Source of the DNA: a virus
Taxonomy: Duplodnaviria > Heunggongvirae > Uroviricota > Caudoviricetes
IMG/VR virus record: IMGVR_UViG_2617270950_000003
Strand: one strand, 5' to 3'
Length of the DNA stretch: 17,573 nt
The notes beneath the pieces were generated by a model, which worked only from the letters and a program-made list of their open reading frames with translations, was not told where the DNA came from and searched no databases. A program made the position numbers and the translations under genes. Below, piece after piece: positions 1 to 17,573 of this stretch (positions are counted from its first letter, which is position 1; every line of letters begins with the position of its first letter).

Positions 1-102
1 CATCAATCCAGTTTGAATCATGCAATCCCAAATGGTCTCAGGAACAACAAGACTCTTTCAGGCGGCTTGCTGTATTACTGGATGAAAAATATGCTGGTAA
101 AA

Positions 103-447
103 TTACCATTTCGGCGGACTCTTCAGAGAACCCGTAATTATTCCCGGTAGTTTTCCTCTGTAGGTTATCAACACATCCTGCGCCTCTAAAATTACGGGGC
201 GCTTTTCCGGCGACTGCTCATCCCCTTCACATAACCCGGCAGCAACATCCAGGAAGACCTGTCTGATGCTCCTTCTGGCTGCTGCCTCATAAAACTCCAG
301 CGCGGCACCTTCAACACGGTCCAGCGAGATGTCCAGGTCAAAAATTTCACCGTCAAAGCGTTTTTTGTCCCGTAACGCTAAAGTTACCGTAACTTTATTC
401 TCAAAATTGCGGATCCCTTTCACAATCAGTTCATAGTTTTGAGTCAT
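103..447 (-). CDS. hypothetical protein (114 aa), translationally coupled to the holin; not lysozyme-like
   Basis: ORF track. ATG at 447 lies 4 nt after the holin stop (TAA TTCA ATG) and is preceded by a GGGGAGAG Shine-Dalgarno-like sequence. No SAR/signal segment or lysozyme catalytic pattern visible. No family recognised. Confidence 0.5.
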   Translation of the reverse strand: MTQNYELIVKGIRNFENKVTVTLALRDKKRFDGEIFDLDISLDRVEGAALEFYEAAARRSIRQVFLDVAAGLCEGDEQSPEKRPVILEAQDVLITYRGKLPGIITGSLKSPPKW

Positions 448-451
448 TGAA

Positions 452-667
452 TTACTCTCCCCGTGCCGCCTTACGACGGTCCTCTCTGATTTTGAAATAC
501 AGGTTAGTCAGATATGTCAGCAGCCCAAACAGCAGACTCCCCAGCACGCCTATTGCCGCCCACTGAGACGGGGAAACCCTGTCCAGCAACTGCAGGAACC
601 AGTAGCCCGTTCCCACTGCTGACGTGGTGTATGACACACCTGTTGTGATTTTTTCCATCTGGTACAT
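452..667 (-). CDS. S: class II holin (pinholin), phage 21 S21 / DLP12 EssD family, dual-start motif
   Basis: Internal start [26 protein letters not shown]...[40 protein letters not shown] is near-identical over the C-terminal two thirds to my recollection of S21. Two Met codons (M1, M4) fit a holin/antiholin dual start. ORF track extends to 745, but the upstream extension has no homolog support. Confidence 0.85.
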
Positions 668-817
668 ACCCCGTCTCCCGTTATCCGGAAGCTGACAACA
701 ATAAAAAAAGCCACCAGTTAAGTACTGATGGCTCTGATAACTCATGCAGGCATCTCAGACGACCCACTGACACTACCGGTGAGTTTAACGATACCTTCCA
801 TTTGACTGGCTCACTTT

Positions 818-2316
818 TTATGATGATGCCGGTGCATTTATCTCCAGCACCAGACTTTCTATCTCAACGCCATACGCTGCATTTTTGGTAATATCCGTCA
901 GCGTCAGCGCATTCAGCCCCAGTGTCAGACTGTCTTTTATGACCTGGAATGCCGGGCCAGCCACTCCATTCAGTTTCGGAGTAACCGTGGCACTGCCGGC
1001 GGTGAACACCAGCTCCAGCGTCTGCCAGTCGTTACTGTAATTCCCGAACTCGCCCAACTTTGTGTTTCCGGCTTTCTTGTGATGCATCAGATTCAGTTTG
1101 CCGTCTGTGGTCTGGGTGAAGAACGACATCAGGAACGGGTTACCAGTCCCGGTCATCGCCACGACGTCAGGTAACGCTACATCGGTATAGCGGTTGCCAT
1201 ACGATCCGGAATAATGCTCCTGCGCGCCCATGAACTGAAATGTGTCGGGCGGTTTGATGATACCTGGTTTCCATTCGTTCTCGATGCCGCACCGTAATAT
1301 CCTGATGCCGGAATATCCGGATCTTCTGCCGGTGCGTTAGTGGCGGTATTGACGCCGTTACCGTCTGTCATGAAGGGCACAAAATAAACGCCCTCACTCT
1401 CCCTGTTTTTATACCCGCCGTACACGGTGTCGTACTGGGTAGCGTATGTATTTTTCCAGTAATACGTCGTGTCACCACAAATCCACGGCACATTTACAGC
1501 ACTACCACCATGACACTGCGCGTTAAACACAGTGAGGTCAGCACGAAACTGCTTCAGCATGGCTGTAAACAGCGCAGGTTGCTGTGCGTAGGTGGCGGCG
1601 TTCATGTCAAACTCTCCCTGCATCCAGCACACCGCCAGCAACACATTTTTCGGGTTCTTCTGTAATGCAGCTTTAGTGCGCGCAATCAGGTCCTGATATA
1701 ACGGTTTACCCACACCCCAGCGTGCCGAATCCTGGCTGGCCCCCGCGTCCGCACTGAATGTCCCCTCCGCGCCCTTGGTGAATGCCGAACCACCACGACA
1801 GCATGGTACCAGCAGGATCCCCGCGTTATTCGGGATATACGGGAGCAGTTTTTTGGCAATATGTAAGCCCTGGCCGACACAGCCGTACTGCCCTTTGCTC
1901 AGGTCTGCCTTCGGATGATTCAGCGTACTCATATCCTGCACATCATGCAGACAGTGGTCAGCCGGGATGATGTCGTTATACGTACAACTCTCTCCACCCG
2001 GAGTTACCGTGCTGCGGCGCGCCAGCTGTTTAATGCGCGGATCCGGAGCATCGTAAGAATCCGGTAACGGAAGCCCTTCACCGTAGGCCATGCCGTTGGA
2101 CTGTCCGGCAAGCACAACCACGTAGAACCAGTCCGGCTCAGATGAAGGGCCGACCTGTGGATCTCCTTCAATAGCCACCGCCTGCATCAGTGTGTACGGC
2201 GTAATGGCAACCGGTCCGCCATATGGCTGCCAGCCCTCTTTCAGTTTGTGTGTCAGCTTTTCCGCAAGGTCTGACGGCGACGCCGCCCTGACAACATCAT
2301 AGTGTTTAAATGCCAT
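818..2316 (-). pseudogene. nanS: nanS-p-like sialate O-acetylesterase (N-terminal DUF1737-like region plus SGNH/SASA esterase core), reading frame interrupted
   Basis: The 379-aa ORF (1177..2316) has a strong SD (GGGAGGA) and the esterase-type block VVVLAGQSNGM. The 137-aa ORF (818..1231) continues the protein in a different frame; its frame is open upstream to about 1338, so a single frameshift lies between about 1180 and 1340. Position after the tRNA cluster and before the holin matches prophage nanS-p. Confidence 0.75.
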
Positions 2317-2508
2317 GAATCCTCCCGGCCGGGATAATATTGTGAGTAAAATGAGGAGCGGGCTGAAGTCCGGAAGTTACAGGACAATGGCAGAAGAGAG
2401 ACAATAGCCCGCAATACGAAAAAGGCCGCGCTATTGCGCAGAGTGATTACTGTCGGATATTATTCGCCAGCTGAAATATTACTTCACGTTTTGTTGTTTA
2501 TTCCTTGC

Positions 2509-2538
2509 CGCCCGCGTCTCCCTGCGCGGGATTTTTTT
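2509..2538 (+). terminator. intrinsic terminator candidate (plus orientation)
   Basis: Hairpin cccgcg-tctccctg-cgcggg followed by a T7 run (atttttttg). Confidence 0.5.
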
Positions 2539-2540
2539 GT

Positions 2541-2568
2541 CCATAAGAAAGCCCCTCCGGAGAGGGGC
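2541..2568 (-). terminator. intrinsic terminator candidate (minus orientation) downstream of the tRNA cluster
   Basis: Hairpin gcccctc-cgga-gaggggc; on the minus strand it is followed by UUUCUUAU. Together with 2509-2538 this forms a bidirectional terminator pair in the tRNA-nanS intergenic region. Confidence 0.5.
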
Positions 2569-2805
2569 TGGAGAGTGGCGCTATGTGCCATTGCATGGTG
2601 CCGGGTGCCTCCCGGTGAATTCAGTACCAGCACCTGAATCCGCGATTATCCCATATACCTACTCGCTGATTGCCCCTCCGCACAGGGGGATTCACCATGC
2701 CAGTTTCTTTTAACAAACTCCCCGCAAAACAGACAACTGTCAACCGTCTGAATTGTGAGACATTTAAAAAAAAGGCCCGCAAAAGCGAGCCAGGGAAAAT
2801 AAGTG

Positions 2806-2882
2806 TGGCGCGTTGTACTGGATTCGAACCAGTGACCGATTGCTTAGAAGGCAATTGCTCTGTCCGGCTGAGCTAACAACGC
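2806..2882 (-). tRNA. argO: tRNA-Arg, anticodon UCU (argO-like)
   Basis: Manual fold of the reverse complement: GCGTTGT acceptor, GCTC/GAGC D-stem, anticodon loop CTTCTAA (TCT), GGTTCGAATCC T-loop, encoded CCA. 77 nt. Confidence 0.8.
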
Positions 2883-2895
2883 AGGGTACAGATAA

Positions 2896-2972
2896 TGGAC
2901 CGCCATCGGGGACTTGAACCCCGCGCAGCCAGCTTCGAAGGCTGGCGCTCTATCCTGATGAGCTAATGGCGG
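2896..2972 (-). tRNA. argN: tRNA-Arg, anticodon read as UCG (argN-like)
   Basis: Manual fold: acceptor CCGCCAT/ATGGCGG, D-stem GCTC/GAGC, anticodon stem CCAGC/GCTGG with loop CTTCGAA (TCG), T-arm CGGGG-TTCAAGT-CCCCG, encoded CCA. Anticodon assignment should be confirmed with tRNAscan-SE. Confidence 0.7.
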
Positions 2973-2979
2973 TATGTGA

Positions 2980-3055
2980 TGGTGGCCCTTGCTGGATTTG
3001 AACCAGCGACCTGGCGATTATGAGTCGCTCGCTCTCACCACTGAGCTAAAGGGCC
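2980..3055 (-). tRNA. ileZ: tRNA-Ile2-like, gene anticodon CAT (lysidine-modified type, ileZ-like)
   Basis: Reverse complement GGCCCTTTAGCTCAGTGGTGAGAGCGAGCGACTCATAATCGCCAGGTCGCTGGTTCAAATCCAGCAAGGGCCACCA closely resembles E. coli tRNA-Ile2 (ileX) as I recall it. Anticodon loop CTCATAA. 76 nt with CCA. Confidence 0.75.
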
Positions 3056-3093
3056 GGGCGATAATAACGCGAATTAATCTCAATTCATCCGTT

Positions 3094-4143
3094 TCAAACG
3101 ATTAAATCCTGAACTTCCCTGACTGTCTGCTCAAAACGTCCGGTCTCCAGCTCAACACCAATCGCACGACGCCCCAGTGCCATCGCCGCTTTTACCGTTG
3201 AACCCGACCCCATGAAAAAATCCGCAACCAGATCACCAGGACGACTACTTGCGCTGATTATCTGCTGCAGCATTTCTGCCGGTTTTTCGCACGGATGTTT
3301 CCCTGGATAGTACTGCACCGGTTTATACGTCCACACATCGGTGTACGGCACCTGCGCCGTCACACCGAAATACCTCCGCAAATTTTTATATTCACTCAGC
3401 AGTTCCATATACTGCCGGTTCAGCTCACTGTATGTGCTGACCAGTTGGTAATGGGGCTTTTCCAGTTCTCCCCGCTGATGTTTCTCTTCTGCCACCCGGG
3501 CAAACAGCGACTGTAATTTCAGATAATCGCTTTCGTTCGGTAGCTGCCACTGACTGGCACTGAACCAGTGCGACACCATGTTTTTCTTTCCTGTGGCATC
3601 TGCAATCTGTTTTGCCGTTATCCCCAGGGCCGCGCGCGCATCACGAAAGTAAGAAATCAGCGGGGCCATCACATGCTGTTTCAGTGCACTGCCCTTCGCC
3701 GCATACCCGGCATCTTTCGGACGATACGGCCCCTGATAATGTTCCGCGAACAGAATGCGCTCTGTGGCGGGGAAATACGCCCGCAGGCTTTCCTTGTTGC
3801 ATCCGTTCCAGCGTCCGGACGGCTTCGCCCAGATAATATGGTTCAGCACACTGAAGCGTTCACGCATCATGATTTCGATATCAGATGCCCGGCGATGACC
3901 ACAGAACAGGTAAAGACTTCCGGCAGGTTTCAGCACCCGCCAGAACTGCGCCAGACACTGGTCCAGCCACTTCAGGTAATCATCGTCGCCCTTCCACTGG
4001 TTATCCCAGCCTTCAGGCTTCACTTTAAAGTACGGCGGGTCCGTGACTATCAGGTCAACAGAATTTTCGGGTAACGACCGGATAAATTCCAGGCAGTCGG
4101 CGTTGATTAACTCACAACTGGATATTTTTACAGTATTAAGCAT
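3094..4143 (-). CDS. DNA N6-adenine methyltransferase (beta-class: DPPY motif IV precedes FxGxG motif I), apparently orphan
   Basis: 349-aa ORF with N-terminal LIVTDPPYF and C-terminal DFFMGSGST. No adjacent restriction endonuclease candidate. Confidence 0.8.
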   Translation of the reverse strand: MLNTVKISSCELINADCLEFIRSLPENSVDLIVTDPPYFKVKPEGWDNQWKGDDDYLKWLDQCLAQFWRVLKPAGSLYLFCGHRRASDIEIMMRERFSVLNHIIWAKPSGRWNGCNKESLRAYFPATERILFAEHYQGPYRPKDAGYAAKGSALKQHVMAPLISYFRDARAALGITAKQIADATGKKNMVSHWFSASQWQLPNESDYLKLQSLFARVAEEKHQRGELEKPHYQLVSTYSELNRQYMELLSEYKNLRRYFGVTAQVPYTDVWTYKPVQYYPGKHPCEKPAEMLQQIISASSRPGDLVADFFMGSGSTVKAAMALGRRAIGVELETGRFEQTVREVQDLIV

Positions 4144-4278
4144 GGATCATTAAGCCTGTCTCTGATAGGCTCATTCTGCTTTTGCGCAAAGCAGTGGGCC
4201 TGAGGTTTGCTTGTGAACCCAACGCATGAGCAGATGGCTGGTGGGTGCCCCTAACACCCACCAGCCGCCCATTTACCA

Positions 4279-4307
4279 CAAATAAAAAAGCCTTCACTGC
4301 GGAAGGC
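4279..4307 (-). terminator. intrinsic terminator (minus orientation) overlapping the stop of the 65-aa gene
   Basis: Minus-strand hairpin GCCTTC-CGCAGT-GAAGGC followed by TTTTTTATTT. Confidence 0.6.
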
Positions 4308-4491
4308 GTCTGTAACAACCGAACTGATAGTCTGCCAGACCCGCCATAACCAGCTGGGTCAGTATTAACTGGCAGCGTTCGCGTGAAAGGTAAGTATTCT
4401 GCGCAATCTCCCCGACTGTCGCCGGGTCGGTAACGCTTAATTCATTAAACACCACTCTGGCGGTTTCTGTCATATCCTGCTGTTTTAGCAT
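4294..4491 (-). CDS. small hypothetical protein (65 aa), possible helix-turn-helix
   Basis: Internal ATG at 4491 preceded by AAGGGA. Sequence MLKQQDMTETARVVFNELSVTDPATVGEIAQNTYLSRERCQLILTQLVMAGLADYQ. Bracketed by two intrinsic terminators. HTH call is by eye only. Confidence 0.45.
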   Translation of the reverse strand: MLKQQDMTETARVVFNELSVTDPATVGEIAQNTYLSRERCQLILTQLVMAGLADYQFGCYRRLPQ

Positions 4492-4610
4492 GTCTTTTTC
4501 CCTTTTCCGGTTAACGTGACACACCAATAACTCTTGTCGAAAAAGCCAGCAAGCTGAAAGACAGGTATTCACCGCCACCAGCACGTTTACTGTACTGGAC
4601 CGATTTCAGC

Positions 4611-4638
4611 CATAAAAAAACCCGCTCGCGGCGGGTTT
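4611..4638 (-). terminator. strong intrinsic terminator (tR'-like) about 70 nt downstream of the Q-like gene
   Basis: Minus-strand hairpin CCCGC-CGCGA-GCGGG followed by TTTTTTTAT. An A7 run on the other side makes it partly bidirectional. Confidence 0.7.
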
Positions 4639-4706
4639 AAGCTGTGTGGCGAAGTAACCACTCTTAACATACTGACATACTTTTTGCGGACCGCACTAAT
4701 CATTTT

Positions 4707-5087
4707 TTACTTTTTTAGCAGCCAGTCGTCCATCTCCAGTCTTACCCCCAGCACAGACAAACATCCGTCAATAAACCCTTCGGCTATCTGCATCTCAATT
4801 CGTATTGCTTTTTCGCTTTTCTTTCTCGTCCTGGCTATCTGTCTTTTTGATATTCGCAACAAATAATGAGCAATGAGAAGCGAATACTCCTCAGGTTTTT
4901 TCTGCTTCAGACGAGCAAGACAGTTTTCAATGATAAGTCCGTCATCATCGCAGCAGGCCGGACGTGGTTTAGTGGCAGATGGTAAAAGTCCTTTGAATCC
5001 GGCAGCGATCGGAGAATAGTCCACCCCGGTGTTACCACTTGCAGCCCATGCCCCCCAGCGTTCAAGAACCATCTGAATATCACGCAT
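4707..5087 (-). CDS. Q: late-gene antiterminator Q-like protein
   Basis: 126 aa from ATG at 5087 (MRDIQMVLERWGAWAASG...) with a GGAGAAA SD-like sequence. Recognised from memory as the small Q family of 21/933W-type phages. Synteny: after the replication/nin genes, before tR', tRNAs and lysis genes. Confidence 0.65.
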   Translation of the reverse strand: MRDIQMVLERWGAWAASGNTGVDYSPIAAGFKGLLPSATKPRPACCDDDGLIIENCLARLKQKKPEEYSLLIAHYLLRISKRQIARTRKKSEKAIRIEMQIAEGFIDGCLSVLGVRLEMDDWLLKK

Positions 5088-5104
5088 CAACTTTCTCCAC
5101 AAAA

Positions 5105-6124
5105 TCAGGACAGCACACCTATCGCCAGCGCGCGATCGATAAAACGAAATATCAGCTCCAGTTGGGAACCATACTTCTCTTCAAATGCCACGGTATCCGC
5201 ATGCAGTCCGTCATGGTGTTTTCTGCACAAAGGCAACACAAAAAGGTCATGCGCTTTTGTACCCATTCCACCCTGACCATGACCAATCAGGTGATGAGGA
5301 TCGTCGGCTGGCTTACCACAACATGCACACGGCTGCGTCTTAACCCAGCGCGTGTACTTTTCATTAACCCAGCGACGACGTTTTGGGCGTAACATAAAAG
5401 ACTCCGGCGACTCCGGATCCACTTTCAGCGCCAGCACCTTTTTCGCCTTATCCTGGATGATGCTGGTGGCAGGAACCGAAGGCACAAGGTCACTTTCCCG
5501 GGTGACAGACGGCACAACAGGCTTCGGTAATCTCAGTGCCTTACGGGCTGCACTTTCCGGTAAGGCATCCGCCAGGTCATTACGAACCAGCCACCAGCAC
5601 AGTTCCGGCATTGTCACAACGTGGCTGTCATCAAAACCGAGATCACGACGGACTACGGACAACACCCAGCGGGCACAGTTATCCGTTGCCATTGATTCCA
5701 GACGTTCCGTGAACTGATCGCGAAGCAGGTTATCGCAGTGCCAGCACAGACGGATTGCACCCGGAGCGTGTCGCATTGTGGTCATGTTCTCGCTGTGCCA
5801 GTCGGAATGAGGCCACTGGCAGCCTTTTTCACGAAGTAACCAGCTTTCAAGACATTCCACGCCACCAGCACGACGGATCACTGCCTCATTGCGGAACACG
5901 GCCCGAACGGCAGGATCATCCGCCAGCGGTTGTGATGCCGCCGGAACGGCACCACTGGCGAAAGATGAATAACGTTCCGGCTCAGGCTCCAACAGGACAC
6001 GCCCCTGCATAAACAGGGGCATCAGCTCTGAACCGGGCCTGAACAATACAATCCCCATACGCGGGGCAATTTCAGGGGTCAGCAGTGCTCTCACGGTCAC
6101 CTCAGCAAACGATATTGAATGCAT
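5105..6124 (-). CDS. DUF968-like (YdfU-like) Cys/His-rich prophage protein, possible nuclease
   Basis: 339-aa ORF. C-terminal block CACCGKPADDPHHLIGHGQGGMGTKAHDLFVLPLCRKHHDGLH resembles the DUF968 motif of nin-region proteins. No SD before the annotated start, so the true start may be internal. Confidence 0.5.
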   Translation of the reverse strand: MHSISFAEVTVRALLTPEIAPRMGIVLFRPGSELMPLFMQGRVLLEPEPERYSSFASGAVPAASQPLADDPAVRAVFRNEAVIRRAGGVECLESWLLREKGCQWPHSDWHSENMTTMRHAPGAIRLCWHCDNLLRDQFTERLESMATDNCARWVLSVVRRDLGFDDSHVVTMPELCWWLVRNDLADALPESAARKALRLPKPVVPSVTRESDLVPSVPATSIIQDKAKKVLALKVDPESPESFMLRPKRRRWVNEKYTRWVKTQPCACCGKPADDPHHLIGHGQGGMGTKAHDLFVLPLCRKHHDGLHADTVAFEEKYGSQLELIFRFIDRALAIGVLS

Positions 6125-6145
6125 ACAGAGAAAAAAACTCAGTCA

Positions 6146-6403
6146 TCACGCAGTAAACTCCTTCACCAGTATTTCAAACTGGCTTACCTGTCCTTCCAGT
6201 TCCTCCACGCAATCCACCAGCTCATCCACCGCCTTTTGTGTACGGTGTTTTGCCTGCAGCAGATCACGAAGCGCCGGAGTAAGCTGCTTGCGGAGCGTAT
6301 CTTTTGCCACGCTCGTTTTTTCCATCTGTTCAGCACAACGAAGCATCTCCTGCGCCTGCCGACGAAGTTGTTCCGGTGAAACAGTGGTTGTTCTGTTGTT
6401 CAA
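6146..6403 (-). CDS. hypothetical coiled-coil protein (85 aa)
   Basis: ATGA overlap with the DnaB-like stop (6400-6403). Charged, helical-looking sequence. No family recognised. Confidence 0.5.
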   Translation of the reverse strand: MNNRTTTVSPEQLRRQAQEMLRCAEQMEKTSVAKDTLRKQLTPALRDLLQAKHRTQKAVDELVDCVEELEGQVSQFEILVKEFTA

Positions 6404-7800
6404 AATAAACGCTCCGTTTTACTACCCGACATGCGGTTATTGCTGTATCTGCGCGGATTGCCCGGCGTCATGGGAGTGGAAAGAACCCGGGCACTCTCCT
6501 GATCCACAGGCAGAAAATGCCCGTTATGAAAACGCCGGTAAATGGTACCCAGCGTGCCATTACGCTGTTTCGTGATGTTGATTTCTGCTATGCCTCTGGC
6601 CTGAGTTTCCGGGTTGTATACCTCATCCCTGTAAAGCATCAGAATGATGTCGGCATCCGCCTCGATTTCCCCGGAGTTTTTCAGGTCCGAGTTCATTGGG
6701 CGTTTATTGGGTCTGGATTCCACGCCGCGGGAGAGCTGGCTCAGAGCAATCAGCGGAAAACCGCCGGATTTTGCCAGGCTTTTAAGTCCCTTTGAGATTT
6801 CCCCCACCGCAAGGTCGTGACGCCCCGTGCTGCGGGTTTTAATCAGGCCGAGGTAATCGACCACCACCAGCGCCGTTTCCGGGTGTTTCATCCGGTGGTG
6901 CTTCGTGGTTGCACATATCTCATCAATGGTCAGGTTTGCCTGGTCCACCATCCAGATATTACGCCCCGTCATTCGTCCCACGCCCTGCGTGAAACGCGCC
7001 CAGTCTTCATCTTCAAAACGGGCAACAGACTTAAGACGGGATACCGGCATTCCACCGGCAGCAGACACCATACGTTCACCAATCTGGATGTTCGCCATCT
7101 CCATGGTGAACAGAAGCACGCCATGCCCCTGCTCAGTCACCTTGTCGATGATGTCCAGCGCAAGTTCGGTTTTCCCCATCGAAGGACGGGCGGCAATGAA
7201 TACCAGGTCTCCGGGCTCCATACCGCCCGTTTTTGCGTCCAGTTCATCAATACCGGTCATCAGCGCCCTGGATTTCTCCAGTCCCTGATTGCGGCATTCA
7301 ACACGGTCGACCACTTCCGGAAGGACATCATCAATGTGAACCGGCTGAATGACGCCCTTTCCGGTCGACAGTGAGGCCATCATGTTCTGCGCATCCTTCA
7401 GGGCATCCTCGGCTGCTTCACAGGTATACGCATCACGTAAATTCTGTAATGCTTCAGTCAGTGTTTTTTCTGCATCGCGCAGTGCGGCATTGCGCCGCAA
7501 CGCTGCGACATAGTGCTCCAGTGAAGACTTCACCCAGGTTTTGCGTCCGGTGTCGGTAATCACCGGGGCAAGTTCCGGCATCTCATTGCACAGCAGTACG
7601 GGGTCAATGACGCCGGATATGCGAGCCTGTCTGCAAATCCCCGCGTAAATATCCCGGTACTGACGCACAAAAAATACATCCGCCGGAAGTGTGGCCAGAA
7701 TATCCATCACTTCCGGATCGGCCCCACGCAGAAAAAACGCACCGATGACAGCGCCTTCCAGGTCATCGTTACGCCATGCTGGGGTGTTCTGGCTGGTCAT
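6400..7800 (-). CDS. replicative DNA helicase, DnaB family
   Basis: 466 aa. Walker A AARPSMGKTELALD and DnaB-like C-terminal RecA-fold blocks. Start overlaps the upstream gene stop. Confidence 0.9.
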   Translation of the reverse strand: MTSQNTPAWRNDDLEGAVIGAFFLRGADPEVMDILATLPADVFFVRQYRDIYAGICRQARISGVIDPVLLCNEMPELAPVITDTGRKTWVKSSLEHYVAALRRNAALRDAEKTLTEALQNLRDAYTCEAAEDALKDAQNMMASLSTGKGVIQPVHIDDVLPEVVDRVECRNQGLEKSRALMTGIDELDAKTGGMEPGDLVFIAARPSMGKTELALDIIDKVTEQGHGVLLFTMEMANIQIGERMVSAAGGMPVSRLKSVARFEDEDWARFTQGVGRMTGRNIWMVDQANLTIDEICATTKHHRMKHPETALVVVDYLGLIKTRSTGRHDLAVGEISKGLKSLAKSGGFPLIALSQLSRGVESRPNKRPMNSDLKNSGEIEADADIILMLYRDEVYNPETQARGIAEINITKQRNGTLGTIYRRFHNGHFLPVDQESARVLSTPMTPGNPRRYSNNRMSGSKTERLF

Positions 7801-8696
7801 GCGGCAACACCTCCGATACGAGAACGGTAGCTGGGCCAGTTAAACGACAACCAGTTGCGCCCGCCATCGGTGATCCTGTCGGCAATCCGGGGACTGATGA
7901 ACGCCCACAATTCTTCCGGTGAAAGGTTGCTGATCAGGATAGTTGGCAAAATACCCTCATACCGGGCATTGATAATTTCCTGCAAAATGGCCATTTCAGC
8001 CGCACTGCCAAACTGAACGCCGACTTCGTCGACAATCAGCAAATCCAGTGACGCATAATGCTCAATGACGTCATCCGCTGTTTTTTCACTGTCATTCCGC
8101 CAGCAGTTTTTCACAGCCCGGGTAAGGCGCATCACGTCGGTGATCTCCACACTGGCCAGATAGTTACGGATGATGTGTTTTGCCATTGATACCGCCAGAT
8201 GATTTTTCCCGGTACCGCAACTGCCGGTCATAACAAGACTGGTACCGTTCTCCAGCATATCTGGCCAGTTCTCCGCATAGCGGCGACAGGCCGCAAGATT
8301 TCTGGCTGCGTCAGGATTAACCTCCAGATAATTATCAAACTCGCAGTCCCGAAAACGCAGAGCAATTCCGGCGTTATCAGTCAGTTCTTCCGCCTTGAGG
8401 GACGACAGTTCCATGGTCAAATCACTGGCCTCAGCGATCAAGCAGTCAGGGCAGCATGAAATTTTTTCTCTGTCCTCGCCATTACGATCGATCCACACCA
8501 GTATATGCGTACGATATTTACCGTGTTTTTCGCAATATCCGCGACCTTCACGCATCAGGCAGGAACGATAAGGCCATGGCTTTTCGCCCTTCTGAGCAAA
8601 TGCAATCTCTGCCCGTAACTCATCCATTTCTGCCCGTAACTCATCCATTCGCGCCTGTAGTCTTGTTTGTTTCTCACGTTGGTCAATCGTCATCAT
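7797..8696 (-). CDS. DnaC/IstB-like AAA+ helicase loader with N-terminal Cys-rich region
   Basis: Walker A GSCGTGKNHLA and Walker B LLIVDEVG. Likely ATG at 8696 with a GAGGTGA SD (ORF track starts at a GTG at 8705). Contains an in-frame tandem MDELRAE-MDELRAE. Confidence 0.85.
   Translation of the reverse strand: MMTIDQREKQTRLQARMDELRAEMDELRAEIAFAQKGEKPWPYRSCLMREGRGYCEKHGKYRTHILVWIDRNGEDREKISCCPDCLIAEASDLTMELSSLKAEELTDNAGIALRFRDCEFDNYLEVNPDAARNLAACRRYAENWPDMLENGTSLVMTGSCGTGKNHLAVSMAKHIIRNYLASVEITDVMRLTRAVKNCWRNDSEKTADDVIEHYASLDLLIVDEVGVQFGSAAEMAILQEIINARYEGILPTILISNLSPEELWAFISPRIADRITDGGRNWLSFNWPSYRSRIGGVAA
8608..8649. repeat. perfect 21-bp tandem duplication (tctgcccgtaactcatccatt x2) inside the DnaC-like gene
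   Basis: Read directly from the sequence; encodes the duplicated heptapeptide MDELRAE in frame. Confidence 0.8.
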
Positions 8697-8706
8697 CGCT
8701 GTCACC

Positions 8707-9632
8707 TCAGAATGTCAATTTGTTACTGGATTTACCGAATTTGTCAGACATGGCTCCCAGGCCAGCCAGGACATCGACCTGTCGCTGTCGCCCACCTCCG
8801 TGAGCGGCTGGCTGTTGCCAGTAATCTTCGAAGTGACGATCGGGTCCAAAGAACGTCGCAGCCTGCTTCACGAACTGTGTGCCGGTATTTCCTGTAGCAC
8901 GTACCCAGGCGGCATACCGCTTCACGCCATCAAGCATGGTCTCCGGTTTTATTCCCTCCCTGATACGGGCTTTCCAGGCTTTGAAGGCTGCTGACTTGGA
9001 ATTGCCACCAGCACGTTTGGGATATTCCTGCCAGGCCTGTTCAAATTCCGGTGAATATTCCTGTCTGGCAGAACGCGCTGGTGCAGACGCGTCAGCGGAT
9101 GCGCCAATATCTTGCGGTTCATGTTTTGAATTTACTGGTGGTTCATGTTTTAAACCTTGTGGATCTGGAGTCAGATTCTGAAGGGTCAAACGCGTATTTT
9201 TGCCAGAATCTGAAGGGTCAAACACGCCTGAACATACAGATTCTGACGGTTCAGATTTTGAAGGTTCAGAATCTGAAGGGTCACGTAATACTGAAAGTCT
9301 GCGCTGCTGTTTCAGTTCTGCAACCTTATCCCGCTCAGTTCTGGCAAGCTGCTCAAGCCGATCAGCATTCAGATGATAAAGATTGGACGTATTACGGTTA
9401 CCTTTGCGGCGTGACTGACGCGTCAGCCAGCCATCAGCCTCCAGTTCGGAGATTGCCGTTCTGACTGTACTTTCTCCCAATCCAAGCTGTCGACATATGG
9501 TTTCAACACCCGGGTAGCACACCCGTCATCATTCGAATAATCAGCCAGGCGCGCCATAATCATCAGTTTTGCACCTTTGACGCCATATGCTGCGCATGCA
9601 TCCCAGACATTACCGAGGATCTTGCTACTCAT
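8707..9632 (-). pseudogene. replication initiator (lambda O / P22 gp18-like, N-terminal HTH), frame interrupted by an apparent 1-nt deletion
   Basis: N-terminal ORF 9423..9632 (MSSKILGNVWDACAAYGVKGAKLMIMARLADYSNDDG) and ORF 8707..9522 (CYPGVETICRQLGLGESTVRTAISELEADGWL...) join into one protein if a G is added in the GGG run at about 9520-9526. Strong SD (GGGAGGTG) before 9632. Iterons lie inside the gene, as in lambda O. Confidence 0.7.
9117..9283. repeat. origin-like iteron array inside the O-like gene
   Basis: Two copies of ggttcatgtttt(g/a)aa, then direct repeats cagattctgaagggtcaaac, cagaatctgaagggtcaaac, cagattctgacggttcag, attttgaaggttcag and aatctgaagggtcac. Confidence 0.6.
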
Positions 9633-9853
9633 ACGACACCTCCCAGACGCTTAAACATTTTTCCGGACTGAAACGCCACCAGCGGGTAACTCAGGGTATA
9701 AGTACGCCCCTGCACCTGGCAGACAACCTTCTGACTTTCTGCATTGACCAGGCAAACCCGCAGAACGAGGCCGTTGCTGGTGGTAAACCACTGCCCCACT
9801 CGGGGGCAACGGTTGTATCGGTGATACAGGAAATTAACGATGTGGCGGATCAT
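9629..9853 (-). CDS. hypothetical small protein (74 aa)
   Basis: ATGA-type overlap with the O-like start and with the upstream small ORF, suggesting translational coupling. No family recognised. Confidence 0.4.
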   Translation of the reverse strand: MIRHIVNFLYHRYNRCPRVGQWFTTSNGLVLRVCLVNAESQKVVCQVQGRTYTLSYPLVAFQSGKMFKRLGGVV

Positions 9854-10044
9854 GGACGCACCTCCGCCGTAGTTACGTATTTAACCGGGCTACCTTTCAT
9901 TGAGATGGTTTCACACATCTCTGCCGCTTTCAGTTCCGCTGTTTTTCTGGATTTATAGCGACGGTGCCAGACAGATACATCCGTGCGAACTGATACATCG
10001 TTTCTGTATTCCGTAGTGGAGATGATGATTTCGTAACTAATCAT
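9850..10044 (-). CDS. hypothetical small protein (64 aa)
   Basis: Overlap coupling on both sides (10041-10044 and 9850-9853). No family recognised. Confidence 0.4.
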   Translation of the reverse strand: MISYEIIISTTEYRNDVSVRTDVSVWHRRYKSRKTAELKAAEMCETISMKGSPVKYVTTAEVRP

Positions 10045-10892
10045 GGGCGAACCTCCTTGTCAGAACCATTCAGCCTGGAATCAACAAGTGCAGCGCCAAA
10101 AACAGCATCACCAACACGGTCGTACAGTTTGCTAGCCAGCGGAGATTCAACGGCCTTAAGCATTGGATAAAGCTGGCTTGTCCAGATTTGATGGATTTCA
10201 CGCAAATGCAGGTATACGCCTCTGGCGTTTCGTGCGACAGCTGACATATCAGACGTATCGGCACCTGATAAACTCTTCTCCATCAGGTTAAAGGCGTTGA
10301 TGTATGCCTCTTTGAACCGGGCAGCACGTTTACCAGTGAAGCCCATGGCAAGGAACGCGAAGCCATCGCGGGTGATTTGATAGCAAGGTAGTTTGCGGCC
10401 TGATGCGTCGGTGTATTCACTTAACACAAAATTGTGTTCAGTAAATTCAGCGGAACATTCGAGGTTTCTAATTCTATCTAAAACCCGCTCATGCCGTTTA
10501 GTAAAGTAATTAGCTACTGCAAGAGATGTGGTGACAACGCGACCATTGATAATCGTGATTTCAGGGTGAGATTGGGTTGGGAGAGTAGTCATGGTGACAG
10601 CCCCTATGTTGAATTCAATGAACTCACCACCAAGGCTTTCCACGACCATATAGGTGGTGAGACGTACAGGGGTGGAAATACCGGTCAACATAGAACCCGG
10701 CCCAACCGAAATTGGCCCTGCACGCCACACCATAATTTGGGCGTAACGATGCTCATGACACGAAAAAACCGCATGAGCGCGGTTGTGCTCTATATTGAAT
10801 TTCGGGTTTCCACGCCCGGCACCCGCTTTATAAGGTGCAGAGACAGTGTAACGTCCCGAAATTGCAGAATCAATATGCTGGTGGCGGATCAT
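10041..10892 (-). CDS. Rha-family phage regulatory protein (paralog A); Rha core from internal Met at 10592, preceded by a Gly/Pro/Ser-rich extension of about 100 aa
   Basis: Rha-domain blocks IINGRVVTTSLAVANYFTKRHERVLDRIRNL and YQITRDGFAFLAMGFTGKRAARFKEAYINAFN. Whether translation starts at 10892 or 10592 is unresolved. Confidence 0.7.
   Translation of the reverse strand: MIRHQHIDSAISGRYTVSAPYKAGAGRGNPKFNIEHNRAHAVFSCHEHRYAQIMVWRAGPISVGPGSMLTGISTPVRLTTYMVVESLGGEFIEFNIGAVTMTTLPTQSHPEITIINGRVVTTSLAVANYFTKRHERVLDRIRNLECSAEFTEHNFVLSEYTDASGRKLPCYQITRDGFAFLAMGFTGKRAARFKEAYINAFNLMEKSLSGADTSDMSAVARNARGVYLHLREIHQIWTSQLYPMLKAVESPLASKLYDRVGDAVFGAALVDSRLNGSDKEVRP
10815..10876. repeat. 62-bp block near-identical to 11471-11532 (copy 1)
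   Basis: cccggcacccgctttataaggtgcagagacagtgtaacgtcccgaaattgcagaatcaatat; 61 of 62 identities with copy 2 while flanking sequence is diverged. Confidence 0.85.
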
Positions 10893-11551
10893 AGGTGCAC
10901 CTCCCGTTGATTACGACGGAACGCGGAGTGACCCTGGACGGTTTCAGCCTCATGGAATGCTTCAATACAGCTCTCGTAGTACCGCATTGTGCGCAGACTT
11001 AACCCAAGCTGAAGCATCATCAGACCATCAAGGGTGATGTAATAACCACGCAGGGAGTCACCGTAGATGTGATAAGTACCCGGTATGAAATTGCGGGTAA
11101 AAAACTCGCGTGAGCAGTTCAGATACTCGATTTTGTCGACGATGTTCTGGTGCATGCGCTTAAAGTGGCAGGCAACATGCAGGGAGAAAATAACGGCCTT
11201 GCCGTTGACAACTTCAATTTTGAGGAATGGGGAAGTTGGGACTGTAGCCATGATGGCAGCCTCCGTATGCAATGGATAACTTCCACCACCGGAGCTGCGA
11301 AACTCACTGGTGGCAGACTGAACAGGGTTCGCAGTACCGGCGCATACGGAAACCGGCGAGCCTTTCGGCTCCCCTGCCCAGCCCACCATAATTCTGGCGT
11401 GCGTGAGCGCGGACGATAAAAAAGACGCTGGCGCGTCGTATATCGCCGTATGCAATTCCGGGCTGCGACCCCCGGCACCCGCTTTATAAGGTGCGGAGAC
11501 AGTGTAACGTCCCGAAATTGCAGAATCAATATTTGGTCTTGAAATGATCAT
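10889..11551 (-). CDS. Rha-family phage regulatory protein (paralog B, more diverged), with a similar N-terminal extension
   Basis: Core from MATVPTSPFLKIEVVNGKAVIFSLHVACHFKRMHQNIVDKIEYL...YYITLDGLMMLQLGLS aligns by eye with paralog A. N-terminal IDSAISGRYTVSAPYKAGAG is identical to paralog A. ATGA overlap with paralog A. Confidence 0.6.
   Translation of the reverse strand: MIISRPNIDSAISGRYTVSAPYKAGAGGRSPELHTAIYDAPASFLSSALTHARIMVGWAGEPKGSPVSVCAGTANPVQSATSEFRSSGGGSYPLHTEAAIMATVPTSPFLKIEVVNGKAVIFSLHVACHFKRMHQNIVDKIEYLNCSREFFTRNFIPGTYHIYGDSLRGYYITLDGLMMLQLGLSLRTMRYYESCIEAFHEAETVQGHSAFRRNQREVHL
11471..11532. repeat. 62-bp block near-identical to 10815-10876 (copy 2)
   Basis: Direct comparison of the two segments; one mismatch. 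Confidence 0.85.
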
Positions 11552-11636
11552 ATAGCTGCTGATATCTTTAGAACTGTTCTTGGATGTTTCGGAGCCGTTT
11601 TATGCGAAACAGCTCCCCGTTATTGATGTTGAGTGA

Positions 11637-11660
11637 GCCGGGTTACTCCCGGCTTTTTTT
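11637..11660 (+). terminator. plus-orientation intrinsic terminator overlapping the stop codon of the minus-strand Rha gene
   Basis: Hairpin gccggg-ttact-cccggc followed by T7. In the minus orientation the hairpin has no U-tract, so termination is plus-specific. Confidence 0.55.
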
Positions 11661-12373
11661 CATCGCTGCCAACCAATAACCTGAAATAACCCCATTTTCG
11701 GGTGATACCAGCGAGTCCCTCGCGGTTCTGCTTCCTCCATAACCCGATAAAAAGCAGCCATAAACGGTTCCACAGCAACAATTGCGCGACGTGACAACAA
11801 TCCGTCCGGCGTCATGAACTCATGTGTGTCTGTAGGAATTTGATAGGCGTTCACCAGATTGCGGCATTTATCATCTGACAAACCGGTTTTTGCTTTCAGT
11901 TGGCGATATCCGGCATAGCCCTCACGAATAGTGCCCTTTTTAATTTGCTCGACTGTTTCAGCAACGTGGCTGACTTTTTCTTCCACCTGAGTGATCCGTT
12001 TCTGTTGGCGAACGGCTTCAAGAGCCATCGCGGCAACCATTTCGATTTCGCTCATTGGCTTACGGATCTGTTCTTCCAGTTCGCGCCAGCGATCTACCAG
12101 GCGAGCTGTGAATTCAGGACAGAGCTGTGCGACGACAATGATGCTGTCGCGCTTACCTTGTTCGCCTTCGAAGATGTAAGCACCTACATTTCGTTTTAAT
12201 CCTAAGTTGTTGATTATTTCGAAATTCGCCATTGGCGCACTTCGAATAATCCCCTTATCCATGAGCCTTTCAATGCTGCGCTTAACATCTTTGTGTTGGC
12301 TGCCCACCAACTCTGCGATTTCAAGGCTGGTCATGGATGCTTTGCCGTTAAAAATTGCGGTGTTCACTGCCAT
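11660..12373 (-). CDS. Rha-family / antirepressor-like phage regulatory protein (paralog C, N-terminal Rha domain)
   Basis: 237 aa from ATG at 12373 with AAGGAG SD. N-terminus MAVNTAIFNGKASMTSLEIAELVGSQHKDVKRSIERL matches the Rha pattern. Confidence 0.7.
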   Translation of the reverse strand: MAVNTAIFNGKASMTSLEIAELVGSQHKDVKRSIERLMDKGIIRSAPMANFEIINNLGLKRNVGAYIFEGEQGKRDSIIVVAQLCPEFTARLVDRWRELEEQIRKPMSEIEMVAAMALEAVRQQKRITQVEEKVSHVAETVEQIKKGTIREGYAGYRQLKAKTGLSDDKCRNLVNAYQIPTDTHEFMTPDGLLSRRAIVAVEPFMAAFYRVMEEAEPRGTRWYHPKMGLFQVIGWQR

Positions 12374-12486
12374 CTCCTTACGGATAAATTCTTTTAAGAT
12401 TCCGCACATTCGTACTTATTGGTGCCGAACCTTCCTTCAGTTATCCTTTTGATCCCTATAAACAAAAGAACCAAAGGAGGTTCGAC

Positions 12487-12780
12487 ATGAAAGTTCAGGC
12501 CGTTGGTTTATTCTGGTTTCGCGATGCGATTCAGTATCATGAGCTCAAAAATATTTTTACTGATGCTGATGTGCTCTCCGACAGTTACACCGAGTGGAAA
12601 CACGACGCTGAAAAATTGATTAAGCGTGTCGAAAGAGGCGGGCAACGAGTTATTAAAGTTGAAGCGGATACAGCCGAGTTCATCGCTTGGTGTACAAGCG
12701 AAGGCATTGGAATCAATGCCGAAGGTAGAATGCAGTTCGCATCCTTTAAGGCTTACCAACAACTTCTCAGCGAACGCTAA
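12487..12780 (+). CDS. hypothetical protein (97 aa) encoded opposite to the early-right genes
   Basis: Consensus SD AAGGAGG 7 nt before ATG at 12487. Conflicts with a fully antisense minus-strand ORF (12508..12840, SD-like GGTGGTG); only one can be real. Confidence 0.4.
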   Translation: MKVQAVGLFWFRDAIQYHELKNIFTDADVLSDSYTEWKHDAEKLIKRVERGGQRVIKVEADTAEFIAWCTSEGIGINAEGRMQFASFKAYQQLLSER

Positions 12781-12850
12781 TGTGATCGGGGCAATCGAAA
12801 TGGTTGTCCCATCGTATTTAATAGTTATTTTTTCGCTCATATCACCACCA

Positions 12851-13060
12851 TCACTTCCCATCTTCCGTGTGCGCTAGGCTTGGGTGTGTATATGGAATGC
12901 TCGGATCCAAATGACAAAGAATGGCAACATCCTCCGGAACACCTCGCGTTTTCCACTTTCCAACACCTTGACTGCCACGAGGCCTTCCTTTCTTTGGGAA
13001 CCTGCGACCAATAGCGGCATTGGTTTTAAATTGAATTTTTAATATTTCATAAAGGGTCAT
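12851..13060 (-). CDS. possible Cro-position early regulator; small basic protein with an AT-hook-like KKGRPRGS segment
   Basis: Divergent from the CI-like gene across a 111-bp intergenic region, which is the cro position by synteny. No recognisable HTH and weak SD. Confidence 0.3.
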   Translation of the reverse strand: MTLYEILKIQFKTNAAIGRRFPKKGRPRGSQGVGKWKTRGVPEDVAILCHLDPSIPYTHPSLAHTEDGK

Positions 13061-13171
13061 TCTTTAGTCTCACACCAGATACTTTGTTATCCAACGATGT
13101 TAACCACAGGAATCCAAAGTATCAAGAAATTCTGTTACTTTAGTATCAACAGCCATGAGAGGAGAAGAAAA
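13061..13171. promoter_or_regulatory. divergent immunity-region control region (OR/PR/PRM-equivalent)
   Basis: Intergenic region between divergent regulator genes. Two direct AGTATCAA copies (13118-13125, 13142-13149). Strong SD GAGAGGAG before the CI-like ATG. Confidence 0.5.
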
Positions 13172-13828
13172 ATGAAGTCTTTAGGTGAACGTCTCATCAA
13201 CGCACGGCAAAAAGCTGGGTTAACACAAGATGCGTTGGCTAAAAAAGCTGGGATCACCAGAGTTGCAATCAGTAAAGCCGAGCAAGGCCTTACAAAAAGT
13301 TTCAACGGTGACACCCTTTTTAAAGTTGCAGCTGCACTGCGGTGTTCACCGCAGTGGATTCAGAACGGAGATGAAAAAGATAAGCATTGGGAAAATAATG
13401 TTAAGAGCTGCCCACAGAGAGACACAGCACACTCTTACCCTGTAATTAACTGGGTTCAGGCAGGATTATTCGCAACTTCTGGTGATGACTACAACATGTA
13501 TGATCAGGATAATTGGAGGCATTCTGTAAAATACGCTGGTGAGAGGGGGTTCTGGCTGGAAGTGCACGGAGACTCAATGACTTCGCCCGTAGGAATAACA
13601 TTTCCTGAAGGAATGTCGATCCTTGTCAACCCAGATAAAGAAGTTTTTTCAGGGTGTTACGTCATCGCCAGAAAAAAATCTACCAATGAAGCAACATTCA
13701 AAAAATATATTTCTGACATGGGAAAGGCGTTTCTAAAGCCCCTTAATCCACAATATCCAATCATAGAAATGGACAATGATTGCGAAATAGTAGGTGTTGT
13801 GGTTGATGCCAGGTGGGATATTTTCTGA
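13172..13828 (+). CDS. cI: CI-like prophage repressor (N-terminal HTH, C-terminal S24/LexA-type autopeptidase)
   Basis: 218 aa from ATG at 13172. HTH LTQDALAKKAGITRVAISKAEQG, candidate Ala-Gly cleavage site (VQAGLF), Ser nucleophile in GDSM, and downstream Lys residues. Confidence 0.85.
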   Translation: MKSLGERLINARQKAGLTQDALAKKAGITRVAISKAEQGLTKSFNGDTLFKVAAALRCSPQWIQNGDEKDKHWENNVKSCPQRDTAHSYPVINWVQAGLFATSGDDYNMYDQDNWRHSVKYAGERGFWLEVHGDSMTSPVGITFPEGMSILVNPDKEVFSGCYVIARKKSTNEATFKKYISDMGKAFLKPLNPQYPIIEMDNDCEIVGVVVDARWDIF

Positions 13829-13856
13829 CCAGACACAAAACACAAAAAGAAACCAA

Positions 13857-13927
13857 AGTATCAAAAATCACTTGCCACACCTTGATACCTTAGTTACCAT
13901 AAAACAAAGTTCGTAACTGAGGTATCA
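13857..13927. promoter_or_regulatory. operator-like GTATCA repeats between the CI-like gene and the downstream operon
   Basis: Inverted repeat AGTATCAA-N17-TTGATACC (13857-13889) plus GGTATCA at 13921-13927, immediately before ATG 13932. Same heptamer as in the cI upstream region. Confidence 0.45.
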
Positions 13928-13931
13928 TCTC

Positions 13932-14348
13932 ATGATCAATAAAGCTACAACTCTTGACTGTCTCGAAGAACTGAAAAACCTCGGCAGCCTCATTACACTA
14001 ATAGCAAAAGCAACACCTGATGCTACGCTCTCTAGCGATATAGAGTCATGCGCAGGACTGGCATGGGATATGACAAATAGCATATCCAGAAAGCTATCGT
14101 CAGCAATGCTTTTACAGAACAAAAATTCTGCAATCAACAACCGTCTTCGCACCCAACGCGAAGCCTGCGGCTTAACAACCGCCGAACTCGCCAGGCTGCT
14201 CGATCTCGATGAAGAAATTATCATCCAGTGGGAGAGCGGAGAGTGTGAACCAACTATCAGTATGCTTATCCCACTGGCAAATATTCTTGGCTGCGATCCG
14301 ATGTGGCTGTTAACTGGTAAACCAACAGGTGGGGATACTTGCGCATGA
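13932..14348 (+). CDS. hypothetical regulator (138 aa): unknown N-terminal domain plus C-terminal XRE-type HTH
   Basis: C-terminal LRTQREACGLTTAELARLLDLDEEIIIQWESGECEPTISMLIPLANILGCDPMWLLTG is HTH_XRE-like. Occupies the slot directly after cI. AT-rich codon usage. Confidence 0.6.
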   Translation: MINKATTLDCLEELKNLGSLITLIAKATPDATLSSDIESCAGLAWDMTNSISRKLSSAMLLQNKNSAINNRLRTQREACGLTTAELARLLDLDEEIIIQWESGECEPTISMLIPLANILGCDPMWLLTGKPTGGDTCA

Positions 14349-14587
14349 AAAACTGTGATGCTTACCATATTTGTCTCATTGGTGAATTGCTTGATTTCAT
14401 ACAAAAAAGCACTGCGCACAATAATAAAAATATAACATATGGTGATCTGGTAATAATTTCAGAGGATATAAAGAGCATCGCTCTTAAATTCAAGAGCGAC
14501 GCGAGTATTGATGACGCTATTTACGCTTATCTTGCGAAAATAATTGACGGATCCAAAATCCAGCCTCTGGATGAACCTCGTCAGTGA
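14345..14587 (+). CDS. hypothetical small acidic protein (80 aa), coupled to the upstream HTH gene
   Basis: ATGA start/stop overlap at 14345-14348. Very AT-rich codons. No family recognised. Confidence 0.5.
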   Translation: MKNCDAYHICLIGELLDFIQKSTAHNNKNITYGDLVIISEDIKSIALKFKSDASIDDAIYAYLAKIIDGSKIQPLDEPRQ

Positions 14588-14744
14588 AAAACTCCTTTGA
14601 TGAAGATGAGAACTGCTTCATTAACTTTACTTTATCTTCAGGTGAAACTACCTGACGAATTAATGCGGAGATAGCAACTTTGTGCCAAATTAATTCTTTT
14701 TTGAGTTCTGAAATCTCTTTTTCGAGTTGCTCTGCGTTAATCAT
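14517..14744 (-). CDS. hypothetical coiled-coil protein (75 aa), convergent with the cI-proximal operon
   Basis: Strong SD GGAGG 7 nt before ATG at 14744. Overlaps the 3' end of the 80-aa gene by about 70 nt on the opposite strand. Confidence 0.5.
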   Translation of the reverse strand: MINAEQLEKEISELKKELIWHKVAISALIRQVVSPEDKVKLMKQFSSSSKEFFTDEVHPEAGFWIRQLFSQDKRK

Positions 14745-14923
14745 TTATCCTCCATTGAGAGCTGAATTGAAAATGGGGACCAACACGCGGCTACGTGTGG
14801 TCGTGCGCCGGACACGGATAAGCATCCGGTAACTGATTATCAATCATTGCGGAAACAGTCTCAATATGAAAACACTTCTGAGACTCGCTATATAGCAGGA
14901 CATATAAGTCAGCTGAGGAAGCC
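14745..14923. promoter_or_regulatory. divergent control region (PL/OL-equivalent) with a GC-rich structured segment and a palindrome
   Basis: Intergenic between the minus 75-aa gene and the plus early-left operon. Hairpin-prone segment around 14780-14830 and inverted repeat gtctca-N15-tgagac around 14858-14884. Confidence 0.4.
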
Positions 14924-15289
14924 ATGAAAAAGTTCGAAAACATAACTGTTCTCCATGTTGATGACTTTGATTATACAAACCCGGAACTTCTCCCGGAGGT
15001 TGTAAAGGCAATAGATGTTGCCGATATAGTGATTAGAGAAAAGAGAATTGTCAAAAACAGGCTCGCATGCACTTCAGGAGCAATGACAGAAACAACCTCA
15101 CAGCAAGATAATTACGAAGGCATTTGTCTGGAGCCTGATTCATTTGCGGTAAATGTTTATCATTTATTGCATGCAACACAGGTATTACATATGTCCAGTA
15201 ATCACGAAACGAAAACACTCGGCAGCGAAATTCTGAGTTTTGCATGTGAGTATACAAAAGCTGCTGCCGAAAAAGAATTAGCGCAATAA
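14924..15289 (+). CDS. hypothetical acidic protein (121 aa), first gene of the early-left operon; not N-like
   Basis: ORF track; GAGGAAG SD-like sequence before the ATG. No Arg-rich N-terminal motif. Confidence 0.5.
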   Translation: MKKFENITVLHVDDFDYTNPELLPEVVKAIDVADIVIREKRIVKNRLACTSGAMTETTSQQDNYEGICLEPDSFAVNVYHLLHATQVLHMSSNHETKTLGSEILSFACEYTKAAAEKELAQ

Positions 15290-15367
15290 CAACAAATATG
15301 CCCTGAACGTTTATTGCGGTTTTATCGCCGGGGATTGTTACAACCTTAATCCACAGGAGGCTTTATT

Positions 15368-15481
15368 GTGACTTTTATAAAGAATATGGCATCACACAAG
15401 ACCGCCTGCCTTATTGCACAATACGGTGAAAATTACATGCATATTGCCTGCTTATTTCTGCGTAAAGCATACGGGAGATAA
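15368..15481 (+). CDS. small ORF (37 aa) not in the ORF track
   Basis: AGGAGG SD 7 nt before GTG at 15368. Stop TAA is 2 nt before the next ATG at 15484. Sequence MTFIKNMASHKTACLIAQYGENYMHIACLFLRKAYGR. Confidence 0.35.
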   Translation: MTFIKNMASHKTACLIAQYGENYMHIACLFLRKAYGR

Positions 15482-15483
15482 TA

Positions 15484-15672
15484 ATGCATCAGAAAACAGC
15501 AGAACACGAACAAACCAGAATATTGCTGACCATCAAAAACGGGAAAGTAATATTCATTCGCCATGTTCATGACGATGAACTTGTAGGAACTCTTTCAACA
15601 TTCCTGTTTATTGCAGAAAAGGCAGGATATGACGTTATTGCACCAGCAGATGAAGATGAAGATGAGGAATAA
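15484..15672 (+). CDS. hypothetical small protein (62 aa) with acidic C-terminal tail (DEDEDEE)
   Basis: ORF track; tight spacing to flanking genes. Confidence 0.5.
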   Translation: MHQKTAEHEQTRILLTIKNGKVIFIRHVHDDELVGTLSTFLFIAEKAGYDVIAPADEDEDEE

Positions 15673-15677
15673 ATATC

Positions 15678-16259
15678 ATGCAATACGATGAATTCCAGGC
15701 TGAAGCAACAGCCAATGGTATACGAACTGGCAGTATGACGATTGATTATCACGACGCCATACGTCGTCTGGATGCCGGAGAATTCGATACTCCTAATGTG
15801 CGAGGTTTACGTATCCTTCAGTGTCTGGCGCAAGCCGACGAAGCAGGATTACTGGGTAAACTTCCGGTTGAGATGAAGGTTGCTCAGTGGCGATGGTTGT
15901 ATGTGACGACATTCATCAACGAAGAAGAAGACAAGAACGGCACAATTGATATCCTGAATGAACACGGAACAACTGAACACGCCGTGGTATATAACGGGAT
16001 GTATGGGTTTATGACGATATATCCCGGCCCCATTCGATTTGCCTTACAACAGTATATTGAATGGAATTTAATTCAAAAATACGGCGAAGCTGAAGGAATG
16101 GGAAGAGCGCTGTTTCTTTATCAGAAAATGCTCACTACTTCCCCTGATAAAGGTTTCATTCTTTCAGATATGGGTCGAGAAGGGCTTGAAATCCTTCTGG
16201 ATGAAATTATTAACGAAATGAATACTCATGGCATGCAATCCGAAACAGATATTAAGTAA
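15678..16259 (+). CDS. hypothetical protein (193 aa)
   Basis: ORF track; GAGGAA SD before the ATG. No family recognised. Confidence 0.55.
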   Translation: MQYDEFQAEATANGIRTGSMTIDYHDAIRRLDAGEFDTPNVRGLRILQCLAQADEAGLLGKLPVEMKVAQWRWLYVTTFINEEEDKNGTIDILNEHGTTEHAVVYNGMYGFMTIYPGPIRFALQQYIEWNLIQKYGEAEGMGRALFLYQKMLTTSPDKGFILSDMGREGLEILLDEIINEMNTHGMQSETDIK

Positions 16260-16269
16260 AAGGGACCAC

Positions 16270-16518
16270 ATGACCGTTATCGAGTATATCCAGGAAAATC
16301 CAGATTGCAGTAGAGAAGATATATCCCTCGCACTTGGAAGAAGCGCAACTTCTATCAGTAATGAATTATCACGGTTATTGTGGAATGGGTTAATAGTACG
16401 AACTGGAGAAAAAAACAAAATGATTCTGTACTGCGTAAACAATCTGCCGTTTGGATACAGCAATCCCCTAAGTGTTATGTTCAACCAGTTACTTAAACAG
16501 GTAAGAAATGGCAACTGA
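16270..16518 (+). CDS. hypothetical small protein (82 aa), possible winged-helix DNA binding
   Basis: Internal ATG at 16270 with AAGGGA SD. Segment DISLALGRSATSISNELSRLLWNGLIVR looks HTH-like by eye. Confidence 0.5.
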   Translation: MTVIEYIQENPDCSREDISLALGRSATSISNELSRLLWNGLIVRTGEKNKMILYCVNNLPFGYSNPLSVMFNQLLKQVRNGN

Positions 16519-16825
16519 CTCACAACTAACCATAGAAACGGCCCTGAATGTCGGCCTGGCGCTCCTTGGTTATTTTTACATCGTGTTCTGCAGCGGACGG
16601 TGGCTGTCGCTGTTGTTCCTGAAAAAATGGAATAAACGCCGTAAGCAGGATGAACGCCAGAAGGCAATGAATGCGTTTTCCGAAGCCTTCGGAATTGACG
16701 GCATGGAACCAGGGGATCCAGCTCGCGCAATCAGCAGAGGGGGTGTAGTAATCCTTGTATATCGGAGTGAAGAGAAAAATGACGATCACAAAACAACGAG
16801 TAGAAAAAATCATATATCGCCATGA
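16508..16825 (+). CDS. hypothetical membrane protein (105 aa, one predicted TM helix)
   Basis: Hydrophobic segment ALNVGLALLGYFYIVFCSGRWLSLLFL followed by a basic stretch. Start overlaps the upstream stop. Confidence 0.45.
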   Translation: MATDSQLTIETALNVGLALLGYFYIVFCSGRWLSLLFLKKWNKRRKQDERQKAMNAFSEAFGIDGMEPGDPARAISRGGVVILVYRSEEKNDDHKTTSRKNHISP

Positions 16826-17093
16826 AATGGGACTGAACAGCGATGTCACTGCCGAAGAGGTTTATGACCTGGCTGTACTGGCGCTGAATTTATCAAATAT
16901 CGCAAACCTGAAGCGATACGAGCTTGATATGGATGGTTGCGACTCGTGCGGTCAGGATTGTGGCGCAGATATGACTGAAGATCCTGATGGTGATTATGTC
17001 CTGTTTGATGACGTGGTTAAGTTGTTTGAATTTGATACAACCACTCAAAAGTTAGAAATCCCGGCAAAGGAGGCTGCCAGTGAGCAAGATTGA
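16779..17093 (+). CDS. hypothetical acidic protein (104 aa) with a CDSCGQDCG Cys cluster
   Basis: Internal ATG at 16779 with a GGAGTGAAGAG SD-like sequence. Confidence 0.5.
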   Translation: MTITKQRVEKIIYRHEMGLNSDVTAEEVYDLAVLALNLSNIANLKRYELDMDGCDSCGQDCGADMTEDPDGDYVLFDDVVKLFEFDTTTQKLEIPAKEAASEQD

Positions 17094-17265
17094 CTATCAG
17101 GCACTGCGCGAGGCGGCGGAACAGGCAACGCAAGATGAATGGGTAGCATATATTTTGCCGGGTCATAACGGCATTTATCCTGCGCGCACGTTTGAGGGTA
17201 GGCATTGTGCGGATACTTTATTGACTGGCCTGGCGTCTGTCAGGGGCGGGAGAGCATCAACATGA
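17080..17265 (+). CDS. hypothetical small protein (61 aa)
   Basis: GTG start at 17080 preceded by AAGGAGG. Stop overlaps the next ATG in an ATGA arrangement. Confidence 0.5.
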   Translation: MSKIDYQALREAAEQATQDEWVAYILPGHNGIYPARTFEGRHCADTLLTGLASVRGGRAST

Positions 17266-17573
17266 GCATCAGAACCTACGCAGTGAATTGCAATGACGCA
17301 TGGCTAAACACCGAAGGTGATGACATCTCCGGCTCATACGTTAAGTACAAAGACCATCAGGAAGTGGTTGCCGCTCTTGAGGCCAAGTGCGCGGCGCTGG
17401 CAGCGGAGAATGCGGGAATAAAGTCTGCAATTCCAGAATCACGGGATATTGAAGATGACAATGACAATATGGATGACGTATCTCTCGCGGAAGACTTCGG
17501 GTTCAATCATGCAATAGAACGGATGAGGAGACAGATACCTGAAACGCCAACCACTGATGCTTTCCTGGCTGAA
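17262..17573 (+). CDS. hypothetical protein, 5' partial (open to the window end)
   Basis: ATG at 17262 in an ATGA overlap with the upstream stop. The frame stays open for 104 codons to position 17573. Confidence 0.5.
   Translation, partial: MSIRTYAVNCNDAWLNTEGDDISGSYVKYKDHQEVVAALEAKCAALAAENAGIKSAIPESRDIEDDNDNMDDVSLAEDFGFNHAIERMRRQIPETPTTDAFLAE

Follow-up and report, generated by a model that had tools for sequence, protein, structure and literature searches.

Results

Gene order at the left end of the window

The window analysed here is the 17,573-nucleotide stretch of IMG/VR record IMGVR_UViG_2617270950_000003. At its left end the minus strand encodes, in order of transcription, a NanS-p-like sialate O-acetylesterase, an S21-type class II holin and an ORF of 114 amino acids (aa), and the 3' part of a convergent 90-aa gene lies on the plus strand. 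The NCTC86 prophage matches window positions 1-1300 at 99.5% identity (offset 6000 in locus L001; comparison loci are given L numbers) and allowed the sequence to be extended leftward.

The holin gene (452..667, minus strand) encodes a 71-aa class II (pin)holin with the dual start MYQM and was identified by Pfam Phage_holin_2_1 (E 2.3e-32) as well as by PHROG holin families. Although the longest reading of this frame is a 97-aa ORF (452..745), relatives annotate the 71-aa form, and the gene is annotated as a 216-nt class II holin in both NCTC86 and strain 700462. Thus the longer ORF up to 745 is probably not used. A consensus scan placed a terminator-like hairpin with a T-run immediately upstream of the holin gene (707..735, minus strand; L001 6735-6707). 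Sites of this kind are no commoner in the scan than in shuffled sequence, so the hairpin is weak evidence of a terminator, and Q-modified polymerase would presumably read through it.

The 114-aa gene belongs to the YdfR family

The holin stop codon (TAA, 454-452) is followed by a 4-nt spacer and by the ATG (447-445) of the 114-aa gene (103..447, minus strand). The Shine-Dalgarno (SD) sequence of this gene, GGGGAGAG (455..462, minus strand), lies within the last holin codons. The 4-nt gap and strong SD described in an earlier note on this DNA are therefore borne out. The same 4-nt spacing between holin and 114-aa-type gene is found in K-12 Qin, BP-4795, 2H10, Perceval and Evi, and it is 3 nt in PhiR12_2. 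Recurrence of the same gene and spacing in other phages argues that the arrangement is not a chance ORF.

The encoded protein scored 145.2 bits with Pfam DUF1327 (PF07041), for which the cutoff is 25, and its residues 1-111 aligned to profile positions 1-91 of 93. It also matched PHROG 406 over its entire length (residues 1-114 of 114, E 4e-68). In the NCTC86 prophage the same gene is WP_000193278.1, "YdfR family protein", and DNA copies 100% identical to the window gene bear this RefSeq label. It is essentially certain that the 114-aa gene is an ordinary YdfR/DUF1327 member, and we refer to it as ydfR. NCBIfam contained no model that matched the protein, and a PDB sequence search gave no match even at E 1, so no sequence relative with a solved structure was found there.

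The earlier note had pointed to a non-lysozyme gene where the endolysin is expected, a reading that recognition of the protein as a known lysis-cassette component would refute. Novelty fails on this ground, because the protein belongs to an annotated family that is a known, though uncharacterised, resident of lysis cassettes. Comparison of cassettes further showed that the arrangement is not unusual, since K-12 Qin and many Stx1 and Stx2c phages have essQ-ydfR-rrrQ as their standard order. Both the gene and the order S-ydfR-R were already known.

The same note was correct that the protein has neither a signal-anchor-release (SAR) segment nor lysozyme features. It is acidic (pI 5.5), has a GRAVY of -0.25 and is predicted to be cytoplasmic, and its highest Kyte-Doolittle 19-residue mean is 0.69, compared with 1.74 (at residue 9) in the neighbouring endolysin R. 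Accordingly, the 19-residue profile showed no transmembrane, SAR or signal segment. No Pfam lysozyme match was obtained, whereas the true lysozyme of NCTC86 scores 85 bits, and no holin family in Pfam or PHROG matched the protein. Without a domain match or a hydrophobic segment, identity as a divergent lysozyme, holin or spanin was rejected.

An AlphaFold2 (AF2) model built from a 29-sequence alignment placed strands at residues 5-14, 18-27 and 34-43 and a long helix at residues 50-73. Averaged in blocks of 10 residues, pLDDT was 64-84 across residues 1-70; in the tail (71-114) it was below 50. The model predicts, with moderate confidence, a beta-beta-beta-alpha fold for a conserved N-terminal domain (codons 1-73; 229..447, minus strand), a unit that is also found as stand-alone proteins of 72-76 aa. 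The C-terminal tail (codons 74-114; 106..228, minus strand) is predicted to be unstructured from pLDDT and alignments. Up to codon ~112 this tail is common to forms of 116, 176, 183 and 268 aa. Megablast matches of most relatives begin at window position 112, and related prophages differ to the left of it. We therefore mark a homology breakpoint between the ydfR module and the antisense-gene cassette around this position (109..115). In alignments with forms that lack a downstream partner gene, a cassette of ~300 bp in the window replaces ~15 nt.

The endolysin gene lies beyond the left edge of the window

The expectation that the endolysin lies past the left edge of the window was confirmed by leftward extension through NCTC86. 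There, a 177-aa Phage_lysozyme protein with a hydrophobic, SAR-like N-terminal segment starts 242 nt left of window position 1. An ATG near position 21 had been put forward as the start of a further gene, and it was considered here as the endolysin start. In the extended sequence the minus-strand ORF at this ATG opens only 25 codons, and the lysozyme gene begins 242 nt beyond the edge, so this candidate was discarded.

In the ydfR-type layout of NCTC86 the start of R is ~690 nt downstream of the holin stop. As a separate observation, R in ydfR-type cassettes starts within AAATATC(C/T)ATG and has no good SD (L001 5760..5800, L015 2346..2395, L003 5055..5062). Phage 933W (S-R-ant-Rz/Rz1-bor) and the S21/R21 genes of phage 21 resemble the window in having the same pinholin family, a SAR-type GH24 endolysin and a coupling of the form GGGGAGAGTAA-N4-ATG. 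The 933W junction reads GGGGAGAG-TAA-N4-ATG, as does that of K-12 Qin before ydfR. In contrast to the window, where ydfR and the antisense cassette are interposed, the coupled gene of 933W is R itself. Because R of 933W uses the strong SD embedded in the holin gene, ydfR displaces R from the coupled start used in that phage.

A convergent gene overlaps the 3' end of ydfR

Positions 1..137 (plus strand) hold 44 codons and the stop codon of a convergent gene and equal the C-terminus of the 90-aa NCTC86 protein WP_000369850.1. The gene continues left of the window (L001 5865..6137), where it occupies the space separating ydfR from the endolysin gene, and it overlaps the 3' end of ydfR by 35 nt (103-137). 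Its product, an acidic three-helix protein, matches PHROG 2411 (E 1e-58), and the gene has a GAGGA SD. Relatives form 62 clusters, mostly of exactly 90 aa, with 71-99% identity, and dN/dS in this frame is 0.36, the lowest among the six frames. AF2 predicts three helices with a mean pLDDT of 77. By these measures the ORF behaves like a real gene. Foldseek with the model of the 90-aa protein returned nothing at E below 1. Scans for a sigma-70 consensus promoter of the antisense gene and for a terminator between the convergent genes in the window version were both negative.

The 90-aa gene resembles lambda bor in being a small opposite-strand gene in the late operon beside lysis genes. In contrast to bor, with which it is unrelated, it encodes no lipoprotein signal and lies between S and R instead of after Rz. 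The database protein ybl58 (L030 3001..3273), which is 44% identical, was considered as a divergent allele and rejected, since it derives from the same gene and differs through two single-base frameshifts that compensate each other. Separately, in L031/L032 (3274..3448) the ydfR N-domain is deleted and a 175-nt remnant lies between the holin gene and an intact antisense gene (73% identical).

Distribution and genomic settings of YdfR

DNA similar to ydfR was present in 4305 of 5426 complete E. coli genomes (79%), in up to 8 places per genome. In K-12, essQ-ydfR-rrrQ-rzpQ of Qin form one coupled cassette in which essQ and ydfR are 4 nt apart and the end of ydfR and the beginning of rrrQ share the sequence ATGA. 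K-12 YdfR (b1555, P76160) is thus similar to the window protein in DUF1327 sequence (77% identity overall, 82% over residues 1-72) and in position: an S21-type holin gene ends 4 nt before it, and the cassette also encodes an rrrQ-type lysozyme and Rz. It differs in its length of 103 aa, in its unrelated tail from residue ~75 and in lacking an antisense gene downstream.

Homologues occupy the same holin junction in BP-4795 (Stx1; ORF47), H-19B (an ORF found by tblastn; 66% identical to the window protein), Stx2 phage 86, 2H10, Perceval, PhiR12_2 and Evi, so that functional lambdoid and Stx phages are among the carriers. The YdfR proteins of these phages measure 72, 104, 114, 169, 183 and 268 aa, and the module that follows is one of several unrelated antisense genes or, in BP-4795, is missing. 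Over the family, form lengths (103, 104, 114, 116, 176, 183 and 268 aa) vary with the downstream module. Only two Stx2a phage records contain a YdfR homologue; 124 records match a 1.3-kb query from the holin region.

A profile search run exhaustively over 1.84 billion protein representatives recovered only 91 relatives. The distant relatives are stand-alone proteins of 72-76 aa corresponding to residues 1-72. Several are encoded in tail clusters: between M and L (L010, L020), between L and K (L007), between the chaperone G/T and tape-measure H genes (L024) or after H (L034, L036). Others lie upstream of other holin families (L005, L013) or after Rz (L026). These settings belong to late operons and lie outside lysis cassettes. 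Single-protein scans of viral contigs for distant homologues found nothing. The ORF, its coupling to the holin and the N-domain core are kept in thousands of genomes, and the core (Y5, V9, K10, N14, V21, the Y53-E54 motif, A57 and A69) is also kept in homologues only ~25-35% identical. Together these distributions argue that ydfR is an accessory late gene able to occupy several places, and in E. coli it has settled in the junction between S and R. In some family entries (P0047, P0081) the N-domain is duplicated in tandem within the protein, and P0189 and P0196 (L013) are distant natural two-domain forms.

Antisense genes and a palindrome accompany DUF1327

In ~15 of 19 distinct DUF1327 contexts a small opposite-strand ORF of 70-182 aa lies directly downstream, either overlapping or within ~45 nt; antisense genes are otherwise rare in these late-operon loci. 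The contexts with such a gene are the window and NCTC86, phage 86, 2H10, PhiR12_2, Perceval, Evi, L004, L005, L007, L010, L013, L020, L021, L024, L026 and L034/L036. Those without it are K-12 Qin, BP-4795/strain 700462, L022/L023 and L025. In 2H10 and Perceval the antisense ORF is unannotated and fills the gap before R.

The partner proteins fall into at least nine families that are mutually unrelated by BLASTP and hhalign. BLASTP, and hhalign run on thin profiles, reached a probability of 6% at best, and common ancestry of these families was rejected, a result that leaves room for very remote homology. Pfam gave no match for the partners, nor did PADLOC for the YdfR forms and six partner proteins. 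The pair moves as a unit: homologous DUF1327-partner pairs occur at differing genome positions (L010 compared with L013; Evi compared with L005; L024, L026 and L034). The window N-domain is 100% identical to that of Perceval and 93% identical to that of 2H10, yet the three have different partner families. Conversely, one partner family accompanies N-domains only 29-53% identical. The N-domain and the partner thus do not co-evolve, and the DUF1327 domain diverges faster than the partner in every within-family pair.

Stand-alone DUF1327 genes carry a perfect, conserved palindrome at their stop codon, AGCGGY-N3-8-RCCGCT (consensus AGCGGCC-N3-4-GGCCGCT), and the stop often falls in its loop. Among 36 loci the exact pattern occurs once each in 13, only at the DUF1327 stop and nowhere else; examples are L019:2220-2237, L004:665-682, L007:4916-4933, L010:5222-5239, L013:5532-5548, L021:314-330 and L026:4222-4239. 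Variants with one mismatch are found in the same place in L020 and L024. In the short forms the palindromic hairpin is usually located between DUF1327 and the antisense gene. AGCGGCC..GGCCGCT is absent from the window even with 3 mismatches allowed, and it is also absent from the long E. coli forms.

Discussion

YdfR as a proposed accessory late protein

In the present study, the gene that follows the holin in the window was recognised as ydfR. We propose that its product is a small cytoplasmic accessory (moron-type) late protein acting via RNase E or RNA, a reading to which we assign a probability of about 0.5. The gene belongs to the Q-dependent late operon of lambdoid E. coli prophages. There it fills the translational-coupling slot behind the S21-type holin, which is the slot of R in 933W, and its product is therefore made together with the holin late in infection. 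R comes further along the operon, past the window edge, and has a weak ribosome-binding site. Because 933W couples R without ydfR and homologues sit in tail clusters, we infer that YdfR is not part of the lysis machinery. The label "moron", offered earlier as one possibility, is a fair one on similar grounds: the same holin is coupled straight to R in 933W, and homologues occur outside lysis cassettes.

Several phage proteins act on RNase E, including T4 Srd, which binds the N-terminal half of the enzyme, Dip (gp37) of phiKZ and gp0.7 of T7. For K-12 YdfR, residues 1-72 were recovered in a bacterial two-hybrid screen and constitute the interaction surface (PMC13232886, 2026). The same study obtained signals with RNase E 1-597 and found that RNase E 1-598 co-purifies with Strep-YdfR (PMC13232886). 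The YdfR eluate contained DNase-resistant nucleic acid, and RNA was pulled down, although the authors allow that a contaminant may have bound the RNA (PMC13232886). Cells overexpressing YdfR grew without defect, and few of their transcripts changed (PMC13232886). The window protein is identical to this RNase E-binding fragment at 59 of 72 residues (82%). By homology to the K-12 protein, characterised in one study, the 72-aa beta-beta-beta-alpha domain would most likely act on host RNA metabolism via the catalytic N-terminal half of RNase E, via RNA, or both. The residues beyond ~73 would be a poorly structured tail that arose where the gene abuts a variable downstream module.

Several points speak against this reading. 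The RNase E results were obtained with K-12 YdfR, overexpressed and tagged, and not with the window protein. The possible contaminant and the near absence of an effect on the transcriptome (PMC13232886) count against it as well. The N-domain evolves faster than its neighbours, which is unusual for a protein docking on a conserved host enzyme. Finally, a genetic screen cited in PMC13232886 ties ydfR to envelope integrity, a link that would be in keeping with a role in lysis.

Among the uncharacterised genes of E. coli prophages, ydfR is one of the most widespread, and the only reported partner of its product is RNase E. For annotators and for surveys of lysis cassettes, S-ydfR-R is to be expected as a standard variant of the phage 21/933W layout, and the interposed gene should not be read as a missing or novel endolysin.

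YdfR and the adjacent antisense genes

The frequent adjacency of antisense genes raises a further possibility, which we hold only tentatively, that DUF1327 provides the constant element of a small mobile cassette able to enter the late operons of lambdoid phages. Such a cassette would consist of the late-strand 72-aa beta-beta-beta-alpha protein, possibly binding RNA and RNase E, the palindrome (in stand-alone forms) and a variable antisense cargo gene that is presumably expressed in the lysogen. The constant gene might control the cargo, or the overlap of sense and antisense transcripts, at the RNA level, whatever the cargo encodes. An RNA-level role of YdfR would fit its independence of the partner. 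The window would then represent a derived E. coli version with a long tail, no palindrome and a 35-nt overlap with a PHROG 2411 cargo. That DUF1327 and the antisense gene form a functional unit is similarly doubtful, though conceivable. If the adjacency does reflect function, it would suggest a general way for prophages to manage lysogen-expressed cargo in late operons.

An alternative, and in our judgement an unlikely one, is a self-immunity pair in which the antisense 90-aa gene is a lysogen-expressed moron for defence or exclusion and DUF1327 is a late counter-factor or regulator. The two would constitute a non-contiguous operon like taiEcA/atiEcA of phi80, in which a lysogen-expressed antisense gene lies beside a late-strand neutraliser (He et al. 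2024, PMC11364771); related cases are known from S. aureus (Rostol et al. 2024, PMC11087260). The architecture therefore has an experimentally proven precedent (PMC11364771), in which a small late-strand gene likewise adjoins an antisense gene that interrupts the Q-dependent late operon. Moreover, a small opposite-strand gene directly follows DUF1327 in most contexts, antisense genes being otherwise rare there, and the pair recurs at different positions with homologous partners. The short partners and the fast evolution of DUF1327 would fit an interface in conflict.

However, the diversity of at least nine unrelated partner families is difficult to reconcile with a self-immunity pair. Cognate protein-protein recognition is unlikely because the N-domain and the partner do not co-vary: nearly the same N-domain is found with three partner families, and one partner family is found with widely divergent N-domains. 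Additionally, YdfR lacks a partner in K-12, BP-4795 and strain 700462, and a partner is also present where ydfR is largely deleted. The pair is convergent here and divergent in phi80, where it precedes the packaging genes, the partners here are diverse, and the scan for a consensus promoter of the partner was negative. PADLOC gave no match, and AtiEcA and TaiEcA have neither a DUF1327 match nor sequence similarity to the window pair, so they were ruled out as homologues.

Lysis regulation and neutral carriage

It is still less probable that YdfR regulates lysis, a role the earlier note had suggested and for which nothing in our comparisons provides support. YdfR would then tune pinholin triggering or the release or expression of the SAR endolysin, for instance by occupying the coupled start, which would leave R poorly translated, or through binding to S or R. 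In E. coli the gene keeps its tightly coupled place between S and R, R in ydfR-type cassettes is without a good SD, and the literature note on envelope integrity (cited in PMC13232886) points in the same direction. In contrast, YdfR is without a membrane segment, and its homologues in tail-gene clusters are far from lysis genes. Cassettes of the 933W type work without ydfR; indeed, lysis by 933W proceeds with such a cassette. The lack of a growth defect on overexpression of K-12 ydfR also argues against this role.

The least probable explanation is that the N-domain gene is a selfish or neutral passenger and the 114-aa form a read-through into the junction with no function of its own in this prophage. 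In its favour, the tail is predicted to be disordered and differs with the downstream module in forms of 103 to 268 aa, some prophages have the N-domain deleted, and the family is very narrow. Against it, thousands of genomes, and homologues only ~25-35% identical, have kept the ORF, its coupling and the core of the N-domain. We retain the accessory late protein acting via RNase E or RNA as the preferred reading.

Additional features of the window

An Rfam scan of window positions 1-800 matched no known RNA family. Upstream of the holin gene, the NanS-p-like esterase (818..2316, minus strand) is split into a 379-aa ORF with DUF1737 and SASA domains (1177..2316, minus strand) and an overlapping 137-aa ORF with DUF6645 (818..1231, minus strand). 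The window copy is probably a deletion or frameshift pseudogene, because NCTC86 has an intact single gene of 617 aa that is ~355 bp longer. Between this gene and a DNA methyltransferase gene lie three tRNA genes (2806..3055, minus strand) with the anticodons CAT, TCG and TCT, the first of which relatives annotate as tRNA-Ile. They are followed by a match to the Rfam sRNA STnc100 (2539..2729, minus strand; 139 bits). Further into the window, the C4 antisense RNA and isrK RNA pair occurs in two tandem copies (10650..10838 and 11306..11494, both minus strand; Rfam, 57-80 bits), located inside or beside two genes for Rha-family regulators.

Follow-up and report, generated by a model that had tools for sequence, protein, structure and literature searches.

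Two adjacent genes of the Rha family lie in tandem in a window (the whole stretch of DNA analysed here, 17,573 nt) from an E. coli lambdoid prophage, and in each of them the Rha domain is preceded by an extension of about 100 codons. This arrangement raises the question whether the extensions are N-terminal protein domains or structured RNA leaders upstream of genes that start at an internal methionine, the two options between which the initial annotation left the choice. We conclude that each extension holds one copy of a known phage RNA switch, located inside an ORF, as in P4, and that the extensions are not protein domains under selection. Our reading of the locus, to which we assign a probability of roughly 80%, is that it consists of two tandem RNA immunity cassettes of the P4/P1 type, in each of which the target site b' covers the Shine-Dalgarno sequence (SD) of the real Rha start and the long ORF is an Eta-like pass-through frame.

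Organization of the locus

Both cassettes are carried by a minus-strand early rightward operon that is flanked by the cro/Rha region and the replication genes (Table 1; M2 is the upstream cassette and M1 the downstream one). A CI-like repressor is encoded elsewhere in the window (13172-13828). The long ORFs are adjacent and overlapping: the ATG of the M1 long ORF, preceded by GGAGG, overlaps the M2 stop codon as ATGA. The M2 long ORF starts with an isolated ATG that is uncoupled to any upstream gene and has no recognizable SD. The internal methionine is codon 101 in both long ORFs, and the Rha domain begins, according to Pfam, about 120 aa into each of them, in accord with the extension described at the outset. 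The Rha domain of M1 is detected by both Pfam (PF09669, Phage_pRha, 105.4 bits against a cut-off of 29.9) and TIGR02681 (100 bits against 45.95); that of M2 is slightly below the Pfam threshold (28.0 vs 29.9 bits). The two Rha cores share 37% protein identity (E=2e-22), which bears out the strong divergence of the modules outside a 62-bp block that is discussed below. With a start at the internal methionine, the M1 Rha domain is N-terminal, which is its usual position; the resulting 120-aa length of the M2 protein is also found in 15 other cassettes.

RefSeq names the M2 long ORF 'ash family protein', the name borne by WP_023151474.1; across these loci it uses either this name or, for long proteins, 'Rha family', without RNA genes. 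In a paper on the regulatory regions of Stx phages, the Ash domain appears without an assigned function and the RNAs are not mentioned (PMC8951638). One GenBank record of an Stx2 phage (LC710660) already annotates isrK, C4 and a CDS from the corresponding methionine.

Table 1. Features of the two cassettes, with positions in the window and Rfam scores (gathering threshold, GA)
Feature	Position	Strand	Details
M2 long (Eta-like) ORF, 220 aa	10889-11551	minus	ATG 11549-11551, upstream of internal promoter
M2 copy of 62-bp block	11471-11532	minus	promoter and first IsrK hairpin
M2 internal promoter	11501-11529	minus	-35 TTGATT 11524-11529, 17-nt spacer, -10 TACACT 11501-11506
M2 IsrK-like RNA (equivalent of P4 seqA / c4-a1b1)	11418-11494	minus	RF01394, 57.0 bits (GA 50)
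M2 IsrK hairpin 1	11475-11494	minus	
M2 IsrK hairpin 2	11459-11474	minus	contains a1 TCGCAG 11463-11468
M2 b1	11446-11454	minus	TGCATACGG
M2 IsrK intrinsic terminator	11418-11437	minus	hairpin and U6 of the initial annotation
M2 C4 antisense RNA	11306-11393	minus	RF01695, 80.4 bits (GA 45)
M2 C4 internal AUG	11387-11389	minus	corresponds to Gifsy-1 orf45 start; in frame with Rha
M2 C4 parts		minus	long closing stem; hairpin a 11358-11372
M2 C4 specificity loop b2	11341-11352	minus	UUUCCGUAUGCG
M2 C4 a2	11328-11334	minus	CUGCGAA
M2 downstream targets	11260-11301	minus	a' TTCGCAG 11295-11301
M2 b'	11260-11271	minus	TGCATACGGAGG; includes SD GGAGG of short gene
M2 short gene, 120-aa Rha-type protein	10889-11251	minus	from internal Met (MATVPT...)
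M1 long (Eta-like) ORF, 283 aa	10041-10892	minus	ATG 10890-10892, preceded by GGAGG
M1 copy of 62-bp block	10815-10876	minus	
M1 internal promoter	10845-10873	minus	-35 TTGATT 10868-10873, -10 TACACT 10845-10850
M1 IsrK-like RNA	10762-10838	minus	RF01394, 61.6 bits (GA 50)
M1 a1	10807-10813	minus	GTGGAAA
M1 b1	10787-10798	minus	TCAATATAGAGC
M1 IsrK terminator	10763-10784	minus	hairpin and U6 of the initial annotation
M1 C4 antisense RNA	10650-10737	minus	RF01695, 74.8 bits (GA 45)
M1 C4 internal AUG	10731-10733	minus	
M1 C4 loop b2	10685-10696	minus	GUUCUAUGUUGA
M1 C4 a2	10672-10678	minus	UUUCCAC
M1 downstream targets	10601-10643	minus	a' GTGGAAA 10637-10643
M1 b'	10601-10612	minus	TCAACATAGGGG; overlaps SD
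M1 short gene, 183-aa Rha-family protein	10041-10592	minus	from internal Met (MTTLPTQ...)

RNA elements and promoters inside the long ORFs

Each leader contains an IsrK-like RNA followed by a C4 antisense RNA (Table 1), and the C4 matches span the full-length model in both cassettes. The two minus-strand hairpins with T-runs that had been noticed initially are indeed present, at 10767-10784 and 11424-11437, with different stems at the same relative position, and coincide with the IsrK terminators. Both cassettes thereby show the IsrK-type features, namely, an intrinsic terminator and upstream target copies, a1 and b1, that co-vary with C4. Within C4 of either cassette, b2 is complementary to b' and the SD, and a2 to a', with a predicted duplex at the downstream targets of -16.7 kcal/mol in M2 and -12.1 kcal/mol in M1. 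The recognition elements of M1 and M2 differ and are predicted not to cross-pair: the calculated duplexes for the window cassettes are -12 to -17 kcal/mol with their own targets vs -3 to -8 kcal/mol with cross targets. When the window was scanned for stretches of 9 nt or more that could pair with one of the two b2 loops, G-U pairs included, the matches were many and scattered, and the scan was uninformative.

Inside each long ORF, there is also a predicted sigma-70-like promoter, the activity of which would carry over from P1, P4 and Gifsy-1. A consensus promoter scan with a cut-off of 9/12 missed these promoters, which match at 8/12, and we therefore relied on comparative geometry. The -10 element of M2 finishes 6 nt ahead of IsrK nt 1, and 11 unrelated upstream sequences, among which are Gifsy-1 PisrK and P4 PLE, share an arrangement in which TTGnnn and TAnnnT are separated by a spacer of 17-18 nt and the -10 element stops exactly 6 nt short of IsrK nt 1.

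Covariation across related cassettes

The initial annotation suggested that covariation, along with a comparison of synonymous and structure-preserving substitutions, could distinguish RNA from protein; we analyzed structural covariation and the distribution of substitutions over codon positions. In the co-variation set of about 100 related cassettes, which are not phylogenetically independent, structural covariation is strong. Across 64 cassettes, pairing holds in 96.7% of the cells, with compensatory changes at 17 pairs, values matched in none of 500 shuffles, with 37-45% pairing in slid controls. Pairing in the C4 closing helix reaches 99.9%, and 8 of its 17 pairs have changed on both sides; the 5 pairs of C4 hairpin a are all compensatory.

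The specificity determinants co-vary three ways, as a1/a2/a' and b1/b2/b'. Loop b2 comes in 34 variants; its complementarity to the IsrK site of the same cassette averages 9.3 nt (5.9 nt for cross comparisons), and that to the SD site of the same cassette averages 10.9 nt (6.5 nt for cross comparisons). For the 15 variants of a2, complementarity to the two own sites is 6.9 and 7.1 nt, compared with 4.4 and 4.9 nt for cross sites, and about 47 combinations of the a and b determinants are observed.

Comparison with P4, P1/P7 and Gifsy-1

One of the closest known arrangements is that of the P4 immunity region, where the nested eta and kil genes are reported to be combined with the CI and seqA RNAs (PMC10111431, citing Forti et al. 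1999). The P4 elements (PLE, seqA, cI, that is, CI RNA/seqB, and seqC in the nested eta/kil) occur in the same order as those in the window, and the isrK (60.8 bits) and C4 (74.9 bits) matches are both located inside one long ORF, eta. The P4 promoter has the same geometry (TTGCCT, an 18-nt spacer and TATAGT, followed by 6 nt), a1/b1, a2/b2 and a'/b' occupy the same places, and b' lies over the SD of a short in-frame gene, with the SD-start region GGAGGCTGCCATCATGGCTAC, as in M2. The start of the P4 long ORF overlaps the stop codon of the upstream gene as ATGA, like that at 10892 in M1. The differences are that P4 is a satellite, whereas the window cassettes reside in the early operon of a lambdoid prophage; that the short product is Kil in P4 and a Rha-domain protein here; that the window contains two tandem cassettes of differing specificity; that in M2 no upstream gene is coupled to the long start; and that IsrK and C4 are separated by about 33 nt more in the P4 leader.

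In immI (c4-icd-ant) of P1/P7 (for P1, described in PMC8198154), as in the window, a C4-family antisense RNA comes from the leader of the operon that it represses, with two recognition elements, a target over the ribosome-binding site and an antirepressor-type product. The loop sequence is reported to set the specificity in the heteroimmune P1 and P7 (Citron & Schuster 1990, as cited in PMC8198154 and PMC7313666). In P1, icd is translated first and ant is coupled to it, whereas in the window the Rha gene itself bears b'. The c4-a1b1 model (RF03163) is below threshold at the window cassettes (23.8 vs 46.7 bits), where isrK fits instead; it does match Gifsy-1. The P1 operon promoter is under the control of the C1 repressor, whereas no operator was identified for the window cassettes.

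Gifsy-1 isrK-orf45 (STnc1160)-anrP likewise has IsrK and C4 matches followed by an antirepressor-like gene, the same promoter geometry, a C4 loop complementary to ATCACCGGAGG at the anrP SD, and an AUG at leader nt 106-107 that is conserved in the window. There, IsrK ends at its own hairpin and read-through yields the mRNA (PMC4825925); that IsrK binds Hfq and activates in trans the gene downstream of it is known only for Gifsy-1 (PMC4825925). The Gifsy-1 cassette differs in being single and in following antQ, without a long frame over the promoter. Moreover, orf45 is read in a different frame and terminates at the start codon of anrP (AUGA), whereas the corresponding AUG in the window is in frame with both Rha and the long ORF.

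Coding signal and the open long frame

Selection at the protein level begins only at the internal methionine. Substitutions in the leaders are spread evenly over the three codon positions (56/59/49 and 24/30/26), in contrast to the strong third-position bias past the internal methionine in both M2 (22/23/64, p=1e-7) and M1 (21/20/66, p=4e-9). Because the bias starts at this methionine and the C4 loop co-varies with the site over its SD, we place the start of both Rha genes there. Structured leaders with internal starts, one of the two options considered initially, therefore turn out to be essentially right, on the combined evidence of the Rfam matches, the structural covariation, the co-variation at the SD site and the codon bias.

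This outcome might suggest that the leaders are purely non-coding, the long ORFs being untranslated annotation artefacts and the open frame a by-product of RNA conservation. The lack of codon-position bias in the leader, the Rfam matches with their covariation, the restriction of the LC710660 annotation to ncRNAs and a short CDS, the Gifsy-1 cassette without a long frame, and the M2 long ATG without an SD all fit this explanation. The state of the long frame is hard to reconcile with it, however. None of 61 cassettes has a stop codon in this frame, whereas stops interrupt one of the alternative frames in 47 of 61 cassettes and the other in all 61, at 9-15 distinct sites per frame; a rough binomial estimate, with 36 assumed distinct stop positions, puts the chance of the open frame at about 8e-7. 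Among P4-like cassettes, 19 of 20 are likewise open in this register, leader lengths differ by multiples of 3 (241, 244 and 247), and the frame often extends far upstream into a larger ORF, running a further 360 nt to an SD and ATG in 25 cassettes. The M1 long start, with its SD and ATGA overlap, also argues against an untranslated frame, as does P4, where the equivalent frame, eta, is reportedly translated and functionally important (PMC10111431). An open frame is common rather than obligatory, given that in 4 cassettes sharing the promoter the frame is shifted and interrupted by stops ahead of the gene start. On balance, we consider purely non-coding leaders rather unlikely. The strict either/or of the initial annotation thus gives way in part: the RNA leader and the internal start stand, but the long frame, stop-free in 61 of 61 cassettes and equipped with an SD and ATGA start in M1, probably acts as a pass-through frame that is translated when transcripts come from upstream, by analogy with P4 eta/kil; for M2, whose long ATG has no recognizable SD, translation of this frame is uncertain.

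The shared 62-bp block and the Ash domain

The two copies of the 62-bp block are identical at 61 of 62 positions, as initially described; the block is present just twice in the window, with 0 copies expected (200 shuffles). In other cassettes of the family, however, conservation is similarly high: in 1854 pairwise comparisons of related cassettes that differ in specificity, mean identity over the 62 nt is 58.2/62 (about 94%) and 23% of the pairs have at least 61/62 identical positions, although over +1 to +24 this conservation is partly by construction, because the pattern used to retrieve the cassettes fixed 17 of the first 24 nt of IsrK. The near-identity of the block is not specific to these two paralogs. 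Gene conversion confined to the paralogs was accordingly rejected as the source of the identity, on the grounds of the family-wide conservation of about 94% and the correspondence of the block to the promoter and IsrK hairpin 1. Recombination across the entire cassette family is still likely, because the a and b determinants reassort in 47 combinations.

These observations also bear on the other initial option, real N-terminal 'Ash' domains fused to Rha and kept alike by gene conversion between paralogs, with the RNA matches being secondary. PF10554 (Phage_ASH) is above threshold in both long ORFs (aa 15-111; 32.9 and 60.1 bits vs 26), RefSeq annotates the long proteins, the long frame is open, and the two block copies share even the variable bases at -6 to -1. 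Yet the PF10554 match covers exactly IsrK through C4 up to the short start, that is, the translation of both RNAs, and the codon-position test of the leader shows no signature of a protein domain under selection. Fusion with true Ash domains thus appears very improbable, considering that substitutions in the leader are flat by codon position in contrast to the strong bias past the internal methionine, that the changes take the form of compensatory pairs and of three-way complementary switches rewriting several codons at a time, that a promoter and an intrinsic terminator lie within the supposed domain, and that the conservation of the block in cassettes of differing specificity from many phages makes paralog-specific conversion unnecessary.

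A model for the tandem cassettes

Under the reading that we favor, two immunity cassettes with pass-through frames, the internal promoters would fire constitutively in the lysogen, the IsrK terminator would end most of the transcripts, and those that read through would be processed into C4 RNA, as extrapolated from P1, P4 and Gifsy-1. By pairing with b' and a', C4 would block Rha translation and promote termination, and so may hold the replication genes downstream, as well as the Rha/antirepressor-type proteins, in the off state. The short IsrK RNA, which bears the same target sequences, could compete for C4 and thereby switch the cassette on. The long ORF, combining the 'Ash' part with Rha, would be translatable only from transcripts that begin upstream, either at pR or in the preceding cassette via ATGA coupling; ribosomes traversing the leader would then break up the RNA structures and overcome the lock. 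In P4, translation through the cassette is indeed reported to suppress RNA-mediated termination (Forti et al. 1999, as cited in PMC10111431). The amino acid sequence of the leader part of the long ORF appears not to be under selection.

More tentatively, lambdoid early operons might be locked in series at the RNA level by tandem arrays of 2 or 3 mutually orthogonal C4/IsrK cassettes, each of which would silence its own Rha-type regulator and block read-through into the replication genes, with de-repression of the upstream cassette or pR relayed by ribosomes that enter the pass-through frame of the next cassette across the ATGA junction. In this speculative scheme, which we do not regard as the likelier course, the approximately 47 a/b combinations would amount to a combinatorial immunity code among prophages and satellites, and what is called the 'Ash domain' would be no protein domain but a frame that stays open solely to let ribosomes pass.

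Implications

Some match to this region is found in 1314 of 5426 complete E. coli genomes, about a quarter. Recognition of the cassettes corrects the start codons of the Rha genes and identifies likely RNA-controlled switches of the antirepressor type beside the replication genes of Stx-like prophages. The 34 b and 15 a co-varying variants provide a naturally occurring library of RNA repressors with orthogonal targets. The findings extend the paradigm established for P4, P1 and Gifsy-1 to another genomic context without overturning the current understanding, and the tandem arrays with differing specificities suggest a layered control of induction.

RNA elements in the leaders of two Rha genes

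The window contains two tandem minus-strand ORFs with an ATGA overlap (the long ORFs of cassettes M2 and M1), and the observation in the initial annotation is confirmed. The 62-nt segments that it singled out are indeed identical at 61 of 62 positions and have no further copy in the window, where the chance expectation is zero; both leaders also carry a hairpin and T-run at an equal relative position, with different stems. Compared in register, M1 and M2 are recognizably similar for about 300 nt and diverge beyond, the Rha cores showing 37% protein identity. In each long ORF, the Rha domain begins about 120 residues from the start (Pfam), and codon 101 is an internal Met. At the same locus of E. 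coli SCU-387 (99.9% identity), RefSeq lists a 220-aa 'ash family protein' and a 283-aa 'Rha family' protein, and RNA genes are absent from this annotation.

Scanning the leaders against Rfam at the curated thresholds (isrK, 50 bits; C4, 45 bits) identified an isrK RNA and a C4 antisense RNA in each; the hairpin with its U6 tail is the IsrK terminator. The leader stretch carrying both RNAs is what matches PF10554, 'Ash protein family', in Pfam.

Features of the two cassettes and neighboring regions
Feature	Coordinates	Strand	Details
M2 long ORF	10889-11551	-	220 aa
M2 62-nt block	11471-11532	-	
M2 isrK RNA	11418-11494	-	Rfam 57.0 bits
M2 C4 antisense RNA	11306-11393	-	Rfam 80.4 bits
M2 b' target			TGCATACGGAGG-N8-ATG; before gene start, into Shine-Dalgarno (SD)
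M2 Rha protein from internal Met	10889-11251	-	120 aa
M1 long ORF	10041-10892	-	283 aa
M1 62-nt block	10815-10876	-	
M1 isrK RNA	10762-10838	-	Rfam 61.6 bits
M1 C4 antisense RNA	10650-10737	-	Rfam 74.8 bits
M1 b' target			TCAACATAGGGG-N8-ATG; before gene start, into SD
M1 Rha protein from internal Met	10041-10592	-	183 aa
Third Rha-domain gene	11660-12409	-	Pfam 34.3 bits, domain aa 26-113
oop-like region	11539-11664	+	TTGAAA, 18-nt spacer, TATCTT, upstream TG
Fold in oop-like region	11572-11664	+	-30.7 kcal/mol, z=-3.67
Intrinsic terminator	11635-11655	+	Strong, with T8
Joints GGAGGTGCNNCCATGATCCGCCAC	9842-9865, 10033-10056, 10881-10904	-	75-100% identity
MIRH ORF	9629-9853		Starts MIRH
tRNA genes	2809-2882, 2899-2972, 2983-3055	-	
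tRNA-STnc100 region	2539-3055	-	STnc100 sRNA, 139 bits

Related loci were retrieved with a pattern for the first IsrK hairpin, yielding 120 viral contigs and 102 distinct cassettes; P4, Gifsy-1, and one Stx2 phage record, the annotation of which already includes isrK, C4, and a CDS starting at the equivalent Met, were added for comparison. When 64 cassettes are aligned, 96.7% of the structure taken from Rfam is paired, and 17 pairs have changed on both sides; no shuffle out of 500 equalled this, and pairing in slid controls was 37-45%.

The shared block and a putative internal promoter

The 62-nt block consists of a -35 element (TTGATT), a 17-nt spacer, a -10 element (TACACT), 6 nt, and IsrK nt 1-24, that is, hairpin 1. 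The TTGnnn/17-18 nt/TAnnnT arrangement is common to nine unrelated classes of upstream sequence in the fetched cassettes, with exactly 6 nt separating the end of the -10 element from IsrK nt 1 in all nine, and the Gifsy-1 isrK promoter and P4 PLE share this geometry. The comparison provides strong evidence of a putative promoter in the block, with transcription starting at IsrK nt 1; a simple consensus scan did not call it because it matches at only 8 of 12 positions. Among 1854 pairs of cassettes with unlike specificities, mean block identity is 58.2/62, reaching at least 61/62 in 23% of the pairs (17 of the last 24 nt of the block are preset by the retrieval pattern); leaders outside the block are about 75% identical. 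Given this family-wide conservation, paralog-specific gene conversion is not needed to account for the 61/62 identity.

Protein selection begins at the internal Met

Codon-position counts were obtained for cassettes with a downstream gene homologous to that of M2 or M1. Leader substitutions are spread evenly over positions 1/2/3 (56/59/49 in M2-type and 24/30/26 in M1-type cassettes), and concentrate at third positions only past the internal Met (22/23/64, p=1e-7, and 21/20/66, p=4e-9, respectively). Thus, the Rha proteins under protein-level selection are those starting at the internal Met, which puts the Rha domain at its usual N-terminal place. Of the two explanations initially proposed, RNA leaders with internal starts is largely supported by the Rfam matches and this bias, whereas N-terminal domains homogenized by gene conversion is not.

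The Rha-phase frame across the leader contains no stops in any of the 61 cassettes with the window-type promoter, compared with stops in 47 and 61 of the 61 in the other two frames, each of which has its stops at 9-15 different sites, most of them variable. Leaders vary in length in steps of three nt; the register is also open in 19 of 20 P4-like cassettes and, in 25 cassettes, extends 360 nt further upstream to an SD and ATG. The ATG of the M1 long ORF follows GGAGG and overlaps the M2 stop; that of M2 has no SD. The frame is kept open although its peptide appears to be free of amino acid constraint, and it probably serves as a genuine pass-through frame.

In L014 (4564-4820, minus strand) and similar P4-like satellite loci (L019, L032, L056, and others), an SD-linked 77-aa gene (MANRKQQRAY...) lies out of the leader register, yet the ORF in that register continues without a stop for about 300 nt past the start of this gene, so that two frames overlap. 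The gene may be the counterpart of Icd-like proteins that are annotated beside ash family proteins in E. coli.

C4 targets and specificity

The loop of the second C4 hairpin (b2; 34 different sequences) has two complements in every cassette: b1, at IsrK nt 41-49, and b', directly 5' of the gene start and running into the SD. The mean complementary run is 9.3 nt (b1) and 10.9 nt (b') on own sites vs 5.9 and 6.5 nt on those of other cassettes. Similarly, a2, which lies in the single-stranded stretch 3' of hairpin b in C4, has 15 variants, each with two perfect complements some 7 nt long, one within the hairpin 2 loop of IsrK (a1) and one shortly past the end of C4 (a'); mean runs are 6.9 and 7.1 nt on own sites vs 4.4 and 4.9 nt in cross comparisons. 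Recombination within the family is evident from the 47 combinations in which a and b determinants are found. M1 and M2 differ in both elements. The predicted duplex energy of a loop is -12 to -17 kcal/mol with targets of its own cassette and -3 to -8 kcal/mol with those of the other; the two cassettes hence appear orthogonal, as in the heteroimmune pair P1 and P7.

Arrays and genomic context

The window is lambdoid prophage DNA that encodes a CI-like repressor of the LexA family, a helicase, a helicase loader, and Q, and includes a cro-like gene. Just upstream of both cassettes is a third Rha gene; it lacks an isrK/C4 leader and hardly resembles the Rha cores of M1 and M2 (E=0.006). Of 5426 complete E. 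coli genomes, 1314 match the region at least in part, and 91 carry the greater part of the pair of cassettes. Tandem cassettes were found in 9 of 116 fetched loci, and specificities differ between the cassettes in all 8 arrays with an identifiable b2 loop. One locus (IMGVR_UViG_2671181028_000005, 9652-11209) contains three cassettes spaced exactly 656 nt apart, with three different b2 loops, two being the specificities of the window cassettes. Another, L115, has two partial IsrK starts 238 nt apart (8752 and 8990) and no recognizable C4 loop, which suggests that a cassette was rearranged or has decayed.

On the plus strand, a promoter-like site precedes a terminator directly adjacent to the stop codon of the Rha gene that lacks a leader; this region has no Rfam match and, in position and orientation, resembles the lambda oop antisense RNA. 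Three successive gene boundaries share a joint in which an SD is found together with stop and start codons overlapping as ATGA; it may represent a module-boundary or recombination joint. ORF 9629-9853 starts MIRH, as does the M1 long ORF. STnc100 lies directly downstream of three tRNA genes, a layout typical of Stx-like lambdoid prophages past Q.

Known systems and a proposed mechanism

By family, the cassette elements are C4 and isrK RNAs, and they are laid out overall as in P4 eta/kil. The a1/b1, a2/b2, a'/b' logic equals that of P1 immI and the seqA/seqB/seqC logic of P4; recognition sites are placed as in P4 and Gifsy-1, and the product class, an antirepressor-type regulator, is that of P1 ant and Gifsy-1 anrP. 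In P4, the isrK and C4 matches likewise lie within a long ORF, the 214-aa eta. Its start, on the upstream side of PLE, overlaps vis by ATGA, and eta encloses the short in-frame gene kil, which starts MATTLTPSHPEF. PMC10111431, citing Forti et al. 1999, describes rapid termination of PLE transcripts via CI/seqA interactions, production of Kil on read-through only, translation of full-length Eta only from an upstream promoter, and prevention of termination by Eta translation. In Gifsy-1 (L124, 1294-1434), the C4 (STnc1160) loop is complementary to ATCACCGGAGG at the anrP SD. The account in the parts of PMC4825925 examined centers on IsrK-orf45 pairing, with a more than 100-fold increase of anrP translation by IsrK in trans; discussion of direct anrP SD occlusion by the C4-like RNA was not found in those parts.

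The analysis itself establishes which RNA elements are present, what they target, where the Rha genes really start, that M1 and M2 are predicted to be orthogonal, and that the frame is maintained open; homology suggests the following scheme. In the lysogen, each internal promoter would yield IsrK and, through read-through and processing, C4, which would cover b' and the SD and, jointly with a', promote termination. Rha would thus be silenced, and promoter activity barred from the downstream ATGA-coupled small ORFs and replication genes. The short IsrK, bearing the same target sequences, might titrate C4 or remodel the mRNA, as in Gifsy-1. Transcripts from pR or the preceding cassette would let ribosomes into the long frame, melting the leader structures and overriding the lock. 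A third, intermediate product is possible because the AUG inside C4, the orf45 start in Gifsy-1, is in frame here.

An analysis of Stx-phage regulatory regions presents Ash as a domain of unassigned function and says nothing of the RNAs (PMC8951638). Modest novelty may lie in the placement of the cassette in a lambdoid early operon, fused to Rha genes; in the tandem orthogonal arrays; and in the quantitative evidence for viewing the Pfam 'Ash domain' as the mere translation of two RNAs, in a frame that stays open although its peptide is not selected.

Follow-up and report, generated by a model that had tools for sequence, protein, structure and literature searches.

The window, by which we mean the whole 17,573-nucleotide (17.5-kb) stretch of DNA that was analysed, harbours a lambdoid immunity region, that of a phiP27-like prophage. 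A 2.9-kb segment around the repeats discussed below matches the Stx2e phage phiP27 at 94.9% identity and, at 99.4%, a prophage of E. coli O111:H21 strain 15A, which adjoins yecN/cmoA. One strand of the 15A prophage codes for a Q-type antiterminator, a DUF968 protein, a DnaB-type helicase, a helicase loader, an O-like HTH protein, two Rha proteins and the 69-aa protein; the opposite strand carries the LexA-family (cI) gene, the 138-aa HTH gene, small genes, ea22-like genes, xis and int. The gene order is the usual one for lambdoid phages and places positions 13061-13171 of the window where OR is expected and positions 13829-13931 where OL and PL are expected. Matches to the 2.9-kb region are found in 1047 of 5426 complete E. 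coli genomes (about a fifth), mostly partial or only 80-90% identical, and the phiP27-type sequence is present also in Stx1a-, Stx2a- and Stx2e-converting phages. Three genes of the window flank the two intergenic regions:

12851..13060, minus strand: cro-like gene, 69 aa, the first gene of the rightward (PR) early operon
13172..13828, plus strand: cI repressor gene, 218 aa, with an N-terminal HTH_3 and a C-terminal Peptidase_S24 domain
13932..14348, plus strand: first gene of the PL operon, 138 aa, with a C-terminal HTH_3 domain; a homologue of phiP27 L10 with Pfam and PHROG 4739 matches, annotated in relatives

The cI product combines an HTH_3 domain (Pfam, 2.7e-14) with a Peptidase_S24 domain (3.2e-22), the architecture of the LexA-like self-cleaving repressors of lambdoid switches, and is annotated as a LexA family protein in RefSeq. 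Among PDB entries it matches lambda CI over residues 12-215 (E 8.5e-34), and its N-terminal domain also matches P22 C2, 434 Cro and the 434 repressor. The S24 domain is intact, the VQAG cleavage motif, the GDSM serine and the FKK lysine all being visible in the translation. The 69-aa protein has no Pfam match and displays a Cro, or HTH-type, fold. Its homologues, which come from Photorhabdus, Salmonella, Providencia, Yersinia, Citrobacter, Kosakonia and one Logan read-assembly contig, are always encoded divergently from an adjoining cI-type gene about 105-115 bp away—the small Cro-type gene divergent from cI that belongs to a lambdoid switch.

A sequence-only reading of this DNA had drawn attention to five copies of a GTATCA "heptamer" around cI and had judged them unlikely to have arisen by chance. 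All five are indeed there: AGTATCAA lies at 13118-13125 and again at 13142-13149, a further AGTATCAA at 13857-13864 faces TTGATACC at 13882-13889 with 17 bp between them, and GGTATCA occupies 13921-13927, shortly 5' of ATG 13932. The motif is properly a hexamer or an octamer, and a sixth copy that had been passed over lies at 13078-13082, where the minus strand reads GTATC (GATAC on the plus strand). The judgment about chance is well founded, as the enrichment over a shuffled background far exceeds chance. GTATC/GATAC is the top strand-collapsed 5-mer of the two intergenic regions, in which GTATC is observed 6 times as against 0.28 +/- 0.52 in 5000 dinucleotide-preserving shuffles of those regions, none of which reached 6. 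The frequency of the motif elsewhere in the window, a check proposed by the same reading, points in the same direction: GTATCA occurs 13 times on both strands of the 17.5-kb window, and the two intergenic regions, 214 bp in total, account for 5 of these copies (binomial P about 3e-7). The pattern GWWAYNNNNGTATC has 5 matches in the window, with 0.19 expected. A looser rule, requiring GTATC and, in the other half, a match at three or more of the 5 positions, was discarded; it returned 11 matches (2.2 expected) and is too permissive because five of the 11 lie in coding DNA. A position weight matrix (PWM) derived from other genera, described below, discriminates better.

In their sequence context, the GTATCA motifs are very probably the high-affinity half-sites of six operators for the prophage CI repressor. 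The full set is one of six sites in a 3 + 3 arrangement, of which the five copies noted earlier were part:

13078..13091, no strand assigned: candidate operator site 1 (OR1-like), GATAC-TTTG-TTATC, read from the sequence and lying over the predicted PR start
13110..13123, plus strand: candidate operator site 2 (OR2-like), GAATC-CAAA-GTATC, the second-best PWM match in the window
13134..13147, plus strand: candidate operator site 3 (OR3-like), GTTAC-TTTA-GTATC, adjoining the cI ribosome-binding site
13849..13862, plus strand: candidate operator site 4 (OL3-like), GAAAC-CAAA-GTATC, upstream of the PL -35 and the best PWM match in the window
13884..13897, minus strand: candidate operator site 5 (OL1-like), GATAC-CTTA-GTTAC on the plus strand, in the PL spacer and overlapping the -10
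13913..13926, plus strand: candidate operator site 6, GTAAC-TGAG-GTATC, at about +6 to +20 from the predicted PL start

Set in register, sites 1-3 read GATAA-CAAA-GTATC, GAATC-CAAA-GTATC and GTTAC-TTTA-GTATC, and sites 4-6 read GAAAC-CAAA-GTATC, GTAAC-TAAG-GTATC and GTAAC-TGAG-GTATC. The unit is a 14-bp pseudo-palindrome, GATAC-N4-GTATC, which a T/A flank often extends to TGATAC-N4-GTATCA (14-16 bp); in each operator one half is near the consensus and the second half is degenerate (GWWAC). Perfect palindromes occur in relatives, namely GATACTTAAGTATC at site 1 in Stx2_12E129 and GATACTTTAGTATC at site 4 in L105. The site centres fall at 13084.5, 13116.5 and 13140.5 in OR, between cro and cI, and at 13855.5, 13890.5 and 13919.5 in OL, just downstream of cI, with centre-to-centre spacings of 32 and 24 bp in OR and of 35 and 29 bp in OL.

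This anatomy also bears on the 33-bp inverted element, AGTATCAA-N17-TTGATACC, that had been described downstream of cI. Its arms are where they were said to be, but we reject it as a single unit: each arm has its own second half within its own 14-bp pseudo-palindrome, so that the element amounts to sites 4 and 5 facing each other. The 17-bp gap between the arms contains the conserved -35 hexamer of the predicted PL promoter, and RNA folding favours the pairing of sites 5 and 6 over that of the two arms.

Consensus scans place an early promoter at each cluster:

13097..13125, minus strand: predicted PR promoter, -35 TTGATA (13125-13120), 17-nt spacer, -10 TAACAT (13102-13097)
13872..13900, plus strand: predicted PL promoter, -35 TTGCCA (13872-13877), 17-nt spacer, -10 TACCAT (13895-13900)

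PR, predicted to read leftward into cro and the replication genes, has a -35 made up of the strong half and AA flank of site 2 as they appear on the minus strand, and its -10 lies in the 18-bp gap between sites. Each of the five GTATC-type relatives from other genera also has a TAnnnT hexamer at this 17-nt distance from the site 2 TTGATA, as read by eye from the aligned sites. At PL, site 5 occupies the spacer, and the TAC of the -10 belongs to GTTAC, the weak half of this site; TTGnnn and TACnnT, 17 nt apart, recur at the same register in 5/5 GTATC-type relatives, and the hexamers are almost invariant across 28 E. coli-type variants. Hence the cI-cro intergenic region contains multiple partly palindromic operators overlapping the predicted PR, and a second operator cluster (13849-13926) sits at a promoter reading away from cI toward the recombination/integration arm, both as in lambdoid switches. 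We were unable to locate PRM, the maintenance promoter of cI; no conserved -10 was found in OR across the genera. One candidate -10, TAGTAT (13141-13146, inside site 3), was dropped, since Kosakonia and Citrobacter lack it and site 2 would cover the corresponding -35.

The conservation of the sites was assessed at two depths. Within the E. coli type, 70 loci with a CI at least 86% identical yielded 24 distinct OR and 28 distinct OL sequences, across which 28 of 30 columns are invariant in the strong halves, 20 of 30 in the weak halves and 14 of 24 in the central N4, with 38 of 130 outside the sites; the promoter hexamers, too, hardly vary. Immunity regions of Salmonella, Kosakonia, Citrobacter, Yersinia and Photorhabdus were reached through homologues of the Cro-fold protein. 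The CI proteins of these five genera are 63-74% identical to that of the window, their helix 3 (T/SRVAISKAEQ/LG) being identical or almost so, and the flanking DNA is unrelated to the window. All five keep the OR layout (site, 18 bp, site, 10 bp, site) and the OL layout (site, 8-9 bp, TTGnnn, 6 bp, site). In 7 relatives from other genera a site occupies the position of site 1; the core of site 2 is identical in Salmonella, Kosakonia, Citrobacter and Yersinia, with 2 differences in Photorhabdus; the half that is GTATC at site 3 is GTTTC in the other genera; and the strong GTATC half at the position of site 4 is kept in 5/5 GTATC-type relatives. Only the E. coli type and Photorhabdus have site 6; no such site can be recognised in Salmonella, Kosakonia or Yersinia, and Citrobacter has at this place a lone downstream GTATC that lacks a recognisable second half. 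A PWM made only from the five other-genus relatives was scored over about 35,000 positions of the 17.5-kb window, and its top six matches are the six sites. Three of the six outscore everything in 40 random sequences; the other three, taken alone, score no better than the best random match and draw their weight from position and conservation.

The half-site changes with the recognition helix of the repressor. In Providencia and in a metagenomic relative, a CI with helix 3 SRVTISKIELG accompanies GTTTC half-sites with the layout unchanged, and in a Serratia relative SRMAISKIEMG accompanies TAAAC-N4-GTTTA. A P22-C2-like control locus (L108) has ACTTAA/ATTTAA repeats at both the OR and the OL places, which we take to resemble the P22 operators. 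The heteroimmune phage PhiR49_2 has an unrelated cI, and no GTATC was found in its OR or OL. The operator sequence is immunity-specific in the manner of lambdoid switches: it tracks helix 3 of CI and is absent from the operator regions of the heteroimmune phage. These comparisons point to CI as the specificity determinant and the likely binder of the six sites. The 138-aa HTH protein, the homologue of phiP27 L10, might be thought to bind them instead, autoregulating its operon and acting on cI-cro, since it has a clear HTH_3 domain, site 6 overlaps the ribosome-binding site of its gene (GAGG, 13919-13922), and it has a partial match to PHROG 4836, labelled "CII-like regulator". Yet the HTH region of this protein is 79% identical over 81 residues, and nearly identical across the HTH itself, in PhiR49_2, whose operator regions contain no GTATC; conversely, Salmonella, Yersinia, Citrobacter and Photorhabdus share the operators, while these four relatives have no HTH gene after cI, only genes for proteins of 36-68 aa without a recorded Pfam domain. 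Because the half-site moreover co-varies with helix 3 of CI, the determinant of specificity appears to be CI and not the 138-aa protein, which is unlikely to be a binder of the sites; that it takes the place of CI in the way just outlined strikes us as extremely improbable.

The Cro-fold protein, for its part, probably also binds the six sites, as judged from the comparison with other switches. It is 63-80% identical in relatives where helix 3 of CI and the half-site differ; being so well conserved there, it must, if it binds, read the conserved AC-N4-GT core. The more radical reading, that the Cro-fold protein uses the sites and CI does not, could appeal to the constant adjacency of its gene to the sites and to its HTH-type fold, but the identity of the half-site follows helix 3 of CI over a range in which the Cro-fold protein retains this conservation, and to our knowledge CI and Cro share their operators in every characterised lambdoid switch (lambda, 434, P22), leaving this reading scarcely credible. 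That an AT-rich word recurs by chance in intergenic DNA that is itself AT-rich would be compatible with the modest excess of GTATCA across the whole window, where 13 copies stand against an expectation of 6.8 and a count of 13 is reached in 7 of 200 shuffles. This reading is refuted by the composition-matched shuffles of the two regions, by the retention of the sites at fixed spacing in six genera and by the PWM from other genera, and its probability is next to nil.

Sites 5 and 6 together form a 15-bp inverted repeat (13883-13897 / 13913-13927), which as RNA folds at -20 kcal/mol (z -5.2). Within the hairpin, the ribosome-binding site of the 138-aa gene is base-paired. The downstream copies might then act mainly as RNA, the hairpin masking this ribosome-binding site or attenuating read-through from cI. 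The stability of the fold and its retention in 28/28 E. coli-type variants agree with such a role, as does the lack of an intrinsic terminator after cI at 13829-13931 in the E. coli type, unlike the relatives in other genera, which have a strong terminator there. Against it, the three upstream copies and site 4 are left unexplained, and any two inverted operator copies form a hairpin automatically. No compensatory double substitutions were found among the 28 E. coli-type variants, the changes being wobble changes only, which are uninformative. Site 6 is unrecognisable in 4/5 GTATC-type relatives from other genera. The stem is AT-rich and is followed by UCUCAUG, unlike the GC-rich stem and U-tract of a terminator; with no U-tract after the stem, the hairpin is not a terminator. 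Finally, the predicted PL start lies inside the loop, so that PL transcripts would be without the 5' arm. A mainly RNA-level role is very unlikely on balance, and the hairpin may be a by-product of two inverted operators. A narrower proposal retains the operators and has sites 5 and 6 double, in the E. coli (phiP27-type) lineage, as an RNA switch that masks the ribosome-binding site of the first PL gene. As there is no terminator after cI in this type, lysogenic read-through transcripts from cI could contain the hairpin. We regard this double role as speculative and rather doubtful; if it were true, the hairpin of read-through transcripts would bury the ribosome-binding site, PL-started transcripts would leave it free, and one DNA element would repress the early-left operon twice, through operator occupancy and through translational masking of read-through.

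Under the reading we prefer, in which the six sites are CI operators, CI dimers bound there would keep both early promoters closed in the lysogen, and RecA-stimulated self-cleavage of CI would release both. We infer CI binding, promoter use, the transcription starts and any cooperativity or OR-OL looping from sequence comparison; the indirect hints at cooperativity and looping are the homology of the C-terminal domain to that of lambda CI and the 24-bp distance between sites 2 and 3. The sequence-only reading had suggested that the motifs are operator half-sites placing a downstream accessory operon under repressor control. The comparative evidence—pseudo-palindromes at predicted promoters, their presence in six genera and their co-variation with CI—supports both the half-sites and the repressor control, with the difference that the operon is the lambdoid early-left (PL) operon, reaching xis and int in near-identical prophages. 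In the literature searched, which excluded the original phiP27 genome paper, we found no earlier description of the phiP27-type operator sequence, and the literature searched likewise yielded no binding, footprint or transcript data for the phiP27-type repressor. The analysis furnishes an operator map for the phiP27-type immunity region, consisting of a consensus, six candidate sites and two predicted early promoters. Such a map lets immunity groups and superinfection exclusion be predicted among these prophages and enables the design of reporters and repressor mutants for studies of Stx-phage induction. In addition, the GTATC, GTTTC and GTTTA half-sites with their matching changes in helix 3 make up a small natural data set on shifts in HTH specificity.

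In every feature that sequence can address, the locus belongs with the CI/Cro switches of lambdoid phages. The mechanism is ordinary and adds nothing conceptually to the lambda paradigm; what appears not to have been mapped before is the operator sequence. With lambda it shares a CI with an HTH and an S24 autopeptidase domain and a divergent cro; three partly symmetric operators between cI and cro at back-to-back promoters (PRM not having been placed here); three more operators at the leftward early promoter downstream of cI; and sites with one consensus and one variable half. Adjacent lambda operators lie 24 bp apart, as do sites 2 and 3, whereas the other phiP27-type spacings, 29-35 bp, are not all those of lambda cooperative pairs. 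The operator itself differs, being (T)GATAC-N4-GTATC(A) of 14-16 bp in the phiP27 type and of a 17-bp TATCACCGC type in lambda. The phiP27 type further has no rex genes between cI and OL, so that OR and OL are only about 0.75 kb apart; one of its OL sites lies downstream of the predicted transcription start, over a ribosome-binding site; and no N homologue was recognised, the first PL gene coding for an HTH protein.

The closest characterised repressor is P22 C2, which is 43.6% identical over the full length, has a solved N-terminal domain and operates in the same layout. The two differ in the recognition helix, TRVAISKAEQG here and SNVAISQWERS in P22 C2 (as also in L108), and in the half-site, which is GTATCA here and of the ATTTAAG type in P22. 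The 434 system resembles the phiP27 type in its 14-bp operator with conserved outer bases and 4-6 central non-contacted bp, and its repressor is matched by the N-terminal domain of CI, but its operator is ACAA-N6-TTGT as opposed to GATAC-N4-GTATC. The all-alpha Cro proteins of N15, P22 and Xfaso-1 are only 10-15% identical to the 69-aa protein, which is distinguished by a basic insert, PKKGRPRGSQ, between helices 2 and 3. The Stx phage 933W likewise has an immunity region in which operators at OR and OL control the early promoters (PMC8065619, PMC5977221), the counterparts here being candidate operators. It has three OR sites and only two OL sites (PMC8065619), as against three at each of OR and OL in the phiP27 type, and the specificities of the repressors are unrelated. 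A "hair-trigger" design with a strong OR3 and low repressor has been reported for 933W and BAA2326 (PMC5977221). Site 3 of the phiP27 type recalls such a strong OR3, its full GTATC half being found only in the E. coli-type lineage, Stx phages included.

The immunity cassette is bounded by two mosaic joints, one at ~12859 and the other at ~14145. In many E. coli prophages the match to the window begins only at 12859, at the end of the cro-like gene, and continues onward from there, whereas in the heteroimmune phage PhiR49_2, which has an unrelated cI, it starts only at ~14145, inside the gene for the 138-aa protein. Given the position of this second joint, the N-terminal half of the protein travels with the immunity type and the C-terminal HTH is common to the types. 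The homolog in the relative Stx2_12E129 is a 215-aa protein with two HTH copies.

Predicted CI operators 5 and 6 together constitute a 15-bp inverted repeat (13883-13897/13913-13927). As RNA, this repeat has a computed folding energy of -20 kcal/mol (z -5.2), and in the predicted hairpin CCTT (13888-13891) pairs with GAGG (13919-13922), the ribosome-binding site of the 138-aa gene. Since the predicted start of PL, the early-left promoter, lies inside the hairpin loop, both arms are expected only in transcripts reading through from cI. All 28 E. coli-type variants retain the hairpin, and the only changes seen in it are to wobble pairs. No intrinsic terminator was found 3' of cI in the E. coli/phiP27 type (13829-13848); in the relatives from Salmonella, Kosakonia, Citrobacter, Yersinia, Photorhabdus and Providencia, a GC-rich stem with a T-run behind it comes directly after this gene, and in most of their immunity loci (L122, L124, L127-L129, L131) the stem is of the GCCGG..CCGGC type. 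Separately, a 7-bp unit, ACACAAA, sits in 13832-13846, between the cI stop codon and site 4. It is absent, single or duplicated among near-identical prophages, a variation that looks like replication slippage.

Besides the cro-like gene, the following lie within the stretch covered by the rightward early operon:

12487-12780, + strand, 97-aa ORF (PHROG 4753; annotated in RefSeq)
11660-12409, - strand, Rha-family regulator or antirepressor-like gene, early in the PR operon
10041-10892, - strand, Rha-family regulator or antirepressor-like gene, early in the PR operon

The 97-aa ORF overlaps 12508-12861 (-) and is antisense within the operon, flanked by the cro-like gene on one side and the Rha genes on the other. 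In phiP27 this position is occupied by a different gene, L13 (223 aa), likewise in antisense orientation, and the two Rha-family genes are annotated as "anti-repressor Ant".

The 69-aa Cro-fold protein (12851-13060, -) shows 63-80% identity across genera and contains an invariant stretch, GVGKW..GVP.DVAILCH. Relatives that differ in the CI recognition helix and in the operator half-site (GTATC versus GTTTC) are no exception; such constancy would be surprising if Cro and CI read identical outer bases. In the E. coli type, the OR3-like site 3 (13134-13147) has a full GTATC half; in five other genera, whose CI recognition helix is identical or nearly so, its equivalent is GTTTC. Judging from these half-sites, the predicted auto-repression site may be stronger in the E. 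coli-type lineage, which includes Stx phages; the strong-OR3 "hair-trigger" idea (PMC5977221) offers a comparison for this full-GTATC site.

Follow-up and report, generated by a model that had tools for sequence, protein, structure and literature searches.

A probable swappable, leader-linked gene cassette at the sieB position, beyond a predicted left control region, in a phiP27-like phage sequence

In lambda, the map order is cI-rexA-rexB-OL-N, and sieB converges on N. In the Rac prophage, sieB converges on ydaF after racR. SieB is a membrane protein of ~190 aa whose gene is an exclusion gene expressed from the prophage, and P22 and lambda reportedly escape their own SieB through Esc. Accessory genes of lambdoid phages are also described as morons, a concept of Hendrix and Juhala. 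A repressor-proximal prophage defence with built-in self-immunity, BstA of Salmonella phage BTP1, is described in a preprint (bioRxiv 10.1101/2020.07.13.199331).

We analysed a stretch of 17,573 nt from a tailed phage (the window, below) that encodes a CI-like repressor. The repressor gene is the counterpart of phiP27 gene L11 and lies in a 2.5-kb stretch of 94% DNA identity to that phage. The phiP27-like group includes Stx1a- and Stx2a-converting phages. An original prediction had placed a single accessory module at 13829–14923, in a rexAB-equivalent slot next to cI. We found all three ORFs that it had named (138, 80 and 75 aa) in their places. The 138-aa ORF ends in an ATGA within which the 80-aa ORF starts. 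The 75-aa gene, preceded by the strong Shine-Dalgarno (SD) sequence GGAGGAT, converges on the pair with a 71-nt 3′ overlap with the 80-aa ORF. The observation is confirmed, and its interpretation is partly supported. It seems rather probable that the stretch holds three things in a row and no single module. The features are as follows; promoters and terminators are consensus matches only throughout.

12851–13060, minus strand: cro-like gene
13078–13147: OR-like region between the cro-like gene and cI, with dyads at 13078–13091, 13110–13123 and 13134–13147
13172–13828, plus strand: CI-like repressor gene (218 aa; HTH_3 and Peptidase_S24, from Pfam and PHROG matches)
13849–13926: OL-like region, with dyads at 13849–13862, 13884–13897 and 13913–13926
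13872–13900, plus strand: pL-like promoter TTGCCA-17-TACCAT, with OL sites overlapping it and on its flanks
13883–13927, plus strand: 15-bp RNA hairpin, the 3′ arm of which includes the SD (GAGG, 13919–13922) of the 138-aa gene
13932–14348, plus strand: gene for the 138-aa regulator of the L10 family (N-terminal two-helix hairpin and P22-c2/434-type HTH)
14319–14836: mosaic cassette (final 10 codons of the HTH gene, 80-aa ORF, 75-aa gene, leader)
14345–14587, plus strand: 80-aa ORF (phrog_23054), ATGA-coupled to the HTH gene
14475–14502, minus strand: terminator-like hairpin, 15 nt past the 75-aa stop and inside the 80-aa ORF
14517–14744, minus strand: gene for the 75-aa helical protein (phrog_20080; WP_000606214 in PGAP), the cargo gene of the cassette
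14745–14831, minus strand: conserved 5′ leader of the 75-aa gene (~90 nt; two predicted hairpins, then AAUGGAGGAU and AUG)
14791–14943, minus strand: truncated remnant of an 86-aa ORF (phrog_6104)
14836–14864, minus strand: promoter-like TTGAGA-17-GATAAT (10/12 match; predicted start at about the first leader base)
14924–15289, plus strand: L08 gene, with a conserved core in its C-terminal ~66 aa

The distribution of operator-like repeats defines the layout. A 14-bp dyad, GATAC-N4-GTATC, occurs in six copies, all of them in the intergenic regions on either side of cI. For the pattern GWWWMYDWRGTATC, 6 matches were found in the window, all in the cI-flanking spacers, versus 0.02 expected, an expectation to be read in the light of the pattern having been fitted to these same six sites. 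The sites are kept in homoimmune phages and missing from heteroimmune ones, and the perfect palindrome GATACTTAAGTATC is present in L002. We regard the dyads as predicted CI operators. Since the copies occur only around cI, an OL/pL-like control region appears to separate cI from the 138-aa gene, with a promoter that matches the consensus at 9 of 12 positions (consensus scan). In the heteroimmune relative L130, an intrinsic terminator follows cI at the same position, and then a strong promoter, TTGACA-17-TAATAT, flanked by L130's own operator repeats. Because cI and the 138-aa gene are separated by three copies of the operator and a promoter-like site, the slot is not equivalent to that of rexAB, and the genes therefore occupy the N and sieB positions beyond OL. 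The resemblance to rexAB is limited to accessory genes near cI and in its orientation; rexAB lies between cI and OL and is transcribed with cI, whereas the genes described here lie beyond the OL-like operators. The closer match is with lambda N/sieB and with Rac sieB, where the first gene past OL/pL is likewise met head-on by a counter-oriented gene and the 3′ ends abut or overlap.

Their distribution marks the 80-aa ORF and the 75-aa gene as a rare cassette that can be swapped, at the place where lambda has sieB. PhiR49_2 and the H20-type prophages of E. coli have ~158 bp instead of the block 14319–14836, between flanks that are both 99% identical, and at least 80% of the block was found in 54 of 5,426 complete E. 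coli genomes. The 86-aa phrog_6104 ORF is intact in sequences that lack the cassette. The mosaic boundary lies within the last codons of the HTH gene, not around the HTH/80-aa pair. Comparison of related prophages, proposed as a check on the original prediction, thus bore out present/absent cargo, but with boundaries that exclude most of the HTH gene: what is present or absent together is the 80-aa ORF, the 75-aa gene and the leader, rather than the HTH gene with the 80-aa ORF. The 80-aa ORF and the 75-aa gene occur together in 20/20 loci. Like lambdoid morons, the cassette sits in the early region of a prophage and is present in some and missing from other otherwise near-identical phages. Its GC content deviates (34% versus 49% for the window), and the consensus scan alone gives it a promoter-like site (10/12) and a terminator-like hairpin of its own, signals that would also fit a moron.

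There is no doubt that the 75-aa gene is coding, as its substitutions relative to phiP27 (0/3/12 by codon position) and a remote homologue show. An exhaustive phmmer search with the protein returned its own cluster, truncated fragments and one real remote homologue (31% identity over 74 residues, pairwise E 5e–14); a match to the repeat protein P0133 was disregarded as spurious-looking. The remote homologue is encoded in an unrelated lambdoid contig, where it again runs head-on into the first gene after the repressor, with a 53-nt overlap. A tblastn search of a phage collection with the 75-aa and 80-aa proteins found phiP27 only. The terminator-like hairpin has a 12-bp stem and a weak T tract (consensus scan), and its G.U pair is A-U in phiP27. 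The 75-aa protein is small and soluble, with no hydrophobic or membrane segment (read from sequence). Unlike SieB, it has no membrane segments and is a third of the size, and no similarity between the two was found (Pfam, PHROG).

None of the three proteins matches a defence, toxin or exclusion family in Pfam, NCBIfam, PADLOC, PDB profiles or Foldseek, and PADLOC and NCBIfam gave generic HTH matches only. PDB profile searches with the 80-aa and 75-aa proteins returned noise (Atg17 and designed coiled coils, E 0.06 or worse). The three also differ in sequence from lambda RexA and RexB (PADLOC, Pfam and NCBIfam, with generic HTH matches only), and the earlier statement that the pair resembles neither RexAB nor RelE/ParE holds for these and for every PADLOC defence model. 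In view of this lack of matches to known defence or toxin families, we only infer the function of the cassette proteins.

The 80-aa ORF is probably a real gene. Its frame is the sole open one of six across the 80 codons of a stretch with 34.5% GC (49% for the whole window), and it has the best synonymous/non-synonymous ratio of the six (6/7 versus 2–4/10–11 in the other frames; binomial P-value ~0.09). The ORF is intact in 20/20 loci bearing the 75-aa gene and in both diverged haplotypes, which share the position of the stop, and its ATGA overlap with the HTH gene has GGTGGGG upstream (read from sequence). The gene that converges from the plus strand in other backbones varies in its 3′ part jointly with the cargo and remains open throughout this variable part; such co-variation might reflect no more than physical linkage of two recombination 'handles'. 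The main competing explanation, which we consider possible, if doubtful, is that the 80-aa ORF is no gene but a fortuitous or tolerated open frame, and that the cassette is a single-gene moron made up of promoter, leader, 75-aa gene and terminator. In its favour, NCBI PGAP makes no gene call for the ORF, no homologue below ~80% identity was found among 5.8 billion proteins, and the substitutions relative to phiP27 (2/5/7 by codon position) show no significant bias, as is the case for the synonymous excess. The terminator hairpin of the 75-aa gene lies inside the ORF, and the ORF is not conserved beside the remote 75-aa homologue. The 80-aa protein, with a net charge of about –3 (counted from sequence), gives a three-helix AF2 model of moderate confidence (pLDDT 70) that matched nothing at E < 6 in Foldseek; the structural check suggested with the original prediction thus yielded a P22 c2 fold for the 138-aa protein and no match for this one. 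A diverged YdfB-like protein and a resemblance to the variable C-termini of other plus-strand partners were each considered for the 80-aa ORF and rejected, with no signal for either.

The leader of the 75-aa gene is far more widespread than the cassette. It is present, unannotated, in ~970 of the 5,426 complete E. coli genomes (~18%), where a single genome has at most 4 copies. More than 120 contigs of IMG/VR also have it. It heads at least 10 unrelated small ORFs, with cargo proteins of 57–101 aa. A commoner type of the leader has a different promoter-like sequence at the same distance, TTTTCA-17-TAAACT (read from sequence). Of the K-12 prophages, Rac is without the leader and Qin has a 16-nt remnant only. 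Rfam, scanned with the whole window at E ≤ 1, had no match in 13829–14923, leader included, and a leader 21-mer had no match among one genome per species (GTDB). The leader and the cassette are undescribed in the literature on the leader sequence, the phiP27 repressor, ydfABC and lambdoid hotspots. Because the copies are 93% identical, covariation is almost lacking: only two pairs have a double change, too little to prove the fold. A conserved leader and at least 10 alternative cargos set the slot described here apart from that of lambda sieB. The same 5′ leader, common to unrelated cargos and not found in Rfam or the searchable literature, sets the cassette apart from morons and BstA; the cassette also has no homology to BstA or any PADLOC model, and its cargos are small.

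We tentatively suggest, as a reading more likely to fail than to hold, that the leader marks an unrecognised widespread hotspot for swappable convergent exclusion/self-immunity pairs, each with a lysogen effector and an early partner. If so, the 75/80-aa pair would be one family among them, at least 10 further undescribed anti-phage or host-modulating effectors would exist, and the leader would be a common post-transcriptional control element. An unlikely alternative is that the leader-linked cargos are lytic-cycle accessory genes for host takeover or anti-defence instead of lysogen-expressed morons, with the leader timing or limiting translation. Consistent with this, the leader could pair the start-codon region with an upstream CAUU, and the cargo proteins are tiny and hypervariable, as are many early phage anti-defence proteins. 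However, the cargo runs against every neighbouring early gene and has a promoter-like site of its own, always equally far from the leader, as is classic for morons, and its place is equivalent to that of the prophage-expressed sieB.

The remaining part of the stretch, the 138-aa gene, lies directly past the OL-like operators, at the position of lambda N, the first early-left gene. The unknown N-terminus and C-terminal HTH ascribed to its product were both recovered. HTH_3 spans residues 72–126 (E 1e–9, 38.4 bits versus a cut-off of 23; Pfam), and Pfam and PDB sequence searches with the N-terminal ~65 aa gave no match. Residues ~68–130 match P22 c2/434 Cro-type domains in sequence (E 1e–6 to 1e–5), and the AF2 model (pLDDT 84) matches P22 c2 with a target-normalised TM-score of 0.90 and an rmsd of 0.8 Å (Foldseek). 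With HTH_3 above threshold and the five-helix fold, the protein belongs to the XRE (Cro/C1) group. Unlike P22 c2 and 434 Cro-type proteins, it has the HTH C-terminal to a two-helix hairpin and no S24 or other C-terminal domain, and most of its L10 relatives have two tandem HTH domains. It also differs from lambda N, an arginine-rich antiterminator: no arginine-rich RNA-binding motif of the lambda N type was found in this HTH protein, the N-terminus of which is neutral to acidic. Comparison with phiP27 indicates purifying selection (synonymous/non-synonymous 8/4).

The L10 family gave 156 matches at E ≤ 0.001, of which the named ones are all from E. coli bar one Salmonella protein, and a single member of 230 aa already appears in 1,920 index blocks of the assembly collection. 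Its members are built from a variable N-terminus, a near-invariant P22-c2-like HTH1 and an optional HTH2. The second HTH, common in the relatives, is deleted in the 138-aa protein, which by this comparison is a single-HTH deletion derivative of the 218-aa tandem-HTH form. The N-terminal type tracks the cI type. Prophages of several immunity types have a member of the family after cI, and on this distribution the 138-aa gene is part of the backbone in a common family of E. coli prophages. Of the proposed accessory cargo near the repressor, the variable locus with its cargo stands, but the HTH gene does not belong to it.

It is therefore difficult to maintain that the HTH gene and the 80-aa ORF form an accessory regulator-effector pair in a rexAB-like slot, co-expressed with cI in the lysogen, and we consider this improbable. 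The pair shares the orientation of cI, its two ORFs are ATGA-coupled, and the 80-aa ORF is without known homologues. No terminator was found between cI and the 138-aa gene in the window (consensus scan), and read-through from the cI promoter is therefore possible. Against co-expression, three operators and a promoter intervene, and the 15-bp hairpin would bury the ribosome-binding site of the HTH gene in read-through RNA. This inverted repeat, I3, has a fold z-score of –3.3 (0/200 shuffles equally stable), and the predicted pL start (~13907) falls in its loop; it may block translation of the 138-aa gene from read-through transcripts. Against the pairing itself, the HTH family is widespread and most of its members occur without the 80-aa ORF, which leaves the pairing unsupported; the mosaic boundary falls inside the last codons of the HTH gene, and rexAB of lambda is on the cI side of OL. 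A toxin-antitoxin system (the 75-aa protein as toxin against the 80-aa protein or a convergent antisense RNA, or the HTH protein as antitoxin for the 80-aa protein) is also very unlikely: the small convergent genes have antisense potential in their 3′ overlap, which recurs in a distant relative, the HTH gives weak sub-threshold matches to HipB/MqsA-type antitoxin models and one other leader-linked cargo type touches the GhoS model at threshold, but Pfam, NCBIfam and PADLOC gave no match to a toxin family, the lack of hydrophobicity in both small proteins (read from the sequences) makes a type I toxin unlikely, the promoter of the HTH gene bears phage CI operators and not its own palindrome, the HTH family is usually without the 80-aa ORF, and the latter is inherited with the 75-aa gene instead of as a type II pair of the HigBA, MqsRA or RelBE/ParDE kind.

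We thus return to a control region followed by the first early-left gene of the backbone and a swappable convergent cassette, and hold this model as a whole with moderate confidence. The anatomy, the places of the operator-like repeats, the mosaicism, the family assignments and the spread of the leader are observed in the sequences, and the timing of expression and any part in exclusion or immunity are inferred. The segment 13829–13931 would be an OL/pL-like control region with three CI operators and a promoter, and the 138-aa gene would be repressed by CI in the lysogen and switched on at induction or infection. Its product would most likely bind DNA as a dimer via the N-terminal helical hairpin, a domain that would belong to the immunity module, with the HTH common across immunity types. 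The 75-aa gene, with a promoter of its own, a conserved structured leader bearing a strong ribosome-binding site, and a terminator hairpin, would oppose early-left transcription. Most plausibly it is a moron made in the lysogen and acting as a superinfection-exclusion or host-modulating factor, and convergent pL transcription may shut it off in the lytic switch. The 80-aa ORF would be an early-expressed partner, translationally coupled to the HTH gene and hence expressed from pL only. Its product is possibly a self-immunity (Esc-like) factor, the weakest step of the model.

The layout would correct the map of phiP27-like prophages: the gene after cI would head the early-left operon and not be lysogenic cargo. 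It also points to a compact variable locus at the sieB position that is leader-tagged and directly searchable. The leader is a cheap handle for collecting small accessory proteins of prophages by the dozen, to be screened for exclusion, toxicity or host modulation, and proteins this small are systematically missed by domain-based defence finders.

An association was also found between the 138-aa family and the L08 gene. In cassette-less relatives, the L08 core directly follows the HTH gene, and the helical domain at the N-terminus of type-B L10 proteins is its homologue (E 1e–9). BLASTP detected no similarity between L08 and the N-terminus of the 138-aa protein, which is of type A. By analogy only, a small paralogous partner encoded right after the regulator in cassette-less phages recalls SinR/SinI, although L10 and L08 have no homology to these and the type A N-terminus here is not detectably similar to L08. 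No N-like gene was seen after cI in the E. coli lambdoid prophages of this family, and the immunity-linked N-terminal domain together with its stand-alone paralogue L08 raises the question of how early-left control operates without one.

The ORFs of 138, 80 and 75 aa next to cI are as originally described, an ATGA-coupled pair and a gene converging on it with a 71-nt overlap. The region comprises the following features.

13078-13147: three OR-like operator copies between the cro-like gene and cI (dyad pattern)
13172-13828, plus strand: cI, with HTH_3 and Peptidase_S24 domains
13849-13926: three OL-like operator copies between cI and the 138-aa gene (dyad pattern)
13932-14348, plus strand: 138-aa ORF, HTH protein of the L10 family (phrog_4739 and phrog_4836)
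14319-14836: accessory unit, a present/absent block by comparison with cassette-less prophages
14345-14587, plus strand: 80-aa ORF, starting within the ATGA that closes the 138-aa ORF
14517-14744, minus strand: 75-aa ORF, preceded by GGAGGAT and overlapping the 80-aa ORF by 71 nt
14745-14836, minus strand: 90-nt leader upstream of the 75-aa gene

The original prediction placed the HTH gene and the 80-aa ORF, as one module, in the rexAB-equivalent slot. However, rexA and rexB of lambda are flanked by cI and OL, and here OL-like operators and a promoter-like site separate cI from the 138-aa gene. The 9-mer CAAAGTATC has exactly three copies in 17.5 kb, each adjoining cI, and extends to a 14-bp dyad, GATAC-N4-GTATC, whose left half is degenerate (six matches in the window versus ~0.02 expected by chance, for a pattern fitted to these same sites). 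The sites are kept in homoimmune phages, one of which has the perfect palindrome GATACTTAAGTATC, and were not found in phages carrying another repressor. A consensus scan revealed promoter-like hexamers overlapping operator sites on either side of cI and no terminator after cI in the window. In the heteroimmune relative L130, the spacer after cI contains a textbook intrinsic terminator followed by TTGACA-17-TAATAT, which is flanked by that phage's own repeats; these recur in its OR. In lambda, N is the first gene past OL and sieB converges on it; in Rac, sieB also converges on early-left genes downstream of racR. By position, the counterpart of N is the 138-aa gene and that of sieB is the 75-aa gene. 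A 15-bp RNA hairpin formed by the two inverted OL sites has the GAGG of the 138-aa gene within its 3' arm and the predicted pL start inside its loop. Hence, cI read-through RNA should be poorly translated for the 138-aa gene and pL RNA should be open.

The 138-aa protein is a backbone gene rather than an accessory one. It has 156 relatives of 81-242 aa (E <= 0.001, search of 5.8 billion proteins), and those named are all from E. coli except one Salmonella protein. Several unrelated N-terminal types (~60-75 aa) precede a nearly invariant HTH, past which the family either ends or runs into a second HTH. In a 218-aa tandem-HTH relative (93% identity) CDPMWLLTG closes both HTH domains, and the 138-aa form thus appears to have arisen by deletion between these two repeats. 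A 230-aa member, for which the assembly collection lists 1,920 index blocks, is always downstream of a different cI, with a 66-aa L08-like gene immediately after it. N-terminal and repressor types go together (A with this cI, B with a cI of 229 aa), whereas the HTH region, second HTH, C-terminal tails and all downstream sequence reassort freely (13932-14130 compared with loci L002, L003 and L130), which places a mosaic joint within the gene where its domains meet. The AlphaFold model (pLDDT 84) has a two-helix hairpin, without a match in sequence or fold searches, and then an HTH whose structure overlays that of the P22 c2 DNA-binding domain (target-normalised TM-score 0.90) and which matches it in sequence too. 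Codon changes relative to the Stx2e phage phiP27 are 8 synonymous and 4 non-synonymous. We take the protein to be an early transcription factor that dimerizes through the hairpin and whose specificity domain is part of the immunity module. L08 (14924-15289, plus strand) shares a domain with other members of the family: its C-terminal ~60 aa are homologous to the type-B N-terminal domain (43% identity, E 1e-9). The regulator is directly followed by a 66-aa L08 core in phages lacking the cassette, and PGAP calls only a 68-aa core at the locus here. This suggests, by analogy with SinR/SinI, a regulator paired with a small paralogue.

The accessory, swappable unit is 14319-14836. In PhiR49_2 and many E. 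coli prophages the flanks are 99% identical and this block is replaced by ~158 bp; 54 of 5,426 complete genomes carry at least 80% of it. Its GC content is 34% versus 49% for the window, and it cuts into an 86-aa minus-strand ORF (phrog_6104) found whole elsewhere. Close relatives include both E. coli genome prophages and Stx1a/Stx2a phages with the same repressor and first part of L10. phiP27 is 94-95% identical to 13000-15506, its genes being annotated as L11 (repressor), L10 (HTH), and L09 and L08 (both hypothetical).

The 75-aa gene is real, judging by its substitutions at the three codon positions (0/3/12 versus phiP27) and its PGAP call. In phiP27 (L001 6518-6818), a T-run is one T longer; this change, either a genuine frameshift or an error of older sequencing, converts it into the annotated 59-aa L09. 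The protein is nearly an orphan. P0135, a 78-aa protein from a metagenomic lambdoid contig and its one remote homologue (31% identity, pairwise E 5e-14), likewise converges, with a 53-nt overlap, on the gene that comes first after a repressor and terminator; convergence with overlap is therefore an architecture kept across large distances. No 80-aa counterpart was found beside P0135. The 80-aa ORF is a probable gene, though not a certain one: it is the sole open frame among six, is unbroken in both haplotypes with its stop position kept, has the best synonymous ratio (6/7 versus 2-4/10-11 in other frames, P about 0.09), is ATGA-coupled to the HTH gene and gives a three-helix AlphaFold model (pLDDT 70). 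Against this, it is without a PGAP call and yielded no fold or profile matches and no relatives below about 80% identity among 5.8 billion proteins.

Matches to the leader occur in about 970 of the 5,426 complete E. coli genomes (up to four copies per genome) and in >120 IMG/VR contigs; nearly all of the genome matches listed are without an annotated feature. It has no Rfam family, we found no paper containing it, and an exact 21-mer had no match in 185,579 species-representative genomes. Across 125 copies it ends in the identical AATGGAGGATAAAATG, followed by at least 10 unrelated ORFs of 57-101 aa. Two different promoter-like sequences lie at equal distance from the leader, so the transcript would begin at its first hairpin. 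The predicted fold, two hairpins and then a ribosome-binding site, is without covariation confirmation because copies are 93% identical. The cargo ORFs gave no Pfam family beyond one threshold match and weak, sub-threshold zinc-ribbon matches. The former is a 94-aa alternative cargo (MAKFTVRIELRDSS..., three IMG/VR loci) scoring 21.2 for GhoS against a gathering threshold of 21 bits; GhoS is the antitoxin endoribonuclease of the GhoT/GhoS system. In K-12 Qin, a 16-nt exact leader-core remnant between ydfC and dicF (L129 5103-5118, minus strand) suggests a former leader cassette.

In other backbones, the plus-strand gene facing the cargo has a conserved N-terminus, MEFKDLP..., and is taken to be YdfB-like, from its position after a DUF1391 gene. 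Its C-terminal part changes with cargo type (total lengths 52-216 aa), and its 3' end abuts or overlaps that of the cargo gene. The swappable unit is thus generally the 3' part of the early gene plus counter-oriented cargo, bounded by two conserved 'handles'. In this window its plus-strand half is the separate 80-aa ORF, which occurs with the 75-aa gene in 20 of the 20 loci with enough flank, downstream of two different HTH N-terminal types. The convergent halves might form a functional pair, a lysogen-expressed factor and its early-expressed partner, as in SieB/Esc; simple linkage fits their co-variation equally well. Overall, neither the rexAB slot nor a module of the HTH gene and the 80-aa ORF is supported. 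The expectation that a variable locus close to the repressor holds accessory cargo is supported, for a different unit and a different slot: the cassette is most likely a moron at the sieB position, expressed through a conserved leader. Morons and exclusion slots are a known kind; the leader-tagged, cassette-swapping form appears undescribed in the literature searched.

Further elements were found elsewhere in the window.

2539-2729, minus strand: sRNA STnc100 (Rfam, 139 bits), adjoining the three tRNA genes
2809-2882, 2899-2972 and 2983-3055, minus strand: three tRNA genes (Rfam)
12487-12780, plus strand: 97-aa ORF (phrog_4753), PGAP-called in relatives

A C4 antisense RNA and IsrK RNA module occurs in two tandem copies (10650-10838 and 11306-11494, minus strand; Rfam, 57-80 bits) within the 5' parts of two long ORFs (10041-10892 and 10889-11551), with Ant/Rha-like genes downstream. 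The arrangement resembles a duplication of the P1-type c4/ant anti-repressor control unit, and the N-terminal parts of both ORFs are probably non-coding. A 117-aa minus-strand ORF overlapping the 97-aa ORF has no family match. The 97-aa ORF opposes the early-right operon between the cro-like and Rha genes, and a terminator-like hairpin (12788-12810) follows its stop; together they are a second counter-oriented, moron-like unit.

Follow-up and report, generated by a model that had tools for sequence, protein, structure and literature searches.

The gene block at positions 14924-17573 probably forms the central part of the early-left (pL) operon in a phiP27-like phage, a counterpart of the non-essential accessory genes known as exo-xis in lambda and 'ea' in P22. 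The window (the whole stretch of DNA analysed here, 17,573 nt) is a lambdoid prophage of the phiP27-like, yecE-integrating type. It is 99-100% identical to many E. coli prophages (99.3-99.8% in the region of the gene block), and downstream of the window a relative runs on to xis, int and yecE/yecN; in relatives, p1 to the Ea22-like genes, further small genes, xis and int all lie on one strand. The block is already known and consists of ordinary, previously sequenced accessory genes of a phiP27-like E. coli prophage. About one in three complete E. coli genomes has at least part of it, and the inducible phages PhiR49_2 and ASU11 and many Stx phages carry it as well. The preliminary description of this DNA as a pL-side (early-left) block in which small genes are tightly packed was borne out. 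The ORFs of the block are as follows.

14924-15289, plus strand: p1, 121 aa, phiP27 L08 (phrog_5451, 1.7e-83)
15368-15481, plus strand: p2, 37 aa, with a GTG start and an AGGAGG Shine-Dalgarno site; basic, pI 9.5
15484-15672, plus strand: p3, 62 aa, with an acidic tail (phrog_340, 3e-22)
15678-16259, plus strand: p4, 193 aa, phiP27 L06 (phrog_1515)
16270-16518, plus strand: p5, 82 aa, a stand-alone winged helix (phrog_1687 'MarR family', 1.3e-24)
16508-16825, plus strand: p6, 105 aa, DUF4752 (PF15944, 7.2e-37, 125.8 bits against a cut-off of 27)
16779-17093, plus strand: p7, 104 aa, acidic (phrog_3126, 3.7e-64)
17080-17265, plus strand: p8, 61 aa, Ead_Ea22 (PF13935, 54.5 bits, profile positions 1-45)
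17262 to beyond 17573, plus strand: p9, Ead_Ea22 (PF13935, 43.1 bits, profile positions 48-136)

Nine consecutive plus-strand ORFs are present as proposed, but they do not amount to nine genes: p1-p7 behave as seven separate genes, whereas p8 and p9, both above the 27-bit cut-off of PF13935, are one Ead/Ea22-like gene that was split when 2 nt (TG) were inserted at about 17206. The insertion is seen in an alignment to an intact 228-aa allele, the gene ends past the window, and no single intact Ead/Ea22 frame is found within it. In O55:H7 RM12579 the annotation has two genes for the split form, and a shorter, intact-length Ea22 allele occurs in 6 of 8 sampled records out of 130 matching. The sole ATGA in 14924-17573 is this frameshift junction of p8 and p9, so that the ATGA-type overlaps ascribed to the block are not a feature of its genes; the remaining junctions have spacers of 2-78 nt or overlaps of 11-47 nt. 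Nor does it hold that the proteins belong to no family, given the matches to DUF4752 (7e-37), to Ead_Ea22 (2e-14 and 8e-11) and to a PHROG family for every ORF except p2. The acidic character of several products was confirmed, with pI values of 4.1-5.0 for p1, p3, p4, p7 and p9.

The gene at 14924 had been taken as the first of the operon, which it is not, because a putative oL/pL at 13849-13926 and a regulator gene at 13932 precede it, and the early-left block starts about 1 kb earlier with the following features.

13849-13926, plus strand: putative oL/pL, three operator-like repeats (13849, 13884 and 13913) around a promoter-like site
13932-14348, plus strand: XRE-type HTH regulator, 138 aa, phiP27 L10 (phrog_4739; 'CII-like regulator' phrog_4836)
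14345-14587, plus strand: 80-aa ORF with an ATGA overlap with the regulator and no RefSeq annotation (phrog_23054)
14517-14744, minus strand: antisense 75-aa gene, a moron-like insert interrupting the operon (phrog_20080, 2.6e-46)
14838-14923, plus strand: ultra-conserved p1 leader with the inverted repeat AGTCTCA-N15-TGAGACT at 14857-14885

The operator-like repeats and the promoter-like site lie directly 3′ of the LexA-like cI gene. The pattern GATAC-N4-KWWWC has six matches in the 17.5-kb window, three between the cro-like and cI-like genes (13078-13147) and three just past cI (13849-13926), against a mean of 0.6 in shuffled sequence, the pattern itself having been derived from these six sites. 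The cro/cI region thus shares candidate operator repeats with the beginning of the leftward operon, as would be expected of a CI-controlled pL, and the same operator layout, built from other repeats, is seen in a relative whose immunity type differs. The promoter-like site, TTGCCA-17-TACCAT at 13872-13900, agrees with the consensus at 9 of 12 positions, promoter calls here being consensus matches and the total of promoter-like sites in the scan being no higher than in shuffles. The regulator that follows (HTH_3, 1.3e-9; phrog_4739, 5e-84) is acidic, with a pI of 4.5, and its nearest solved relatives are the DNA-binding domains of P22 C2 and 434 repressor; across seven loci the HTH domain hardly changes, in contrast to the variable N-terminal domains and tails. 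The genes for cI, the regulator and p1 are adjacent in all nine fetched relatives. The 80-aa ORF (phrog_23054, 1e-55) is found in 8 of 80 viral loci and has a pN/pS of 0.36 in frame vs 0.7-1.6 off frame when compared with phiP27.

A 336-nt stretch with the antisense gene separates the regulator pair from p1, and read-through across it is assumed. The antisense gene has a promoter-like site at 14864-14836 (match 10/12) and a terminator-like hairpin at 14502-14475 with a 12-bp stem. The only phage record that has it is phiP27, as ORF L09, which carries a frameshift compared with the window copy; the E. coli BEC1 prophage L001 has it as an annotated gene too. The p1 leader beyond it is nearly invariant in six loci, even where p1 is at only 45% identity, and its inverted repeat is unique in the window and was matched in 0 of 200 shuffles. 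Together with the minus-strand promoter-like site standing back to back with the leader, and with the near invariance of the regulators' HTH domain across phages, this conservation would suit an alternative in which p1-p9 are separately controlled by their own promoter in 14838-14923, with the inverted repeat as an operator for the XRE regulator or p5, forming a second regulatory tier that replaces N. We consider this alternative unlikely. The repeat is present in every checked locus with the 121-aa p1 and absent where a 66-aa form directly follows the regulator; Stx phages, in which the regulator and this short form of p1 are 5 nt apart, have the same regulator HTH without the repeat, which travels instead with the block encoding the p1 N-terminal domain. 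That the regulator HTH binds the repeat was given up as the leading idea, since loci with the same HTH lack the repeat. Furthermore, since the variants at both variable positions break the symmetry of the DNA yet retain pairing in the plus-strand RNA as G-U, a transcribed hairpin fits better than an operator, and half-sites 22 bp apart from centre to centre would probably be unusual for a dimeric HTH protein. The predicted hairpin has a 7-bp stem and a 15-nt loop and, compared with nut sites, no boxA. A weak plus-strand promoter-like site, ATGAAA-17-TATATA at 14866-14894, was found by eye, and p1 could have its own start; as the promoter of a separate operon, this site fails the scan criteria.

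The proposed lack of recognisable lambda-type early-left functions was upheld, since none of the ORFs between the regulator and the end of the window, the regulator included, matched an N, Exo/Bet/Gam/Erf/RecT or Kil family in Pfam or PHROGs. The nine ORFs likewise gave no N, recombination or Kil match in NCBIfam or PADLOC, and none of them showed similarity to lambda Kil, Rac KilR or DicB in Pfam, PHROGs, NCBIfam or PADLOC. From the window end to xis, prophage L001 has only PHROGs of unknown function and none of the N, recombination or Kil functions named in RefSeq. The sole match of an Rfam scan of 12400-17573, with E up to 1, was at chance level, and no strong plus-strand terminator is predicted from pL to int. 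According to the preferred reading of a single pL operon, cleavage of CI would allow pL to fire, and one transcript would run from the regulator across the antisense insert and through the hairpin leader into p1-p9 and on to xis-int, with translation coupled through short spacers and overlaps. An N-type antiterminator would be unnecessary, given that the strand has no strong predicted intrinsic terminator.

The composition of the block was surveyed in 80 viral loci carrying p4. The genes p1, p2, p3 and p4 stand in identical order in 80/80, the regulator is present in 77/80, and p5-p9 are variable, so that the regulator and p1-p4 form a fixed core and the genes from p5 to Ea22 a swappable cassette. 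Within this block, p2-p6 are under purifying selection, judging from in-frame pN/pS values of 0.18-0.46 for p2, p3, p4, p5 (from ATG 16270) and p6, compared with about 0.6-5 in the other two frames. That the 37-aa micro-ORF with its Shine-Dalgarno support is a real gene is sustained by its conservation: the 37 codons, the Shine-Dalgarno site and the stop of p2 are all kept in seven loci, with a pN/pS of 0.18-0.26 in frame vs at least 0.8 off frame in those seven, and p2 is present in all 80 viral loci, although RefSeq has no annotation for it. These data bear on the idea that much of the block is a decaying prophage of pseudogenes and chance ORFs, which could draw on the frameshifted Ea22-like gene in the window, on a frameshift in p5 of the closest full-length relative, on frameshifted p4 variants in databases, and on the omission of p2 and p5 by RefSeq. 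Against it stand the purifying selection on p2-p6, the gene order conserved in every one of the viral loci, and the presence of the same genes in inducible, sequenced phages (phiP27, PhiR49_2, ASU11 and Stx phages), which make decay highly improbable.

The AF2 model of p1 has two domains, a small N-terminal domain and, after a disordered linker, a C-terminal helical hairpin ('domain X'), and it gave no match to solved structures with Foldseek. The regulators have a homologue of domain X (p1 residues 66-121) as their N-terminal domain: that of the 182-aa PhiR49_2 regulator shares 43% identity with it over 47 aa (E 9e-10). In Stx phages, domain X is the stand-alone 66-aa gene. The 121-aa form stays open in relatives at 44-60% identity, and codons 14-50 show no clear pN/pS signal. 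The product had been described as unlike an Arg-rich N-type antiterminator in the first gene; p1 is indeed acidic (pI 5.0, 11 K+R in 121 residues) and without an Arg-rich motif, but it is not the operon's first gene. Because p1 has a copy of the regulator's N-terminal hairpin and no DNA-binding domain, it could, speculatively, titrate or modify the regulator. This idea is weakened by the finding that the domain X type mismatches the N-domain type of the same phage's regulator in several loci, including the window.

Among the other core products, p2 is without a family match in Pfam, PHROGs, NCBIfam and PADLOC. The p3 protein (pN/pS 0.39-0.46; in 80/80 viral loci) has weak PHROG matches to anti-repressor families, in their C-terminal parts; the idea that it represents a domain of the Rha or anti-repressor proteins of this phage was rejected, there being no similarity. 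An exhaustive profile search with p4 gave about 100 clusters, and six longer cluster members, when scanned, showed no informative extra domain. For the confident structure model of p4, no relative was found in libraries of solved or of viral structures, which is one reason to ask whether the block, and especially the invariant p2-p3-p4 trio, could be a counter-defence or host-takeover module of small inhibitors of host immunity or division that are expressed first after induction. The position of the block and its small, acidic, fast-evolving proteins would fit such a module, and a swappable distal cassette is typical of accessory islands. Nevertheless, the block has no match to known anti-defence or defence families, with only generic winged-helix matches for p5 in PADLOC, and the core is invariant across differing immunity and replication modules, for which phage-internal regulation fits at least equally; we regard a counter-defence module as rather improbable. 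A bolder version, in which the regulator and p1-p4 would be an undescribed decision or takeover module replacing lambda N/cIII/kil, with p1 as an HTH-less decoy or partner of the regulator and orphan-fold p4 acting with p2 and acidic p3 on a host target, is decidedly unlikely.

In the cassette, the winged-helix-like character proposed for the 82-aa protein p5 is carried by its strong PHROG match, while its Pfam scores are below the curated cut-offs (MarR_2, 22.9 bits vs 27; MarR, 14.3 vs 24.6). The start at 16270 is supported by a pN/pS of 0.27 for codons 15-96, compared with 2.9 for codons 1-14 of the longer ORF, and in another relative (L007) p5 is intact but unannotated. Typical MarR proteins have about 140-150 aa, with N- and C-terminal dimerisation helices; the winged helix-turn-helix of p5 resembles the MarR DNA-binding core, but at 82 aa there is no room for the dimerisation helices that flank it in that family. 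The proposal of a single transmembrane segment in the 105-aa protein agrees with one hydrophobic segment in p6 (residues 12-30). Residues 8-90 of p6 match positions 2-84 of the 84-position DUF4752 profile, its pN/pS is 0.18, and an identical protein carries the DUF4752 name in RefSeq; a literature search found no paper on DUF4752 or on six RefSeq protein accessions. The p7 protein, with 244 homologues in Escherichia and Salmonella phages, had been put forward as a Cys-cluster protein, and a zinc-binding reading was rejected because the CxxC is not conserved: only C54 and C61, two of the three Cys, are conserved, and C57 is often Phe. No function for p1-p7 came from any profile library or from the fold search (p1 and p4 only), and a sequence search of solved structures with p1, p3, p4, p5, p6 and p7 gave no match.

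The closest known system is phiP27, whose early-left ORFs L03-L10 (NC_003356) include direct homologues of the window genes. At the amino acid level, identity is 97% between L10 and the regulator, 96% between L08 and p1, 70% between an unannotated 37-aa ORF and p2, 49% between L07 and p3, and 65% between L06 and p4. The order cro-like, cI, regulator is shared with the window, and the phiP27 integrase gene, at 1,314 nt, has the same length as that of L001, the closest full-length relative, where it lies beside yecE/yecN. Unlike the window, phiP27 is without p5-p9 and has L05/L04/L03 in their place. The genome of phiP27 was reportedly described by Recktenwald and Schmidt in 2002.

The genes before xis-int in lambda and P22 are likewise small, non-essential and transcribed early from pL, with an Ead/Ea22 gene among them, and apart from Ead/Ea22 no family matched here is a named early-left function there. 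In lambda and Stx phages, homologues of Ea22 shift the balance toward lysogeny, and the early-expressed exo-xis or 'ea' genes (orf60a, orf61, orf63, orf73, ea8.5 and ea22) influence lysogenisation and induction (PMC3824215, PMC7093339, PMC10834534). Unlike in lambda, the block is without N, cIII, kil, gam, bet and exo ahead of it and comes directly after the XRE regulator. The likeness to lambda N/nut is only positional, as the first gene after pL; in the window this gene encodes an acidic HTH protein, with no N-family match, no Rfam element and no strong terminators to override.

Given the bare winged helix of p5 and the small membrane protein p6, the products may, speculatively, be small modulators rather than enzymes, and their collective role would most likely be the tuning of the lysis-lysogeny decision and of host physiology early after induction or infection, possibly with a counter-defence part. 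In practical terms, the start of the operon is corrected, p2 and p5 are recognised as missing from RefSeq, the two 'Ea22' ORFs are shown to be one broken gene, and the fixed five-gene core is told apart from the swappable cassette. This core is carried by many Shiga-toxin phages that are without N, cII and cIII homologues, so that its role would bear on the choice of Stx phages between lysogeny and toxin-releasing induction.

The stretch 14500–17573 aligned end to end, at 99.3% identity, with a prophage of E. coli BEC1-S17-ESBL-09 (L001, the closest full-length relative), and from 14837 onward identity rose to 99.6–99.8% with prophages of many further strains; 1,782 of 5,426 complete genomes carried at least part of it. 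All eleven plus-strand proteins, from the regulator to p9, the last of the nine ORFs in 14924–17573, found a 100% match in one IMG/VR viral contig, and the nearest sequenced phages were PhiR49_2 of ECOR13, phiP27, ASU11, and several Stx1a/Stx2a phages. Past the window end, L001 continues on the same strand with further small genes, an excisionase and an integrase, beyond which lie a frameshifted DUF72 gene (yecE) and yecN. The prophage relatives, the closest phages and the L001 context together indicate that the window is a phiP27-like lambdoid prophage and 14924–17573 a part of its leftward early arm. L001 also holds, at 65–1914, genes for a DUF262 protein and a HEPN-like nuclease beside DNA methyltransferase and Q genes, possibly a defence insertion; the window has no long plus-strand ORF at the expected DUF262 position, and the pair appears to be absent.

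The start of the operon could be approached through a 14-nt repeat, GATAC-N4-KWWWC, of which three copies lie in 13076–13150 and three at 13849–13926, with none elsewhere in the 17.5-kb window. Shuffled sequence gave 0.6 matches against the six observed, a descriptive count given that the motif was derived from these very six sites. The surrounding features are:

12851–13060, minus strand, cro-like gene, divergent from cI
13172–13828, LexA-like cI gene, the first repeat cluster lying between it and the cro-like gene and the second immediately past it
13872–13900, promoter-like site encircled by the second repeat cluster
13932–14348, plus strand, 138-aa XRE-type HTH regulator (phiP27 L10), starting 6 nt past the end of the second repeat cluster

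The two clusters flanking cI define putative oR and oL operators, and a relative with a different cI had the same layout with another repeat, ATCAA-N6-CTTGA. The order cro-like gene, cI, regulator, and then p1 (the ORF at 14924) or its short form was kept in all nine fetched relatives, the short form beginning 5 nt past the regulator stop in Stx phages. This gene order and the operator-like cluster ahead of the regulator argue against an early-left operon that opens with the gene at 14924, as the preliminary description had it; its statement that the first gene is not an N-type antiterminator holds for both the regulator and p1, but was made of the wrong gene. In Stx phages and some relatives (L004 3830–4480, L005 3752–4480, L009 4084–4872), the regulator next to pL carries a tandem pair of HTH domains. 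Atypical 'CI' proteins in which a second HTH domain replaces the peptidase domain have been described from Stx phage regulatory regions (PMC8951638), and the double-HTH forms may be the 'Clade VIII CI' proteins of that study.

Two further genes lie between the regulator and p1, their 3′ ends overlapping by 71 nt:

plus strand, 80-aa ORF with an ATGA overlap with the regulator (phrog_23054; codon-substitution ratio pN/pS 0.36)
14517–14864, minus strand, antisense 75-aa gene with leader (10/12 promoter match, 12-bp terminator hairpin)

The 490-nt stretch holding them is missing from other relatives, whose homology starts at 14837, and looks like a moron-type insertion whose antisense gene may be expressed in the lysogen. 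The minus-strand leader of this gene folds unusually strongly (z = −3.3), and its phiP27 copy is frameshifted. The sequence from 14838 to about 14960 is almost invariant, even against a relative sharing only 45% identity in p1, while the flanking genes have strongly diverged. Inside this block, an inverted repeat at 14857–14885, unique in the window, occurs wherever the 121-aa p1 does and is missing from loci with the 66-aa form behind the regulator. At both positions where it varies, an A-to-G change leaves the plus-strand RNA able to pair as G-U; this speaks for a transcribed hairpin rather than an operator, with very few events behind the preference. The block could be a regulatory leader carrying such a hairpin, or its near-invariance between diverged genes could mark a recombination joint between modules; p1 may also be driven by a weak promoter of its own.

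The nine ORFs of 14924–17573 are:

14924–15289, plus strand, p1
15368–15481, plus strand, p2
15484–15672, plus strand, p3
15678–16259, plus strand, p4
16270–16518, plus strand, p5
16508–16825, plus strand, p6
16779–17093, plus strand, p7
17080–17265, plus strand, p8
17262 to the window end, plus strand, p9

For p2, p3, p4, p5, and p6, comparison with diverged relatives revealed purifying selection in the called frame but in neither alternative frame. The clearest case was p2, whose 37 codons, Shine-Dalgarno sequence and stop were kept in seven loci at identities down to 70% (pN/pS about 0.2 in frame, 0.8 or more off frame), and which was found in all 80 viral loci carrying p4. The 82-aa start chosen earlier for p5 was supported, as the 14 codons that the longer ORF adds evolve with the frame of p4. 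For p1, which RefSeq annotates over its last 68 codons only, relatives of 44–60% identity keep the 121-aa frame uninterrupted and retain a recognisable N-terminal motif; pN/pS over codons 14–50 carried no decisive signal. Conserved and intact, p2 (15368–15481) and p5 (16270–16518) are unannotated in the RefSeq records examined, as are their intact counterparts in the relative L007 (4032–4142 and 4934–5179); the phage records PhiR49_2 and Stx1_14040 do annotate both.

All nine ORFs of the preliminary description were reproduced, but p8 and p9 are one Ead/Ea22 gene with a frameshift: they cover positions 1–45 and 48–136 of the Ead_Ea22 profile, and alignment with an intact 228-aa allele placed a 2-nt TG insertion at about 17206. 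The split allele of O55:H7 RM12579 is likewise annotated as two genes, and a shorter, intact-length allele was present in six of eight records sampled from 130 matching ones. The genes are small and coupled as described, but not by ATGA overlaps, since the sole ATGA in the range is this frameshift junction and the others are spacers of 2–78 nt or overlaps of 11–47 nt. For the Ea22 segment 17165–17250, 67 of 135 E. coli match places, about half, fell on plasmids some 90 kb long that are probably phage-plasmids.

The acidic proteins, the single hydrophobic segment of p6 and the winged helix of p5 were borne out; p5 is a bare winged helix, too short for a standard MarR protein. The cysteines of p7 form no conserved cluster motif, only two of the three being conserved among 16 homologues, and the proteins are not without families: p6 is DUF4752, p8/p9 are Ead/Ea22, and all ORFs except p2 match PHROG families, which are of unknown function. 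In the p1 model, a disordered linker connects a small N-terminal domain to a C-terminal helical hairpin. The hairpin shares 43% identity (E 9e-10) with the N-terminal domain of the 182-aa regulator form and also stands alone as the 66-aa gene of Stx phages. The regulators combine a nearly invariant HTH domain with N-terminal domains of three types, the second of which a p1 variant resembles by eye; domain type in p1 and regulator type in the same phage did not consistently agree. The p4 model was confident (pLDDT 87.5, pTM 0.84), yet neither solved structures nor predicted structures of viral proteins yielded a convincing relative, and an exhaustive profile search returned only about 100 clusters of stand-alone proteins. 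Weak similarity linked p3 to C-terminal parts of anti-repressor families, and none was found to this phage's own Rha proteins.

The reported lack of N, recombination, and Kil genes stands: these families were not matched by the ORFs from the regulator to p9 in Pfam or PHROGs, nor by the nine ORFs in NCBIfam or PADLOC, and the L001 genes from the window end to xis matched only PHROGs of unknown function. Rfam found no RNA element. As the plus strand between pL and int has no predicted strong intrinsic terminator, an N-type antiterminator may simply not be needed.

Among the 80 viral loci found through p4, which are its best 80 matches and biased to close relatives, p1 (or its C-terminal domain), p2, p3, and p4 were present in the same order in all, with the regulator upstream in 77; the other three contigs end before its expected position. 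In contrast, p5 occurred in 55 of the 80 and p6–p9 in fewer, in varying combinations, so that the range joins a fixed core to a swappable cassette. The most distant relative examined kept p2-, p3-, and p4-like genes with other genes between them. The variable part of several relatives contains a Band_7 (SPFH) gene of about 275 aa (L008 5003–5830, L009 6693–7523); phiP27 (L05, 'lipoprotein') and Stx2_14040 ('serine protease') have similarly placed genes of the same length, 828 nt.

The block is homologous to phiP27 L06–L10, and its analogues are the exo-xis region of lambda and the ea region of P22, where small early genes are likewise found together with an Ea22 gene. In lambda and Stx phages Ea22 acts in favour of lysogeny, while further genes of the exo-xis region influence lysogenisation and induction (PMC7093339, PMC10834534, PMC3824215). 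The feature is real and ordinary, a widely distributed, already-sequenced accessory part of a pL operon, and the leads worth keeping are the invariant regulator–p1–p2–p3–p4 core and the domain common to p1 and the regulators.
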